Shown here: positions 1 to 57,891 of the stretch, one piece after another
Numbering within the stretch: the first letter of the stretch is position 1
How the letters are laid out: each line of letters starts with the position of its first letter
Source: Burkholderiales bacterium
Lineage (GTDB): Bacteria > Pseudomonadota > Gammaproteobacteria > Burkholderiales > SG8-39
Assembly: GCA_035514595.1 (NCBI GenBank)
Contig: DATKAX010000172.1
Coordinates: forward strand, 1-57,891
Length of the DNA stretch: 57,891 nt
Direction of reading: 5' to 3'
Translations under genes and position numbers: made by a program
Notes under the pieces: generated by a model
The model's database searches: none
Told to the model about the DNA's origin: nothing
What the model saw: the letters and a program-made list of their open reading frames with translations, nothing else

Positions 1-210
1 GGCCGATCGAATCCGTACTTACGCCAGCTGAGTGATACCAAAGTCCTCGAACACGGCGCGGAGATTGTGCGGCGGTTGATGCCTCACCTTCTGAAGGGCG
101 GCCCCGGTTACGTTGCGGAGGTCGTCAACCCAATGATGGAAGAGTTCACGCACTTTCAAGAGGAAGCGAGCCATCGTGCCCTGGACTGGCGAGACATACC
201 GAAGCCCTAA
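1..210 (+). CDS. 3' end of a cassette-borne hypothetical protein (5' end outside the window)
   Basis: Frame 1 is open from base 1 to TAA at 208-210 (...LEHGAEIVRRLMPHLLKGGPGYVAEVVNPMMEEFTHFQEEASHRALDWRDIPKP*). Its composition is more protein-like than the Arg/Trp-rich antisense ORF 19..309. The stop codon sits inside the R'' box of the following attC, as is common for cassettes. Confidence 0.4.
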   Translation, partial: GRSNPYLRQLSDTKVLEHGAEIVRRLMPHLLKGGPGYVAEVVNPMMEEFTHFQEEASHRALDWRDIPKP

Positions 211-271
211 CCACCGCATCCACGCCGACGCGCGCAAGAGCGGCGCGCGCGGGTGATGCGGAACGTTGAGG
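205..271 (+). repeat. attC site (67 bp) of the first, truncated cassette
   Basis: R'' is CCCTAAC (205-211), L'' is CCGCATC (214-220), an inner stem pairs CGCGCGC with GCGCGCG (229-235/243-249), L' is GATGCGG (255-261), then a 3-nt spacer and R' GTTGAGG (265-271). The first base of R'' deviates from the RYYYAAC consensus. Confidence 0.6.
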
Positions 272-487
272 CTGTAGAAAAAGTCCCGTGTCGAACATCG
301 GCGCGTCACAACGCGATATGAGCAATTCTTCGATAAGATTGGACGTCGACGGTCAACCGAGCTGCGATCTCCTCGTAGCGTGCCTCCTCAGGCCCGACAG
401 CGACAATATTCGAAGTGACCATCAAAAACCCAGGTGTTTCGGCGGTGGGTCGACATTGACCGTTTTCGGACTTTTTCTACAGCCTCG
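266..487 (+). mobile_element. 222-bp ORF-less insert at the attC crossover point (non-coding cassette or MITE-like element)
   Basis: The insert is bounded by G|TT on both sides (265-267 and 487-489). Its termini are perfect 19-bp inverted repeats, GAGGCTGTAGAAAAAGTCC (268-286) and GGACTTTTTCTACAGCCTC (468-486). Removing it restores a canonical attC ending ...GATGCGGAAC-GTTATGC. It contains no convincing ORF. A weak internal attC candidate has R'' GGTCAAC at 350-356 and R' GTTATGC at 487-493. Confidence 0.5.
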
Positions 488-526
488 TTATGCGGCTTAC
501 TAACCGTTGCACGAACGTCTAATTTC

Positions 527-943
527 ATGGCCGTTGCCGAAAAGCTGTGCTGGGAGGTTTTGACGAGCTGTAAGGGGCAGTCCGTCTCGGCCAAGTGGCT
601 AAAAGGTGATCACGCAACCGATCCACCGCTGGAGAGCGCTTTGCCGTTGTTTGTCTTGGAACGCGATTTGGTTTTGCGGCATACGAAGCAGCAGATCGAG
701 GACAGCCTGTACTTCTTGGAAAAACGTGGCTATTTGCGCCGGCATGGGTTTCACGGATTAACGCGAGTGGTCTTTCAATTGTCCGATTCCGCCCTTTCGG
801 TGCTTGAGGCAGGCTCGTTTTCCGCAGAGGAGCAACGCGCCTTTCGCGAAGCCCTCTTCGACGCGAAGCAGCCGGGGCTCTGGGGCTTTAAGTTCAACTT
901 GGGTGAGGCGTGGAGACGGTTCAAGAAATTTCGCACGCGCTAG
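527..943 (+). CDS. Cassette-borne hypothetical protein, 138 aa (possible winged-helix-like segment)
   Basis: This is ORF 434..943 trimmed to ATG 527, because the cassette boundary G|TT lies at 487/488. I recognised no family. The segment YFLEKRGYLRRHG is reminiscent of a wHTH recognition region. The stop TAG at 941-943 lies just before the attC. Confidence 0.55.
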   Translation: MAVAEKLCWEVLTSCKGQSVSAKWLKGDHATDPPLESALPLFVLERDLVLRHTKQQIEDSLYFLEKRGYLRRHGFHGLTRVVFQLSDSALSVLEAGSFSAEEQRAFREALFDAKQPGLWGFKFNLGEAWRRFKKFRTR

Positions 944-947
944 CGCC

Positions 948-1073
948 GCATAACAACCGGTTGCAGCGGACGGTGACACGGCGTGGCGGGCGCGCCGCAA
1001 GTGCGGCATTTCATTCTGCACATGCGGCGCGCTGGACACGTGGTCGCGCCGCCGCTGAACCGGAATGTTAGGT
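948..1073 (+). repeat. attC site (126 bp)
   Basis: R'' is GCATAAC (948-954), followed by spacer AA and L'' CCGGTT with one extra G. The right arm is AACCGG, spacer AAT, then R' GTTAGGT (1067-1073). Confidence 0.7.
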
Positions 1074-1113
1074 GTCTCAATAAGCGACCGGGCGTTTACG
1101 CGGGGGAGGGGCA

Positions 1114-1902
1114 ATGCCGGAGATGTTCGCGAACGCGATCGGCTATGAGCAATTGATGGGACGGTGGAGCGTCCGGTTGGCCCCACTTTATGCCGATTTC
1201 GCAAGGGTGCGGGATTCCGGCAGGATCCTGGACGTCGGGTGCGGGACAGGCGCGTTGGCGAAAGTCGTCGCCGGCATGACGCGGCAGAGCGAGATAGTAG
1301 GAGTGGACCCCGCGCAATCGTTTGTCGACTACGCTCGCACGCAGGTTGAGGACCGGCGCGTCAAATTCGAAGTCGGCGACGCCATGCAATTGCCATTTCC
1401 CACGGCATCGTTCGACCAGACACTTTCGCTCCTCGTCATGATGTTTATCCCGGAGCCTGAGAAAGCGGCCACGGAAATGAGGCGGGTCACCAGACCGGGG
1501 GGAACGGTCTCTGCGTGTACGTGGGACCGCGACGGGCTGGAGTTGGCGTCAATCTTCTGGGAAGAGGCCATGAGGCTCGATCCCGGTGCTGAGGCGCGTT
1601 CCCAGAGACCTAAGCACTCCAACCGAGAGGGCCAGCTCACTGCGCTGTGGCAGTCTGCCAGCCTCGAAGAGGTCAAAGAAACGGTGCTCACGATGCAACT
1701 GCCGTTTGCTTCGTTCAACGATTTCTGGGATCCGCATCTGAGAGGCGTGGCGCCACAAGGCGCCTATGTGGCCAGTCTTTCGGAGGAGCGCCGCGAGGCA
1801 CTGCGACAGGGCTTGCACAAGCGCCTCCTCGGTAATCGACCGGATGGCGCTTTTTCCCTGCGTGCGAAGGCCCTCGCGGTCCGCGGCACGGTCCCGCACT
1901 AA
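1114..1902 (+). CDS. Class I SAM-dependent methyltransferase (Methyltransf_11-like), cassette-borne
   Basis: 262 aa. Motif I is ILDVGCGTGALAK, with an acidic residue after beta-2 (IVGVDPA) and VGDAMQLPF. A GGGAGG Shine-Dalgarno sequence lies upstream of the ATG at 1114. Confidence 0.85.
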   Translation: MPEMFANAIGYEQLMGRWSVRLAPLYADFARVRDSGRILDVGCGTGALAKVVAGMTRQSEIVGVDPAQSFVDYARTQVEDRRVKFEVGDAMQLPFPTASFDQTLSLLVMMFIPEPEKAATEMRRVTRPGGTVSACTWDRDGLELASIFWEEAMRLDPGAEARSQRPKHSNREGQLTALWQSASLEEVKETVLTMQLPFASFNDFWDPHLRGVAPQGAYVASLSEERREALRQGLHKRLLGNRPDGAFSLRAKALAVRGTVPH

Positions 1903-1917
1903 AGCTCCCATGGAGAC

Positions 1918-2004
1918 ACCTAACAACCGGCTGTTGCGCGACGCTTACGTATCGGCGCTGCTACGTCGCACCTTCTCCAGCGCGCCAAAGCCGGGACGTT
2001 AGAC
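1918..2004 (+). repeat. attC site (87 bp)
   Basis: R'' is ACCTAAC (1918-1924), followed by spacer AA and L'' CCGGCT. The right arm is AGCCGG, spacer GAC, then R' GTTAGAC (1998-2004). Confidence 0.75.
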
Positions 2005-2024
2005 ATCACGAAAAGGGGGCGCTC

Positions 2025-2915
2025 GTGGCACAGACTGCGGAAGGGGAAGCGCCAAGCCGACGCGTCTCGCTGACAAAGACGCAGCGCGAATCGGAAATTG
2101 GCGCAGAGCTCCTCTCACTGTGCCAGGCGGTGACGACTGATGGGTCGTTCTCGGACGAGGAGATTTCCTCCCTCCGTAAATGGCTGCAAGAACATAAAGG
2201 CGAGGATCTCCCCGCAATTTCTCACCTCATCCCGCTGATCGAAAACATAGTCGCCGATGGGCGCATCACCCCTGACGAGCGCCGAGAGCTTTTTATCGCG
2301 GTCGAGACTATTCTCCCTCCTGACGTTCGCGCCGTCGCAAAGACCGCTCGGCGTACTGCTGAACAACAGGAAAAGGATCGACTTCGACTTCAATGGCAAC
2401 TCGAGAAGGAACGCCAGCGCGAAGAAGGAGAACGCGATTCGCCGATCGAGCGTTGGGACTTTATGGTTGCAGGGTCAAGATATGAAGGACGGCCCGCCCT
2501 GATAGATCGGTATGCTCATGTCGGTGCACCTGCATACCTTGTCCGCGACCCGAACAACAGGTACAGCAGGAACGCGACTGAGGTGCGTACCGCGAGTGGA
2601 CACCAGATTGGTTTCGTACCGGAAGAAGACGCCACTGACATCGCACCACTTCTCGACGCAGGGCATCCCTTTCTCGCACACATCAAGAAAATACTCACGG
2701 GCGGTCGTTATCCAATACCAGTCGTTGTTGCCGAGGCCTATCGCAAAGACGCGAACGTCCAGACTCTGCCGCACCAACCAGCGCATGCACCGCGCGCCAC
2801 CTACCAAGCGGGTCGCGCATTGGGGAGGACACTACGATCTCATTTCAAATTCGCGCTGATTGCAATAGTGGTGTTCGTGGTCCTGGCATATATTGCTTGG
2901 GGCGGCAAGACGTGA
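2025..2915 (+). CDS. TerB-like / coiled-coil / HIRAN-domain protein with a C-terminal transmembrane anchor, cassette-borne
   Basis: 296 aa with a GTG start preceded by AAGGGGG. The N-terminus has TerB-like paired repeats (TTDGSFSDEEISSLRKWL and ADGRITPDERRELF). A charged coiled coil follows (EQQEKDRLRLQWQLEKERQREEGER). The HIRAN-like core is WDFMVAGSRYEGR...YLVRDPNNRYSRNATEVRTASGHQIGFVPEE. The C-terminal TM helix is FKFALIAIVVFVVLAYIAW. The stop codon lies immediately before the R'' box. Confidence 0.7.
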   Translation: MAQTAEGEAPSRRVSLTKTQRESEIGAELLSLCQAVTTDGSFSDEEISSLRKWLQEHKGEDLPAISHLIPLIENIVADGRITPDERRELFIAVETILPPDVRAVAKTARRTAEQQEKDRLRLQWQLEKERQREEGERDSPIERWDFMVAGSRYEGRPALIDRYAHVGAPAYLVRDPNNRYSRNATEVRTASGHQIGFVPEEDATDIAPLLDAGHPFLAHIKKILTGGRYPIPVVVAEAYRKDANVQTLPHQPAHAPRATYQAGRALGRTLRSHFKFALIAIVVFVVLAYIAWGGKT

Positions 2916-2916
2916 T

Positions 2917-2985
2917 GTCTAACCCGGCGCCCAACTCGGCCACGCGCCATGAAGCCGGCGCGCGCCGGTTGGCTCCACGTTAGAT
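2917..2985 (+). repeat. attC site (69 bp)
   Basis: R'' is GTCTAAC (2917-2923) and R' is GTTAGAT (2979-2985). Internal pairing is GGCGCC/GGCTCC plus a GC-rich inner stem, which is less regular than in the other sites. Confidence 0.65.
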
Positions 2986-3397
2986 GCCCACTAGGCCTAT
3001 GCGCTGTCTGCCGGCCGTGAATCTCGACACCGACGTGCCATTCTGGATATCCAAGAGCTCCTTCTTCCAGCATTTCGATCAACAAGATTTCATGTGCAGG
3101 GACGTTGAGCACGTCATCGACGCGTACTTGGAGGAATGGTTCTATGCCGACGCCAATGGAAACCGCTTATTCTTCATTCCGCCTGTCTCGGTGAGGCACA
3201 AAGTGACCCAGTTCATAAGTGGCCGGCATCGCACCGCCGTTTTGCTGCGGCATATGGAGAGCGTGCCACTCGCTTTCGACTCACGCTTTACAACCTCTGG
3301 CGAAGAGGACTGGGTATGGTCCATTGCGTCTGGGCCAGTTCAAAACGGCGTCCACATCGAGCTCCCCGACTTGCCAGTCAGAGCAGCATTGCCATGA
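2984..3397 (+). CDS. Cassette-borne hypothetical protein with a ParB/Srx-like GxHR motif
   Basis: 137 aa. ATG 2984 overlaps the core site, and an alternative ATG lies at 2999. The segment VTQFISGRHRTAVLL resembles the (D)GxHR signature of ParB/sulfiredoxin-fold proteins. I recognised no other family. Confidence 0.5.
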   Translation: MPTRPMRCLPAVNLDTDVPFWISKSSFFQHFDQQDFMCRDVEHVIDAYLEEWFYADANGNRLFFIPPVSVRHKVTQFISGRHRTAVLLRHMESVPLAFDSRFTTSGEEDWVWSIASGPVQNGVHIELPDLPVRAALP

Positions 3398-3410
3398 TTC
3401 GCGTCTGGGC

Positions 3411-3475
3411 ACCTAACAGCACGCCGCACACGGACGCGGGAACCTGATCCGATAAAGTGAACACCTCGACCTAAC
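3411..3475 (+). repeat. Degenerate attC remnants: two orphan inverse-core boxes without a core-site partner
   Basis: ACCTAAC occurs at 3411-3417, and its flank TGGGCACCTAA matches the start of the cassette at 2981. A second ACCTAAC occurs at 3469-3475. No GTTRRRY box or complementary L' arm follows either one. Confidence 0.5.
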
Positions 3476-3489
3476 GCTTGGCAGCAAAG

Positions 3490-3933
3490 ATGGTCGCAGT
3501 CTTCTACGACGAGATTTCAGCGGCCTTCGAGTTTGTAAGCGCGGCGCCGCCGATTGAGCACAGCGCGTACATTTCGCTCGATACCGGCCAGATTTTCTGG
3601 ACGTCCGAGCTCGCTTCGATGGACCAGGAACTGCCGGATGACATCGGGACGTCGGACCGCTACTTGTCCGTGCCGCACAAGAATGAACTCGACCTGGGCA
3701 AGAATCTCTCCTTGCGATTTGCCGCCCGGGAGCTCGCTGACTCCTATGGACGGGTCCAGGCCATGTTTCGGAGCAAGGGTGCGTACCGAAGGTTCAAGGA
3801 ACTGCTGGAGGACAAGGGTCTGCTTGATAGGTGGTACCAATTCGAGGCAAGGGAGAAGGAGGAAGCCCTGAGAGCGTGGTGCGCGGAGAACGGCATATGC
3901 ATCATTGAGAGCGGCGAGCAGCGAGAGACGTGA
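3490..3933 (+). CDS. UPF0158 family protein
   Basis: The sequence MVAVFYDEISAAFEFVS...YISLDTGQIFW...DRYLSVPHKNELDLG...FRSKGAYRRFKELLEDKGLLDRWYQFE resembles the UPF0158 family. ATG 3490 was chosen, with the ORF-track TTG at 3478 as an alternative. Confidence 0.6.
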   Translation: MVAVFYDEISAAFEFVSAAPPIEHSAYISLDTGQIFWTSELASMDQELPDDIGTSDRYLSVPHKNELDLGKNLSLRFAARELADSYGRVQAMFRSKGAYRRFKELLEDKGLLDRWYQFEAREKEEALRAWCAENGICIIESGEQRET

Positions 3934-3940
3934 TCGGGCC

Positions 3941-4243
3941 GTGCTGCTCGTCCGAGTCCGGCTCGCCTCAAGCTCGATCGACGGCCTCGGTGTATTCACT
4001 GTAGAGCCGAGTGCGAGAGGAACCGTGGTCTGGCGTTTCACGCCCGGATTCGATCTCGACCTCTATCCGCAGCTGCTCGAAGCACAGCCGCCACTGCTGC
4101 GCGAAGTCCTGCTGCACTACGGCTGGATCGAGTTCGGCGCCGGGCGCTACAACGTCGATGTGGCCGCGCGCGACATCGCGGCCGGCGAGGACCTGACGCT
4201 CGACTACGCGCTCCTGGAAGGGCGCGTCCCGGAGCGCCGTGAC
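3941..4243 (+). pseudogene. Degenerate SET-domain gene (no in-frame stop before 4759)
   Basis: A GTG at 3941 lies 8 nt after the UPF0158 stop. It has a SET-like N-terminus (RLASSSIDGLGVFTVEPSARGTVV) and C-terminus (ARDIAAGEDLTLDY), but the NHSxxPN block between them is absent. The frame then runs 500 nt into the convergent lipid-kinase gene. A TGA in another frame occurs at 4240-4242. Confidence 0.45.
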
Positions 4244-5164
4244 TCACTTCGGCTTCGCCTGCGGGACGAGAAACTCTACCGCGCCCTCGATCGAGAGCTC
4301 GATGCGCCCCGGCGGCGCCGGGAAATCCTCCCCCGGGGCGGGCCAGATGCGGTCATCGATGTGCATCGGATAGCCGTTCCAGGCGAAGCTCAGGCGCCGG
4401 CCGCGCCGCGAGGGAAGCATCGCGATGCGCGGCTTTTCGTTCTGCCAGCTCGCCAGAATCTCGTGCAGCCTGTCGCGCTCGGCCTCGCTCACCATGACGA
4501 TCTCCATCTGGCCGTCGCCGGGCCGGATGTCGGGAGCGAGATGCAGGTTCGGGCCGACGTAAGGCAGGATCATGGCCTCGAACATCAGGAACTCGCCCGA
4601 GACGTCCATGCCGTCGAGCGTCGCCTCGAGCGCAACCGGCGCGCAGGCCTCCAGGTCGTCCTTCAGAAGCTGCAGCGCATAGGCGACCTTGGCGTCGGCG
4701 CGCTCCAGGCTGCGGATGGTCCGGCTGGCGTCGGCGCGCGGCACCGCGCAGGCGAATAGCCCCATGCCGACGGCCTCGACGAACCCGCGCGTCCCCCAGG
4801 GTCCCGTCGCCTTCCCGATGTCGAGCTTCACGCTTCGCGGCTCCCGCCAGCCGCGAACGATGTCCTCCACCGGGAGCCCGGCGAGTCCCAGCGTTCGCGC
4901 GATGTTGTTGGCCGTTCCCGCCGGCAGCGGCGCCACCGGCGTGCCCCGGCCGAGCATGCGCTTCGCCACGCGAGCGACGGTGCCGTCGCCCCCGGCCACG
5001 GCGACGAGCTCCGCCGCCTCGTCCAGCACGCGGTCCCAGCCGTCGTCCTTCGACGACTGGTAGCGCACGCTGTGGCCGGCGTCGCGCAGCACGGCGAGGA
5101 GCCGCCCGATCTCGCCGCCTCCCGGGACGCCCGCGCCGGGGTTGTGGATCAGCGTGACGCGCAT
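4244..5164 (-). CDS. Diacylglycerol-kinase-family lipid kinase (YegS/BmrU-like)
   Basis: It has a GGDGT motif ([13 protein letters not shown]), an N-terminus [12 protein letters not shown], and PLPAGTANN. The start was moved to ATG 5164 (residue 52 of the track ORF). Confidence 0.85.
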
Positions 5165-5188
5165 GGTATTTGCTCGCAGACTCTCATC

Positions 5189-5832
5189 ATGCGCATCCTC
5201 GTGACGAACGACGACGGCGTCTATAGCCCGGGCATAGCCGCACTGGCGCAGGCCGCGGCGAGCTTCGGCGAGGTGCGCGTGGTCGCGCCCGACGTCGAGA
5301 TGTCCTCGGCGGCGCACTCGATCACCGCCTCGCGCCCCCTCAACCAGAAGCGCACGGCGATCCCCGGGCTGGATGCGTACCGCGTGGACGGCACGCCGGC
5401 CGACTGCGCGGCGCTCGGCGCATCCTGGGCCTGCGCGGCATCGCGCTTAGCGTGCCGGCGCCCGAAACGGAGCAGCCGGACTTCGAGCGGCTCGAGCCCT
5501 GGGTCGGGACCGTGCTCGAGCTGCTGCTGGAGGTCCCCGAGCTCAGGCTCGTCAACGTCAACCTGCCCGAAGGTACGCCGCGCGGGATACTCTGGACCCG
5601 CCAGTCGGTAAGGCACTACGACGGCAGGGTGGTCCCCGGCAAGGATCCGATGGGGCGCACGCATTACTGGTTCACCGTGGTTCCGGTCGAGGCGACCGAG
5701 GAAGGCACCGACCACTGGGCGTTCGACCGCGGCTACGTGTCCATGACGCCGCTGCGCCTGGACCTGACCGACGAGGCGCAGCTCGCGAGGGCGCGCGAGC
5801 ACCACTCGATGAAGAAGGTCCGCTTCGCTTGA
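5189..5832 (+). pseudogene. surE: surE (5'/3'-nucleotidase) pseudogene with an internal deletion and frameshift
   Basis: The N-terminal part [16 protein letters not shown]...[13 protein letters not shown] is in one frame (5189-~5420). The C-terminal part [15 protein letters not shown]...GTDHWAFDRGYVSMTPLRLDLT is in another frame and ends at 5832. The conserved SGINxGxNxG...YSGTVxAAxEG block (about 40 aa in E. coli SurE) is missing at the junction, ~5418-5424. Confidence 0.75.
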
Positions 5833-5839
5833 TCCCCGG

Positions 5840-6997
5840 CTACTGCGCGCGTTCCCGGCGGTGGCTGCCCGACACGATCCGGAACTCGTAGAGCCGGCAC
5901 TCGAGCGCTCCGTTCCAGAGCGGCGTTCGGGCCGAGGGCTCGAGGCGGATGAGCTTCGGCAGGCGAAGATCGGCCGTGAAGAGGTAGCAGCGCCAGCCGG
6001 CGAAGTGCCTTTTCAGCGCGTCGCCGAGCTTCGGATAGAAGCGCTCGAGCGCCTCGACGCTCCCCATGCGCTCGCCGTAGGGCGGGTTCGCCACCATGAC
6101 GCCCGCGGGGGCCGGCGCAGCGCGCTCGAGGACGTCGGTGCGCTCAAGCTTCACCCAGCGCTCCACCCCGGCAGCCGCGAGATTGCGGCGCGCCGCATCG
6201 AGCGCCTTCGGATCGTTGTCGCTGCCGTAGAGCCTGGGCTGGTGCTCCTTCTGACGGGATTCGCTTCGGACCCGCTTCCACAAGGCGGCATCGAAAGTCA
6301 CGAGCTTCTCGAATCCGAAAACGCGCTTCGCGCCGGGCGCGCGTCCGCGCGCGATGGCGGCGGCCTCGGCGAGCAGGGTGCCGGCGCCGCACATCGGATC
6401 GAGCAACGGCTCTTCAGGACGCCAGCCGGTCAGCATGACGATGCCCGCGGCGAGGTTTTCCCGGAGCGGCGCCTCGAGCGCGCCGGAGCGCCAGCCGCGC
6501 TTGAAGAGCGGCTCGCCCGAGGTGTCGAGGTAGAGGCTGCCGCGTGCGGCCTCGAGGAAGGCGTGCACGCGCACGTCGGGCTGTGCGCGCTCCACGTCCG
6601 GGCGGCGCCCCAGCGCGTCGCGAAAGCGGTCGCAGAGCGCGTCCTTGATGCGCAAGGTGGCGAACTCCAGGCTCTTGAGCGGGCTTTTCTGTGCCGTGAC
6701 GTTCACCCGCAGCGAGCGCTCCACGGTGAACAGCGCCGGCCAGTCGACCGCCTTCGCCGCCGCGTAGACCTCTGTCTCGTTGCGGTAGGCGAACTCGGCC
6801 ACCTTCCACAGCACGCGCGAGGCGACTCGCGACCAGAGGTTGACCGCATAACAGGCCGGCCAGCCGCCCGCGAACGCCACGCCGCCGGGAGCGACGCTCG
6901 CCTTCTCGCCTCCCAGGGAATGGATCTCCTGGAGAAGCAGCTTTTCCAGCCCCCGCGGACAGCTGGCGAAGAACGACTCAGAAGGGCTTGAAGACAA
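5840..6997 (-). CDS. THUMP-domain class I SAM-dependent RNA methyltransferase (RlmL N-terminal-half-like)
   Basis: 385 aa with a SAM-binding loop DPMCGAGT, the catalytic motif NPPYGER, and an N-terminal THUMP-like region. Confidence 0.85.
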   Translation of the reverse strand: MSSSPSESFFASCPRGLEKLLLQEIHSLGGEKASVAPGGVAFAGGWPACYAVNLWSRVASRVLWKVAEFAYRNETEVYAAAKAVDWPALFTVERSLRVNVTAQKSPLKSLEFATLRIKDALCDRFRDALGRRPDVERAQPDVRVHAFLEAARGSLYLDTSGEPLFKRGWRSGALEAPLRENLAAGIVMLTGWRPEEPLLDPMCGAGTLLAEAAAIARGRAPGAKRVFGFEKLVTFDAALWKRVRSESRQKEHQPRLYGSDNDPKALDAARRNLAAAGVERWVKLERTDVLERAAPAPAGVMVANPPYGERMGSVEALERFYPKLGDALKRHFAGWRCYLFTADLRLPKLIRLEPSARTPLWNGALECRLYEFRIVSGSHRRERAQ

Positions 6998-7394
6998 CCA
7001 GCAGCACCGTCGCGACGAGGATCAGCACCGGGAGCTCGTTGAACCAGCGGTACCAGACGTGGCTTTTCGTGTTGCGGCCGGCGGCGAACTCGCGCAGCAG
7101 GCGGCCGCACCACAGGTGATAGCCGGCGAGGACGGCGGCGAGCGCGATCTTGGCGTGCAGCCATCCCGAGGCGTCGCGGAACCAGCCGAGCCACAGCCAC
7201 AGGCCGAAGGCGATGGTGAGAACGGCCCCGGGCGCCATGATGCCCCAGTAGAGCTTGCGCTCCATGACCTTGAAGCGCTCCAGGGACAGCGCATCGCTCG
7301 ACTGCGCGTGGTAGACGAACAGCCGCGGCAGGTAGAACAGGCCCGCGAACCAGGTCACCATGAAAATGATGTGCAGCGACTTGACCCAGAGCAT
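6978..7394 (-). CDS. hemJ: Protoporphyrinogen IX oxidase HemJ (UPF0093)
   Basis: 138 aa and four TM helices. The N-terminus is MLWVKSLHIIFMVTWFAGLFYLPRLFVYH, and the protein ends with RWFNELPVL... Confidence 0.85.
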   Translation of the reverse strand: MLWVKSLHIIFMVTWFAGLFYLPRLFVYHAQSSDALSLERFKVMERKLYWGIMAPGAVLTIAFGLWLWLGWFRDASGWLHAKIALAAVLAGYHLWCGRLLREFAAGRNTKSHVWYRWFNELPVLILVATVLLVVFKPF

Positions 7395-8185
7395 TACTTG
7401 AGGAGCCGCCGCCGCGTCAGGATGAGGGCCACGTAGAAGCCGACGATAGCATAGGCGGCGAGCACGGCGAGGTGCAGCGCAGCCGCGCCCGCGATCTCGC
7501 CCTGGAGCAGCGGCCGCACCACGGCGACGCCGTGGTAGAGCGGCAGCGCCTTGGCGATCGCCTGCACCGCCGCGGGCAGCTGCTCGATCGGGAAGAATAT
7601 CCCGGAGAGCATCAGCATCGGCGTCAGCACGAGCGTCATGTAGTAGCTGAAGAAATCATAGCCGTTGGCGAGCGCGTTGATCGCCAGGCCGACCGCGGCG
7701 AACGCGAGGCCGACGAGCACCACCACCGGAAGCGCGGCAACCGCGGCCGCGGGGCTCGCGTAGCCGAATGCCGCGACGACGAGAAGCATGCAGGCGCCGG
7801 CAGCGAGCGCCTTGGTGGCCGCCCAGGCGCATTCGCCGGCAAGCACATCGTCGAGGGTCATCGGCGCGTTCACGATCGCCTCCCAGGTGCGCTGCACGTG
7901 CATGCGCGAGAACGCCGAGAACAGCGACTCGAAGGTGGCCGCGAACATGGTCGCCGAGCACACGAATCCCGAGGCGAGAAAGGCGAAGTACGAGGTGCCG
8001 CCGATCTCTCCCAGCACCGCGCCCAGGCCGTAGCCGAGGGCGAACAGCATGATGAGCGGATCGGCGAGGTTGCCGAGGATCGAGGGCACCGCGAGGCGCC
8101 GCCATACCAGCCAGTTGCGACGCCACACCGCGACCCAGCGCAGGCTCGGCTCGGGCGGCGCGAAAAGCGTCAAGCGGCTGCGCAT
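7394..8185 (-). CDS. ABC-2 type transporter permease (NodJ-like)
   Basis: A 263-aa polytopic protein located immediately downstream of a NodI-like ATPase gene, with an ABC-2 topology. Confidence 0.85.
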   Translation of the reverse strand: MRSRLTLFAPPEPSLRWVAVWRRNWLVWRRLAVPSILGNLADPLIMLFALGYGLGAVLGEIGGTSYFAFLASGFVCSATMFAATFESLFSAFSRMHVQRTWEAIVNAPMTLDDVLAGECAWAATKALAAGACMLLVVAAFGYASPAAAVAALPVVVLVGLAFAAVGLAINALANGYDFFSYYMTLVLTPMLMLSGIFFPIEQLPAAVQAIAKALPLYHGVAVVRPLLQGEIAGAAALHLAVLAAYAIVGFYVALILTRRRLLK

Positions 8186-8189
8186 CGCA

Positions 8190-9098
8190 TCAATCCCTCA
8201 GGTCGCGGCCGGTGAGCTTGAGGAACACATCCTCCAGGTTCGCCGGCCGGTGCAGATAAACGAGGTCGTTGTTGCCGGCGAGGTCTTTCAGCACCGGCTC
8301 GACGTTCGCGGCATAGCAGAACACGGTGTCGCCGGCGCGCTCCACGCGCGCCGCAAGATGCCGCGCGCGCGCCATCCAGGCCTCGTAGCCGGGCCCGTGC
8401 ACCTCGACCACCTGCGGCTCGATGTGCTGCGCGATCAGCTTGCGCGGCGTACCCTGCGTGATGATGCGCCCGCGATCCATGATCGCGAGCCGGTGGCACA
8501 GGCGCTCGGCCTCCTCCATGAAATGCGTGGTCAGCAGCAGCGTCGTTCCCTCCTGCGTCAGGCGCCGCAGCCGCTCCCAGATCAGGTGCCGCGCCTGCGG
8601 ATCGAGGCCGGTGGTCGGCTCGTCCATGATCACGAGCTGCGGCTCGTTGACCAGCGCCCGGGCGAGCGTCAGGCGCCTTTTCATCCCGCCGGAGAGCGTG
8701 CCGATGCGCGCATCGCCGCGGCCGGCGAGCCCGGCAAACTCGAGCAGCGCCGGCACGCGCGGGCGCATGCGCTTCGCGTCGAGACCGAAGTAGCGCGCGT
8801 ACACCAGCAGGTTCTCGGTCACGGTGAAGTCCGGATCGAGGTTATCGAACTGCGGCACCACGCCGACGCGCGCGCGCGCCTGGCGTGCGCGCGCCGGCAC
8901 CGGCTCGCCGAGCAGCTCGATCGAGCCGGAGTCCGGATGCGTCAGCCCGAGGCAAAGCTTGAGCGTGGTGGTCTTGCCGGCGCCGTTCGGTCCGAGCAGG
9001 CCGAAGCACTCGCCGGGCTTCACCTCGAGGTCGACACCGCTCACGACCTCGAGCGCGCCGTAGGACTTGCGCAGCGCGCGCGCCGACAGGACGCTCAT
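8190..9098 (-). CDS. ABC transporter ATP-binding protein (NodI-like)
   Basis: Walker A is GPNGAGKTT, the signature motif is LSGGMKRR, and Walker B is [11 protein letters not shown]. The start [11 protein letters not shown] at 9098 was set by ORF arithmetic (302 aa). Confidence 0.9.
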
Positions 9099-9688
9099 CG
9101 CCAGCAGGATTCGACGATCGTGCGCAGCAGCTGGAGCTTGCGGTGGAAGAAGTGGTCGGCACCGGGTGCGAGCACGACCGGCAGCTCCTGCGGCCGCGCC
9201 CAATCGAGCACCGCAGCGAGCGGAACGGTCTCGTCGTGCTCGCCGTGGATCACCAGCGTGCCGGGGGGAACCCGCGGCACCTCGAAGCTCGAGACCGCCA
9301 CCCCCACGAGCACCAGGCGTTCCGGCCGCACGCGCGTCGCGAGCCGCGCCTGCATGGCGGCGCCGAAGGAGAAGCCCGCCAGCACGTACGGCTTCGGCTT
9401 CAGCCGGTCCAGCACGGCGGCCAGATCCTCGACTTCCCCCGCGCCCTCGTCGAAGCGGCCCTCGCTCGAGCCCACGCCACGAAAGTTCGGCCGCCAGGTC
9501 TCGTATCCCAGCGCGGCGAGCGTGCGCGCGAGGGTTTGCACCACCTTGTTGTCCAGCGTGCCGCCGAAAAGCGGGTGCGGGTGCGCGATCAGCGCGGCGC
9601 CCCGCGCAGCCGTTTCCGGCTCGTCCACCGCGCACTCGATCCGGCCCGCGGGCCCGGGCACGAACTCGCGACGCGTGCTCGCGCGCAT
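9095..9688 (-). CDS. Alpha/beta hydrolase
   Basis: 197 aa with a nucleophile elbow AGFSFGA, plus HPHPLFGGT and GEHDETVP. It shows an ATGA overlap with the downstream ATPase gene. Confidence 0.8.
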
Positions 9689-9996
9689 TACATGCGCAGC
9701 CGCTCGACGACGCGCCCGTTCCTCAGGTGCTCCTCGATGATCTCGTCGATGTCCGAGCGGTCGACGTAGGTGTACCAGACCGCCTCGGGATAGACCACGA
9801 CGCAGGGCCCTTCCTCGCAGCGGTCGAGGCAGCCCGCCTGGTTGATGCGCAGCTTGCCCGGGCCGGAGAGCCCCAGCGCCTTGACGCGGCTCTTCGCGTA
9901 ATCGCGCATCTGGGAGGCGCCCTTGTCGTTGCAGCAGGTACGGCCGCCATCGCGCTGGTTGCAGCAAAAGAAGACGTGCCGGGAGTAATAGGACAT
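9688..9996 (-). CDS. Thioredoxin-like (2Fe-2S) ferredoxin domain protein
   Basis: 102 aa. The cysteine pattern is [14 protein letters not shown]...[11 protein letters not shown]. The start [10 protein letters not shown] lies at 9996. Confidence 0.8.
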
Positions 9997-10016
9997 GGCG
10001 CGAATTCTAACTGACC

Positions 10017-11081
10017 CTAACTGACCGGTTCGCGCCGCCGCGCCGCGAGCAGGATGAGGTAGGCCGCCGCGACGTATGCCCACGACGCGCTCACCACGCG
10101 CGTCAGGCCGTTGAAGTTGAGGAAGTGCCCCTGCTGCCAGACCTGGAGCGTCGCAGCGAGGTACGGGTTCGGCGGCGCCAGGTTGACGAGCACGGTGGCC
10201 GCCATGATCAGCACCGCGGCGGCCGCGAGGCGCGCGGTGCGGGGCAGCGCCATCGCGGCGAGCGCGAGCACGATGCCGGCCGCGAGCCCCCGCCAAGCGC
10301 CAGGCGTGAGCCAGGCAAGCACGTTCTCTGCGCGCATCAGCACTGCGAACGCCACGGTTTTCACCGCCACCGCGGCCGCGACCAGCGCCAGGAAGAACGC
10401 GCGCGCCGGCTGCGCGCGCGCGGCGAGCGCGGACACCAGCAGGCCGACCCCGACCAGGTTCGCCGCCGCGGTGATCGCTTCAATCGCGACGAAGAACTGG
10501 ACGCTTCGCGCCCGGCCCTCGCCGGCGGCGAGGAGATCGCGCAGGTCGCCGGCGGCGAACAGCAGCGTCGCCGGGTTGAGCTGCATGAACAGCCACAGGG
10601 CGAGCAGCACGAGGCCCAGATCGACCTCGATCCCGGGCAGGAACGCGGTGGTCCGAAAGCGCCTGAGCGGGCCGCTGGCAATCAGCCGCGGTGCAGCCGC
10701 GAGCGCGATGACGGCCCCGACGGCGGCGCCCGCGACGTTGCACAGCACGTCGAGGTTCGAGGCGATGCGCGTAGGAAGAAAGGTCTGCAGCGCCTCGAGC
10801 GAGAGCGACAGCAGCAGCGCGCTCGCGGTCGCGATCGCGAGCGCGCCCGCGCCTGCCACCCGCGGCTGCAGCGCGACGACGCATAGGAAACCGTACGGGA
10901 CGTAACCAAGCACGTCCGCGACGACATCGAAGCCGGTGACATATTGCGGCCAGGGCGCGGAGAGGTACGCGAGCGCGGACAGGCCGTGATCCCGCCAGCC
11001 CGCCAACGGATACAGCGATGCATAGGCCACGAGCGCGACGTAGACCGCGAACAGGATCCGCGCCAGCGGGGAGGCGTGCAT
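10017..11081 (-). CDS. VanZ family membrane protein with a long polytopic C-terminal extension
   Basis: 354 aa. The VanZ-like N-terminal part contains LEALQTFLPTRIASNLDVLCNVAGAAVG. The start MHASPLARIL at 11081 overlaps the upstream stop by 1 nt. Confidence 0.75.
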   Translation of the reverse strand: MHASPLARILFAVYVALVAYASLYPLAGWRDHGLSALAYLSAPWPQYVTGFDVVADVLGYVPYGFLCVVALQPRVAGAGALAIATASALLLSLSLEALQTFLPTRIASNLDVLCNVAGAAVGAVIALAAAPRLIASGPLRRFRTTAFLPGIEVDLGLVLLALWLFMQLNPATLLFAAGDLRDLLAAGEGRARSVQFFVAIEAITAAANLVGVGLLVSALAARAQPARAFFLALVAAAVAVKTVAFAVLMRAENVLAWLTPGAWRGLAAGIVLALAAMALPRTARLAAAAVLIMAATVLVNLAPPNPYLAATLQVWQQGHFLNFNGLTRVVSASWAYVAAAYLILLAARRREPVS

Positions 11082-12487
11082 TACCTGCGCCCGAGCAGTG
11101 ACCCGAAGATCATCCCGAGGAACGAGAAACCCAGCCCGACGAGCTGCGGCGGGATCAGCGCCTCGGGGGCGACGGCCTCCAGGAGCAGCCAGCTCGCGAG
11201 GCCCAGCACCACAGCGGCCAGCGCGCCGGCCGTGGTCGAGCGCTTCCAGTAAAGGCCGAGCGCGAGCGGCGCGAAGGCCGAGACCAGCGTCACCTTGTAG
11301 GCGTTTTGCACCATCTGGTAGATGCTCGCGTCGCTCGCCAGCGCGAACGCCATGACGCCGACGCCGAACAGCACGAGCACCACGCGCATGGTGAGCAGGA
11401 ACTGCCGATCGCCCATGCGCGGCATGAACGGCCGCAGCACGTTCTCCGTGAACAGCGTGGTCGGCGCGAGCAGCGCTCCCGACGCCGAGGACATGATGGC
11501 CGAGAGCAGCGCGCCGAAGAACATGACCTGGGCCAGGAGCGGCGTGTGCCCCAGGATCAGGTTCGGCAGGATCAGCTGGTTCTGGTTCTCGTCGCCGGCG
11601 AGTAGCGGCGCCACCATCTGCGGATCGATGAGCAGCGCCGAGTAGGCGAGATAGATCGGCACGAACGCCATGCAGAAGTACGCCGCGGCGCCGAGCAGCG
11701 CCCCGCGCACCGCGGTGTCGGCGTCCTTTGCGGAGGTGACGCGCTGGAACACGTCCTGCTGCGGGATCGAGCCGAGCGCCGCGGTGAGGAACGCCGCGAT
11801 GAAGGCGAGCACGTCGCGCGCCTCGAGCCTGGGCCAGAACTCGAAGCGCCCGGCCTCGGCGGCGTGCGCCGCCACCCGTTCGAAGCCGCCCGCCGCGCCG
11901 CCCAGCAGGAAGGCGAGGTAGATCAGCCCGACGATGATGACGACGCTCTGGAAGAGATCCGTGAACGCGATCGACCACATGCCGCCGAGCAGCGTGTAGA
12001 CGAGCACCACGCCGGCGCCGAGCACGATCCCCCAGTAGAGCGAGATCGCCCCGCCCGAGAGCGTGTGGAACACCACGCCCAGCGCGGTGAACTGCGCGGA
12101 GGTCCAGCCGAGGTAGGAGAGCGTGATGCAGATGCTGGTCGCCACCTCGACCGGCTTGTTGTAGCGCTGGCGGTAGAAGTCGCCGATGGTGAGCAGGTTC
12201 AGCCGGTAGAACGCGCGCGCGAAGGCGAGCGCCACGATCACCAGGCAGAACGAGAAGCCGAAGGGGTCGGCGACGATGCCGCGCATGCCCTCCTTGAGAA
12301 AGGTCGCCGAGACTCCGAGCACGGTCTCGGCGCCGAACCAGGTGGCGAACACCAGCGCCGTGCTCATGTAGAGCGGAAGGCTCCTGCCGGCGACCACGTA
12401 GTCGCGCGAGTTGTGCACGCGCCGCGCGGCCCACAGGCCGATCGCGACAGTGACCGCGAGGTAAAGGACGACGAAGCCGATCAGCAT
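11081..12487 (-). CDS. Sodium:solute symporter family transporter
   Basis: 468 aa with about 13 TM helices. The SSS-type N-terminus is DYVVAGRSLPLYMSTALVFATWFGAETVLG. Confidence 0.85.
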   Translation of the reverse strand: MLIGFVVLYLAVTVAIGLWAARRVHNSRDYVVAGRSLPLYMSTALVFATWFGAETVLGVSATFLKEGMRGIVADPFGFSFCLVIVALAFARAFYRLNLLTIGDFYRQRYNKPVEVATSICITLSYLGWTSAQFTALGVVFHTLSGGAISLYWGIVLGAGVVLVYTLLGGMWSIAFTDLFQSVVIIVGLIYLAFLLGGAAGGFERVAAHAAEAGRFEFWPRLEARDVLAFIAAFLTAALGSIPQQDVFQRVTSAKDADTAVRGALLGAAAYFCMAFVPIYLAYSALLIDPQMVAPLLAGDENQNQLILPNLILGHTPLLAQVMFFGALLSAIMSSASGALLAPTTLFTENVLRPFMPRMGDRQFLLTMRVVLVLFGVGVMAFALASDASIYQMVQNAYKVTLVSAFAPLALGLYWKRSTTAGALAAVVLGLASWLLLEAVAPEALIPPQLVGLGFSFLGMIFGSLLGRR

Positions 12488-12497
12488 CGCCGCCGCA

Positions 12498-13088
12498 TCA
12501 TAGCCGCCGCCTCCAGACCTGCCAAACCTCCTTGCCCTGGAACACCGGCAGCGACTGCGCCGGCGGCACGGGCAGGCTCTCGGCGAGCTCGAACCCCGGA
12601 TCGAGGAGCTGCTTCAACGCCTCCTCGGAAATCCCGAAGGGCGGCCCGCGCGGGTTGTCGTCGAGATAGTAGAACCCCGCCAGCTCGCCGCCCGGGCGCA
12701 GCAGCTCGCCCACGCGGCGCGCCCAGGCCGCCCACAGGCGCCGCGGCAGCGCGCAAAGGAAGGCGCGCTCGTAGACCACATCGAAGCACTGCGCCTCGAA
12801 GCTGAAGAAGTCCGCCTTCAGCACGCGATCGGAAAGCGCGCCCAGCTCGCGCCGTGCGGCCTCGAGCGCGGCATCCGAAAAATCGACCGCCAGCACGTCG
12901 TGGCCGTGCGCCGCGAACGCGCGCACCTCGTAGCCGGAGCCGCATCCGGGTATCAGTACCCTCTGCGGAGCCTGCTTGCTTTGCAGCCATACGGTCAGCT
13001 GCGGCGGCACGCCGGCGGCATCCCAGGGCGTCACGCCGCCGCGGTAGCGCGTATCCCAGAAATCCGGCCTGGAGCTATCCTGCGCCAC
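12498..13088 (-). CDS. TPMT-family SAM-dependent methyltransferase
   Basis: It carries FWDTRYRGGVTPWD, the motif I sequence VLIPGCGSGYE, and a size (196 aa) typical of thiopurine/halide methyltransferase-like proteins. Confidence 0.8.
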   Translation of the reverse strand: MAQDSSRPDFWDTRYRGGVTPWDAAGVPPQLTVWLQSKQAPQRVLIPGCGSGYEVRAFAAHGHDVLAVDFSDAALEAARRELGALSDRVLKADFFSFEAQCFDVVYERAFLCALPRRLWAAWARRVGELLRPGGELAGFYYLDDNPRGPPFGISEEALKQLLDPGFELAESLPVPPAQSLPVFQGKEVWQVWRRRL

Positions 13089-13095
13089 GACCGGC

Positions 13096-14601
13096 TCAGA
13101 AAAGGCTGATCGCGGCGAGCACCAGGGCCGCGAGAGCGACGACGATCAGGGCGGCGAGGAGATCGTTGCGCCGCGCGTTCTCCTCGGTGAGCCGCTCCAC
13201 CGAGCGGCGCAGCTCGCCGAGGCGGTCCTCGGCCAGCGCGCGGTGCACGAGCCGCGGCAGCTGCGGCAGCGTCGCGGCCCAGAACGGCGCCTCCTGGCGC
13301 AGCGTGCGCGCGAGGCCGCGCCAGCCGAGCTGCTCGCCCATCCAGCGCTCGAGGTAGGGCTTCGCGGTGCGCCACAGATCGAGCTCCGGGTCGAGCTCGC
13401 GGCCCAGGCCCTCGATGTTGAGTAGCGTCTTCTGCAGCAGCACGAGCTGTGGCTGGATCTCGACGTTAAAGCGCCGGGAGGTCTGGAACAGCCTCAGCAG
13501 CAGTCTGCCGAAATAGATCTCCTTGAGCGGGCGGGCGAAGATCGGCTCGCAGACGGCGCGGATCGCGGCCTCGAACTCGTCAATGCGCGTGGTCGGCGGC
13601 ACCCAGCCGGCGTCGAGGTGCGCCTGAGCCACCCGCCGGTAGTCGCGGTTGAAGAAGGCGAGGAAGTTCTGCGCCAGGTAGTTCTTGTCGGTCTCGGTGA
13701 GCGTTCCCATGATGCCGAAGTCGAGCGCGACATAGCGACCGTCGTCGGCCACCAGGATGTTGCCCGGGTGCATGTCGGCGTGGAAGAAGCCGTCGCGGAA
13801 CACCTGCGTGAAGAAGATCTCGACGCCGGAGCGCGCCAGCGCGGGAATGTCGATCCCCCTCTCCCTCAGGACGCGTACCTGGGAGATCGGCGTGCCGTGC
13901 ATCCGCTCCATCACCATCACCCGCTGCGAGCACAGGTCCCAGTGCATCCGGGGTACGCACAACCGCGCGGAGCCCTCGAAGTTGCGGGCGAGCTGGCTCG
14001 CGTTCGCCGCCTCGCGCATCAGATCGAGCTCCTCCTCGAGATGGCGCGCGAACTCGGCGACCACCTCGCGCGGCTTCAGGCGCCGTCCTTCCGGGTACAG
14101 CCGTTCCACCAGCGCCGCGGCGGTCTCGAGCAGGGCGACATCCTTGGCGATCCAGGCCTCGACCTGCGGCCGCAGCACCTTGACCGCCACCTCGCGGCCG
14201 TCGTGCAGCATTGCGAGGTGCACCTGGGCGATGGAGGCGCTCGCCACCGGGGTTCGCTCGAAGCTCGCGAAAACCTCGTCCACGCGCCGCCCGAACGCGC
14301 GCTCGATCTCGGCGATCGCCTGCTCCGAGGCGAAGGGCGGGACCTGGTCCTGCAGCCTCGCGAGCTCGTCGGCAATGTCGAGCGCCAGCAAGTCGCGGCG
14401 CGTCGAAAGCACCTGCCCGAATTTCACGTAGATCGGTCCGAGGGCCTCGAGCGCCTCGCGCAGCCGCTGGCCGCGCGGCAAGTGCTTGCGCCGCGCGAGA
14501 AGCCGCAGCACCGGGTTCACGGCGAGCGGCGGGACGAACTCGTGCAGCCCGAAGCGCAGGCCGATCGCGAGGATGCGAGCGAGCCGCGCGAGGCTAGCCA
14601 A
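13096..14601 (-). CDS. ubiB: Ubiquinone biosynthesis regulatory kinase-like protein UbiB
   Basis: ABC1/UbiB motifs are present: [23 protein letters not shown] and [10 protein letters not shown], plus C-terminal TM helices. A TTG start at 14601 ([11 protein letters not shown]) overlaps the ubiJ stop. No ATG is available near the conserved N-terminus. Confidence 0.85.
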
Positions 14602-15133
14602 GGCGCTCGACCCGCTTGTCCAGGCGCTCGAGCGCGTCGCGCAGGCGGGCCACATCCGCGGCGAACGCCTCCAGCTCCGCGCGGCGCACGAGCAGCCGCG
14701 CCTCGTCGGCGGCATAGTCGGCAGCCGAGCCGGCGAGCCGCTGCGCGACGTCGGTCTGCCAGGCCGCAAAGCTGCGCGCGAGCTCGGCGAGGCGGTGGGC
14801 CGCGACATCGCCCACCAGGCGCGACAGGTCTTCCTCGAAATCCCAGCGCAGATGGCGCACGAGCAGCATCACTTCGTCCGCGAGCCGCGCGTCGCCTTCC
14901 ACCCCCGCCGAGCGCAGCAGGTGCTCCTCGCCGCGCGCAAGTGCAACGAGCGCCTCCGGGCGCAGCGTGATCACCAGCGCAGGATCGGCGCCGCCCGCCT
15001 GCACCCGGCCCCCCGGCACGATCGTGAAGCGCACTGCGGGCAGCGGCGGGCCGCGCAGCTCGATGCACCGGCCCGCGAACGGGGCGAGCCGCTGCGCAGC
15101 CCATGGCTCCCGTTCGAGCAGGCGGTTCAGCAC
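14594..15133 (-). CDS. ubiJ: Ubiquinone biosynthesis accessory factor UbiJ (SCP2 domain)
   Basis: Its position between the tim44-like gene and ubiB fits, as do the SCP2-like region and a C-terminal coiled coil ([26 protein letters not shown]). The GTG start at 15133 is the first in-frame start after the terminator hairpin and is uncertain. Confidence 0.7.
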
Positions 15134-15134
15134 T

Positions 15135-15163
15135 AAAGAAAAAGGCCACCCAAAGGTGGCCTT
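15135..15163 (-). terminator. Rho-independent terminator-like hairpin downstream of the tim44-like gene
   Basis: On the minus strand, AAGGCCACC-TTTG-GGTGGCCTT (9-bp stem) is followed by TTTCTTT. It lies 21 nt after the stop at 15184 and ends 2 nt before the proposed ubiJ GTG. Confidence 0.6.
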
Positions 15164-15183
15164 CTCGCGCGGCGGCTCGGAGC

Positions 15184-15996
15184 TCAATGCATTTGCTGGA
15201 TGCCGGCAAGCAGCCAGCCGCTCGAGCCGTCGGTCGGCTTGACGAGGTTCCAGACTTCCTCGAAGGCGGCCGGCGCGGTTCCGGGCGTCTCGCGCACCAT
15301 GCCGGAAAAGTGCACGCTCGCCCAATACCTGTCCTTCTCGCTTACCAGCTCCAGGAGATCGGCCTTCAGCGCCACCACCGCGGTGTCCTGCGGCTGCGGG
15401 CTGCGCGCCTCGAAATCGCGGCTGAGCGCATCGAACATCTCGCCGGTGGTGAGCTCGCGGATCTCATCGAGCTGTCCGGCGTCGTTCGCGAGCTGCAGCT
15501 TGACGAAATTGAACTTGGCGGCGCGCAGGAACCCGGCGGCGTCGAAGCCGGCGGGCAGGGACAGAGCAGCCGCCAGGGGCGGGGCCGGCGCAGGAGCGAC
15601 CACCGTCTCGTTCCCGGCGCCCGCGAACTGTATCCGACGCTGCGCCGGGCCCGCGCGGCGCGCGAGCGCACGAAACAGCATGACGGCGGCGAAGGCGAGA
15701 GCCGCGAGCACCAGGATTCCGGCAAGCCCGTTGCCGGCGAAGAGGTATCCGAGCAGACCGCCGAGCGTCAGCCCGCCGAGAACCGGCCCCCACTTGCCGC
15801 CCCTAGTCGCGGCTTGCGGGGCGTTCTGCGCCGGCGCCGCCTGCTGCTGCGCGGGCTTCGCGGGCGGTGCGTTCGCGATGTTCCTCTGCGCGCCGAGGGA
15901 GCGCGCGCCGCCCAGGCGCCGCGCCTCGACGTCGGTCGCGACCAGCGCCGACCCGACGAGCGCCACGCAGGCGGCGAGCAGCCAGTTGCGCATCAT
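15184..15996 (-). CDS. Tim44-like domain protein
   Basis: 270 aa with a signal/TM region and a Gly-zipper TM (WGPVLGGLTLGGLLGYLFAG). The C-terminal Tim44-like fold contains FLRAAKFNFVKLQLANDAG...WLLAGIQQ. This is the typical ubiE-neighbour gene. Confidence 0.8.
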   Translation of the reverse strand: MMRNWLLAACVALVGSALVATDVEARRLGGARSLGAQRNIANAPPAKPAQQQAAPAQNAPQAATRGGKWGPVLGGLTLGGLLGYLFAGNGLAGILVLAALAFAAVMLFRALARRAGPAQRRIQFAGAGNETVVAPAPAPPLAAALSLPAGFDAAGFLRAAKFNFVKLQLANDAGQLDEIRELTTGEMFDALSRDFEARSPQPQDTAVVALKADLLELVSEKDRYWASVHFSGMVRETPGTAPAAFEEVWNLVKPTDGSSGWLLAGIQQMH

Positions 15997-16021
15997 GATG
16001 TCCTCCGGAGCGTCGATGCTA

Positions 16022-16756
16022 TCAAAATCGATACCCTCGATGTAGCGCGACCACGCCGGCGGCGAGATTGAAGACTTCCACCTCGCCGAGCCCCGCCGCC
16101 TCCATCATGGCCTTGAGCTGCGCCTGGTCGGGATGCATGCGAATCGATTCGGCAAGGTAGCGGTAGGGGTCGCCTTCGCCCGCGACGCGCTTTCCCAGCC
16201 ACGGCAGTACCCGGAACGAATACAGATCGTACGCCGGGCGCAGGGGCTCCCAGACCCTGGAGAATTCGAGCACCAGGAGGCGCCCGCCGGGCTTGAGAAC
16301 GCGGACCATCTCGGCGAGCGCCCTCTCCTTGTGCGTCATGTTGCGCAGCCCGAACCCTACGGTGACGCAGTCGAAGTACGCCGCCGGAAACGGCAGGCGC
16401 TCGGCGTCGCACTGGGCCATCGGTATCAGCCTGCCGGCGTCGAGCAGCCGGTCGCGCCCGCGCTCGAGCATCGAGCGGTTGATGTCGGTGAGCCAGACCT
16501 CGCCGTGCGGAGCAACGCGCGGCGCAAGCGCGCGCGCGAGGTCGCCGCTGCCGCCGGCGACATCCAGGATGCGCTCGCCCGGCCGCGGCCGCGCCAGGGC
16601 GACGGTAAACGCCTTCCACGCCCGGTGCAGCCCGAGCGACATCAGGTCGTTCATCAGGTCGTAGCGCTCGGCAACGCGCGCGAACACCTGCGCGACGCGG
16701 CCGGCCTTGTCGGCCTCCGGCACCCGCTCGAAGCCGAAATCGGTGTCGCGGCTCAT
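16022..16756 (-). CDS. ubiE: Ubiquinone/menaquinone biosynthesis C-methyltransferase UbiE
   Basis: Motifs are [35 protein letters not shown] and GFGLRNMT. The chosen ATG is at 16756, with an alternative ATG at 16807. Confidence 0.9.
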
Positions 16757-16821
16757 GTCGCGCGGCGCATCCCGGTCGGAAAACGGTCTGAAGTCACGTA
16801 CTTGCATGATAGCAAGGCCGG

Positions 16822-16855
16822 CTGAAACAAAACGGTCACGAAACCTTCTTACAAT
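16822..16855 (+). promoter_or_regulatory. Putative Pho box plus -10 element upstream of phoB
   Basis: CTGAAAC-AAAA-CGGTCAC (16822-16839) resembles the CTGTCAT-N4-CTGTCAC consensus at 14/18 positions. TACAAT at 16850-16855 lies 10 nt downstream, and the phoB GTG lies only 6 nt after that -10 element. Confidence 0.35.
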
Positions 16856-16861
16856 TGCCAC

Positions 16862-17554
16862 GTGGCTGCGAACATCCTGCTGGTAGAAGACGAGCCGGCG
16901 ATCCAGGAGCTGATCGCGGTGAACCTGCAGCACGCCGGGCACCACGTCATCCGGGCCCCGGATGCGGAGCGGGCGCTCGGCATCGTGAAGAGCGCGCTGC
17001 CCGACCTGCTGCTCATCGACTGGATGCTGCCGGGCATGTCCGGGGTCTCGCTTGCGCGCCAGCTGCGCCAGGAAGAACGCACCAAGCGCATCCCGATCAT
17101 CATGCTCACCGCGCGCAGCGAAGAGGCCGACAAGCTCGCCGGCCTCGAGGCCGGGGCCGACGATTACGTCACCAAGCCGTTCTCGCCGCGCGAGCTCATC
17201 GCGCGCATCAAGGCGGTGCTGCGCCGGCGCGCGCCGCAGATGACCGAGGACCCGGTGGAGGCGGCCGGCCTGCGGCTCGACCCCGGCGCGCACCGCGTAT
17301 ACGGCGACTCGCGCGCGCTCTCCCTCGGGCCGACCGAATTCCGCCTGCTGCACTTCCTGATGACGCACGCCGAGCGGGTGCATTCGCGCGCGCAGCTGCT
17401 CGACCAGGTCTGGGGCGACCACGTGTTCGTCGAGGAGCGCACCGTGGACGTCCATATTCGCCGCCTGCGCAAGGCGCTCGAGGTCTCCGGCCACGACCGG
17501 CTGATCGAGACGGTGCGCGGCTCGGGGTACCGGTTCTCCGCCAGCCCGGCGTGA
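16862..17554 (+). CDS. phoB: Phosphate regulon response regulator PhoB
   Basis: It has an OmpR-family receiver ([22 protein letters not shown]) and a winged helix ([22 protein letters not shown]). It is followed by phoR with a GTGA overlap. Confidence 0.9.
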
Positions 17555-18798
17555 GCGCGCTTACCGCCGTCGCGCTCGCGCTTGTCGTAGCGCTCGCGCT
17601 GCGGCTCGCCTATCACTCGTTCCATGTGCGCGCGCTGCGCGGCTGGCTGCGGCGCCCGGGCCTCGCATCGCTGCCTCGCGGCCGCGGCGTATGGGAAGAG
17701 TTGCTTGCCGAGCTGCACCGCTTCCTCAAAGGACGCGACGTCGAGCAGGCGCGGCTCGGGCGGGCGCTGGCACGCTTTCGCGCCGCCGGCAGGGCGCTTC
17801 CCGACGGGGTCGTGATCCTCGATGCGGAGCTGCGCATCGAGTGGGCGAACCCGACCGCCGCGCGGCATTTTGGCATCGACGCGCAGCGCGATCTGGGCCA
17901 GCCGATCGTAAACCTCATCCGCCACCCCGGGTTCATCGCCTTCCTCGAGGCCGGCGACTTCAGCGCCCCGTTCGTGATGCACGCGAGCCGCATGGAAGCG
18001 CTGCTGCAGCTGCGCGTGATCGAGTTCGGCGAGGACCAGAAGCTGCTCAGCTCCCGCGACGTGACCGCCGAGGAGCGCCTCGACACCATGCGCCGCGATT
18101 TCGTGGCCAACGTCTCACACGAGCTCAAGACCCCGGTCACCGTGCTCTCGGGTTTCGTGGAGACGCTCGGCGACGAATCCTTCGAGCTCTCCCCGGCGCA
18201 GCGGCGGCGCTTTCTTGCGCTGATGTCCGACCAGACGAAGCGCATGCAGCGCCTGGTGGAGGACCTGCTGATGCTCTCGGCGCTCGAGTCGAGCGCGGGA
18301 CCGGAGGAGGAGCAGCCGATCGACATGCGGCCCTTCGTCGAGCGGCTGGGCGAGGAGGGGCGGGCACTGTCGGCGGGCCGCCATCGCGTGGAGGCGGCGA
18401 TCGAGACCGAAGGCCGGCTACTCGGCAGCCCGAAGGAGCTGCACAGCGCGTTCTCCAACCTGGTGTCCAACGCCGTGCGCTACACCCCGGAAGGAGGCGC
18501 GGTGCGCCTCGCGTGGCGCATCGCCGACGGGCGCGGCATCTTCAGCGTCACGGACACCGGGATCGGCATCGAGCCGCGCCACGTGCCCCGCCTTACCGAG
18601 CGCTTCTACCGGGTGGACAGCGGCCGCTCGCGCGAGAGCGGCGGCACGGGATTGGGCCTCGCCATCGTCAAGCACGCGCTCTCGCGCCACCAGGCCTCGC
18701 TCGAGGTCGCGAGCGAGCCCGGCCGCGGATCGACTTTCAGCGCCGTGTTTCCGCCCCAGCGGGTCCTCGCCAGCGGCGACCGGCAGCAGGCGGCCTAG
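17551..18798 (+). CDS. phoR: Phosphate regulon sensor histidine kinase PhoR
   Basis: It has an N-terminal TM helix, a PAS region ([24 protein letters not shown]), an H-box ([14 protein letters not shown]), an N-box ([11 protein letters not shown]) and G-boxes ([18 protein letters not shown]). The GTG start is at 17551. Confidence 0.9.
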
Positions 18799-20399
18799 GA
18801 CCCGGGCTCGTAGCCGACGCGCTCGAAGTCGCTGCCGCGCTCCAGCACCTCGGTCAGGCGCACCCTCGAAGCGCCGTCGGCGTAGGTTTCGATCACGCGC
18901 TTGGGCTTGAACCAGCCTGGGGGCAGCACCAGGCTGGGCGGCGCGTCGAGGGCCGGCACGGCGCCGAGCACCAGCGCCGGAAGATACTTCTCGTTCTGCG
19001 CGTTGAGGCCGGTCGGGCGTACCGCGACGGCGCTCGGCACGCCGGGCAGCAGCCGGAGCCCGGCATGAAGCTCGCCGTTCTGCGCGGCCATCAGCCAGCG
19101 CACCTGCCCCAGCATGAAGCTCTTCGCGTCCCGCGGACGCACCAGCATCAGCTGGCCGTGCGCCACGCGCTTTCCTTCCCGGCCGGCGCGGCGCACCAGC
19201 CGCAGCCCCTGCGCACTTTCCTCCTCGACCTCCCAGTCGTCGAGCGCGACGGCCTGCGCGGAGCCGTCGTCGCGGCTGATGACGCGGCCGAAGGTCGCGA
19301 TCTCGTCGCGCTGCTTCTGCGTCAGCTCGGAGGCGCCCACCGGCTGACGAAACGCGCGTCCCGACACATGGTGATAGATCGCCTCGAGCCCGATGTCGGC
19401 CTGCGCGATGGCATCCGCGGCTTGCCGGCCCGGGGCGCGGGCGGGCTTCGCCTGGCACCATTGGCGGTACAGGAACACGAGCAGCTGCTCGCAGGACGGC
19501 TGCACGCAATCCTCGCCCAGCCCGAGGCGCGCCGGCGATTCGCCCTTGCGCAGAAGGGCGACCCGGTTGCGGAGGCTTTTCGCGAGCTTGCGCGTATCGA
19601 GATAGCGCGGCTCGATGAGCTTGGCGTCGGCCTCGACGATGCGCTCCGGGCAGCGGTCCTTCTCCAGGTCCGCGACGAGCGGCGGCACGCCGAGGCCTTC
19701 GTCGAGCGGCGCCGGCGAGACCTCGAGCTTGGCTGCCCAGCGCTCGAGCAGGTAGGCGACGAAGGCGAGCTGGCGCTGGGCAAGCTCGTTCGGGCTGCAC
19801 AGCCCCATCAGCACCGCGTGCGCGTAGGCGATGCGCGGCGAGCTCTCGTGCACGTCGCGGTTGAGGAAGTCCTGCACCGCCTCCTCGGCGGCCTCGAGCT
19901 TCTCGGCGCCGGCGTACGCGGCATGCAGCGCGCGCCACTCGCGCGCCGGCACTTCCCGGTACGCGCGATAGTGGTGGAACATCTTCAGCCCGCCGTAGGC
20001 GATCGCCCGCTGGCAGATGAGCGCCGCTTGCGGGCGCACGGCGGGATCGCCGCCGAGCGCCGCCTCGAGAAGCCGCTGGTAGCCGAGGCGCATCTCGTCC
20101 CAGAGCGCGATGGTCGCTTCGAATATCGCCGACTCGGCGTCGGTCGCCGGAAGCGCCCGGCTGGAGAAGCGCTTCGCCTGCTCGATCTGCACGAAGTGAA
20201 CCGCTTCGCGCAGCGCCTCCATCACTTCCAGGCGCTTCACGGCGCTCGACGGAAAGCGGTTGTACTCCCGCAGCTCGCGGCGCAGCTCGTCCTGGGCGGC
20301 GCCAACGTTGGCGAGCGGCACGTCCTGCAGCCAGGCCTTGCACGAGGCGGCATCGACGAACTGCGGCGCAGCCTCGGCGGCGAGCTCCGGAAGATTCAT
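18795..20399 (-). CDS. Conserved hypothetical protein, 534 aa (possible PilZ-like C-terminal barrel)
   Basis: The start MNLPELAAEA is at 20399, with an ATGA overlap to the upstream HIT gene. I recognised no catalytic motif. The C-terminal segment WEVEEESAQGLRLVR...GQLMLVRP...LGQVRWL is loosely PilZ-like. Confidence 0.6.
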   Translation of the reverse strand: MNLPELAAEAAPQFVDAASCKAWLQDVPLANVGAAQDELRRELREYNRFPSSAVKRLEVMEALREAVHFVQIEQAKRFSSRALPATDAESAIFEATIALWDEMRLGYQRLLEAALGGDPAVRPQAALICQRAIAYGGLKMFHHYRAYREVPAREWRALHAAYAGAEKLEAAEEAVQDFLNRDVHESSPRIAYAHAVLMGLCSPNELAQRQLAFVAYLLERWAAKLEVSPAPLDEGLGVPPLVADLEKDRCPERIVEADAKLIEPRYLDTRKLAKSLRNRVALLRKGESPARLGLGEDCVQPSCEQLLVFLYRQWCQAKPARAPGRQAADAIAQADIGLEAIYHHVSGRAFRQPVGASELTQKQRDEIATFGRVISRDDGSAQAVALDDWEVEEESAQGLRLVRRAGREGKRVAHGQLMLVRPRDAKSFMLGQVRWLMAAQNGELHAGLRLLPGVPSAVAVRPTGLNAQNEKYLPALVLGAVPALDAPPSLVLPPGWFKPKRVIETYADGASRVRLTEVLERGSDFERVGYEPGS

Positions 20400-20800
20400 G
20401 CGAGCAGTCCGGCGATCGCCGCGCCGAACGCCCGGTCCTCGGGCGCTTCGCGCCGCGCGCCGGCCCGGCGCGGCGCCGCCCACACCGGGTCGGGGAAGTG
20501 CGCGTCGTCCGTGAAGCGCGCGATCACGTGCCAGTGCAGGTGAGGCACCTGGTTGCCGAAGCTCGCGAGATTGACCTTGTCAGGCGCCGCGAGCTGCCGC
20601 AGCGCGGCCTCGCACGCGAACACCACCCGCATCAGCCGATCGCGCTCCCCGGCGTCGAGATCGGTCATCTCGCGCACGTGCCGGCCGAGGATCACGCGAT
20701 AGAAGGCCGGGTGCGCGCCGCCCGCGACGCGCACCACGCGGCAAAAGGCGTCGCGCCAGACGAGCGCGCCCCCGTCCCTCTCGCACAGCTCGCAGTCCAT
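20396..20800 (-). CDS. HIT family protein
   Basis: 134 aa with the histidine triad HLHWHVI, plus CELC at the N-terminus. Confidence 0.85.
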   Translation of the reverse strand: MDCELCERDGGALVWRDAFCRVVRVAGGAHPAFYRVILGRHVREMTDLDAGERDRLMRVVFACEAALRQLAAPDKVNLASFGNQVPHLHWHVIARFTDDAHFPDPVWAAPRRAGARREAPEDRAFGAAIAGLLA

Positions 20801-20810
20801 GCTGCGCGGA

Positions 20811-21578
20811 TCATACCGGCTCGCCCCCGAAGACGTCCCTGTAGCTGGCGTAGAAGCTCGCGTAGAGCGTCGGCATGAAGACGATGGCCAGGGGTCCGGC
20901 GATCAGGGCCGGATCGGGCGCCGTGCCGCCCGAGAGCAGACCGAGCGCGACCCGCGTCAGGAACGAGAGCGCGACGATGACCAGGACCAGCACCCCCCCA
21001 TAGGTCAGAAAGGCGCGCCAGTTGAGCAGGCAGGCGGCGAAGCTGAAAAACAGCGCCTTCGCCGGCGCGGTGGAATGCCACGCGGCGAGCAGCGGCGCGA
21101 ACCAGAACATCATCATCACCGGGGTGTACAGCAGCAGAGCGACGCCGATAGGGCGCAAAAGCGCCTGCATTTCGCCGGCGTCCTCGACGCGCTCGTTCCC
21201 CGACAGCAGCGACCGGACGGCCGTCAGGTCGGTCAGCGACGCCGTCACCGCGCCTACCCCCCAGATGCAGCCCAGATAGATGACGCCGAGCACGAGCTGG
21301 GAGGCGAGTTCATTGCGGAAACCCTCGAAAAGCAGCGCAGGCTGGACCGGCGCCTTGCGCGCTGCGGCGCGCGCCGCCGCCATCAGGCTTACCGAGAACG
21401 CCGGCACCGACACCAGGGCGGCCGCAAACCCGACAAAGGGAACCACGGAGACGACGCTGACGAGGAGGTAATAGCCGAACACGATGACGAGCCAGCCGAG
21501 CGGCGCCGCGCGAAACAGGCGCCATCCTTCGCCGAGCCAGCGCGCGCCGTGCAGCGGGCTTACGATCCGCGCCTGCAT
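20811..21578 (-). CDS. Conserved polytopic inner-membrane protein (BPSS1780/DUF2189-like)
   Basis: 255 aa. The start MQARIVSPLHGARWLGEGWRLFRAAPLGW at 21578 was set by ORF arithmetic. It has 5-6 TM helices. Confidence 0.6.
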   Translation of the reverse strand: MQARIVSPLHGARWLGEGWRLFRAAPLGWLVIVFGYYLLVSVVSVVPFVGFAAALVSVPAFSVSLMAAARAAARKAPVQPALLFEGFRNELASQLVLGVIYLGCIWGVGAVTASLTDLTAVRSLLSGNERVEDAGEMQALLRPIGVALLLYTPVMMMFWFAPLLAAWHSTAPAKALFFSFAACLLNWRAFLTYGGVLVLVIVALSFLTRVALGLLSGGTAPDPALIAGPLAIVFMPTLYASFYASYRDVFGGEPV

Positions 21579-21579
21579 C

Positions 21580-22530
21580 TCAATCGATCCAATGACAGTC
21601 GCCGCCGGCCCTGAGCGCCAGGACCTCGCGGAAATGCTCCGGATCGTGGGCGTGCACCAGCATGCCGGGCCGCGGCAGGTGGAAGTCATGCAGCCGCGAC
21701 AGCCAGAAACGAAGCGCGGCGGCGCGCAGCATCGCCGGCCAGGCCTCGCGCTCGAGCGCGGTGAAAGGCCGCACGCCGTGGCATGCCTCGAGCAGCGAGC
21801 GCGCGCGCGCCGCGTCGAGCCGCCGGTCGGAATCGGGGGCAACCAGGCACCAGTCGTTCACGCACACCGCGACGTCGTACAGGAACGTGTCCACGCCGGC
21901 GAAGTAGAAGTCGATCACCCCGGAAATGCGCCCGTCCTCGAACAGCGCGTTGTCGCGAAACAGATCTGCGTGCACCGGCCCGCGCGGCAGATCGGGAAAG
22001 CGCTGCCTGGACTGATAATCGAGCTCGGCGTCGAGCAAGTGCAGCCTGGGGGCGTCGAGATGCGGCCTCACCTCGCGCGCCGCGGTGCGCCACCACCTCG
22101 CCCCACGCGGGTTCTCCAGGTACGCCGGGTAGGAGCGCGCGGCGAGGTGCATGCGGCCGAGCAGCGCGCCGAGCGCCGCGCAGTGGCCCGTGTCCGGCTG
22201 CTCGAGCGAGCGTCCCCGCAGGCGCGTCACGAGGGCAGCCGGCTTGCCGTTCAAGCGCTGCAGGTACTGGTCGGAGAGATCCGCGATCGGCGCCGGGCAG
22301 GGGATGCCGTGGCGCGCGAGGTGCGCCATCAGGTTGAGATAGAAGGGCAGCTCCTCCGCCGGCAGGCGCTCGAACAGCGTCAGGACGTAGCGCCCCTGGG
22401 TGGTGTCGACGAAGTAGTTGGTGTTCTCGATTCCGGCATGCACCGGCTCGTGGGCGAGGAGCGCGCCGACCGAGTAATTGACGAGCCACGCCGCAAGCTC
22501 GCGGTCCGATACGGGGGTGTAGACCGACAA
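21580..22530 (-). CDS. thrB: Homoserine kinase, ThrB type II (APH-fold)
   Basis: The motifs are MSVYTPVSDRELAAWL, GIENTNYFV and HADLFRDNALF...GVIDFYFAG. The Pseudomonas-type thrB-DUF2782-polA neighbourhood supports the call. Confidence 0.9.
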   Translation of the reverse strand: MSVYTPVSDRELAAWLVNYSVGALLAHEPVHAGIENTNYFVDTTQGRYVLTLFERLPAEELPFYLNLMAHLARHGIPCPAPIADLSDQYLQRLNGKPAALVTRLRGRSLEQPDTGHCAALGALLGRMHLAARSYPAYLENPRGARWWRTAAREVRPHLDAPRLHLLDAELDYQSRQRFPDLPRGPVHADLFRDNALFEDGRISGVIDFYFAGVDTFLYDVAVCVNDWCLVAPDSDRRLDAARARSLLEACHGVRPFTALEREAWPAMLRAAALRFWLSRLHDFHLPRPGMLVHAHDPEHFREVLALRAGGDCHWID

Positions 22531-22531
22531 C

Positions 22532-22864
22532 TTAGTCGAAGGTGTGGAGGGGCCACATGGGAACCAGCAAGCCCTCGTCGAGCGAATCGCGCCGTATCCA
22601 GCTGCCGGTGCCCGCCATGTCGACCAGGTAGTAGGCCTTGCCGCCGGGAGGCGTGACCTTGAGGATCACCACTCGTCCGCCGGCGCGGACCTCCTCCACC
22701 TTGTCGCCTTCCTGCACCGGGATGCGCACCGCCGGCTCTTCCGGGCCGCCCGGCATCGGCGGCGGCGGCGGCGGCTCGGGCAGCGGTTCGAGCTGCGGCG
22801 CTCGCGGCTGCGCGAATGCGCTCACGGCGGCAAGCACGAGCACGACCGGTAGCCATCGGCGCAT
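22532..22864 (-). CDS. DUF2782 domain periplasmic protein
   Basis: 110 aa with a signal peptide (MRRWLPVVLVLAAVSAFA), a Pro-rich linker, and KAYYLVDMAGTGSW. It sits in the conserved position between thrB and polA. Confidence 0.75.
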   Translation of the reverse strand: MRRWLPVVLVLAAVSAFAQPRAPQLEPLPEPPPPPPMPGGPEEPAVRIPVQEGDKVEEVRAGGRVVILKVTPPGGKAYYLVDMAGTGSWIRRDSLDEGLLVPMWPLHTFD

Positions 22865-22968
22865 CTCGCGCCGATTCTACTAGAGGTTGAGCAGCACCTC
22901 CTCGGCGCGCCGCTCTGTGGCCTTGAAGAACTCTGCCATAATACCGAACAGCTTTCTCGTTCGTCATC

Positions 22969-25683
22969 GTGTCGGGAAAGGATCCTGAAAAGACGCTGTT
23001 GCTGGTCGACGGCTCGTCGTACCTGTACCGCGCGTTCCACGCGCTGCCCGAGCTGAAGAGCCCGGCGGGCGAGCCGACCGGCGCCATCTACGGCGTGCTG
23101 AGCATGCTGCGGAAGCTCGCCGCCGACTACGAGGCACAGGCGCGCGCGGTGGTCTTCGACGCGAAGGGCAGGACTTTTCGCGACGAGCAGTATCCCGAGT
23201 ACAAGGCGAACCGCGCGCCGATGCCCGACGATCTCGCCGCCCAGGTCGAGCCGCTGTGCGAGGCGATCAAGGCGCTCGGCTGGCCGGTGCTCGCCATCGA
23301 AGGGGTCGAGGCCGACGACGTGATCGCCACCCTCGTCGAGCAGGCGAGGCGCCGCTGCTGGCGCTCGGTCATTTCTACCGGGGACAAGGACCTCACGCAG
23401 CTGGTCGACGAACGCGTCACCTGGGTCAATACCATGTCGAACGAAACGCTCGACGCCGAAGGCGTGCAACGCAAGTTCGGCGTGCCGCCCGGAAAAATCG
23501 TCGACTACCTTGCCCTGGTCGGCGATGCGATCGACAACATCCCGGGCGTCGAGAAGGTCGGCCCGAAGACCGCCTGCAGGCTGATCACGCAGTACGGCTC
23601 GCTCGAGTCGGTGATCGCGCATGCGGCCGAGGTCCCGGGAGTGGTCGGCGAGAACCTGCGCAAGGTGCGTGACTGGCTGCCCAAGGGCCGCGGCCTGCTC
23701 ACCGTTAAACGCGACGTGCCGCTGCCCGTGACGCTCGAGAGCCTGGTCGACGGCAGCGGCGATCCGGCGCGACAGCGCGAGCTTTACGAGCGTTTCGGCT
23801 TCAAGACCTGGCTCAGAGAGATGCAAGGCGCGCCCAGCCCGCCGCCTCGCATCGCGTCCGCGGCGCCCGCAGGTCCGCAGAAACGCAAAACGCGCGCCAT
23901 TTTCACGGTAGACGCGCTGCGGGAGCTCGTCGCGCAGCTCGAGGCCGCGGACATCGTCGGCTTCGACACCGAATGCGTCGGGCTGGAGCCGATGAGCGTG
24001 CGGCTGGTCGGCATGTCGTTCGCCCTGGGCGACGAGGCGCTCTACCTGCCGCTCGCGCACGAGTATCCCGCCGCGCCTTCCCAGGTGAACCTCGAAACGG
24101 CGCTCGGCATGCTGAAGCCCTGGCTGGAGCGCGACGACTGCCGCAAGGTCGGCCAGAACGTGAAGTTCGATTCCCATGTGCTCGCCAACCGGGGCGTGCG
24201 GCTCGCCGGCTGCGTGCACGATACGCTGCTCGAGTCCTACGTGCTCGAGGTGCACGAGCGGCACGACCTCGGCGCGCTCGCCCAGCGCCATTGCGGCTGG
24301 ACCACGATCAGCTACGACGACGTGACCGGCAAGGGCGCTGCGCGCATTCCCTTCTCTGCGGTCCCGATCGAGCGCGCCACGGCCTACGCGGCCGAGGACG
24401 CCGATTGCGCGCTGACGCTGCACCAGATCCTTTATCCGAAATTGAAGCAGGACGGGAACCTTGCGCGCGTCTACGAGGCGATCGAGATGCCGCTGGTGCC
24501 GGTGCTGTTTCGCATGGAGCGCAACGGCGTGCTGCTCGATTGCGCCAAGCTCGAGGCGCAGAGCCACGCCCTGGGCAAGGAAATGCTCGCCATCGAGCAG
24601 AAGGCCTACGAGGCGGCCGGGCAGCCTTTCAACCTCGGCTCGCCGAAGCAGATCCAGGAAATCCTGTTCGACAAGCAGAAGCTGCCGGTGAAGAAGAAGA
24701 CCCCCTCGGGCCAGCCCTCCACCGACGAAGACGTGCTCGCCGAGCTCGCGCTCGACCACCCTTTGCCCAAGCTGATCCTGGAGCACCGAACGCTGTCGAA
24801 GCTGAAGTCCACGTACACCGACAAGCTGCCGAAGAGCGTGAACCCGCAGACCGGACGCGTGCACACCACCTACTCGCAGACCACCGCGGTGACCGGGCGG
24901 CTCGCTTCCAACGACCCCAACCTGCAGAACATCCCGATCCGCACCGCGGCCGGACGGCGCATCCGGCAGACCTTCATCGCCTCCCCGGGCTGCAGGATCG
25001 TCTCGGCGGACTACTCGCAGATCGAGCTGCGCATCATGGCTCACCTTTCGGGCGACGAGGCGCTGAAGCGCGCCTTCGCGCGCGGCCACGACGTGCACCG
25101 CGCCACTGCGGCCGAGGTGTTCGGCGTGCCGCTCGAGGCGGTCAGCGCCGACGAGCGCCGCGCCGCGAAGGTCATCAACTTCGGCCTGATCTACGGCATG
25201 TCGGCCTTCGGCGTGGCGCAGAACCTCGGCATCGAGCGCGCCACCGCGCAGGCCTACGTCGATTCCTACTTCGCGCGCTACCCGGGAGTGAAGCGCTACA
25301 TGGACGGGACGCGCAGCCGGGCGCGCGAGCAGGGCTACGTGGAGACGGTGTTCGGCCGGCGCCTGTGGCTTCCCGAGATCAGGAGCGGCTCGCCCATGCG
25401 CCGCCAGGCCGCCGAGCGCGCGGCGATCAACGCACCGATGCAGGGCACGGCCGCGGACCTCATCAAGCTCGCCATGATCGCGGTGCAACGCTGGCTGGAC
25501 GAGCGGGCAATGGGCGCGAGGCTCATCATGCAGGTGCACGACGAGCTGGTGCTCGAGGTCCCCGAATCCGAGCTCGAGATCGTGAAGGACCGCGTCCGGG
25601 AGCTGATGCAGTCGGTGGCCACGCTGGAGGTCGCCCTGACCGTCGAGGTCGGCGTCGGCGCGAACTGGGACCAGGCGCACTAG
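22969..25683 (+). CDS. polA: DNA polymerase I
   Basis: 904 aa. It has a 5' nuclease region (LLLVDGSSYLYRAFHAL), a 3'-5' exonuclease region (GFDTECVGLEP), and polymerase motifs A (SADYSQIELRIMAH) and C (QVHDELV). Confidence 0.97.
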   Translation: MSGKDPEKTLLLVDGSSYLYRAFHALPELKSPAGEPTGAIYGVLSMLRKLAADYEAQARAVVFDAKGRTFRDEQYPEYKANRAPMPDDLAAQVEPLCEAIKALGWPVLAIEGVEADDVIATLVEQARRRCWRSVISTGDKDLTQLVDERVTWVNTMSNETLDAEGVQRKFGVPPGKIVDYLALVGDAIDNIPGVEKVGPKTACRLITQYGSLESVIAHAAEVPGVVGENLRKVRDWLPKGRGLLTVKRDVPLPVTLESLVDGSGDPARQRELYERFGFKTWLREMQGAPSPPPRIASAAPAGPQKRKTRAIFTVDALRELVAQLEAADIVGFDTECVGLEPMSVRLVGMSFALGDEALYLPLAHEYPAAPSQVNLETALGMLKPWLERDDCRKVGQNVKFDSHVLANRGVRLAGCVHDTLLESYVLEVHERHDLGALAQRHCGWTTISYDDVTGKGAARIPFSAVPIERATAYAAEDADCALTLHQILYPKLKQDGNLARVYEAIEMPLVPVLFRMERNGVLLDCAKLEAQSHALGKEMLAIEQKAYEAAGQPFNLGSPKQIQEILFDKQKLPVKKKTPSGQPSTDEDVLAELALDHPLPKLILEHRTLSKLKSTYTDKLPKSVNPQTGRVHTTYSQTTAVTGRLASNDPNLQNIPIRTAAGRRIRQTFIASPGCRIVSADYSQIELRIMAHLSGDEALKRAFARGHDVHRATAAEVFGVPLEAVSADERRAAKVINFGLIYGMSAFGVAQNLGIERATAQAYVDSYFARYPGVKRYMDGTRSRAREQGYVETVFGRRLWLPEIRSGSPMRRQAAERAAINAPMQGTAADLIKLAMIAVQRWLDERAMGARLIMQVHDELVLEVPESELEIVKDRVRELMQSVATLEVALTVEVGVGANWDQAH

Positions 25684-25765
25684 CGAGGTTGTCCGGGTTG
25701 CGGGGCTGTGCTACGGTCCCGACCAGAGGGGGCAACCCCCCGGTACAACCAAAGGAGGAGGATCC

Positions 25766-26785
25766 ATGCGACGTGCTCAAGCGTGCATCGCAGCGGCAGC
25801 AATGTCCGCGCTCGCGGCAGTACCAGCAACCGCAATGGCCCAGAAGGTGGAGTGGAAGTTCTCCATGTGGGGCAAGCAGCGCGCCTTCACCAAGGGCATC
25901 GAGGTGCTGGCCGACAAGGTCGCCAAGGGCAGCGGCGGCGACTTCACCATCCGGCTGGGCTACGCGGAGACGTTCTCCAAGGACCGCGAGAACCTCGACA
26001 GCATCAAGCTGAAGGCGATCGACGGCGCGCATTTCTGCAACTTCTACCACCCCGGCAAGAACCCGGCGTTCATGGTGTTCTCGCTGCCGTTCCTGCCGCT
26101 CGGCGACTGGAACGTGTCGCTGAAGGCGAGGAACGCGCTGTTCAAGCACCCGGCACTGGTCGCCGACCTGGACAACTGGGACGCGATGGCCTACGCCTCG
26201 ACCCTGCTGCCGCAGTACGAGTTCATGGGCAAGGGCGCGCCGCCCACGACCCTCGCCGCGTGGAAAGGCAAGCGCGTGCGCGCCGGCGGCGGCATCGGCG
26301 ACGCCATGGAGGTGCTCGGCGCGATCAAGACCACCACCACGGCGACCGAGGTGTACACCGCGATGGAACGCGGCACGATGGACGCGGCCTCCTTTCCCTA
26401 CACCTACAGCCACGTCTCCTACCGCATTCACGAGATCGCCGACTGGTACACGACCAACATGTCGCCAGGCACCGCCGAGTGCCCGGTCGTGTTCAGCAAG
26501 GACTCGTGGGCGAAGCTTCCCGCGCAGCACAAGAAGCTGATCAACGACGCCAAGGCCGAGGTGGACCGGGCCCAGATCCAGGCCTACATCGATATCGACA
26601 AGAAGAACCTGCCGATGCTGCAGGCGCGGCTGAAGCCGGTCACCTACAGCAAGGCGCAGCTCGAGGAGTTTCAGCGCGTCGCCGGCAAGCCGGTATGGGA
26701 CAAGTGGGTGGAGGAGAACAAGAGCCGCTTCAACGGGCAGGAGCTCATCGACGCTATCCTGAAGATCGCCCGCGAGGGCGGCTGA
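25766..26785 (+). CDS. dctP: TRAP transporter substrate-binding protein (DctP family)
   Basis: 339 aa with a signal peptide ending AMAQ and an AGGAGG Shine-Dalgarno sequence. It is followed by small and large TRAP permease genes. Confidence 0.85.
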   Translation: MRRAQACIAAAAMSALAAVPATAMAQKVEWKFSMWGKQRAFTKGIEVLADKVAKGSGGDFTIRLGYAETFSKDRENLDSIKLKAIDGAHFCNFYHPGKNPAFMVFSLPFLPLGDWNVSLKARNALFKHPALVADLDNWDAMAYASTLLPQYEFMGKGAPPTTLAAWKGKRVRAGGGIGDAMEVLGAIKTTTTATEVYTAMERGTMDAASFPYTYSHVSYRIHEIADWYTTNMSPGTAECPVVFSKDSWAKLPAQHKKLINDAKAEVDRAQIQAYIDIDKKNLPMLQARLKPVTYSKAQLEEFQRVAGKPVWDKWVEENKSRFNGQELIDAILKIAREGG

Positions 26786-26796
26786 CTTAGCTTTTC

Positions 26797-27435
26797 TTGG
26801 AGGCACAGACTCCCTCCGCCGGGGCCGCGGGCGAGGCGCCGCGGCTTTCGGCGTTCGACCGGCACCTCGGCCGCGTCGAGACCGGCTTCAATCTGTTCGC
26901 CGCGTTCGCGATCTTCGCGCTGATGCTGCTCGGCGTCTGGCAGGTGCTGGGCAGGACGCTGTTCAACGCGCCGGTGCGCGGCTACATCGACTTCGTCGAG
27001 CTGTCGATGGCGAGTTTCGCGTTTCTGGGCATCGCGTACTGCCAGCGCCTTGGCGGCCATGTGCGCATGGAGATGCTGCTCAAGCCCATGCGCGGCCGGC
27101 TTCTCTGGGGCACCGAGATGTTCGGCACGCTGGTGGCGCTCGCGGTGGTCGCGGTGCTGATCTGGTATGGCTGGGGCCATTTCCTGCGCGCCTACCAGCT
27201 CGGCGACAGCACCATCGACGCCCAGCTGCCGGTGTGGCCCTCCAAGCTCGCGGTGCCGATCGCTTTTGCGCTGCTCTGGCTGCGACTGTGGGTGCAGCTC
27301 GCGGGCTACCTGCGCCTCGCGATCGACCCGCGCCGGCGCCCGGTCGCGGTCACCACCGTGCTCTCGGTGCAGGAGCAGGCGGCGCACGAGATCGAGGAAA
27401 CGGCGGGCGCCGTCCGGCGCGGCGGGCCCGGGTAG
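26797..27435 (+). CDS. dctQ: TRAP transporter small permease (DctQ family)
   Basis: A four-TM protein between the dctP-like and dctM-like genes. The TTG start at 26797 is uncertain. Confidence 0.75.
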   Translation: MEAQTPSAGAAGEAPRLSAFDRHLGRVETGFNLFAAFAIFALMLLGVWQVLGRTLFNAPVRGYIDFVELSMASFAFLGIAYCQRLGGHVRMEMLLKPMRGRLLWGTEMFGTLVALAVVAVLIWYGWGHFLRAYQLGDSTIDAQLPVWPSKLAVPIAFALLWLRLWVQLAGYLRLAIDPRRRPVAVTTVLSVQEQAAHEIEETAGAVRRGGPG

Positions 27436-27438
27436 CGC

Positions 27439-28743
27439 GTGGACGCGTTCAGCATCGGCATCATCGGCGCCTGCGGGCTCGTCGTCCTGGTGTTCCTCGG
27501 CGTGCGGGTGTACATCGCCGCCGCCGCCGTCGGCCTCGCCGGCCTGGTCGCCATGATCGGCTGGGACTCCGGCGCGGGCATGGTGGGCACCATTCCGCAC
27601 TCCAAATCGGTCAGCTACACCCTGTCGGTGCTGCCGATGTTCATCCTCATCGGCTTTCTCGCCTTCCATGCGGGGCTGACCGAAAAGCTGTTCGACGCGG
27701 CCACCAAGTGGCTCGGCTGGGTGCCTGGGGGGCTCGCCGTCGCCACGGTGATGGCCGCGACCGGCTTCGCCGCGGTTTCGGGCGCGAGCACCGCGACCGC
27801 GGCGGTGTTCAGCCGCGTCGCGGTGCCCGACATGCTCAAGGCCGGCTACGACAAGCGCCTCGCCGCCGGCGTGGTCGCTGCGGGCGGCACGCTCGCCACC
27901 CTGATCCCGCCCTCCGCGATCCTCGTCATCTACGCCATCATCGTCGAGGAGTCGGTCGGCAGGCTGCTGATCGCCGGATTCCTGCCCGGGATCGTCTCGG
28001 CGCTGGTCTACGGGGCGCTGATCGTCACCATGGCCAAGATCAACCCGAGCCTGGGCCGGCCGATCCGCGGCTTCACCTGGACGCAGCGCTGGAAGTCGGT
28101 GCCCGGCACCTTCCCGATCATCGCGGTGGTGGTGATCATCTTCTCGGCGATGTATTTCGGCTGGGCGACGCCGACCGAGGCCGGGGCGCTGGGCGCGTTC
28201 GTGGTGTTCGTGCTGGCGCTAGTGCACGGCATGCGCTGGAACGGTCTGCGCGAGGCGCTGCTCGAGTCCGCGAAGCTCACCGTGATGATCTTCTCGATCA
28301 TCTGGGGCGTGCTGATCTTCGTGCGGTTCCTGGGCTTCGCCGGCCTGCCCGAGGCGTTCGCCAAGTGGGTGGTGTCGCTCGATGTGCCGCCGATCATGGT
28401 GATGATCTGCATCCTGCTGTTCTACGTCCTGCTCGGCATGTTCATGGACGCGATCGGCATGCTGCTGCTCACGCTCCCGGTGGTGTACCCCGCGGTGATC
28501 GCGCTCGGCTACGACCCGATCTGGTTCGGCATCGTGGTGGTCAAGATGGCCGAGATCTGCCTGATCACGCCGCCGATCGGCCTCAACTGCTTCGTGGTGA
28601 ACGCCGTGCGCCCCGATATTCCGCTCACCACCGTGTTCCGCGGCATCATGCCGTTCTTCCTCGCCGACGTGGCGACCGTAGGCCTGTTCCTCGCCTTCCC
28701 GGAGATCATCCTCTGGGTGCCGCGGCTGATGATGGGCGGCTAG
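27439..28743 (+). CDS. dctM: TRAP transporter large permease (DctM family)
   Basis: A 434-aa polytopic protein with DctM-like segments (FMDAIGMLLLTLPVVYP, GIVVVKMAEICLITPPIGLNCFV). Confidence 0.9.
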   Translation: MDAFSIGIIGACGLVVLVFLGVRVYIAAAAVGLAGLVAMIGWDSGAGMVGTIPHSKSVSYTLSVLPMFILIGFLAFHAGLTEKLFDAATKWLGWVPGGLAVATVMAATGFAAVSGASTATAAVFSRVAVPDMLKAGYDKRLAAGVVAAGGTLATLIPPSAILVIYAIIVEESVGRLLIAGFLPGIVSALVYGALIVTMAKINPSLGRPIRGFTWTQRWKSVPGTFPIIAVVVIIFSAMYFGWATPTEAGALGAFVVFVLALVHGMRWNGLREALLESAKLTVMIFSIIWGVLIFVRFLGFAGLPEAFAKWVVSLDVPPIMVMICILLFYVLLGMFMDAIGMLLLTLPVVYPAVIALGYDPIWFGIVVVKMAEICLITPPIGLNCFVVNAVRPDIPLTTVFRGIMPFFLADVATVGLFLAFPEIILWVPRLMMGG

Positions 28744-29426
28744 CGCAGCGCTCCGAAAACCTTCTCGATGATGCCGGAGGCGGCGCCGACCGGATCCCTG
28801 CGGATCTTCCTCTCCTCTTCCGCCACCATGAAATAGAGGCCGTCCAGGGCCTTCTGCGTCACGTACTGGTCGAGGTCGGCGTGCTCCGGGCTGACCAGCC
28901 CGAGCGACGCGCCTCGCTCTCCGAACTGGTTGTACTGGCGGGCGAGCCCGAGCTGCGCGGTCGAGCGGCGCACGATGGGCAGGAAGCGCTGGTGGAGCTC
29001 CTGCCGGGTCGAGCGCCTGAAATAATCGGTGCCGGCGGTCTCGCCGCCGCCGAGGATGCCCTTGGCGTCCTGCACCGTCATCTTCTTCACCGCCCAGAGC
29101 AGAAGCCCGCCTGCCTCGGGAACCGCGGCCTCGGCGGCGCGGTTCATGGTGAGCACCAGTTCGTCGGCGTGGCGCCTCATGCCGACACGGCGCATCAGGC
29201 GCTCGGCGCGCGCCAGCGAATCGGGAAGCGGGATTTTCACCTGCGCGTTGCCGAAGAAGCCGTCGGTGCGCCCGAGCGTTGCCACGGCGGCCTGCGAGCC
29301 CTTCTCGAGCGCCGCCTTCAAGCCGGCGACGGCCTCGCCCTGCGTGATGCGCTCGAGGTCAGCCGCCGCCGGCAGCGGCCAGGCGAGGACGGCGGCGGCG
29401 AAGCCGGCTAGAAGGGCGGCTTTCAG
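28740..29426 (-). CDS. DUF4197 domain protein (periplasmic); start codon unresolved
   Basis: DUF4197-like segments are DGFFGNAQVKIPLP, AAEAAVPEA and VTQKALDGLYFMVAEEERKIR. A signal-like segment KAALLAGFAAAVLAWPLPAAA begins at a CTG (29426) 2 nt after the parA-like stop. The only in-frame ATG (29573) would give a 146-nt overlap with that gene. Confidence 0.65.
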   Translation of the reverse strand: MKAALLAGFAAAVLAWPLPAAADLERITQGEAVAGLKAALEKGSQAAVATLGRTDGFFGNAQVKIPLPDSLARAERLMRRVGMRRHADELVLTMNRAAEAAVPEAGGLLLWAVKKMTVQDAKGILGGGETAGTDYFRRSTRQELHQRFLPIVRRSTAQLGLARQYNQFGERGASLGLVSPEHADLDQYVTQKALDGLYFMVAEEERKIRRDPVGAASGIIEKVFGALR

Positions 29427-29427
29427 G

Positions 29428-30156
29428 CTAGAGCGAACCGAGCTTGGTAGCAGCCCAGCGCGGACGCGAAAGCTCGATGATCCTGCGGCCCTCGAAGCGC
29501 GCTCTGTGCTCGGGATCGACCCATTCCACGATCGGCAGGAACTGCTCACGCTCCGCGGCGCAGGCCGCAGCATCCATCTCGAAGATCCCCACTCCGGTTT
29601 CGGCCGACTCGACGTAGACCTCCGAATCGCTCAGCCGGGTAAGGAAGGTCAGGCTGAGCGAGCTCAGGAAGCGCTCCAGCGGCTGGTACACCGGGGTCGA
29701 CCTGCGCACGCGGTTCGCGACCACGGCGAGCCGCACGTTGCGCGCGCGCAGTTTTCCGGCAAGCAGCAGGTCGCGGATGAAATTCGCGGTGGCGTGGATG
29801 TCGATCGCCGAAGGCTGCACCGGCACGAGGATGCACTGGGCTCGGCCCAGCATCTCCTGCAGCAGCATTCCCGATGCGCCGGCCGGCGCATCGATGATCA
29901 GCTGCCGCGTGTCCGCCGGCACGTGCATGCGCAGGCTGCGCAGACCGGTCTTCTGCGGCGCGGCATTGGCGCCGTGGATCCTTCCCGCGTGGGGGGCGCG
30001 CAGGCGCAGCCAGTTCAGGCACGACCCCTGAGGGTCGTAGTCCATGATGGCTGACGCAATCCCGTTTGAAGCAAAGAAGCTCGCCAGGTTGGTCGCGATG
30101 GTGCTCTTGCCCGACCCGCCCTTGGAATTGATCACCAGCGTGGTGTTCATCCGCAT
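29428..30156 (-). CDS. Orphan ParA/MinD-family ATPase
   Basis: 242 aa with a deviant Walker A (NSKGGSGKST), Walker A' (DYDPQGS) and Walker B (LIIDAPAG). A GAGGGAGG Shine-Dalgarno sequence precedes it. No parB-like partner gene is adjacent. Confidence 0.8.
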   Translation of the reverse strand: MRMNTTLVINSKGGSGKSTIATNLASFFASNGIASAIMDYDPQGSCLNWLRLRAPHAGRIHGANAAPQKTGLRSLRMHVPADTRQLIIDAPAGASGMLLQEMLGRAQCILVPVQPSAIDIHATANFIRDLLLAGKLRARNVRLAVVANRVRRSTPVYQPLERFLSSLSLTFLTRLSDSEVYVESAETGVGIFEMDAAACAAEREQFLPIVEWVDPEHRARFEGRRIIELSRPRWAATKLGSL

Positions 30157-30218
30157 AACCGCCTCCCTCGGTTCAGAGCGTATGTGAAACAGTGCTCTTG
30201 CGGTGTTAACTAGTTCTC

Positions 30219-31148
30219 CTAATCCACTCCGGCGCGATTGGCTTGCTCGTCGGCATGGTAGGAGGAGCGCACCAGCGCCCCTACCGCGGCGTGCCTGAAT
30301 CCCATCTTCAATGCCTGGCTTTGATACTCCTCGAATACGGCAGGCTCGACGTAACGCTCGACCGGCAGGTGATGCGGCGAGGGTTGCAGGTACTGCCCGA
30401 CGGTCAGCATGTCGACGTCGTGCTCGCGCAGCTCGCCCATCACGGCGAGGATCTCCTCGTCGGTTTCTCCCAGGCCAACCATCAGTCCGGACTTGGTCGG
30501 TACCTCGGGGTGGCGCTGCTTGAACGCCTTGAGCAGCCGCAAGGAGTGCGCATAGTCGCCGCCGGGCCGGGCGCGCCGGTATAGCCGCGGCACCGTCTCC
30601 AGGTTGTGGTTCATGACGTCCGGCGGCGCGCCCCCCAGGATCTCGAGCGCGCGCTCGAGCCGCCCCCTGAAGTCGGGGACCAAAACCTCGAGCGTCGTGG
30701 CAGGAGAGTGTTTCCTCACTTCCCGGATACAGTCCACGAAATGGCGCGCGCCGCCGTCCCTCAGGTCATCGCGGTCGACGCTCGTGATGACCACGTAAGC
30801 AAGCTTGAGGAGCGCGATGGTGTGCGCCAAGTGTCCGGGCTCTTCGGGGTCCGGCGCGAGCGGCCGGCCGTGTGCCACGTCGCAGAACGGGCAGCGGCGG
30901 GTGCAGATATCGCCAAGAATCATGAAGGTCGCCGTGCCCTTGCCGAAGCACTCGGCGATGTTCGGGCAGGACGCCTCCTCGCACACCGTATGCAGCTTCT
31001 GGCTGCGCAGGATCTGCTTCACCTCGTAGAAGCGCGAGCCGGGGCTTGCCGCGCGCACCCGGATCCAGTCCGGCTTGCGCAGCGGCGCGCGCGGCACGAT
31101 GCGTATGGTCTTGGCCTGGCCCTTTTCCTTGATGCCCGCTTCACGCAC
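30219..31148 (-). CDS. lipA: Lipoyl synthase
   Basis: It carries the radical-SAM CxxxCxxC motif ([10 protein letters not shown]) and the auxiliary cluster motif [12 protein letters not shown]. 309 aa. Confidence 0.95.
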
Positions 31149-31749
31149 GCTCGAGCCGCTCCGCGAGGATCGCCGCGAGCCGCCCTCCGGCCTCAGCGGC
31201 CGAGTCCCGGGCGCCGAGCTCGCGCAGCTGCGTCACGGCAAGCCCCGGATAGCCGCAGGGGTCGATCGCATGAAAAGGGGAAAGATCCATGTCGACGTTG
31301 AGCGCCACGCCATGGTACGCCCGTCCGCGCGCGACCCGAATGCCGAGGGCGGCGATCTTGGCGCCTGCCACATAGACACCCGGCGCGCCCTCCTTGCGCT
31401 CGGCGCGGCTGCCGACGAGGTCGATCACGGCCTGCTCCAGAAGCCTGACGAACTCGCGCACCTTGAGGCCGCGCCGGGACAGATCGACGAGCGTATAGAG
31501 CACGGCCTGGCCCGGGCCGTGGTAGGTAATCTCCCCGCCACGGTCGGTCTGCACCACGGGGATCGCATTGGCGAGCTGCGGCCGGCGCGCGCCCTGGCCC
31601 AGCGTGTAGACGGGGGGATGCTCGAGAACCCACAGCTCGTCCGGCGTCGACGCTGTGCGCGCGCCGGTGAACGCCCGCATCGCCTCGAGGGTGGGCGAAT
31701 ACTCGGCGCGACCCAGCTGCTTGACGACGATGTCCTCGACGACGGTCAA
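31141..31749 (-). CDS. lipB: Octanoyltransferase LipB
   Basis: Motifs are [34 protein letters not shown] and HGVALNV. The TTG start at 31749 overlaps the ybeD stop (202 aa). Confidence 0.88.
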
Positions 31750-32018
31750 AGCACCATCACTACGGCGGGATGGTCGCAGAGCTCCTGGTACAGCGCGTCG
31801 AGCTGCTCGCGCGACGTGGCCTGCAGAACGCAGGTGACGCTGAGGTAGCGTCCCTGCCGGCTGGGTCGCATCTCGACGGTCGCCGGATCGAAGTCGGGCG
31901 CGTGCTTGACCACGATTCCCGTCACCGCCTGCGCAAAGCCCGGCTGCTTGCGTCCCATCACCTTGATCGGAAACGCGCACGGAAAGGCGAGTTGCGCGCC
32001 CTCGGGAAGGACCGGCAT
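31746..32018 (-). CDS. ybeD: YbeD/DUF493 family protein (UPF0250)
   Basis: 90 aa with the motif FPCAFPIKVMG, in the conserved position upstream of lipB. Confidence 0.85.
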   Translation of the reverse strand: MPVLPEGAQLAFPCAFPIKVMGRKQPGFAQAVTGIVVKHAPDFDPATVEMRPSRQGRYLSVTCVLQATSREQLDALYQELCDHPAVVMVL

Positions 32019-32027
32019 GGCGCGGCT

Positions 32028-32897
32028 TCAGGCGGAAACGGGCTCGCGCCTGCCGGCACGCATCACCTTCTGCTTGAACTCCTGGTAGAGCTGGTACATG
32101 TGCCGGTACACCGGGCCGGGACGCCCGTCGCCGACAGGCGCGCCGTCGAGCGCGACGATCGCCAGGACCTCCTTGGAGGAGGAGCTGACCCAGATCTCGT
32201 CCGCGCCGCGCACCTGCGCCTCGGTCAGGTCGCCGAACTCGAGCGGCAGCCCCGCCGCCTGGGCGAGCTCCACCACCACGTCGTAGGTGATGCCGGGAAG
32301 AATGAGATTCGACTTGGGCGGCGACTGGATCACGCCGCCCCTGACGATGAAGACGTTCGAGGCCGAGGCCTCGGTGAGCCTGCCGTCGCGAAACAGGATG
32401 GTCTCCGCAGCGCCGGCCTGCGCCGAGAGCTCGCGCAGCAGCACGTTTCCGATCAGCGAGATCGACTTGATGTCGCAGCGCAGCCAGCGGTTATCCTGCG
32501 CGCTCACCGCGGCGGCGCCGCCTTCGACGAGCTCGCGCGGCGGGCTCACCAGCGGGTTCGACATCATGAACACGGTCGGCTGCGCATCCTTCGGAAAGGC
32601 GTGATCGCGCTTGGCAACGCCGCGCGTCACCTGGAAGTACACGCCCTGGTCGTCGAAAGGCTGGCCCTGCACCAGCGCGAGGATGAACTCGCCCCACTGC
32701 GCGCGCGGATACGGATTGCGGATGCCGACGGCGGCGAGGCTGCGCTCGAGGCGCCCAAGGTGCTCCTCGAGCCTGAACGGCACGCGCGAGTAGACCGGCA
32801 CCAGCTCGTAGACGCCGTCGCCGAAGATGAAGCCGCGGTCGAGGACCGAAACCTGCGCATCCTCGAGCGCGAGGAATTTGCCGTTCAGGAAAACCAT
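32028..32897 (-). CDS. dat: D-amino-acid aminotransferase (class IV PLP fold)
   Basis: Motifs are VSVLDRGFIFGDGVYE, CDIKSISLIGNVL and NLILPGITYD. 289 aa. Confidence 0.85.
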   Translation of the reverse strand: MVFLNGKFLALEDAQVSVLDRGFIFGDGVYELVPVYSRVPFRLEEHLGRLERSLAAVGIRNPYPRAQWGEFILALVQGQPFDDQGVYFQVTRGVAKRDHAFPKDAQPTVFMMSNPLVSPPRELVEGGAAAVSAQDNRWLRCDIKSISLIGNVLLRELSAQAGAAETILFRDGRLTEASASNVFIVRGGVIQSPPKSNLILPGITYDVVVELAQAAGLPLEFGDLTEAQVRGADEIWVSSSSKEVLAIVALDGAPVGDGRPGPVYRHMYQLYQEFKQKVMRAGRREPVSA

Positions 32898-32907
32898 GGT
32901 CGCCTCG

Positions 32908-34029
32908 CTACCTTGCCCAGAGCCGCAGTGTATCCCAGGCGCGGCCGAGGAAGCCGGCCGCCGCGACCGGCTCGAGCGCGACCAGCGGGTACTCGCCGTG
33001 GGGCGCGCCGCCGAGCGTCACGCGCAGCATGCCGATGCGCTGCCCTTCGGCGATCGGCGCGAGGAGCGGCTGCTGCGAAACCAGCTCCGCCTGGAGCTTC
33101 TCTGCCTCGCCCTTCGGAACGGTGATGAACACGTCCTGCTTCACGCCGACCTTCACCGCGTCGGCCGCGCCCTTCCACACCTCGAGCGACTTCACCGGCT
33201 GCCCGCCCGCGTAGAGCTTGACGCTGTCGAAGAACTGGAAACCCCAGTTGAGCAGCTTCTGCGACTCCTGCGCGCGCGCCGACTCCGAGGTCGAGCCCAG
33301 CAGGACCGAGAGCAGGCGCCTGCCGCCGCGCTGCGAGGAGGCGATCAGGCAATAGCCCGCCGCCTCGGTATGGCCGGTCTTCACGCCATCGACGCTCGGG
33401 TCGAGCCACAGCAAACGGTTGCGGTTCGGCTGGCTGATGTTGTTGTAGCGGTACTCCTTCTCCGAGTAGTAGCGCTCGTATTCCTCGGGAAAGTCGCGGA
33501 TCAGCGCCGCGGCGAGCAGGTACAGGTCATGCGCGGTACTGTAGTGCTGCGCTTCGGGAAGCCCCGACGCATTCACGAAACGCGTGCTCTTCATCCCGAG
33601 ACGCTCGGCCTCGCGGTTCATCATTTGTGCGAACCCCTCCTCGCTGCCCGCCACCGCCTCGGCGAGCGCGATGCAGGCATCGTTTCCCGACTGCACCACC
33701 ATGCCGCGGATCAGCTGCTCGATCGTCACCGGGCGGCGCGGCTCGATGAACATGCGCGAGCCCGGCGCGCGCCAGGCCTTTTTCGAAACGTTGATCTGCT
33801 GCTCGAGCGAGAGCTTGCCCTCGCGCAGCGCGGAGAACACGAGGTACGCCGTCATCAGCTTGGTGAGCGACGCGGGCTCGACGCGCTCCTGCGGCTTTTC
33901 GGAGTAGAGGACCTGCCCGCTGGAAAGATCGCCGATGATCCACGAATTGCCGATGATCGAAGGCGGCTGCGGCGCCGCCGCGTGCGCCAGCGCGCACAGG
34001 AATGCGGTGAGGAATACGAGGAGTCGCAT
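32908..34029 (-). CDS. dacC: D-alanyl-D-alanine carboxypeptidase (PBP5/6 family)
   Basis: It has a signal peptide (MRLLVFLTAFLCALAHA) and the SxxK (ASLTK), SxN (QSGND) and KTG (VKTGHT) motifs. An alternative start lies at 34044. Confidence 0.88.
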   Translation of the reverse strand: MRLLVFLTAFLCALAHAAAPQPPSIIGNSWIIGDLSSGQVLYSEKPQERVEPASLTKLMTAYLVFSALREGKLSLEQQINVSKKAWRAPGSRMFIEPRRPVTIEQLIRGMVVQSGNDACIALAEAVAGSEEGFAQMMNREAERLGMKSTRFVNASGLPEAQHYSTAHDLYLLAAALIRDFPEEYERYYSEKEYRYNNISQPNRNRLLWLDPSVDGVKTGHTEAAGYCLIASSQRGGRRLLSVLLGSTSESARAQESQKLLNWGFQFFDSVKLYAGGQPVKSLEVWKGAADAVKVGVKQDVFITVPKGEAEKLQAELVSQQPLLAPIAEGQRIGMLRVTLGGAPHGEYPLVALEPVAAAGFLGRAWDTLRLWAR

Positions 34030-34066
34030 CAATCCGGCCGACAAAAGAGCGAATTATACGGCCCGT

Positions 34067-34831
34067 CTAGCGCACCACCAGCAGCGGCTTGAGATCGAGC
34101 AGGCTCTCCACGCGCTCGGCGACCGGGCGCGCCTCGTCATGCGAGCGGTAGGGGCCGAGCTGCAGCCGCCACAGGCTGCCGGCGACGAACAGCTGCACCG
34201 AGGCCTGCATCGAATCGAGCTCGCGCGCAATGCGCGCGCGCAGGCTCTCCGCGTTCTCGCGCGAGGAAAAGACGCCGAGCTGCACGTAGACCGCCTCCGC
34301 CTGGCGCGCCTCGCCCGGAACGATGCTTTCCACTTCCACCGGCGCGCTTCCCGCGGCGATGATGCCGAGCCGGTGGGCAGCGGCGTACGAGAGATCGATC
34401 ACCCTGCCGGCGTGGAACGGGCCGCGGTCGTTGATGCGCACCACCACGCTCCTGCCGTTGTCCAGGTGAGTGACGCGCGCATAGCTCGGGATCGGCAGGG
34501 TGGGGTGCGCGGCGCTCATGGCGTACATGTCGTAGCTTTCCCCGCTCGCGGTGGGCTTGCCATGAAAACGCCTGCCGTACCAGCTCGCCATGCCGCGCTC
34601 CCGGAAGGTCCGCAGCGAGGCGAATGGAACGTAGTCCCTGCCGAACACGCGGTAGGGGCGGTTCGCGTATCGATGCAGGGGCTCCGGGCGCGGCTCGGCG
34701 TCGGGCACCGAGTCCAGGTGCGACGGCGGGCTCGCGTGCGGCCCGTCGTCCTTGTAGTAGCCGCCCTTCTGCGGAGCGGAGCCGCAGGCGCTCAGCAGCG
34801 CCGCGAGGCACAGGACGAGCGTGCTTCTCAT
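34067..34831 (-). CDS. rlpA: Septal ring lytic transglycosylase RlpA (DPBB + SPOR domains)
   Basis: It has a lipobox (LLSAC), a DPBB domain (GMASWYG...TASGE...[17 protein letters not shown]...[11 protein letters not shown]) and a C-terminal SPOR domain ([15 protein letters not shown]). The start is at 34831, with an ATGA overlap. Confidence 0.9.
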
Positions 34832-36087
34832 GCCCCGTAGATTACCTGGCCCGCGACGAGGGTGCAGCGCACGCGGCCGCGTAGCTCGTGGCCGAGAAAC
34901 GGTGTGTTCTTGCCCTGGCTGCGCAGCGTTTCGGGCGCGATGAGCAGCGGCGCGTCGGGGTCGAACAGCGCGAGATCGGCCGGCGCGCCCGGCGCGAGGC
35001 GACCGCCCTCGACGCCGAGCACGCGCGCCGGCTCGCAAGTGATGCGCGCGAGCGTCGCGGCGAGCGAGAGCGCCTGCGCCGCACCCCAGCGCAGGGTGAG
35101 CGGCAGCAGCAGCTCCAGGCCGGTCGCGCCCGGCTCCGCTTCGGCAAACGGCCGGTGCTTGCCGTCCTCGTCGACCGGCGTGTGGTCCGAGCACGCGCAG
35201 TCGATGACCCCTTCGGCGAGCGCTCGAGCGAGCGCGTCGCGGTCGCGCTCGCTGCGCAGCGGCGGATCGAGCCGGCAATTGGAATCGAAATAGCCCAGGT
35301 CGCGCTCGCAAAGGTGCAGGTGATGCACCGCCACGTCGCAGCTTACCGGCAGCCCTTCGTCCTTCGCGGCGCGCACCAGCTCGACCGCGCGCGCGCTGGA
35401 CAGGCGGCACAGGTGCACGCGCGCCCGCGTGGCGCGCACGAGCTCCAGGATAGCGGCGAGCGCGATGGTTTCGGCAAAGGCCGGGATGCCGGGGAGCCCG
35501 AGACGCGTGGCGATCTCGCCGTCGTGCGCAACGCCGCCTTTCGCGAGCCAGGCATCCTCGGCGCGCAGCCACACCGGGAAGCCGAAGGTCGCGGCGTACT
35601 GCAGCGCGCGCCACAGCACCTGCGTGTCCGCCATCGCGGCGTTCGCCTGCGAAAAAGCGGCGCAGCCGGCCTCGGCGAGCTCGGCCATCTCGGTGAGGGC
35701 CGCCCCCTGCAGCTTGACCGTGAGCGCACCCACCGGATACACGCGCGAGCGCGCCAGCGCCTGCGCGCGCCGGCGCAGCATGTCGACCAGCCCGGGCTCG
35801 TCGAGCGGCGGGTCGGTGTCGGGCGGGCAGGCGAGGCTCGTCACCCCGCCGGCCGCTGCGGCTTCGAGCTCGGACTCGAGCGTCGCCTTGTGCTCGAAGC
35901 CGGGCTCGCGCAGCCGCGCGGCAAGGTCGATGAAGCCCGGCGCCAGCACCAGCCCCCCGGCATCGATCACGCGGTCCGCCTTGGAGAATCGCTCCGAGAT
36001 TCTTCCTTGCTCGACGAACACCTCGCCCATGCCGTCGCGGCCGCTCGCCGGATCCACGACTCTCGCATTGCGGATGGCAAGGCGCAT
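34828..36087 (-). CDS. Dihydroorotase-like non-catalytic protein (PyrC', ATCase partner)
   Basis: It has an amidohydrolase fold, but the HxH metal motif is replaced (GFIDLAARL). It lies directly downstream of pyrB, as in the Pseudomonas-type pyrB-pyrC' arrangement. Confidence 0.85.
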
Positions 36088-37064
36088 CAGTTGCCCGCGA
36101 CGATGCTCATCACCGCCATCCGCACGGCGATGCCGAAGGTGACCTGCGGCAGGATCACCGAATGCGGGCCGTCGGCCACCGACGAGTCGATCTCGACCCC
36201 CCGGTTCATCGGCCCGGGGTGCATCACGATCGCATCCGGCTTCGCGGCCGCGAGCTTGTCCTGCGTGAGTCCGTAGTGCTTGAAGTACTCCTGCGCGGAG
36301 GGCAGAAGCGCGCCGCGCATGCGCTCGTGCTGCAGCCGCAGCATTACCACCACGTCGCAGCCCTTGAGCCCGGCGCGCATCTCGTGGAACACGCGCACGC
36401 CGAGAGCCTCGACCGCGCCCGGCAGCAGCGTCTGCGGGCCGATCACGCGCACCTCGGGCACGCCGAGCGTGGTGAGCCCCTGAATCAGGGAGCGCGCGAC
36501 ACGCGAGTGCAGCACGTCGCCCACGATCGCGACCGTCAGGCGCGCGAAGTCCTTCTTGTAGTGGCGGATGGTGTACAGATCGAGCAGGCCCTGGGTCGGA
36601 TGCGCGTGCCGGCCATCGCCCGCATTGATCACGTGCTCGTGACGCTTGACGTGGCGCGCGATGAGGAAAGGGGCGCCGGAGGCGTCGTGGCGCACGACGA
36701 AGATGTCGGCCTGCATCGCCGAGAGGTTGGCCACGGTATCGAGCAGCGATTCGCCCTTGCTCTGCGAGGAAACCGCGACGTTGAGGTTGATGACGTCGGC
36801 CGAGAGGCGCTTCGCGGCGATCTCGAAGGTGGTGCGCGTACGCGTCGAGGGCTCGAAGAACAGGTTGAAGACGCTCTTGCCGCGCAGGATCGGCACCTTC
36901 TTGACCTCGCGCTCGGTGACGCCGACGAAGGACTCCGCGGTGTCGAGGATCTGCTCCAGCACCGGGCGCGGCAGCCCCTCGATCGAAAGCAGGTGCTGCA
37001 GCTCCCCGTTGGCGCTCAGCTGCGGGTTACTACGCTGCACGCTCGGGCTCCAGCGCGAGGGCAA
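36087..37064 (-). CDS. pyrB: Aspartate carbamoyltransferase catalytic subunit
   Basis: Motifs are [17 protein letters not shown] and HPGPMNRG. 325 aa, with a 35-nt overlap onto the 3' end of pyrR. Confidence 0.95.
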
Positions 37065-37533
37065 GGGCGCCGCCCTCGGCCCGCTTGAGGCGCAGTCGCA
37101 TCCCGGCAGGCACCTCGACGCGGGCGCCGCAGTGCTGGGCGCAGATCGGCAGCTGCCTGCCGCCGCGGTCTGCCAGCACCACCAGCGCGATGCTCGCGGG
37201 ACGGCCGTAGTCGAACAGCTCGTTCATCGCCGCGCGCACGGTGCGACCGGTGTACAGCACGTCGTCGACCAGCAGCAGGTCGCGACCGCCGACGTCGAAG
37301 GGAATCCTGGTGCGCTTGGGGTCGTGATGCAATCCCTGCGCGTGGTAGTCGTCGCGGTAGAACGCGATGTCCATCAGGCCCAGCGGCAGCTCGAGCCGCA
37401 GCATCGCGTGCAGCCGCTCGGCGAGCCATGCGCCTCCGGTGTACAGGCCGATCATCGCGGTCTCGCGAGCGACGCGCGGGCGCAGCTCGGCGGCGAGCTG
37501 CTCGCACAGGCGTTCCGCTTCAGGCAGCTTCAT
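37030..37533 (-). CDS. pyrR: PyrR (pyrimidine operon regulator / uracil phosphoribosyltransferase)
   Basis: It has the PRPP-binding loop [13 protein letters not shown]. 167 aa, upstream of pyrB. Confidence 0.9.
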
Positions 37534-37918
37534 CGAAATACTGCTCGAGAATGAGCTGTGCCGCCACCGAGTCGATCTGCGCTTTCTTCGCGCGCGTCCC
37601 GCGCAGGCGCGAGGCGGCCTCGACCGAGGTGAAGCGCTCGTCGACGCGGGTGACCGGAAGCTTGAAGCGCCGCTCGAGCCGCCTGGCGAAATTCTCGGCC
37701 TGGCGGGTCATCGCGTGCGCCTCGCCCTGCAGCGAGGCGGGAAGTCCGACGACCAGCGCCGCGGGCTGCCACTCGGATACCAGGGATGCGATCTGATCGA
37801 ATCGGGCCACCGCGCGCAGCGGATGTGCCGAGCGCAACTCGGGCTCGCCTACGGCGACGCCGATGCGCTTGAGTCCGAAATCGAATGCGAGGACCGTGCG
37901 CGCGGCCCGATCAGGCAT
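37520..37918 (-). CDS. ruvX: YqgF/RuvX putative pre-16S rRNA nuclease
   Basis: Motifs are [21 protein letters not shown] and DERFTS. 132 aa. Confidence 0.88.
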
Positions 37919-38471
37919 GTCCCGCTTCGTCCTGCAGCCTCGCGAAATCGACGCCGAGGAGCTCCATCGCCGCGGGCAGGCGCTCCTCGGCGGGGGTCTC
38001 GAAGATGATGCCGTCGCGCGCCTCGACCGTGAGCCAGGCGTTCTGCGACAGCTCGTGCTCGAGCTGCCCCGGCGACCATCCGGCGTAGCCCAGCGTCACG
38101 AGCATGCGCCTGGGCCCGTCGCCGCGTCCCACCGCTTCGAGGATGTCCTTCGAGGTGGTGAGGCCGATCGCGTCGCGCACGCGCAGCGTCGACTGCCAGT
38201 TGCCCGCCGGCTCGTGCAGCACGAACCCGCGGTCGGTCTGCACCGGCCCGCCGAAGTAGATCGGCGCGTCGGCGAGCTCGGCGTCGCGCAGCCTGAGCGA
38301 GAGCCGCTCGAACAGCGCCTGCAGCGTGAGGTCGATGGGGCGATTGACCACCAGGCCGAGCGCGCCCTGGTCGTTGTGCTCGCAGATGTAGGTCAGCGTC
38401 CTCGAGAAATACGGATCGGCCATGTTGGGCATGGCGATCAGAAAGTGATGCGTCAGATTGATCGAGGACAT
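37911..38471 (-). CDS. YqgE/AlgH family protein (UPF0301)
   Basis: Motifs are [38 protein letters not shown] and [13 protein letters not shown]. The start is at 38471, with alternative starts at 38489 and 38498. Confidence 0.88.
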
Positions 38472-38542
38472 GCTCTCGCCCGGATTCATTTTACCCATAA
38501 TGGAGCTTAGAGCCGGGCCGCCGGGGAAAGTTTGGCGCGCGC

Positions 38543-38728
38543 CTAGATCTCCACCATCTCGAAGTCGTCCTTGCGCGCGCCGCATTCCGGACAGGTCCAG
38601 TTCATCGGCACGTCTTCCCAGCGCGTGCCCGGCGCGATGCCTTCCTCGGGCACGCCGGCGGCCTCGTCGTATACCCAGCCGCAGATGAGGCACATCCAAG
38701 TCCTGAATTGCACTTGATTTTCGGTCAT
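38543..38728 (-). CDS. Rubredoxin
   Basis: It has two CxxC knuckles ([12 protein letters not shown]...[14 protein letters not shown]). The start MTENQ at 38728 is tentative. Confidence 0.88.
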
Positions 38729-38765
38729 GTAGAGCGGGGCAGTAGAATGCCCGCGAGTGTAACTC

Positions 38766-39524
38766 ATGTCGCTTTCTCCTCCGTGCGTGCTCGCCTTTGC
38801 AGCGTCCGATCCGAGCGGCGGCGCCGGCGTGCAGGCCGATCTCCTGACCTTGGCGGCGCTCGGATGCCATCCGCTGTCGGTCGTGACCGCGCTTACCGTG
38901 CAGGACACGCGCGGCGTGGAGGGCGTGCTGCCGATCGCGGCGCACTGGGTCGCCGAGCAGGCGCGATGCCTGCTTCGCGATGTCGCGGCGGCGGCATTCA
39001 AGTTCGGCGTGCTCGGCTCCGCGGAGAACGTACGCGCAGCCGCCGACGCGGTTTCCGCGCATGGCGCGGTGCCGCTCGTCGTGGACCCGGTTCTCGCCTC
39101 GGGACGCGGCGATGCGCTCGCCGGGGAGGACACGATCGAGGCGCTGCGCAGCCTGGTGTTCCCGCGCACCACGCTACTGACGCCGAACAGCATCGAGGCG
39201 CGCCGCCTCGGCGGCGTGGAGCGGATCCTCGAGACCGGCTGCCGCTACGTTCTGGTGACCGGCACGCACCAGCCGGGCACCGAAGTGGTGAACGTTCTCT
39301 ACTCCGCGCAGGGCGTGGTGCGCACCGATCGCTGGCCGCGGCTGCCGGAGAGCTATCACGGGTCGGGCTGCACGCTCGCCTCGGCGCTCGCGGCCGCGCT
39401 TGCCAAGGGGCGCCCGGTCGCGGAGGCGGCGCAGGACGCGCAGGCCTACGTCTGGCAGGCGCTTTGCGCAGGCTTCCGCCCGGGAGGCGGCCAGTTCATT
39501 CCGAACCGGTTCTTCCGGCAATGA
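38766..39524 (+). CDS. thiD: Hydroxymethylpyrimidine/phosphomethylpyrimidine kinase
   Basis: Motifs are [22 protein letters not shown] and [12 protein letters not shown]. 252 aa. Confidence 0.92.
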
Positions 39525-40108
39525 GGCTGCGCGGCCTGTACGCCGTCACGCCGGAGAGCGCCGATTTCCTCGACCGGCTGCGGCTCGCGCTCGAGGGCGG
39601 CGCCGCGCTCGTGCAATACCGGCGCAAGCGCCGCGACGTCGCCGCGGCGAAGCAGGCGCTCGATCTCGCGCGCCGCCACGGCGTGCCGTTGATCGTGAAC
39701 GACGACGTCGAGCTCGCGCTCGAGATCGGCGCCGACGGCGCGCACCTCGGCCGCGACGACGGCGATCTCGCCGCTGCGCGCACGCGCCTCGCGGGAAAGA
39801 TCCTCGGCGCGTCCTGCTACGACGATTCCGAGCGCGCCAGGGCGGCGGTGCGCGCCGGGGCGGATTACGTCGCCTTCGGTTCCGTGTTCGCCTCGACCAC
39901 CAAGCCTGCCGCCGTGCGCGCGCCGCTCGAGCTGTTCGGCGAGGCGAGGTCGCTCGGCGTGCCGCTGTGCGCGATCGGCGGCATCCGGCTCGACAACGCG
40001 CGCCAGGCGATCGACGCCGGCGCCGACCTGCTCGCGGTGATCTCCGACCTCTTCGACGCCCGCGACGTGCGCCTGCGCGCGCAACAATATGGAAGGCTGT
40101 TCGCATGA
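39521..40108 (+). CDS. thiE: Thiamine-phosphate synthase
   Basis: Motifs are [39 protein letters not shown] and AIGGI. It shows an ATGA overlap with thiD. Confidence 0.9.
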
Positions 40109-41376
40109 ACAACGAGTCCCTTTTCGAGCGCGCCTGCAGGCGCATTCCCGGCGGCGTCAATTCACCGGTGCGCGCGTTTCGCGCGGTCGGCGGCGTGCCG
40201 CGGTTCTTCGAGAGAGCGTCGGGCGCCTACCTCTGGGACGCCGAGGGCGCGCGCTACATCGACTACGTCGGCTCGTGGGGTCCGATGGTCGCCGGCCATA
40301 CCCATCCGGCGGTGGTCGAGGCGGTCCAGGAAGCGGCCTCGCGCGCGCTTTCGTTCGGTGCGCCGACCGCGGCTGAAGTCGAGCTCGCCGAGACCCTCGC
40401 CCGGCTCGTGCCCTCGCTCGACATGGTGCGGCTCGTGTCTTCCGGGACCGAGGCGACGATGACCGCGATCCGCCTGGCGCGAGGCTTCACCGGCCGCAGC
40501 TTCATCGTCAAGTTCGAGGGCTGCTACCACGGCCACGCCGATGCGCTGCTCGTGAAGGCGGGCTCGGGCGCGCTCACTTTCGGCAACCCGAGCTCCGCCG
40601 GCGTTCCCGCCGAAACCGCCGCGCATACCGTGGTGCTCGATTACAACGATGTTCCGCAGCTCGATTCGCTGTTCGAGAAGCGCGGCCCGGAAATCGCCGG
40701 TGTGATCGTCGAGCCGGTCGCGGGCAACATGAACCTGGTTCTCCCCTCGCCCGGATTTCTCGAGGCGCTGCGCGGCCAGTGCACGCGCCACGGCGCGGTG
40801 CTGATCTTCGACGAAGTGATGACTGGCTTTCGCGTCGCGCTCGGCGGCGCGCAGGCGCGCTTCGGCATCCGCCCCGACCTCACGACGCTCGGAAAAGTAA
40901 TCGGCGGCGGATTGCCGCTCGGCGCGCTCGGCGGGCGGCGCGACATCATGGAGAAGCTCGCACCCCTTGGCCCGGTGTATCAGGCAGGCACTTTGTCCGG
41001 CAACCCGGTCGCCGTCGCCGCGGGTCTCGCCACGCTCCGACTGGTAGCGGAAAAGGGGTTCCTCGAGAAAATCGAGGCAACCACGAAGGCGCTGGTGGAA
41101 GGTCTCGCTGCAGAAGCGAGAAAGGCGCAGGCCGTGTTCTCCTCGCAATCGATCGGCAGCATGTTCGGCCTGTATTTCCGCGCCACGCCGCCGCGCACGT
41201 TCGCCGAGGTGATGCAGTGCGACCGCGAGCGCTTCAACCGCTTCTTCCACGCCATGCTCGCCAAAGGGGTCTACCTTGCACCGTCGGCCTACGAAGCGGG
41301 ATTCGTCTCGGCCGCGCACGGCGCCGCGGAGATCGACGCGACGCTCGCCGCGGCGCGCGAGGCCTTCAAGGCCTAG
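40105..41376 (+). CDS. hemL: Glutamate-1-semialdehyde 2,1-aminomutase
   Basis: Motifs are [28 protein letters not shown] and [11 protein letters not shown] (PLP lysine). It shows an ATGA overlap with thiE. Confidence 0.95.
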
Positions 41377-42752
41377 ATCAGAATCAGCGTCGCGAGTCCC
41401 AGAAAAATGAAAAAGCCGCCGGAGTCGGTCACGGCGGTGATCAGCACCGAGGAGCCGACCGCGGGGTCGCGCCCCAACCGGCCGCGCAGCCAAGGGATCG
41501 CCACGCCCATCAGCGCGGCGAGCAGCAGATTCAGGATCATGGCGAGCGCCATCACGCCCCCCAGTGCCACGTTGCGGTAGAAAGCATAGGTAACCGCCCC
41601 GAGCAGGCTGCCCCAGATGGCGCCGTTCAGCAGCGCGACGCCGAGCTCCTTCGCCAGCAGCTTCGTCCAATAGGGGCCCTGGATCTGCCCGAGCGCCATC
41701 GCCCGCACGATCATGGTGATGGTCTGGTTGCCCGAGTTGCCGCCGATCCCGGCCACGATCGGCATCAGCGCCGCGAGCGCGACCAGCTGCGCGATCGAGT
41801 CCTCGAAGGCCCCGATGACGCGCGAGGCGATGAACGCGGTGACGAGGTTCACCGCCAGCCACGCCCAGCGGTTCCTGAAGCTGTCGAGCACCGGCGCGAA
41901 CACGTCCTCCTCCTCGCGCAGGCCGGCCTCCGCGAGCTGCGATTCGGCGCTGCGCTCGCGGATGTAGTCGACCACGGCGTCGACGGTCAGGCGCCCGACG
42001 AGACGCCCGGCGTCGTCGACCACCGGCGCCGAGACCAGGTCGTAGCGCTCGAACGCGCTCGCCGCGTCCTCGGCGCGATCCTGCGGGTGCAGCCTGACGC
42101 GCTCGGGCAGCATCACGCGCGACACCTCGAGCTCGAGGTCGGAAACGATGAGGCGCGCGAGCGGCAGCATGCCCTTCAGCACCAGGCTGCGGTCGACCAC
42201 GAACAGCTGGTCGGTGTGATCGGGAAGCTCGTCCATGCGCCGCAGGTAGCGCGTCACCGCCTCGAGGGTGACGTCCTCGCGCACTGCGACGTGCTCGAAA
42301 TCCATGAGCGCGCCGACCGAGCCCTCGGGATAGGACAGCGCCGAGCGCAGGCGTTCGCGCTCCTCCGGCGCGAGCGACTGCACCACTTCCGCGATAACGC
42401 TCGGCGGAAGATCGGGGGCGATGTCGGCGAGCTCGTCCGCCTCGAGCGTCTCGGCGGCGGCGACCAGCTCGGCGGGCTCCATCGCCGCGATGAGCGACTC
42501 GCGCACCGCGTCGGAGACCTCCAGCAGGATCTCCCCGTCGCGCTCGGCCTTGACGAGATCCCAGACCGCGAGCCGCTCCTCGAGCGGAAGCGCCTCCAGG
42601 AGGTAGGCGACGTCCGCGGGATGCAGCCGGTCGAGCCGGTCGTGCAGCTCGCGAAGACGCCGCTCGCGCGCCCCGCCCTGCAGCAGCGCCCGCACCTCGC
42701 GCAGGCTGCGCTGCAGGTCCTCGGTCTCCAGCCGCTCCTGCGCCTGCGCCAT
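41373..42752 (-). CDS. mgtE: Magnesium transporter MgtE
   Basis: It has an N-domain, CBS pairs and a TM domain with the motif [15 protein letters not shown]. The start MAQAQERLE at 42752 was set by ORF arithmetic (459 aa). Confidence 0.92.
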
Positions 42753-42765
42753 GGGCCGAAGCGTA

Positions 42766-43503
42766 TCAGGGGATCTGCACGCTCCCCATGCGCTCCAGAA
42801 TGGTGGCGGTGCGCCCGGCGGAATAGGGCGTCGCTTCGCCTCGCGCATAGCGCCGCGGGCTCGGCAGGATCGCCGCAAGCCACGCCGCCTGCTCGGGTCC
42901 GATCGCACTCGCGGACGCGCCAAAGTGATGTCGCGCGGCCGCCTCGGCGCCGAATACGCCGTCGCCCCACTCCGCGACGTTGAGGTACAGCTCCAGGATG
43001 CGGCGCTTGGAGAGCGTGCGCTCCATCATCCACGTGATCGCCGCCTCCTGCGCTTTGCGCAGCCACGAGCGGCTGCCCGAAAGGAACAGGTTCTTGGCGA
43101 GCTGCTGGCTGATGGTCGAGGCGCCCGCCACCACCCTGCCCCGCCTTTCGTTCCTCACCATCGCCTTCTGGATCGCTTCCCAGTCGAAACCCTCGTGGTC
43201 GAGGAATTTCGCATCCTCGGCGGCGACCACCGCCCGCTTGAGATGCACCGAGATACGCCCGTAGGAGACCCACACCTGCCTGAGGCGCGCGCCGGGACGC
43301 TCGGCGCTCAAGGCCTGTAACCGCCGCTCCATGAAAGCGGTGCTGGCCGGGTTGAACCAGTTCCAATACAAGATGTGCCCGAAGAACCACACTTGCAGCC
43401 CCACGACGACGATCACCAGCGTGCCCAGGCCGTAGCAGAACGCCTTCCACGCGGTCCAGATGCCGCGCAGCAGCCCGGCACGCTTCTTCCTAGCGGCCGC
43501 CAC
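42766..43503 (-). CDS. mtgA: Monofunctional biosynthetic peptidoglycan transglycosylase
   Basis: GT51 motifs are AAEDAKFLDHEGFD, GASTISQQLAKNLFL and RILELYLNVAEWG. The GTG start at 43503 overlaps the 3' end of aroE by 14 nt. Confidence 0.88.
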   Translation of the reverse strand: MAAARKKRAGLLRGIWTAWKAFCYGLGTLVIVVVGLQVWFFGHILYWNWFNPASTAFMERRLQALSAERPGARLRQVWVSYGRISVHLKRAVVAAEDAKFLDHEGFDWEAIQKAMVRNERRGRVVAGASTISQQLAKNLFLSGSRSWLRKAQEAAITWMMERTLSKRRILELYLNVAEWGDGVFGAEAAARHHFGASASAIGPEQAAWLAAILPSPRRYARGEATPYSAGRTATILERMGSVQIP

Positions 43504-44290
43504 GCAGCGCTTCCAGCACCGGCCGCGTCTGCGGACGCACACCGCGCCAGACGAAGAACGATTCCGCCGCCTGCTCGACCAGCATTCCGAGCCCATCGCA
43601 GGCGCGCGCGCCGGCCGCACGCGCCGCGGCCAGAAACGGCGTGTCGCGACCGTAGACCATGTCGTAGGCGAGCGTGTGCTCGCCGAGCACGCCGCGGGGC
43701 AGCGCAGGCGCTTCGCCGGCGAGGCCGGCGGAGGTGGCATTGATCACGATGTCGAAAGACCGTCCGGCGAGCTCCTCGTAGCCGCAGGCCGACACTGCGG
43801 CGAAACGCGCCGCGAGCGCGAGCGCCTTGGCCGGCGTGCGGTTTGCGATCACGAGCTGCGCCACGCGCGCCTCGAGGAGCGCGCCGAGGACGCCCTGGGC
43901 GGCGCCGCCCGCTCCCATCAGCAGCAGCGTCTTGCCTGCGAGTTCCACGCCCAGGTTCTGCGAAAGGTCTCGCGCCAGCCCGATGCCGTCGGTGTTGTCC
44001 CCCAGAATCCCGGCATCGAGAACCAGCGTGTTCACCGCCTGCGCGGCGCGTGCGCGGCCGGTCGTGCGGGTGCAGCAGCGAAATGCCTGCTCCTTGAACG
44101 GCAGCGTGACGTTCAGCCCCCTGCCACCGCCGGCGCGAAAGCGCTCGAGCGCCTGCGCGAAGCCGCCCAGCGGCGCCTCGATACGCCCGTATTCCAGTTC
44201 CTGGCCCGTAGCGCGGGCGAACGCGGCATGGATCCAGGGCGATTTCGAATGCGCCACCGGGTTGCCGATGACCGCGTAACGGTCGCTCAT
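43490..44290 (-). CDS. aroE: Shikimate dehydrogenase
   Basis: Motifs are YAVIGNPVAHSKSP, LNVTLPFK, NTDGIG and GAGGAA. 266 aa. Confidence 0.93.
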   Translation of the reverse strand: MSDRYAVIGNPVAHSKSPWIHAAFARATGQELEYGRIEAPLGGFAQALERFRAGGGRGLNVTLPFKEQAFRCCTRTTGRARAAQAVNTLVLDAGILGDNTDGIGLARDLSQNLGVELAGKTLLLMGAGGAAQGVLGALLEARVAQLVIANRTPAKALALAARFAAVSACGYEELAGRSFDIVINATSAGLAGEAPALPRGVLGEHTLAYDMVYGRDTPFLAAARAAGARACDGLGMLVEQAAESFFVWRGVRPQTRPVLEALRGGR

Positions 44291-44297
44291 CCGGCCG

Positions 44298-45170
44298 CTA
44301 CTCGGTCCAGATCTTGTCGCCCTGGCCGAAAAACCAGGTGCGGGTGATGATCAGCTGATCCGTGTCGCGGCGAATGTCGGGAGGGAACGCGGCGAAGGGC
44401 GTCGCCATGCGCACGATCTTGAATGCCGCCTCGTCCAGGACCTTGAGGCCGGAGGAGCGGTCAAGCTCGATCGCCACCACCTTGCCGTCGGCCTGGATGG
44501 CGACCGTCAGTCGCAGGTTGCCGTAGAGCTTGCCGCGGGCTTCGGGCGGGTAGTTCAGCGTGCCGATGCGCTCCACCTTGATGCGCCAGTCCTCCTCGTA
44601 CTGCGCAAAGCGATACTCGGTCGCGTTCGCCCCGATGAACTTCTTGCGCGGCCGCTTCTGGTACGCGTCGATCTGGCGCTCGATCTGCGCCTGCAGGCGG
44701 ATCGCGGCGAGCGCGAGGTCGGCGAGGTCGCGCCCGCTGGGCTGGGGGGCCGGCTCCTCGGCGGGAGCCGGCCGACGATTCTCTGCCGCAACGCGCGCGC
44801 GGGACTCACGCGCCTGGGCAAGCAGCCGCTGCTGCTCAGCCTCGAGCTGCTGGACGCGCCGCTGGGCGTCGGCAAGGTCCTTGCCGGGCTTGCGCGGCTC
44901 CGTGACCGGCAGTGGCGACTTGGCCCGGCGGCGCTGCTCGACGTTGCCGCCGCGATCCAGGTTCGCCTGAGCCAGCACTTCGGCCTTCGCCGGCCGCTCG
45001 CGCGTGGTGGCATTGACGAGGACGACCTCGAGGCGCTGGTCCAAAGCCTTTGAGCGCGCGTCGGGATACTTGAATTGCACCGCCATCAGGCCCGCGTGGA
45101 GCAGGATCGAGATCGCCAGTGCCACACCGAGCACCCGGTCATCGCCGCCGATGGTCAAGTGGAGTCTCAC
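44298..45170 (-). CDS. TonB-family protein (C-terminal TonB domain)
   Basis: It has an N-terminal TM helix, a charged/Pro-rich linker, and a C-terminal domain (YPPEARGKLYGNLRLTVAIQADGKVVAIELDRSSG...LDEAAFKIV). Confidence 0.75.
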   Translation of the reverse strand: MRLHLTIGGDDRVLGVALAISILLHAGLMAVQFKYPDARSKALDQRLEVVLVNATTRERPAKAEVLAQANLDRGGNVEQRRRAKSPLPVTEPRKPGKDLADAQRRVQQLEAEQQRLLAQARESRARVAAENRRPAPAEEPAPQPSGRDLADLALAAIRLQAQIERQIDAYQKRPRKKFIGANATEYRFAQYEEDWRIKVERIGTLNYPPEARGKLYGNLRLTVAIQADGKVVAIELDRSSGLKVLDEAAFKIVRMATPFAAFPPDIRRDTDQLIITRTWFFGQGDKIWTE

Positions 45171-45204
45171 CTCAGGTGTACAAGTCTTTCATATTATGGA
45201 GCTT

Positions 45205-47085
45205 TTATCTAGCCTCCGCATCGCCCTCCTGGATCGTAACCGGAGCCGCGCCCAAGGTTTCCTTGTACACCGCCGTGACCGAGCGCTCCAGGAGATCTAC
45301 CGCAGCGAGCTCCAGCCGGACCCGGGTACCCGGCGCGAGCTCGGGCAGCGACGACACGCGGCTCGCGAGCGGCAGGCCCTCGAAGCGCACCAGATTCTCG
45401 CGCAGCACCACTGCCTCGGCCGAACTGCGCTTTTCCTGCACCAGCCAGCGCAAGCTCCAGTAGTTCTCCATGGCGCGCTGGTGCTCGTCGTAGCGGGCGT
45501 GGGTCACCTCGAACGCGCGCAGCGCCGAGAGCAGCGCATCCGAGTTGCGCGCAAAGGGCGCCCGCCGGCCGCTCAGGGCGGCGACGAGCTGCCACTGGTT
45601 GACGAGGTCGACGTAGCGCCTCAGGGGCGAGCTCATCCACGCGTAGCAGGAAACGCCGAGGCCCTCGTGGGGCTCGGCATGGACGCTGAGGCGCACCTTG
45701 CCGACCGATTGGACTCGGTAGATCGCGGCAACGTCGCGCTCGGCAAGCAGCTCGCCCCAGCTCGAATTGGCAAGGATCATCATTTCGGACACCAGCTTGT
45801 CGAGCGGGGCGCCGCGCCTTCGCGGCACGATGCGAACCCGCCCGTCCTCGACGTGGAAGCTGTAATCGATCCCTGCCGCGCCGATGCTGGAGCGCCCGCG
45901 GCGCGCCTCGAGCGCGGTGGCGATGCGCCAGAGCGCGCATAACTCCGCCTCGAAAGGCAGCCCGAGGCTCGACCCGGCCTCAAAGGCCTCGTTCAACCGG
46001 TCGTACTCGGCATGACGCAGGTTCGCGGCGATCGGCACGAGCTCGAGCCGCGTGTGCCGGGCACGGACCTCGGCGCTGCCTTCCGAAACGTCGAAATACA
46101 GCGAGACCGCGGGCTGCTCGCCGCCGTGATCGAGCGAGTAGCGCTCGATGACATCTGCGGGCAGCATGGTGAACTTACGCCCGGGCATGTAGGCCGTGAC
46201 CAGACGCTCCCTCGCGACGGCGTCGAGCGCGGATCCAGGCGCAAAGCCGAGCCCCGGCGCCGCGATGTGGATGCCGATGCGCAGCTCGCCCGAGGGCAGA
46301 CGCCGCACGGAGAAAGCGTCGTCGATCTCGGTGGTCCCGACGTCGTCCAGGCTGAAGGCCGTGGTCTCGGCGCGCGGCAGATCGGCCGGCGGCGCCGGCA
46401 CCTCGTGCGGCGGAAACTGCGTGCCGCGGGGGAAGAACTCGTGCAGGAATCGCCCCAGGTGATAGTCGTGGGGGTCGGGAAGCAGGCCGCAGCGTTCGAA
46501 CAGGCGCGCGGGCGTAAGGCCGGTTTCGCCGCACGCCAGCTCGAAGGCCCGGGTCTCCGGCTTGTTGCGGTCCGGCCCATAGAGCAGCTCGTCCCGCAGG
46601 GCGTCGATCTCGCGCGGGCATTCGAAGCGCGCAAGCTGCCCGGCCCACGCAGCCACCTGCTCCTGGATGCGCTTTTTCTTCTCGAGGCTGGCAAGCGCGA
46701 GCTTGAGCGTTTGTTCCGGCGCGGCCTGGAAACGGCCCTTGCCGCGGCGATAGAAATACATCGGAGCCGAGTGCAGCTTCATCAGCACGCCGGCCGCTTC
46801 CGAGGCGGTGGGCTCGCGCCCGACGTACTCCCGCGCAAGGTCCTGGAAGCCGAATTCGTCGCCGCCGCTGCACTGCCACAGGAAGTCGGTCTCCAGTCCG
46901 GCCGCGAAACGCTGCGCCTCGGCGAGAAGCTCCGCCCCCGCCGGACGCTCGAAGCTCAGCAGCACGTTGCCGGCCTTGACCTTGGTGCGGCGGCCATGCG
47001 GGCTCTCCACCTGCAGCGACGCGCTCGCCTGGGCGAGCACGGCGCCCACCTTGAGCTCGCCACCCTCCTCGTAGAGCACCTGCAT
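45205..47085 (-). CDS. RNB-domain exoribonuclease (RNase II family)
   Basis: 626 aa with RNB motifs SLDDVGTTEIDDAFSV and MSSPLRRYVDLVNQ. Confidence 0.88.
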   Translation of the reverse strand: MQVLYEEGGELKVGAVLAQASASLQVESPHGRRTKVKAGNVLLSFERPAGAELLAEAQRFAAGLETDFLWQCSGGDEFGFQDLAREYVGREPTASEAAGVLMKLHSAPMYFYRRGKGRFQAAPEQTLKLALASLEKKKRIQEQVAAWAGQLARFECPREIDALRDELLYGPDRNKPETRAFELACGETGLTPARLFERCGLLPDPHDYHLGRFLHEFFPRGTQFPPHEVPAPPADLPRAETTAFSLDDVGTTEIDDAFSVRRLPSGELRIGIHIAAPGLGFAPGSALDAVARERLVTAYMPGRKFTMLPADVIERYSLDHGGEQPAVSLYFDVSEGSAEVRARHTRLELVPIAANLRHAEYDRLNEAFEAGSSLGLPFEAELCALWRIATALEARRGRSSIGAAGIDYSFHVEDGRVRIVPRRRGAPLDKLVSEMMILANSSWGELLAERDVAAIYRVQSVGKVRLSVHAEPHEGLGVSCYAWMSSPLRRYVDLVNQWQLVAALSGRRAPFARNSDALLSALRAFEVTHARYDEHQRAMENYWSLRWLVQEKRSSAEAVVLRENLVRFEGLPLASRVSSLPELAPGTRVRLELAAVDLLERSVTAVYKETLGAAPVTIQEGDAEAR

Positions 47086-47087
47086 GG

Positions 47088-47645
47088 TCAGGGGGCGAGG
47101 CCGCCGAAGCGCAGGATGCGCTCTAGATGCTGCGGGAAGCTCTGCAGGCTGTGGTCACCGCCCTGGATCACGACCTGCTCTGCCCCGGCGTAACGTTGCA
47201 CGGCTTCGCGGTAGTCGAGCACCTCGTCGCCGGTCTCGACCAGCAGGAGATAGCGCTGGGGCGTGATGCGCGGCACGTACAGCCTTTCCCATTCGCGCAG
47301 GTGCGCCTCGGTGAGCTCGTACGGCTCGCCGCTATGCAGGTTCTGCTGGGGGCCGAGATAGGCGCGCAAGCCGAGATGCGGCTCGACCGCCGGATTGATG
47401 AGCACCGCGCGGACACCGTGCTTCTCGGCGAGATAGGTTGCATAGAAGCCCCCGAGCGAGGACCCGACCAGGCAGGCGCCGGGCGAGACCCGCTTCTCGA
47501 TCTCCCGGATCGCAACTCCCGCGAGCAGCGGCAGCGCCGGGCAGGCGTACTGCGCCGCCAGGCCTCGCTCGGCCATGTAACTGCCCAGCACCTGCGCCTT
47601 GTGCGAGTGCGGTGAAGAGCTGAAGCCGTGCAGGTAGACGATCAC
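47088..47645 (-). CDS. yqiA: YqiA-family esterase (UPF0227)
   Basis: Motifs are MIVYLHGFSSSP, GSSLGG and GGDHS. 185 aa. Confidence 0.85.
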   Translation of the reverse strand: MIVYLHGFSSSPHSHKAQVLGSYMAERGLAAQYACPALPLLAGVAIREIEKRVSPGACLVGSSLGGFYATYLAEKHGVRAVLINPAVEPHLGLRAYLGPQQNLHSGEPYELTEAHLREWERLYVPRITPQRYLLLVETGDEVLDYREAVQRYAGAEQVVIQGGDHSLQSFPQHLERILRFGGLAP

Positions 47646-49006
47646 GCCGCAGCTCCCTGCGCAAGACGCGCGAGCAGCGTGTCGTGGATCCCGCCGAAGC
47701 CGCCGTTGGACATCACCAGCACATGGTCGCCCGGCTTCGCCTCCGCCACGATCGTCGCAACCAGCGACTCGAAATCATCCATGCAGCGCGCGCGCGCGCC
47801 GAGCGGCGCAAGCACCGCGCGCGCATCCCATCCGAGCCCCGCGCTGTAAAGGTAGACGCAGTCGGCCTGGGCGAGGCTCGCAGGCAACTCGTCTTTCATG
47901 ATCCCGCGCTTCATGGTGTTGGAGCGCGGCTCGAGCACGGCGAGAATCCGACCTCGTCCGACCTGCTGCCGAAGGCCTTCGACGGTGGTGCGGATGGCAG
48001 TCGGATGGTGCGCGAAGTCGTCGTACACGGTCACGCTGCGCGCCCTGCCCCGCACCTGCATGCGGCGGCGCACACCGGAGAACGCCGCGAGCGCGTCGAT
48101 CGCCTGCGCCGGCGCGACGCCGGCATGACGCGCCGCCGCAAGTGCGGCCAGCGCGTTCATGCGGTTATGGGCGCCCTGCAAGGGCCAGCGCAGGCGCCCC
48201 AGCGCACGACCTTGCCAAGCGATTTCGAAGCTGCCATCGCTATCCGGTGCACCGGATTGCCATCCCTCCGGCACGCCGAAGCGCTCCACCGGAGTCCAGC
48301 AGCCTTGTGTGAGGACTCGCTTCAGCGCCTCATCCGCGCCATGGGCGACGATCAAACCGCTCCGGGGGACGATCCGTACAAGGTGATGAAATTGACGTTC
48401 GATAGCCGCAAGATCGTCGAAGATGTCTGCATGATCGAACTCCAGGTTGTTCAGGATCGCGGTCCGGGGGCCGTAGTGGACGAACTTGGAACGCTTGTCG
48501 AAAAAGGCGGTGTCGTACTCGTCCGCTTCGATCACGAACAAGTCCGAGCCGGTATGGCGCGCCGAGACCGGAAAGTCGAGCGGCACACCGCCGATCAGGA
48601 AGCCCGGCGCCATCCCGGCGCGCTCCAGGACCCAGGCAAGCATCGCCGCCACTGTGGTCTTGCCGTGTGTACCCGCGACCGCCACGACGTGCCGGCCGGC
48701 GAGTACGTGCTCCGCGAGCCAGTGCGGCCCGCTCATGTAACGCTCGCCGCGGTCGAGGATCGCTTCCATCAGCGGGTTGCCGCGGGTCACGACATTGCCG
48801 ACCACCCAGAGGTCGGGACGGAGCGCGAGCTGCTCCTCGCCGAAGCCTTCGGTGAGCCCGATGCCCAGCGCGGCGAGCTGCTCGCTCATCGGGGGATACA
48901 CGTTGGCATCGCAGCCGGTGACGTGGTGTCCGGCGGCCTTCGCGATGGCGGCAATGCCGCCCATGAAGGTGCCGCAGATGCCGAGGATGTGGAGATGCGC
49001 AGCCAT
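47642..49006 (-). CDS. mpl: UDP-N-acetylmuramate:L-alanyl-gamma-D-glutamyl-meso-DAP ligase
   Basis: It belongs to the Mur ligase family (HILGICGTFMGGIA, AVAGTHGKTT). 454 aa. Confidence 0.9.
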   Translation of the reverse strand: MAAHLHILGICGTFMGGIAAIAKAAGHHVTGCDANVYPPMSEQLAALGIGLTEGFGEEQLALRPDLWVVGNVVTRGNPLMEAILDRGERYMSGPHWLAEHVLAGRHVVAVAGTHGKTTVAAMLAWVLERAGMAPGFLIGGVPLDFPVSARHTGSDLFVIEADEYDTAFFDKRSKFVHYGPRTAILNNLEFDHADIFDDLAAIERQFHHLVRIVPRSGLIVAHGADEALKRVLTQGCWTPVERFGVPEGWQSGAPDSDGSFEIAWQGRALGRLRWPLQGAHNRMNALAALAAARHAGVAPAQAIDALAAFSGVRRRMQVRGRARSVTVYDDFAHHPTAIRTTVEGLRQQVGRGRILAVLEPRSNTMKRGIMKDELPASLAQADCVYLYSAGLGWDARAVLAPLGARARCMDDFESLVATIVAEAKPGDHVLVMSNGGFGGIHDTLLARLAQGAAA

Positions 49007-49043
49007 TGGGGAAGGCAGGAGATTCTATGATTGAATCGGCGTC

Positions 49044-49661
49044 ATGACCCGCAAGAGCACGCGTCCGGGCGGCATGCGCCTGCGCATCGCGGCGGCGGCC
49101 GCGCGGATCATGGCAGAGGACGGCATCGACGATTTCGCTCTCGCCAAGCGCAAGGCCGCCCGCCAGCTGGGGGCCACCGATACCCAGGCGCTGCCGGCCA
49201 ACGACGAGATCGAGGCGGAGCTGCGCGCCTACCGTGCGCTGTACCAGGCGCAGGAGCACCCGGAGCGCATCGCGGCGCTGCTGCGCGTGGCGCTCGATGC
49301 GATGCGCGCGCTCGAGCGTTTCAGCCCCTACCTCACCGGCCCGGTGCTGAGCGGCATTGCCGGCCCGTACGCCGAAATCGACCTGCAGCTGTTCCCGGCA
49401 AGCGCCAAGGAGGTCGAGCTCTACCTGCTCGACCGCAATATTCCCTATACCACCCACGAGGCTCGTCGCTACTCCGGCGACCGGGTGCACGCCGTCAGCG
49501 TGCTTTCGCTCAGCTGGGAGCAGGTCCCGCTGCGGCTCTCGGTGTTCGACCCGCGCGACGAGCGCGTCGCGCTCAAGACCTCGCAGGCCGGCAAGGTTAT
49601 GGACCGCGCCGGCATCGCCGAGGTCGGCGCCCTGCTGCGGGATGCGTCCCGGGCGGCGTAG
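49044..49661 (+). CDS. Conserved hypothetical protein (HTH-like N-terminus, degenerate nucleotidyltransferase-like core?)
   Basis: 205 aa. The N-terminal segment RIAAAAARIMAEDGIDDFALAKRKAARQLG looks TetR-HTH-like. The segment LTGPVLSGIAGPYAEIDLQLF resembles a degenerate GS...DxD minimal NTase motif. Both readings are tentative. Confidence 0.5.
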   Translation: MTRKSTRPGGMRLRIAAAAARIMAEDGIDDFALAKRKAARQLGATDTQALPANDEIEAELRAYRALYQAQEHPERIAALLRVALDAMRALERFSPYLTGPVLSGIAGPYAEIDLQLFPASAKEVELYLLDRNIPYTTHEARRYSGDRVHAVSVLSLSWEQVPLRLSVFDPRDERVALKTSQAGKVMDRAGIAEVGALLRDASRAA

Positions 49662-50166
49662 CGCGCTGCGCCTCGCGGCCGTCGGCGCGGCGGCGGCGGT
49701 CGCCGGCGCGTTCGCGGGAGCCTTCTTCTTGCAATCGCGCAGTGGCGCCGCGCGGTTGCTCTCCACCTCGTATCAGGACCTCTCCGGCGGGCAACGCCGC
49801 CTGATCGACTGGCAGGGGATGGTCCTGATGGTGAATTTCTGGGCGACCTGGTGCGCCCCCTGCCGCGACGAGATGCCGATGTTCGTCGCCGCAAGGCAGA
49901 AATATAGGGCCAGCGGCGTCGAATTTGTCGGCATCGGTATAGATACTGCAGCCAACATCCGCGAATTCGCGAAATCATACGGCATCAGCTACCCGCTCCT
50001 GATTGCCGACTCTGGGGCGATCGAGCTGATGCGGAGCTTGGGCAACCGAAGCGGCGCCCTGCCCTACACCGTGGTTCTTGACCGGTCGGGAAGTCTCGTC
50101 AACCGGCACCTGGGCCCGCTCTCGCGGAGCGAGCTGGATCGCATCCTCCAGAGCCTGCTGGGCTAA
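49642..50166 (+). CDS. TlpA-family thiol:disulfide oxidoreductase
   Basis: It has a signal anchor and the thioredoxin motif WATWCAPC. The start [11 protein letters not shown] is at 49642 (174 aa). Confidence 0.85.
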
Positions 50167-50224
50167 AATGCTGCGTTCTGCGGCGAAAAATGACGAAAAT
50201 CGCGAAAGCGGCGAAGAGGCGAGG

Positions 50225-50668
50225 ATGGACCTGCGCAAGCTGAAAAAGCTGATCGACCTGGTGCAGGAGTCCGGCATCGCCGAACTCGAGATCACCGAGG
50301 GCGAGGAGAAGGTCAAGATCATCAAGGGCGGAAGCGTGAGCATCACGCCACCGCCCGCGGCGCTCATCGAGTCGCGGCCGGCTGCCGCCCCGGCGTCTCC
50401 CCCGCCGCCGGCGGAGCCCGAAGCCGGCCAGGAAGGCCATGTGGTGAAAGCGCCGATGGTCGGAACTTTCTACCGCGCGGCCTCGCCGGACGCCAAAGCC
50501 TTCGTCGAGGTTGGCCAGGCAGTCAAGGAGGGCGACACGATCTGCATCATCGAGGCGATGAAGCTCATGAACGAGATCGAGTGCGACGCCCCGGGGGTGG
50601 TGAAAGCCATCCTGGTCGAGAACGGCCAGCCGGTCGAGTACGGGCAGCCGCTTTTCATCCTCGGCTAG
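50225..50668 (+). CDS. accB: Acetyl-CoA carboxylase biotin carboxyl carrier protein
   Basis: It has the N-terminus [13 protein letters not shown], a Pro/Ala linker, and the biotinylation motif EAMKLMN. Confidence 0.95.
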
Positions 50669-52027
50669 ATGTTCGGGAAAATCCTGATCGCGAATCGCGG
50701 CGAAATCGCGCTGCGCATCCAGCGCGCCTGCCGGGAGATGGGCATCCGCACCGTGGTGGTGCATTCGGAGGCTGACACCGAAGCGAAGTACGTGAAGCTC
50801 GCCGATGAATCGGTGTGCATCGGGCCGCCGCCGGCGGCGGCGAGCTACCTGAACATCCCGGCCATCATCAGCGCCGCCGAAGTCACCGACGCCGAGGCGA
50901 TCCACCCCGGCTACGGCTTTCTGTCCGAGAACGCCGACTTCGCCGAGAAGGTCGAGCGCTCGGGGTTCGTGTTCATCGGCCCGCGCCCCGAGAACATCCG
51001 CCTCATGGGCGACAAGGTGAGCGCCAAGCAGGCGATGATCCGGGCGGGCGTGCCCACGGTCCCCGGCTCCGAGGGCGCGCTGCCCGACGATCCCAAGGAG
51101 ATCGTGCGCATCGCGCGCAAGGTCGGCTATCCGGTCATCATCAAGGCGGCCGGCGGCGGCGGCGGCCGGGGCATGCGGGTGGTGCACACCGAAGCCGCGC
51201 TGCTCAACGCCGTCAACATGACCCGCGCCGAAGCGCAGGCCGCCTTCGCCAACCCGGTCGTGTACCTGGAGCGCTTCCTGGAGCAGCCGCGCCATATCGA
51301 GATCCAGGTGCTCGCCGATGCGCACAAGAGCGCGGTGCATCTCTGGGAGCGCGACTGCTCGCTGCAGCGACGGCATCAGAAGATCCTCGAGGAAGCGCCG
51401 GCGCCGGAGCTGCCCGCCAAGCTGCGCGACCGCATCGGCGAGCGCTGCGTCGAGGCCTGTCGCAAGATCGGCTACCGGGGCGCCGGCACCTTCGAGTTTC
51501 TCTACGAGGAGGGCGAGTTTTACTTCATCGAGATGAACACCCGCATCCAGGTCGAGCACCCGGTGACGGAGATGATCACCGGCATCGATCTGGTCCAGGA
51601 GCAGATCCGCGTCGCGGCGGGCGACAAGCTGCGCTTCAGGCAGAAGGACATCGCGCTGCGCGGCCATGCGATCGAATGCCGCATCAACGCCGAGGACCCC
51701 TACCGCTTCACGCCTTCGCCCGGGCGCATCACCTCGTATCACCCGCCCGGCGGGCCGGGGATCCGCGTCGACTCGCACGTGTACCAGGGGTACAGCGTGC
51801 CGCCCTACTACGACTCCATGGTCGGGAAGGTGATCGCCTACGGCGCATCGCGCGAGCAGGCGATCGCGCGCATGCGCATCGCGCTTTCGGAGATGGTGGT
51901 CGAGGGCATCCAGACCAATATCCCGCTGCACCGCGACCTCATGAACGACACCCGCTTCCTGAAGGGCGGCCTGTCGATCCACTACCTGGAGCGCAAGCTC
52001 GCGCAGGAGGAGAAGAAGAAGAAATAA
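50669..52027 (+). CDS. accC: Acetyl-CoA carboxylase biotin carboxylase subunit
   Basis: It has the N-terminus [17 protein letters not shown], an ATP-grasp domain ([20 protein letters not shown]) and [14 protein letters not shown]. Confidence 0.97.
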
Positions 52028-52854
52028 TGTCCTGGCTCGCATTGACGCTCGAGGTCGAGGCTGCGGTTGCGGAAGCGCTGGGCGACGCGCTGCTCGATGC
52101 AGGCGCGCACTCGGTGTCGATGGATCCGCCGGCTCAGCACCGCCAGCGCCTGTGCGCGCTGCTCGACCGCGAGGCGGACCCGCGGGCGCTGCTCGGCGCC
52201 GCGGCGCGCTCGATCGACATCCCGCCGCCAGCCGGCTGCGCGTGCCTGCTCGAAGACCAGGACTGGGTGAAGCGCTCGCAGGCGCAGTTCGCGCCGCTGC
52301 GCGTTGGCGAGCGACTCTGGATCGGCGCAAGCTGGCACCAGCCGCCCGCGGATGCCGCGGTCGCGTTGCGGCTCGATCCGGGGCGCGCCTTCGGCACCGG
52401 CAGCCACGCCAGCACGCGGCTCGCGCTGCGCTTTCTTGACGCGCGCATCCGGGGCGGGGAGCGCGTCCTCGACTACGGCTGCGGCTCCGGTATATTGGCG
52501 ATCGCCGCCGCCAAGCTCGGCGCCGCGCGCGTCGATGCGCTCGATATCGACCCGGACGCGCTCGCCGCTACCGCGGAGAATGCGCGCCTCAACGATGTCG
52601 ACGTGCGCGCGTTCGCGCCCGATGCCCTGGGGCCGGCGTCCTACGACATCGTGGTGTCCAACATACTCGCACAGCCCCTGATCCTGCTCGCCCCGCTGCT
52701 TGCCGCGCGCACGGCGCGTGCTGGCCGCATCGCGCTCTCGGGAATCCTTGCGGCGCAATCCGCCGAGGTCGGCGCCGCCTACGCGCCGTGGTTCGAGATG
52801 GCAGCCTGCGGCCCGGAGCAGGGCTGGGCGCTGCTCGAGGGCGCTCGCCGGTGA
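52027..52854 (+). CDS. prmA: Ribosomal protein L11 methyltransferase
   Basis: Motifs are DPGRAFGTGSHASTRL, VLDYGCGSGILAIAA and DIDPDA. It shows a TAATG overlap with accC. Confidence 0.9.
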   Translation: MSWLALTLEVEAAVAEALGDALLDAGAHSVSMDPPAQHRQRLCALLDREADPRALLGAAARSIDIPPPAGCACLLEDQDWVKRSQAQFAPLRVGERLWIGASWHQPPADAAVALRLDPGRAFGTGSHASTRLALRFLDARIRGGERVLDYGCGSGILAIAAAKLGAARVDALDIDPDALAATAENARLNDVDVRAFAPDALGPASYDIVVSNILAQPLILLAPLLAARTARAGRIALSGILAAQSAEVGAAYAPWFEMAACGPEQGWALLEGARR

Positions 52855-53615
52855 GCCTCGTCACGCGCTGCGCGGTCTGCGGCACCGCTTTCCGGGTGCA
52901 GCGCGCACAGCTCGCTGTGCGCGGCGGCAGGGTCCGCTGCGGCAAATGCGGCACCGTGTTCGACGGCGTCGCGGGACTGGTGGAGGAGGGCGGCGAGCAG
53001 CTTGCGCTCGAGCCTTCGCCGCAGCTCGGGCTGTTCGATCCCTCGCGGCGCCCCCCGCCGCAGCCTCCTGCCGCCCAGCAGGAGGTGCCGCTGCCGGCCT
53101 TCATGGTCGAGGAACAGCCGCCGCGCCGCGCCACCTGGCTCTGGAGCCTCGCAGCGGTGCTCGCGTTTACCCTGCTCGCTGCGCAAATCGTCTACCGCTA
53201 CCGCGCCGAGCTTGCGGCGCTGGTGCCGCAGGCGCGTGCGCCCCTCGAGGCCGCCTGCCAGCGCCTGGGCTGCGAGGTGCCGCTGCCGCGCTGGCCCGAG
53301 CTGATGAGCATCGAGGGCTCGGATCTGCAGGTCGAGCCGGGCCGCGAAGGCGTCATCGTGCTGAGCGCGGTGCTGCGCAATCGGGCGGGCTTCGCGCAAG
53401 ATTATCCCGCGCTCGAGCTCACGCTCACCGACGAAGCCGACCGGCCGGTGCTGCGCCGCGTGTTCGTCCCGCGCGACTACCTCGAGGCGGGCCGCGCGAG
53501 CGATCTCATGGCGCGCGGCATCCCCGCAGGCGGCGAGGCGTCGCTGCGCATGTACCTCGACCCGAGCCGCACCGGCGCCACCGGCTATCGCCTCTACCTT
53601 TTCTATCCGACATGA
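52851..53615 (+). CDS. MJ0042-type zinc-ribbon + DUF3426 domain protein
   Basis: It has a zinc ribbon (TRCAVCGTAFRV...VRCGKCGTVF), one TM helix and a C-terminal DUF3426-like beta domain. The GTG start at 52851 makes a GTGA overlap with prmA. Confidence 0.75.
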   Translation: MSLVTRCAVCGTAFRVQRAQLAVRGGRVRCGKCGTVFDGVAGLVEEGGEQLALEPSPQLGLFDPSRRPPPQPPAAQQEVPLPAFMVEEQPPRRATWLWSLAAVLAFTLLAAQIVYRYRAELAALVPQARAPLEAACQRLGCEVPLPRWPELMSIEGSDLQVEPGREGVIVLSAVLRNRAGFAQDYPALELTLTDEADRPVLRRVFVPRDYLEAGRASDLMARGIPAGGEASLRMYLDPSRTGATGYRLYLFYPT

Positions 53616-54556
53616 AAAAAATCCTCGTCACCGGTTCGATCGCGTACGACACGATCATGGTGTTTCCGGATCGCTTCCGCAATCACCTGCTCGCCGACCA
53701 GCTGCACATTCTCAACGTCTGCTTTCTTACGCCGGAGATGCGCCGCGAGTACGGCGGCACAGCGGGCAACATCGGCTACAACCTGAAGCTCCTGGGGGAG
53801 GACCCGCTGGTCATGGCGAGCGTCGGCGAGGACATCGCGCCGTACGCAGAGCGCTTCGCGCAGCTGGGCATCGGCACTCAGCTCTTCCAGCGCATTGCCG
53901 GGCAGTTCACCGCCCAGGCGTTCATCACCACCGACCTCGACGACAACCAGATCACCGCCTTTCATCCCGGGGCGATGAATTGCTCGCACCAGAACCACGT
54001 CGAGCGCAGCCTCGGCGCGAGCCTCGCCATCATCGGTCCCGACGGCAAGCAGGGAATGCTGCAGCACGCGCGGGAATGCGCGCGCGCCGGCGTGCCTTTC
54101 CTTTTCGATCCCGGGCAGGGACTGCCGATGTTCTCCGCCGCGGAGCTCGAGGAGTTCCTGCGCCTCGCGGATTACGTCGCGGTCAACGACTATGAAGGCA
54201 AAATGCTCGAGGAGAAGACCGCCCGCAAGCTCGAGGACATCGCGAGGGAGGTCAAGGCGCTCGTCTACACCCTGGGGGCGAAGGGCTCGGTGATCCTCGC
54301 CGGCGGTCAACGCCACGAGATTCCCTGCGTTCAGGCAGAGGCGGTGGTCGATCCGACGGGCTGCGGCGATGCCTACCGTGCCGGCCTGCTCTACGGCATC
54401 GCGGCCGGCTGGGACTGGCCGAGCACCGGCAGGCTCGGGTCGGTCATGGGCGCGATCAAGGTCGCGCAACGCGGTGCGCAGAATCACGCGCCCGGGCGCG
54501 ACGAGATCGAGAGCCGGTTTCGCCGCGCATTCGGGCATTCCCCATGGAAAGGATGA
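53612..54556 (+). CDS. PfkB-family carbohydrate/nucleoside kinase
   Basis: It has the N-terminus MKKILVTGSIAYD, then GGTAGN and the anion-hole motif DPTGCGDAYRAG. 314 aa. Confidence 0.85.
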   Translation: MKKILVTGSIAYDTIMVFPDRFRNHLLADQLHILNVCFLTPEMRREYGGTAGNIGYNLKLLGEDPLVMASVGEDIAPYAERFAQLGIGTQLFQRIAGQFTAQAFITTDLDDNQITAFHPGAMNCSHQNHVERSLGASLAIIGPDGKQGMLQHARECARAGVPFLFDPGQGLPMFSAAELEEFLRLADYVAVNDYEGKMLEEKTARKLEDIAREVKALVYTLGAKGSVILAGGQRHEIPCVQAEAVVDPTGCGDAYRAGLLYGIAAGWDWPSTGRLGSVMGAIKVAQRGAQNHAPGRDEIESRFRRAFGHSPWKG

Positions 54557-54560
54557 ATTC

Positions 54561-55010
54561 ATGAAAGGCACAGTCATGGTGGTCGCCGTGGTGGCGGTCC
54601 TCGCCGGATGCGCGACGCGCGAGTCGGCCAATGTCTACAGCAGGCACGAGACCGGGCGCGAGCAGACCGTGCGTTTCGCCACCGTCGACTCGGTGCGCAA
54701 GGTCACCATCCAGGGCAGCCAGTCGGGTATCGGCGCCGCCGCCGGTGGCGTAGTCGGCGGCGTCGCGGGCAGCAGCGTGGGCCACGGCAAGGGCTCGACG
54801 ATCGGGGCGGTGCTTGGCGGCGTGGCGGGCGGCGTCGCGGGTAACGTGATCGAGGGCCGGGCGACCCGCAAGGATGCGCTCGAGATCACCGTGCATCTCG
54901 ACAGCGGCGAGCTGCGCGCGATCGTTCAGGAAGCCGATCTGGATTTCAGGCCCGGCCAGCGCGTGCGCCTGGTGACCTCCGGCGGCATCACCCGCGTCAC
55001 CCCGAACTGA
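54561..55010 (+). CDS. Glycine-zipper outer-membrane lipoprotein (SlyB/17-kDa antigen-like)
   Basis: It has a lipobox (VLAGC) and a glycine zipper (GIGAAAGGVVGGVAGSSVGHGKGSTIGAVLGGVAGGVAGN). Confidence 0.85.
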   Translation: MKGTVMVVAVVAVLAGCATRESANVYSRHETGREQTVRFATVDSVRKVTIQGSQSGIGAAAGGVVGGVAGSSVGHGKGSTIGAVLGGVAGGVAGNVIEGRATRKDALEITVHLDSGELRAIVQEADLDFRPGQRVRLVTSGGITRVTPN

Positions 55011-55419
55011 GGCCGGCGCGGATCTGCGCCGCGTAGCTCTCGAGCTTCTCGCGCGGCGGATTCTTCACCGGCCAGGTGAAACTCATGCCGTCGGCCTCGT
55101 GCCGCGGCACCAGATGGATGTGGAAGTGGAACACCGTCTGCCCGGCGGCCGGCCCGTTAGCCTGGTATATCGACAGGCCAGCCGGCGAGAACGCCGAGCG
55201 GATCGCGCGCGCGATGCGCGCGACGCTGCGGAACACCGCCCCGGCCTGCGTGTCGTCGAGCAGGTAGACGTTCTCCGCATGTGCCTTCAGCGCCACCAGG
55301 ACGTGGCCGGGATTGACCTGGCCGATGTCCATGAAAGCGAGCGTGTGGGCGTCCTCCCAAACCACCGTGGCGGGGATCTGTCCGGCGACGATGCGGCAGA
55401 AAACGCAGTTAGTCATCAC
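54997..55419 (-). CDS. HIT family protein (HINT-like)
   Basis: It has CVFCRI, the histidine triad HFHIHLVP, and a length of 140 aa. Confidence 0.88.
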   Translation of the reverse strand: MMTNCVFCRIVAGQIPATVVWEDAHTLAFMDIGQVNPGHVLVALKAHAENVYLLDDTQAGAVFRSVARIARAIRSAFSPAGLSIYQANGPAAGQTVFHFHIHLVPRHEADGMSFTWPVKNPPREKLESYAAQIRAGLSSG

Positions 55420-56228
55420 TCATCTCCTGGTGCCCTGTACCCGGAGCATCCTAGTTGAAAGACACATCGGTCCTCGAGCCTCAACGCGGTGAGCTGGCCG
55501 CCCCAGACACAGCCGCTGTCCAGCCCCGCGTAGCGCTCGGTGAGCACCAGGCCGAGCGCGGACCAGTGGCCCCAAAGCAGAAACGCTTCCTTTTCCTTCC
55601 TCGTTTCGTACCAAGGGAGATAGCCCGGCGGGGGCTCGCTACCCTTGGCATGGAACTCCATTTTTCCCGCCGCCGTGCAAAAGCGCATCCGTGTCATCGC
55701 ATTGACGACGACGCGCAGCCGGTCCCAGCCTGCGAGCGAATCGCTCCATTGGTCCGGCGTGCTGCCATACAGGTTGCGCAGGAAATCCCTGTAGTCCGGC
55801 GCGCGCAGGGCGGCCTCGACTTCCTTGCCCAGGGAGAGCGATTTCTGGACGCTCCACTGCGGAAGCAGCCCTGCGTGCACCATCGCATACCCGGCTTGCA
55901 CGTGCATCATCGGCCGCGTGCGCAGCCAGGTGACGAGCTCGCTCGCATCGCAGGCGGCCAGCACGTCCTGGAAGCTGTCGTCCTTGCGCGGCCGCGTGAG
56001 GCCTTCGTGCTGGGTCACGAGATGCAGGTCGTGGTTTCCCAGCACGACCACCGCCCTGTCGCCGAGCGCCTTCACGAAGCGCAGCACCTCGAGCGACTTC
56101 GGCCCGCGGTTCACGAGATCGCCGACGAACCAGAGCCTGTCGTGCCCGCGATCGAAACGCAGCTCCGCGAGCAGCGCGCGCAGCTCGTCATAGCAGCCCT
56201 GGATATCGCCCAATACATAGGTCGCCAT
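55416..56228 (-). CDS. apaH: Bis(5'-nucleosyl)-tetraphosphatase, symmetrical
   Basis: The sequence MATYVLGDIQGCYDEL...FVGDLVNRGP...LGNHDLHL carries metallophosphatase motifs. 270 aa. Confidence 0.92.
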   Translation of the reverse strand: MATYVLGDIQGCYDELRALLAELRFDRGHDRLWFVGDLVNRGPKSLEVLRFVKALGDRAVVVLGNHDLHLVTQHEGLTRPRKDDSFQDVLAACDASELVTWLRTRPMMHVQAGYAMVHAGLLPQWSVQKSLSLGKEVEAALRAPDYRDFLRNLYGSTPDQWSDSLAGWDRLRVVVNAMTRMRFCTAAGKMEFHAKGSEPPPGYLPWYETRKEKEAFLLWGHWSALGLVLTERYAGLDSGCVWGGQLTALRLEDRCVFQLGCSGYRAPGDE

Positions 56229-56239
56229 GCAGCCGGCGA

Positions 56240-56554
56240 CTATACCAACCGGTCAGCGGCTCTAGGTGGCGGTCTTGGTCGCGACCGGCACGAAGTAGGT
56301 GGTTTCGCGCAGCGACATGATCTCGAGGAACACTCCATCAGGTGGTATTGCAGCGCGGCGAACACGAACAGGGCGCCGATGGTGGCGCGCTTCGCGGTGC
56401 GCCAGCGCCGCACGGAAGGCAGGTCCTGGGGCCGCAGTGCCTCCTTTTCCTGCAGGAAGGCGCGGACATCCGAGCGCGAAGCCAGGCGCCGACCCGAGAG
56501 CTCCTCGAGATAGCGCAGCAGTGCTTCGCGCGATTCGGCCGGGGTTTCTGCCAT
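56240..56554 (-). CDS. Small hypothetical membrane protein (3' part possibly frameshifted)
   Basis: It has a hydrophilic N-terminal half followed by a TM helix (ATIGALFVFAALQY). The tail after residue ~73 is Arg/Pro/Ser/Cys-rich, whereas the overlapping frame (stop at 56262) reads VFLEIMSLRETTYFVPVATKTAT. Confidence 0.45.
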   Translation of the reverse strand: MAETPAESREALLRYLEELSGRRLASRSDVRAFLQEKEALRPQDLPSVRRWRTAKRATIGALFVFAALQYHLMECSSRSCRCAKPPTSCRSRPRPPPRAADRLV

Positions 56555-56683
56555 GACTCAAGTTAACCGTAACTCGCCACGACCCGCTTATTGTGCTGTC
56601 CTATTTCGATTCCCGTCATTCCCAGGGGCTGTGACCCCCGGGCGCAGTTGCAACGCTGCGCCCGGAGCGTAGGCTTGCGTTTC

Positions 56684-57412
56684 ATGGAGCTTGTGCTCCG
56701 CCTGCTGACCGGGCTGGCGCTCGCGATGGCCTGCGTTCAGGGTGCCGCGGCGCTCTACCGCCTGCCGTACCCGGACGGAGCCGCGTTCATGATCAGCCAG
56801 GCGCCCGGCGGCTTCATCAGCACGCACACCACGCGCGCCACGCGCAACGCGGTGGACTTCGCCATGCCCAGAGGCACGCCCGTACTTGCCGCGCGAGAAG
56901 GCATCGTGATCGCCGCCGAGTGGCGCCACGACTCCGGCGGCCAGCGCACAGACCTGATCGCAAAGGGGAACATCGTCAGGGTGCGGCATGCCGACGGGAC
57001 CATCGGCAACTACGCCCACTTCATGCACGCCGGGGTCGCGGTGGAGGTGGGCGAAGCGGTGCCGGCGGGAAAGATTCTCGGCTACTCCGGCTCAACCGGC
57101 TACTCGAGCGGCCCGCACCTGCATTTCGGGGTGACGCGCGAAGTGCGCGCGGGCGGCACCGTGCAGGAGGTATCCGTGCCGCTGACGTTCTATATCGGCC
57201 ATCCGCCGGTCGCGTTCGCGCCGCGCGTGGGCCTCGCGGTCACTGCCAGCTATGCGTCGCCCGCCGAGCCGCCGCGAGTACCAGAGCGAGGGACAGCGCC
57301 TCCCGCCGTCGCGCTGCCACGTGCAAGCCTCGCAACGATATGGGCGTGGCTCGTCGCGGGGGCGCTGGGGCTTGGGGGCATTGCCTGGTTCTACCGGTTC
57401 TCGAGGAGCTAG
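56684..57412 (+). CDS. M23 family metallopeptidase with a C-terminal TM segment
   Basis: It has a signal peptide (MELVLRLLTGLALAMACVQG), the M23 motifs NAVDFAM and GYSGSTGYSSGPHLHF, and a C-terminal TM helix (IWAWLVAGALGLGGIAWFY). Confidence 0.85.
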   Translation: MELVLRLLTGLALAMACVQGAAALYRLPYPDGAAFMISQAPGGFISTHTTRATRNAVDFAMPRGTPVLAAREGIVIAAEWRHDSGGQRTDLIAKGNIVRVRHADGTIGNYAHFMHAGVAVEVGEAVPAGKILGYSGSTGYSSGPHLHFGVTREVRAGGTVQEVSVPLTFYIGHPPVAFAPRVGLAVTASYASPAEPPRVPERGTAPPAVALPRASLATIWAWLVAGALGLGGIAWFYRFSRS

Positions 57413-57429
57413 ACGTGCCTGAGACGGCT

Positions 57430-57891
57430 TCAAAAGCTCGCATCGAGGCGGCGGTACTGGATCGCCTCGGCGATGTGCTCGGCCGCGATCGAAGTTCTGG
57501 CCGAGAGGTCGGCGATCGTGCGGGCGACGCGCAGCACCCGGTGATAGGCGCGCGCGGAGAGCAGTAGCCGCGCGAGCGCGTGGCGCAGAAGCTGGTCGCC
57601 GTCGCGATCGGTGCCGCAGTGGCGATCGATCTCGCGCGTGCCCAGCAGCGCGTTGGGTTTTCCCTGCCGCGCCAGTTGTACCTCCCTCGCCGCCTCGACG
57701 CGCGCGCGAATCCGCTCCGAGGGCTCGCCGGGGAGCGCCGCCGTGAGCTCGGCCTCGCGCGGCGGCGGGACCTCGAGCTTGATGTCGATGCGGTCGGCGA
57801 GCGGCCCGGAGATGCGCCCCCGGTAGCGCGCGATCCGCTCGGGCGTGCAGCGGCAGCGCCCGCTGCGGTCGCCGCAGTGCCCGCAAGGGCA
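57430..57891 (-). CDS. YifB/ComM family Mg-chelatase-like ATPase, C-terminal 153 aa (5' end outside the window)
   Basis: The frame is open from the window edge to TGA at 57430-57432. It reads CPCGHCGDRSGRCRCTPERIARYRGRISGPLADRIDIKLEV...SARAYHRVLRVARTIADLSARTSIAAEHIAEAIQYRRLD. It is absent from the ORF track because it has no start codon inside the window. Confidence 0.85.
   Translation of the reverse strand, partial: CPCGHCGDRSGRCRCTPERIARYRGRISGPLADRIDIKLEVPPPREAELTAALPGEPSERIRARVEAAREVQLARQGKPNALLGTREIDRHCGTDRDGDQLLRHALARLLLSARAYHRVLRVARTIADLSARTSIAAEHIAEAIQYRRLDASF

Follow-up and report, generated by a model that had tools for sequence, protein, structure and literature searches.

The left end of a 57,891-nt contig from a Burkholderiales bacterium (assembly GCA_035514595.1, contig DATKAX010000172.1; hereafter, the window) raises the question of whether a row of small genes separated by palindromic sites is an integron cassette array and, if so, whether that integron is still functional. 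The evidence to the contrary is that intI, attI, and Pc are not seen, since the window is a complete MAG contig that ends inside cassette 1; these elements would lie to the left of position 1. No IntI-like sequence was found anywhere in the window, and the 40-mer at its left end had no exact match among the JGI metagenome contigs. Nevertheless, the region from position 1 to about 3940 very likely represents the integrase-distal end of a chromosomal integron cassette array, located between a pilT-like gene and a diacylglycerol-kinase-like (DAGK) gene. We classify it as a chromosomal integron in decay or a CALIN; it is genuine, but an ordinary representative of a known kind. In the proposed mechanism, each unit would be a cassette in which a single promoterless ORF precedes an attC site, whose bottom strand would fold into an imperfect hairpin with extrahelical bases that are recognized by IntI. 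Cleavage by IntI would fall within the R-box AAC, which corresponds to G|TT of the top strand. Recombination between two attC sites would excise cassette circles, and these could be reinserted at attI, where the Pc promoter beside intI would drive their expression. The array would have been assembled by IntI, and the local intI of this genome has probably decayed like those of its relatives (see below), leaving an array that would now be CALIN-like and eroding.

At least four attC sites had been predicted from the sequence, and a search with an attC covariance model had been proposed as the way to check them. A Rfam scan of the window at the gathering thresholds returned zero matches and, to our knowledge, Rfam contains no attC family; therefore, 12 attC sites of plasmid-borne class 1 integrons, and nothing else, were used to build a covariance model (R1). 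R1 is a home-made model of 12 sequences that yields rough E values and differs from the attC model of IntegronFinder. In three MAFFT alignments, some arms (dfrA5, dfrA27, aac(6')-29b, and window sites 1 and 4) were misaligned; these alignments were kept out of model building, and a second, lineage-specific model was dropped for this reason. When the whole 57.9-kb window was searched on both strands with the filters off, R1 produced exactly four full-length (model positions 1 to 64) plus-strand attC matches in the left array, at positions identical to those predicted: site 1 (205 to 271; 10.7 bits; E = 2.9), site 2 (948 to 1073; 29.7 bits; E = 2.4e-5), site 3 (1918 to 2004; 14.0 bits; E = 0.36), and site 4 (2917 to 2985; 30.2 bits; E = 1.7e-5). 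Thus, the proposed check bore out all four sites at full length, two of them at E values of about 2e-5; sites 1, with the lowest score of the four, and 3 are each below significance when taken alone. In the other 54 kb of the window, the single comparable match (4852 to 4899; 15.9 bits) lies antisense inside a gene. It was rejected as an attC site: it spans 48 nt, contains mispairs, is antisense in the DAGK gene, and is conserved along with that gene in the related loci L071 and L073. Across 750 kb of related loci, false matches of R1 were rare.

The architecture of the four sites is that of known attC sites, defined here by an RYYYAAC-type R'' box and a GTTRRRY-type R' box in inverse orientation, 57 to 141 nt apart. 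The R''/R' boxes contain AAC/GTT in all four cases, the outer positions of the boxes conform fully or nearly so, and the sites are spaced less than 1 kb apart on a single strand. All share the order R'' (7 nt), 5 nt, L'' (7 nt), variable center, L' (6 nt), 5 to 6 nt, R' (7 nt), which is also that of the class 1 training sites, and in the covariance-model alignment, an extra base occupies position 4 of the 7-nt L'' box in each of them. The box order, the spacer lengths, and the extra L'' base are identical to those of class 1 attC sites (aadA1/2, aadB, blaVIM-2, aacA4, arr-3, cmlA1, estX, and others). The original prediction had recognized this canonical order; its 2-nt and 3-nt spacers describe an identical geometry in which part of the spacer has been counted as paired. 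The differing lengths that it gave (67, 126, 87, and 69 nt for sites 1 to 4) hold. Site 1 has the R'' box CCCTAAC and an R' box that is now a hybrid of GTT and insertion-derived GAGG, its original R' (GTTATGC, 487 to 493) lying beyond the insertion described below. Site 2 has a long variable center and the L''/L' boxes GTTGCAG/CTGAAC, the same as in the blaVIM-2 attC. Site 3 has canonical R and L boxes and bulge, and site 4 is the last intact attC.

Known attC sites carry extrahelical bases on the arm opposite the bottom-strand AAC, as well as an unpaired central spacer (PMC5027507). The bottom strands of sites 1 to 4 form imperfect hairpins, with z scores of -3.8, -4.6, -1.6, and -4.8 relative to dinucleotide shuffles, and the single-base bulges fall mostly on the 3' (L'') arm, that is, opposite the AAC of the bottom strand. 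The folding expected of the bottom strands was thus found for sites 1, 2, and 4, whereas that of site 3 does not reach significance on energy alone. The bottom strand had no consistent advantage in stability over the top strand; for site 2, it is 8 kcal/mol less stable. In a set of 11 distinct environmental attC sites from the window lineage and from contigs with cassette homologs, site 2 included, the L helix is 100% paired and compensatory double changes occur in six of nine pairs. Covariation was 0.44, compared to 0.10 in shuffles, none of 500 of which reached the score, in an alignment that was fitted to the model.

The units between the sites also have the boundaries expected of cassettes. 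The start of cassette 2 (from 487; GTTATGCGGC) and the GCCGCATAAC found at the R'' box of the same cassette are reverse complements, an uninterrupted identity of 10 nt with the flank of site 2. The corresponding matches are 12 nt for cassette 3 (start at 1067; site 3), 13 nt for cassette 4 (start at 1998; site 4), and 11 of 12 nt for cassette 5 (start at 2979; box at 3411 to 3417), compared to at most 6 nt of identity for noncognate pairs. After the GTT of site 1, the cognate complementarity appears only once a 219-bp insertion is discounted. Hence, of the complementary starts and flanks that had been pointed out, the cognate matches stand, and one repeat (268 to 286 and 468 to 486) is instead the pair of inverted repeats of the insertion. 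Collectively, the R1 matches at the exact coordinates, the geometry, the covariation, and the cognate flank complementarity identify the sites as attC, supported by an independent model, and the intervening units appear, from their sequences, to behave as cassettes.

A far more mundane reading, that the palindromes are ordinary intergenic hairpins, such as terminators or REP-like repeats, between acquired genes, is hardly credible and can be considered effectively refuted already. It would account for the position of all four sites just after stop codons, where terminators reside, for a site 3 that folds no better than shuffles, and for the lack of an Rfam family match. However, the sites have no T tract, they possess conserved RYYYAAC/GTTRRRY-type boxes with an asymmetric bulge, and a model derived from unrelated clinical attC sites detects them. 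Neither the cognate complementarity of 10 to 13 nt nor the homology to another locus that begins exactly at G|TT (see below) fits ordinary hairpins, and REP-like repeats would be expected in the other 54 kb of the window, where they were not found.

Five cassettes, one cut by the contig end, have boundaries at G|TT. Each contains one plus-strand ORF whose stop codon lies inside R'' or 1, 4, or 15 nt before it, and the array contains 1 promoter-like site against 1.2 expected by chance, in agreement with the prediction of a single promoterless ORF per unit ending at R''. The 3' part of the cassette 1 ORF (1 to 210; 69 codons, cut by the contig end, with a TAA inside R'') encodes the partial 69-aa protein VML57_07815, which had no matches in Pfam or NCBIfam and matched only itself in the protein database. 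Cassette 2 (488 to 1067; 580 bp) carries its own attC and an ORF (527 to 943; 138 aa) with no family match in Pfam or NCBIfam. Cassette 3 (1068 to 1998; 931 bp) carries a class I SAM-dependent methyltransferase gene (1114 to 1902; Pfam Methyltransf_11, E = 1.6e-23), and cassette 4 (1999 to 2979; 981 bp) carries a gene for a HIRAN-domain protein (2025 to 2915; Pfam HIRAN, E = 2.3e-14) with a C-terminal hydrophobic stretch noted by inspection. The start of cassette 4 (GTTAGACATCAC) resembles that of the aadA2 cassette (GTTAGACATCAT). The GC content of the cassettes is 0.56 to 0.62, compared to 0.69 for the remainder of the contig, and their GC3 is 0.57 to 0.76, compared to 0.88 to 0.92 in two neighboring core genes. 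Positions 463 to 2426 are reproduced at 100% in the Logan contig L001, the only other assembly of the region.

Cassette 5 (2980 to 3441, plus strand) combines an ORF (2999 to 3397; about 132 aa) with only the left half of an attC, namely, R'' (3411 to 3417) and L'' (3423 to 3429), truncated at about 3441. Its protein has no Pfam match and belongs to an uncharacterized family with 107 homologs. The DNA homology of this cassette to the unrelated metagenome contigs L065 to L068 sets in precisely at GTTAG (2979) and extends to near 3441, and the DNA upstream of these homologs is unrelated to the window. The attC of these copies is complete, that of L065 measuring 89 nt (37.5 bits). From these shared boundaries in another context, cassette 5 is judged to be mobile as a discrete unit. 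The segment 3405 to 3480 was also considered as a complete fifth attC but was rejected, since it showed no folding (z = +1.55) and, by comparison with L065, contains only the left half.

The truncated attC is followed by a remnant of about 37 to 40 nt (GAACCTGATCCGATAAAGTGAACACCTCGACCTAACGCT; 3442 to 3478, plus strand), which follows GAAC and ends in a second CCTAAC box (3470 to 3475). This sequence is common to L071 to L073 and to an unrelated cassette array, L080 (3523 to 3561), and in the window and L071, two different attC left halves are joined to it, 22 to 23 nt after R''. A 24-nt match in L078, within a coding region, was dismissed as chance. Next comes a UPF0158-family gene (3490 to 3933, plus strand; GC content of 0.59) with neither a canonical 5' boundary nor an attC; its own Pfam UPF0158 match is weak, and homologs with 69 to 71% identity carry PF03682. 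In L076 and L077, the 70% homolog P0125 is directly followed by a 31-bit attC, and the window gene is, by this comparison, apparently cassette derived, having lost both its 5' boundary and its attC. A short ORF with a weak Pfam SET match (3941 to 4250, plus strand) lies at the boundary between the array and the core genes and may be either a cassette remnant or a core gene. It is absent from L002 to L047, and in L071, positions 3886 to 4128 are replaced with 90 unrelated nt. The array that had been delimited at 1 to 3475 is therefore real but runs on, through the truncated attC, the 40-nt remnant, and the UPF0158 remnant, to about 3885 to 3940.

The DAGK gene (4244 to 5317, minus strand; Pfam DAGK_cat) is the first of the conserved core genes and anchors the integron locus on the right, and the order DAGK-surE-RlmL is kept in L002 to L013 and L071. 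attC sites or cassettes adjoin DAGK in the window, L071 to L073, L006, and L008, and judging from these neighbors, the chromosomal location is the same across this lineage; no attC or IntI matches were found beside DAGK in L002 to L005. In L006 and L071, the array is bordered on its other side by a pilT-like gene, and between it and the DAGK-like gene, both genomes retain intI pseudogenes. In L006, whose DAGK is only about 56% identical to that of the window, a 59-aa C-terminal fragment matches the integron integrase family TIGR02249 best (112.7 bits, compared to 77 for XerD) and is divergent from attC sites of 33 and 12 bits, 2 to 3 kb from DAGK. In L071, intI is disrupted by a frameshift, a stop codon, and an internal deletion. 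The leftward location predicted for intI and attI is thus borne out by intI remnants in the expected place and orientation in two relatives, but both are pseudogenes, and a working integrase or Pc is not assured. L071 is 94 to 97% identical to the window at the nucleotide level over positions 3412 to 3885 and 4129 to 9102; in place of cassettes 1 to 5, it carries a 251-aa cassette and a HicA toxin-gene cassette (Pfam) with a 70-aa ORF upstream. This is the cassette presence/absence polymorphism that had been anticipated: different cassettes at the same locus between nearly identical flanks.

That turnover could indicate a complete, active integron that still shuffles cassettes and whose intI, attI, and Pc lie intact immediately past the end of the contig. 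Three intact attC sites remain (sites 2 to 4) and, because cassette arrays often break assemblies, the missing intI is uninformative. We consider such an integron unlikely, given that intI is dead in both relatives whose left end is visible and that the window array itself is decayed; the cassette differences could predate the decay or originate from an IntI encoded elsewhere. The array is considered to be eroding because attC 1 is interrupted by a MITE-like insertion, attC 5 is truncated, and the UPF0158 cassette lacks an attC. In a second alternative, which we regard as highly improbable, the locus is a CALIN that at no time possessed an integrase of its own, its cassettes having been inserted at a secondary site by an integrase encoded elsewhere. 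CALINs are common, about 95% of them have no intI pseudogene nearby (PMC4889954), and in L067, a 1.3-kb contig that contains no intI, a cassette 5 homolog lies in noncoding DNA at a distance of about 430 nt from a helicase gene. Against such an origin, four genomes of the lineage (the window, L071, L006, and L008) have attC sites or cassettes beside DAGK, and in two of them, remnants of intI persist in divergent orientation, as is canonical. The shared DAGK locus and the divergent remnants point to an ancestral resident integron platform, in line with the preferred reading of a decaying chromosomal integron.

The CALIN rule specifies at least two attC sites on the same strand, less than 4 kb apart, with no integron integrase nearby (Cury et al. 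2016, IntegronFinder, PMC4889954). The four sites are clustered in this manner, their similarity to each other is low, the cassettes have no database names, and there is no intI in the sequence at hand; however, the contig ends in the array, so that "lacking an integrase" cannot be asserted. The relatives have an intI pseudogene beside the array, whereas only about 5% of CALINs do (PMC4889954).

Among sedentary chromosomal integrons, those of Xanthomonas adjoin ilvD and have decaying integrases, and the Vibrio superintegrons are the intact archetype. The likeness extends to a locus fixed between conserved core genes (here, pilT-like and DAGK), cassettes mostly of unknown function with a content that varies between strains, an intI that is inactivated in relatives (L006 and L071), and a toxin-antitoxin-type cassette (HicA in L071). 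Whereas large sedentary arrays have homogeneous repeats, the attC sites of the window are heterogeneous in length (67 to 126 nt) and sequence, and the part of the array that can be seen is short, with five or six cassettes. Unlike class 1 integrons, it has no resistance genes, an environmental high-GC host, and no Tn402/3'-CS context. The locus leaves the knowledge of the integron mechanism unchanged. It adds a chromosomal integron locus (pilT-like gene, intI, cassettes, and DAGK) from an uncultured soil "Burkholderiales" lineage, in which integrase decay and strain-level turnover are seen in three stages, namely, the C-terminal stub in L006, the frameshifted and deleted gene in L071, and the eroding attC sites of the window, making it useful as an example of the transition from integron to CALIN. 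Annotation of the methyltransferase, HIRAN, and UPF0158 genes and of two unknowns as cassette-borne accessory genes is also supported.

The insertion in attC 1 (268 to 486; 219 bp, with no assigned strand) sits at the G|TT crossover. It has perfect 19-bp terminal inverted repeats (268 to 286 and 468 to 486; 100% complementary), is flanked by GTT direct repeats (265 to 267 and 487 to 489), has a GC content of 0.53, and contains no gene. The independent Logan assembly breaks inside it, at 463, and no further copy was found in the window or the related loci, nor by a blastn search of plasmids. It does not qualify as an ORF-less cassette, given that, in the closed circle, GTT would form part of the loop of a perfect hairpin with a 19-bp stem and without R'' or L'' boxes. 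The unit looks like a MITE, and, as a single copy, it does not show attC targeting. Two attC halves joined to the same 40-nt sequence, which recurs in L080, together with an element on G|TT, suggest a bolder reading, to which we attach little probability: the distal junction may record an undescribed event acting on attC sites, and small nonautonomous elements could target folded attC sites, helping to inactivate chromosomal integrons. IS1111-attC elements and group IIC-attC introns likewise interrupt attC at the recombination point, but the 219-bp unit differs in having 19-bp terminal inverted repeats and a 3-bp GTT flanking repeat and in having no gene. Such repeats are not known from IS1111-type elements or from the introns. 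A group II intron was also observed inside a class 1 cassette array in L054.

By every testable criterion, the four sites at the left end of the contig are attC sites and the units that they delimit are integron cassettes (numbered 1 to 5 from left to right). An Rfam scan of the window found nothing at these sites or elsewhere. A covariance model (R1) was built from sequences unrelated to the window: class 1 integrons were located on plasmids with the IntI1 protein sequence, the annotated arrays of 13 plasmids were read, and attC sites were cut from the DNA 3' of the cassette genes. The 12 sites in the resulting alignment (A3), those of aac(6')-29a, blaVIM-2, arr-3, aacA4, aadB, aadA2, estX, a HAD hydrolase cassette, cmlA1, aadA1, qacL and aadA5, share a common layout of R'' (7), 5 nt, L'' (7, including an extra base at position 4), a centre, L' (6), 5 to 6 nt and R' (7), and the structure of this layout, with 7 + 9 pairs, was given to R1. 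Applied without filters to the two strands of the entire window, R1 matched all four sites full length on the plus strand, at the coordinates of the original prediction to the base: site 4 at 2917-2985 (30.2 bits, E 1.7e-5), site 2 at 948-1073 (29.7 bits, E 2.4e-5), site 3 at 1918-2004 (14.0 bits, E 0.36) and site 1 at 205-271 (10.7 bits, E 2.9). The L'' bulge is present in 4/4 of these matches. The sole comparable match elsewhere in the window (4852-4899, plus strand, 15.9 bits) is 48 nt long, contains mispairs and lies antisense inside the diacylglycerol-kinase-like (DAGK) gene (4244-5317, minus strand), along with which it is conserved in the related contigs L071 and L073; it is a probable false positive. 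Across 750 kb of related loci, the only R1 match with an E value of <5 is a genuine array site.

The predicted secondary structure of the sites points the same way. The bottom strands of sites 1 to 4 fold into imperfect hairpins, with z scores of -3.8, -4.6, -1.6 and -4.8 relative to dinucleotide shuffles, site 3 being the weak one. As anticipated, single-base bulges are mostly found on the 3' arm, that is, the arm opposite the bottom-strand AAC, in agreement with the location of extrahelical attC bases (Nivina et al. 2016, PMC5027507). Covariation was assessed on 12 matches (11 distinct) from the window lineage and from contigs with homologues of the window cassette genes. Every cell of the L helix is paired (100%), and in 6 of the 9 pairs both sides have changed. 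The score for covariation reaches 0.44 versus 0.10 in shuffles (0/500 reach it) and at most 0.15 with slid partners, in an alignment that was fitted to R1 and so favours the structure. The outer R positions pair in 80%, less than the L helix, as expected given that R' is supplied by the neighboring cassette. Separately, a fetched locus, L012, contains a lone 60-nt palindrome (287-346) that lies 9.7 kb from DAGK, on the far side relative to the integron locus; the attC model scores it at 25.3 bits, and its opposite strand at 10.6 bits.

The units themselves behave as cassettes. The start of each cassette, from the G of R', is the reverse complement of the next downstream R'' flank, with uninterrupted complementary runs of 10 nt (487 versus site 2), 12 nt (1067 versus site 3) and 13 nt (1998 versus site 4) and 11/12 complementary positions for 2979 versus the box at 3411-3417; non-cognate combinations reach 6 nt at most. 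The same complementarity is shared by class 1 cassettes, for example, that of aadA2, which starts with GTTAGACATCAT and ends with ATGATGTCTAAC. One of the repeats originally counted towards a circle signature belongs instead to an insertion at 268-486. Each unit carries one plus-strand ORF with its stop codon inside R'' or 1 to 15 nt 5' of it, and sigma-70-like promoters are not enriched (1 found versus 1.2 expected), as foreseen for promoterless cassettes. Cassettes 2, 3 and 4 measure 580, 931 and 981 bp. Encoded in the array are a 138-aa protein without a family, a class I methyltransferase, one protein with a HIRAN domain, a ∼132-aa member of an unnamed family and a UPF0158 protein. The GC content is 57 to 62% in the first 4 kb versus ∼70% in the other 54 kb, and GC3 is 0.57 to 0.76 in the array ORFs versus 0.88 to 0.92 in two adjacent core genes.

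Cassette 5 provides direct evidence of mobility. Its ∼132-aa protein has 107 database relatives, and in four JGI contigs (L065 to L068) a homologue with 80% identity lies ahead of an 89-nt attC (37.5 bits). The DNA upstream is unrelated between these contigs and the window; homology opens exactly at GTTAG(A/G)TGCCCACTAGG (window 2979), extends over the ORF and both boxes (R'' and L'') and is lost near window 3441, beyond which L065 carries the remainder of its attC and the window does not. Cassette 5 therefore moves as a discrete unit, and in the window its attC is cut down to the left half; in keeping with this, no fold is obtained for 3405-3480 (z +1.55). In one of the four contigs, L067 (1-560), the homologue lies in non-coding DNA ∼430 nt from a divergent DEAD-box helicase gene, with no intI on the 1.3-kb contig, and may mark the beginning of a CALIN (a cluster of attC sites lacking an integron-integrase) or a cassette that lies at a secondary site.

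The array had been taken to end at 3475 and in fact continues to ∼3940. The half attC (3411 to ∼3441) is followed by a ∼40-nt piece with a second CCTAAC box (3470-3475) and then by a UPF0158 gene (3490-3933) whose GC content, 0.59, is still low. In other metagenomes (L076 and L077), a 70%-identical UPF0158 homologue lies directly 5' of its own 31-bit attC; the homologue in L076 has a GTTAGGC box in front of it, to which its own R'' flank is complementary, and at least five attCs make up the L077 array. The window gene lacks both an attC and a canonical 5' boundary and is therefore a fixed cassette remnant. The conserved core sequence begins again at 4129. A short SET-like ORF (3941-4250) straddles the boundary between array and core and overlaps the stop codon of the DAGK gene; in L071, window 3886-4128 is swapped for 90 unrelated nt and this ORF is rearranged differently, so that a SET-domain-like gene appears to have been truncated differently in the two strains.

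A search with the UPF0158 protein identified three contigs, L071 (ENA), L072 (JGI) and L073 (Logan), that are 94 to 97% identical to window 3412-3885 and 4129-9102 and thus derive from a very close relative. L071 contains, in order, a pilT-like gene end, a degraded intI that lies on the opposite strand, a 251-aa cassette whose attC scores 28.5 bits, a second cassette in which a 70-aa ORF precedes a gene matching the Pfam HicA toxin, a truncated attC, the same UPF0158 segment and DAGK. None of window cassettes 1 to 5 was found in L071, where other cassettes are in place, which is the presence/absence polymorphism that the original prediction called for. The L071 intI (560-905, minus strand) retains an N-terminal piece, RKQLIERFPEAIRAKHYSRRTEEAYW, and a C-terminal piece, HLLEGGYDI, after which come a frameshift and then RTVQELLG...MNRGG with a stop, the middle having been deleted. 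A more distant relative, L006, keeps the synteny orf8049-orf7394-RlmL-surE-DAGK and shows the final part of the same pilT-like gene, then a stub made of 59 C-terminal aa of IntI (11058-11237) and fused to half an attC; it also has 3 or 4 cassettes (one unknown, OsmC, GGACT and possibly a fourth unknown), whose attCs score 12 and 33 bits and lie on the strand that diverges from intI. Compared with IntI1 residues 274-328, the stub has 80% identity, and its best match is the TIGR02249 integron integrase (112.7 bits versus 77 for XerD). In a further relative, L008, a collapsed attC of the same type, GCCTAACAGCGCG|GACGTTGGAT (9895-9917, minus strand), has lost its entire L''-centre-L' part; it lies between cassette-like ORFs that adjoin the conserved DAGK neighborhood at the same place as the integron locus, and next to it is an ORF for a putative acetyltransferase (function by inspection only).

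The integron is thus resident at the pilT-like/DAGK locus, with intI on the left and divergent, the orientation that had been predicted and that is seen in L006 and L071. The integrase is dead in both of these relatives, the two in which the left end is visible, and they represent two stages of integron-integrase decay at one locus. The window is an entire contig that ends within a gene, and the record holds no sequence left of position 1: a 69-codon open frame at 1-207 is identical to the "partial" hypothetical protein VML57_07815, whose contig matches the window. The first 40 bases have no match in JGI metagenome contigs, and window 463-2426 is present at 100% identity in an independent Logan assembly of run SRR8556377. 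The DAGK-like protein is 57 to 59% identical to its best relative among GTDB species representatives. By the operational terms of IntegronFinder (PMC4889954), the visible part would be called a CALIN, but the array runs off the contig end, where intI, attI and Pc would lie, and the relatives place the locus among the rarer kind of CALIN with an intI pseudogene alongside. In the way it works the locus resembles a sedentary chromosomal integron, and it is derived from one; it represents a known system, of which it is an ordinary and well-supported case from an uncultured soil lineage. The integron interpretation is supported overall, corrected in the extent of the array, the repeat assigned to the insertion and the integrase, which is probably decayed.

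The sole potentially new aspect is a pair of small sequences tied to damaged attC sites. The insertion at 268-486 (219 bp) has perfect 19-bp terminal inverted repeats (GAGGCTGTAGAAAAAGTCC), is flanked by GTT on both sides (265-489) and sits exactly on the G|TT crossover of attC 1; taking it out restores R' as GTTATGC together with the 10-nt complementarity with site 2. With 53% GC and no plausible gene, the unit looks like a MITE. No second copy was found, whether in the window, in the fetched loci or among PLSDB plasmids, and a single copy proves no preference for attC sites. The break in the Logan assembly falls 5 nt 5' of the right repeat. The 40-nt piece, GAACCT[G/C]ATCCGATAAAGTGAACACCTCGACCTAACGCT, follows GAAC and ends in CCTAAC. 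It is joined to two different attC left halves, that of cassette 5 in the window (3411-3478) and that of the HicA-gene cassette in L071 (2389-2454), 23 and 22 nt from R'', respectively. The piece was found once in an unrelated cassette array (L080, 3523-3561), where similarity again stops 3 nt past CCTAAC. There it is in frame with the upstream ORF, so it may be what is left of the 3' end of a cassette gene with its R'' box; alternatively, it may be one end of an element inserting beside GAAC. If small elements target attC, many copies of GAGGCTGTAGAAAAAGTCC or GAACCTSATCCGATAAAGTGAACACCTCGACCTAAC would be expected, mainly inside attC sites; single copies would be accidents. In a class 1 integron (NZ_CP038280.1, 5198-6647), a group II intron reverse-transcriptase gene lies directly 3' of a yjjG cassette gene, at the expected attC position.

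Follow-up and report, generated by a model that had tools for sequence, protein, structure and literature searches.

A 219-bp MITE-like element with IS1182-family termini in the GTT crossover triplet of an integron attC site

Results

A 219-bp Element with Perfect Inverted Termini Interrupts an attC

The window, by which we mean the whole 57,891-nucleotide stretch of DNA that was analyzed, spans the initial 57.9 kb of contig C172, one of the 472 contigs in the draft genome of a Burkholderiales bacterium. An integron cassette array on the + strand, of which the promoter-distal portion is present, takes up its first ~3.5–4 kb; behind each ORF of the array lies an imperfect palindrome that runs from RYYYAAC to GTTRRRY (Table 1). 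The integron is split over contigs, with the array running from base 1 of C172 and a fragment of the integron integrase gene lying at the end of C86 (G000:C86:4305-4904, - strand), where it is cut by the contig end; the fragment scores 319 bits against TIGR02249 (cut-off 265). At the other end of the array, the last attC-like site (window 3400–3480, GGGCACCTAAC...CGACCTAACGCTT) has an R''-like box without a clear GTTRRRY partner and is undetected by the attC model described below, and the array end may be degenerate.

An earlier note, made from the letters of the DNA, had described perfect 19-bp inverted termini in the crossover triplet of one of these sites. A repeat finder returned the same two arms, GAGGCTGTAGAAAAAGTCC on the left and GGACTTTTTCTACAGCCTC on the right, as 100% complementary over 19 nt with 181 nt between them. 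When up to three mismatches were allowed, the 19-mer occurred at these two places alone in the window, and 100 shuffles gave an expectation of zero chance matches. The arms delimit a 219-bp element flanked by direct copies of GTT, and the insertion point is the R' core of the attC of cassette A. The element begins only 268 bp into its contig, in a fragmented draft, a position that would suit a contig-end assembly artefact, or the arms might be a chance palindrome; against this, no chance match is expected, and independent assemblies as well as metagenomes contain full-length homologues that have the same flanks, which leaves an artefact or a coincidence with a negligible probability.

To describe the interrupted site, we trained an attC covariance model on seven further attCs, one a sibling from the window and six of them empty sites reconstructed in other organisms; the training alignment contains compensatory changes in 11 of 17 stem pairs. 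The model is small and lineage-specific, and also misses the long attC at 946–1072. It scores positions 206–271 at 50.2 bits (E 2e-13), equal to its own training member, and the neighboring attCs of the window at 35–50 bits. When the flanks are joined (267 to 490), they read ...GATGCGGAACGTTATGCGGC and fold on either strand as a 66–67-nt R''-L''...L'-R' hairpin like those of the sibling attCs at 1919–2003 and 2918–2984, in agreement with the earlier proposal that removal of the insert restores a canonical 67-bp attC; the target thus has the form of an R''-L''...L'-R' imperfect palindrome ending in GTTRRRY. The right-hand remnant also belongs where the earlier note had placed it, at the start of the next cassette, since TTATGCGGC at 488–496 complements GCCGCATAA at 946–954, the R'' of that cassette's own attC. 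This attC contains an imperfect 39-nt palindrome at 971–1051, and its R'' and R' boxes were read from the sequence. Congeneric genomes yielded uninterrupted attCs of the same type (...GCGGAACGTTAGA...), all of them paralogous; an orthologous empty site for the 219-bp insertion was not found among them.

The open frame of cassette B (434–943) reaches back beyond the likely ATG at 527 to an in-frame GTG at 434, inside the element, so that the element could in principle give cassette B an upstream alternative start.

Table 1. Features at the interrupted attC (window coordinates)
Feature	Position	Strand	Description
3' part of cassette A ORF	1–210	+	Open frame off the 5' end, cut by the contig start, followed by the attC at 206–271
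attC of cassette A through left GTT	206–267	+	R'' CCCTAAC, L'' arm, center, L' arm, spacer AAC, GTT; model 50.2 bits
Left GTT, 3-bp target duplication	265–267	.	Direct repeat of 487–489; GTT..GTT or AAC..AAC at paired ends elsewhere
219-bp non-coding element, probable MITE of the window-type subfamily	268–486	+	Full-length homologues 217–221 bp; no coding signal
Left terminal inverted repeat GAGGCTGTAGAAAAAGTCC	268–286	+	First 16–17 nt equal the ends of IS1182-family elements
Right terminal inverted repeat	468–486	-	Perfect complement of 268–286
Right GTT and original R' tail (GTTATGC)	487–493	+	G|TT is the cassette B boundary; pairs with R'' in folds
Cassette B	488–1072	+	ORF end 943, likely ATG 527; 127-bp attC at ~946–1072

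The Termini Are Shared with Autonomous IS1182-Family Elements

We searched for the terminal sequence in other genomes and found that termini of the form GAGGCTGTAGAAAAAG bound both insertion sequences (ISs) of 1.74–1.84 kb and short elements of ~100–220 bp with unrelated interiors. The pattern GAGGSTGTASAAAAAG was present in 25 of 401 genomes of the same order, and a reversed pattern, which served as the control, gave 4 hits in all. Nearly all of the ends found in this way carry ..YTAAC| or |GTTAGGC.. on the outside. Some are paired 100–220 bp apart and mark short elements; others are single and are followed, ~95 nt on, by an ORF that starts MARYK..D.SPRFL.VDL..QLLPG.FEHALNHLIDHELDL.

The earlier note had raised the question of a full-length IS with the same termini. 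Such elements exist as whole autonomous copies of 1740–1842 bp, in which both ends are present and the flanks are GTT/GTT or AAC/AAC, and the first 16–17 nt of the window element are identical to the ends of these transposase-bearing elements. The 517-aa transposase of one full-length copy (G177) exceeds the cut-off of the NF033551 'IS1182 family transposase' model (275.7 vs. 270 bits) and contains the Pfam domains DUF772 (PF05598), DDE_Tnp_1_6 (PF13751) and DDE_Tnp_1 (PF01609); an N-terminal 70-aa transposase remnant, searched alone, gave no Pfam hit. The copy in Marinobacter algicola DG893 likewise has an intact transposase of this clade. A 43.5%-identical relative is found in Pseudoalteromonas piscicida on a 1.3-Mb replicon that is classed as a plasmid in a plasmid collection, and there too the termini are GAGGCTGTAGAAT.., the flanks are GTT and an attC-like palindrome lies upstream.

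The short elements (99–190 bp) have the termini alone in common, their interiors being unrelated. Among the loci compared, the interior of the window element is also unrelated to the IS interiors, with which it shares only the termini, and no autonomous IS with the subterminal sequences of this subfamily was found among these loci. In some full-length ISs (L046 534-2179 and L049 489-2077), the open transposase frame extends back to nucleotide 3 of the element and the GTT+GA junction makes an in-frame TGA just upstream of it; the equivalent frame in the MITE ends at the TAG of GTTAGG.

Insertions Concentrate at the GTT of attC Sites across Several Phyla

To describe the target more broadly, we scanned one genome per species for exact matches to the 17-mer terminus, which returned at least 123 ends. 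Among the ends listed, AAC lies directly outside 46 and GTT directly outside 33 (79/123, or 64%), where ~3% would be expected if all 64 triplets were equally likely. Paired ends show a 3-bp GTT duplication adjoining GTTAGGC, and the other listed ends, in Firmicutes and similar taxa, have the appearance of chance matches. The carriers among the listed matches belong to Rhodocyclaceae, Nitrosomonadales, Burkholderiales, Marinobacter, Paraglaciecola, Agaribacter, Lysobacterales, Binatia, Thermodesulfobacteriota, Polyangiaceae, Gemmatimonadota, Nitrospirae and Pirellulales, and the lineage ranges over Pseudomonadota, Myxococcota, Thermodesulfobacteriota, Planctomycetota and soil metagenomes. Judged by the sequences that flank its copies, this is an IS1182-family lineage whose insertions appear to be confined almost entirely to the GTT triplet at which integron integrases cut attC.

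The subfamily to which the window element belongs gives the same picture at higher resolution. Full-length homologues were found in four genomes (G254, G119, a Pseudomonadota MAG and, as a decayed copy, a Pirellulales MAG), and these are 68–79% identical to the window copy. A search of metagenomes with an interior pattern gave 39 matches in 36 contigs, whose names resemble soil-sample records; the pattern consisted of three invariant interior blocks of the family itself, so that the conservation of these blocks is ascertained and is not evidence of function. Genomes and soil metagenomes together provide 24 distinct full copies of 217–221 bp at 23 distinct insertion sites. The earlier note had held that an element found as a single copy everywhere would argue against its proposal; the element is single in its own genome, and at least 23 distinct sites are occupied elsewhere.

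Every copy with readable flanks, when oriented by its interior, reads ..CGTT|GAGGCTG...CAGCCTC|GTTAG.., so that its orientation with respect to GTTRRRY never varies. Together the sites give the target profile ACGTT|AGGC, in which position -4 is C at 22 of the 23, and the reconstructed target sites that have a long enough upstream flank give textbook attC folds. We also considered the motif GTTAGCTCT(A/G)CGTT, which lies to the left of some insertions, as a possible footprint, and rejected it; it is the L'-spacer-R' of one attC type and is also found unoccupied. The full-length ISs occur in both orientations, 9 to 6, and in the transposase tree orientation follows clade in 13 of 14 cases, which amount to two or three independent contrasts at most. 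Since orientation tracks the transposase clade, it points to the mechanism of insertion and not to selection afterward, such that oriented insertion would be a property of each lineage.

Several copies have lost their left 14–23 nt and sometimes the left GTT too (L188/L206, L194, L193/L199 and L176/L195); they are fossils without two functional ends.

The Interior Is Non-coding

The earlier note had called the element ORF-less. Taken literally this does not stand, for there are open frames on both strands and a minus-strand peptide can be aligned across copies; in the sense that matters, it does, as no coding signal was detected. The pN/pS ratio between the two sub-types, calculated over 18 gap-free family members, lies between 0.77 and 1.00 in all six frames, and we rejected a candidate small ORF in the interior on the basis of a pN/pS of ~1, the lack of a conserved start or stop and an internal stop in one copy. 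Searches of both strands of the element for a sigma-70-like promoter or a terminator found none, and Rfam gave no match anywhere in the window. A fold of the alignment supports the terminal stem and includes a handful of co-varying pairs in a subterminal helix. This interior covariation is marginal and the terminal stem alone is solid, and a structured RNA was rejected as a description of the interior. We conclude that the interior is non-coding and without demonstrated function.

These data bear on the possibility that the element is a MITE (a short non-autonomous element with inverted-repeat ends) whose fixed orientation and conserved interior reflect selection for a function in the array, either as an RNA or in the expression of the downstream cassette. 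The interior can indeed be aligned at ~68–79% identity across genomes of the order Burkholderiales, the Pirellulales MAG and soil metagenomes, a few pairs of the subterminal helix co-vary between the two sub-types, and the frame of cassette B extends into the element as far as GTG 434. However, the covariation reflects no more than one or two events separating two clades, the orientation of the full-length relatives tracks transposase clade (13/14), left-truncated fossil copies persist, and the searches for a promoter or terminator, an Rfam match and a coding signal were all negative, so that we regard selection for such a function as improbable.

The Element Is Very Probably a MITE and Not a Cassette

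Because it combines perfect inverted repeats, a GTT duplication, termini shared with IS1182-family elements and many copies in different attCs, we assign the element to the MITEs, as one of the options in the earlier note had it; it is small and non-coding, as MITEs are, its termini are those of an autonomous IS and its copies occupy multiple sites. In our judgment, it is very probable that the 219-bp element is a non-autonomous MITE that carries the ends recognized by an IS1182-clade DDE transposase and was inserted in trans at the GTT of an attC.

The alternative that has to be weighed against a MITE is a non-coding integron cassette moved by the integrase, which was also among the options of the earlier note and whose recombination site would be either a weak internal attC (351–493) or the palindrome formed by the joined ends. 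In favor of a cassette, G|TT borders the element at either end, a cassette lies on each side of it, and all subfamily copies have one orientation relative to the array, as cassettes do; oriented insertion into GTT would lead to the same expectation. The internal attC, which the earlier note had drawn with some reserve through the box GGTCAAC, does not survive in detail: the box lies at 351–357 and not at 350–356, the small covariance model gives no hit within 272–500 on either strand at E values up to 10, where the neighboring sites score 35–50 bits (the model also misses the long attC at 946–1072), and the R'' box reads GATCGAC in the other sub-type, which is about half of the family. We therefore rejected this candidate site, and with it an ordinary attC at 350–493; no 3' attC of the element's own was found with this model. 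Joining the ends instead would give a circle with GTT in the loop of a hairpin and no AAC partner. Furthermore, the same termini are found at the same triplet on transposase-bearing IS1182 elements, some of them in the opposite orientation, and they are all that the 99–190-bp elements with unrelated interiors have in common. Based on these observations, a cassette origin is highly improbable.

Returning to the MITE, we propose that its 19-nt terminal repeats are the ends recognized by the DDE transposase of an IS1182-family clade, which would act on them in trans. Cut-and-paste chemistry of this kind would open the GTT in the R' core of the attC (consensus ACGTT|AGGC) with a cut staggered by 3 bp, after which strand transfer would join the element to the cut target and leave the GTT duplicated. 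The transposase may read its target as a sequence, ACGTTAGGC, as a folded attC hairpin, or as both.

The Host Genome Contains One Copy and a Deleted Relative

Neither a further copy of the element nor a partner IS was found in the window's own genome, in which the element is single-copy. A 15-nt match to the terminus in contig C265 was rejected, since it falls within what looks like coding sequence and does not mark the end of an element. The assembled genome contains no intact IS1182 transposase, and its sole IS1182-like sequence is an internally deleted relative (L210, at G000:C276 ~4400-5080), in which the N-terminal ~78 aa are joined in frame to the C-terminal ~53 aa of an IS1182-family transposase. 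The termini of this relative, GAGGCTGTGTGAAAAC / GGTTTTTACACAGCCTC, are related to those of the window element but distinct, its flanks read ..GACC|..|GACC.., and it lies outside any attC; it belongs to a different sub-lineage, one with another target. As no intact partner transposase is assembled in the genome, the window copy is probably stranded and immobile, unless a partner lies in unassembled sequence.

Discussion

Relation to Known Elements That Target Hairpins or attC Sites

The IS1182 family includes the staphylococcal IS1272/TnSha1, and the autonomous relatives described here likewise score above the IS1182 cut-off and contain DUF772 and DDE domains. IS1272/TnSha1 insert into hairpin-forming inverted repeats, with no primary-sequence specificity and no target duplication, and delete part of the hairpin (PMC4923244); some IS1182 members are described as targeting palindromes (Siguier et al. 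2015, as cited in PMC4923244). Since an attC is a palindromic structure that forms a hairpin, IS1272/TnSha1 provide a precedent for hairpin recognition. In contrast to them, the present clade hits one triplet (ACGTT|AGGC), duplicates the GTT and leaves the attC arms intact.

Two other groups of mobile elements are specialized on attC sites. The IS1111-attC group likewise consists of insertion sequences; these have a DEDD (IS110-type) transposase guided by a non-coding RNA, as well as subterminal repeats (PMC11187229), and are not known to duplicate their target. The lineage described here differs in its DDE transposase of the IS1182 family, its terminal repeats, its 3-bp GTT duplication and its MITE derivatives, and does not belong to the IS1111-attC group. 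Group IIC-attC introns are also mobile and home to attC in a fixed orientation (PMC3001079); unlike these retroelements, which consist of a ribozyme and a reverse transcriptase, the element here measures 219 bp, matches nothing in Rfam, and shows inverted repeats with a duplicated target.

Short non-autonomous elements with inverted-repeat ends have been associated with integrons before, as the MITE-like structures that flank class 1 integrons (Gillings et al. 2009, by way of its citation in PMC8618304) and as TIMEs (PMC13367494). Such elements flank and mobilize whole integrons or resistance genes and are not reported in attC cores, whereas the members of the present family lie inside the attC, at its crossover triplet. 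A full-text search, from which most subscription journals and ISfinder were absent, found no published link of IS1182-family elements or MITEs to attC cores, nor a published description of an attC-targeting DDE/IS1182 lineage with MITEs; an earlier description may exist outside the literature covered.

The known attC parasites are the IS1111-attC insertion sequences and the group IIC-attC introns, and a DDE IS1182 lineage with its swarm of MITEs appears to be a third kind. It offers a natural system in which to study how a DDE transposase reads a recombination site that is defined by structure or by sequence, orientation included.

Consequences for the Integron

An occupied site retains much of the original attC. 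The left junction still scores as a full attC with our model, as the GAGG with which the element begins follows the left GTT in place of the R' tail. When the occupied site is folded as a single strand, the prediction is a three-way junction: the L''/L' stem persists, the terminal stem carries the element out as a side hairpin, and R'' pairs with the right-hand GTTATGC, leaving the left GTT without a partner. Of 10 occupied subfamily sites folded on the bottom strand, 8 are predicted to form the same junction. Because R'' re-pairs with the right-hand GTT in these predicted folds, the site may still be usable by the integrase.

Two metagenome contigs are of interest in this respect. L177 1-386 and L179 591-976 (Ga0075434_100473358 and Ga0075433_10377574) share 386 bp at 99.7% identity, and the common stretch comprises a cassette end, its attC, the MITE (with one SNP) and GTTAG, directly after which different cassettes follow. 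A cassette exchange at the right-hand G|TT would produce such a divergence, which could also stem from two independent insertions of the MITE into the same attC. It is conceivable, if on balance rather doubtful, that the element is tolerated and spreads as the attC that it occupies stays a substrate for IntI, its perfect terminal repeats allowing it to form the side hairpin, with the MITE riding along with the upstream cassette. If this were true, the MITE would be a genuine integron hitch-hiker, mobile by means of both the transposase and the integrase.

The insertions bear on the decay or continued activity of cassette arrays. They also split attCs, and we predict that cassette-calling software may as a result miscount cassettes or report spurious non-coding ones. 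Some arrays contain more than one insertion: two diverged copies of the subfamily occupy neighboring attCs of one array in L174 (5424-5642 and 8170-8388), and L190 (the same locus as L196) carries two copies that are ~92–94% identical, at ~777-998 and ~1739-1953, again in neighboring attCs.
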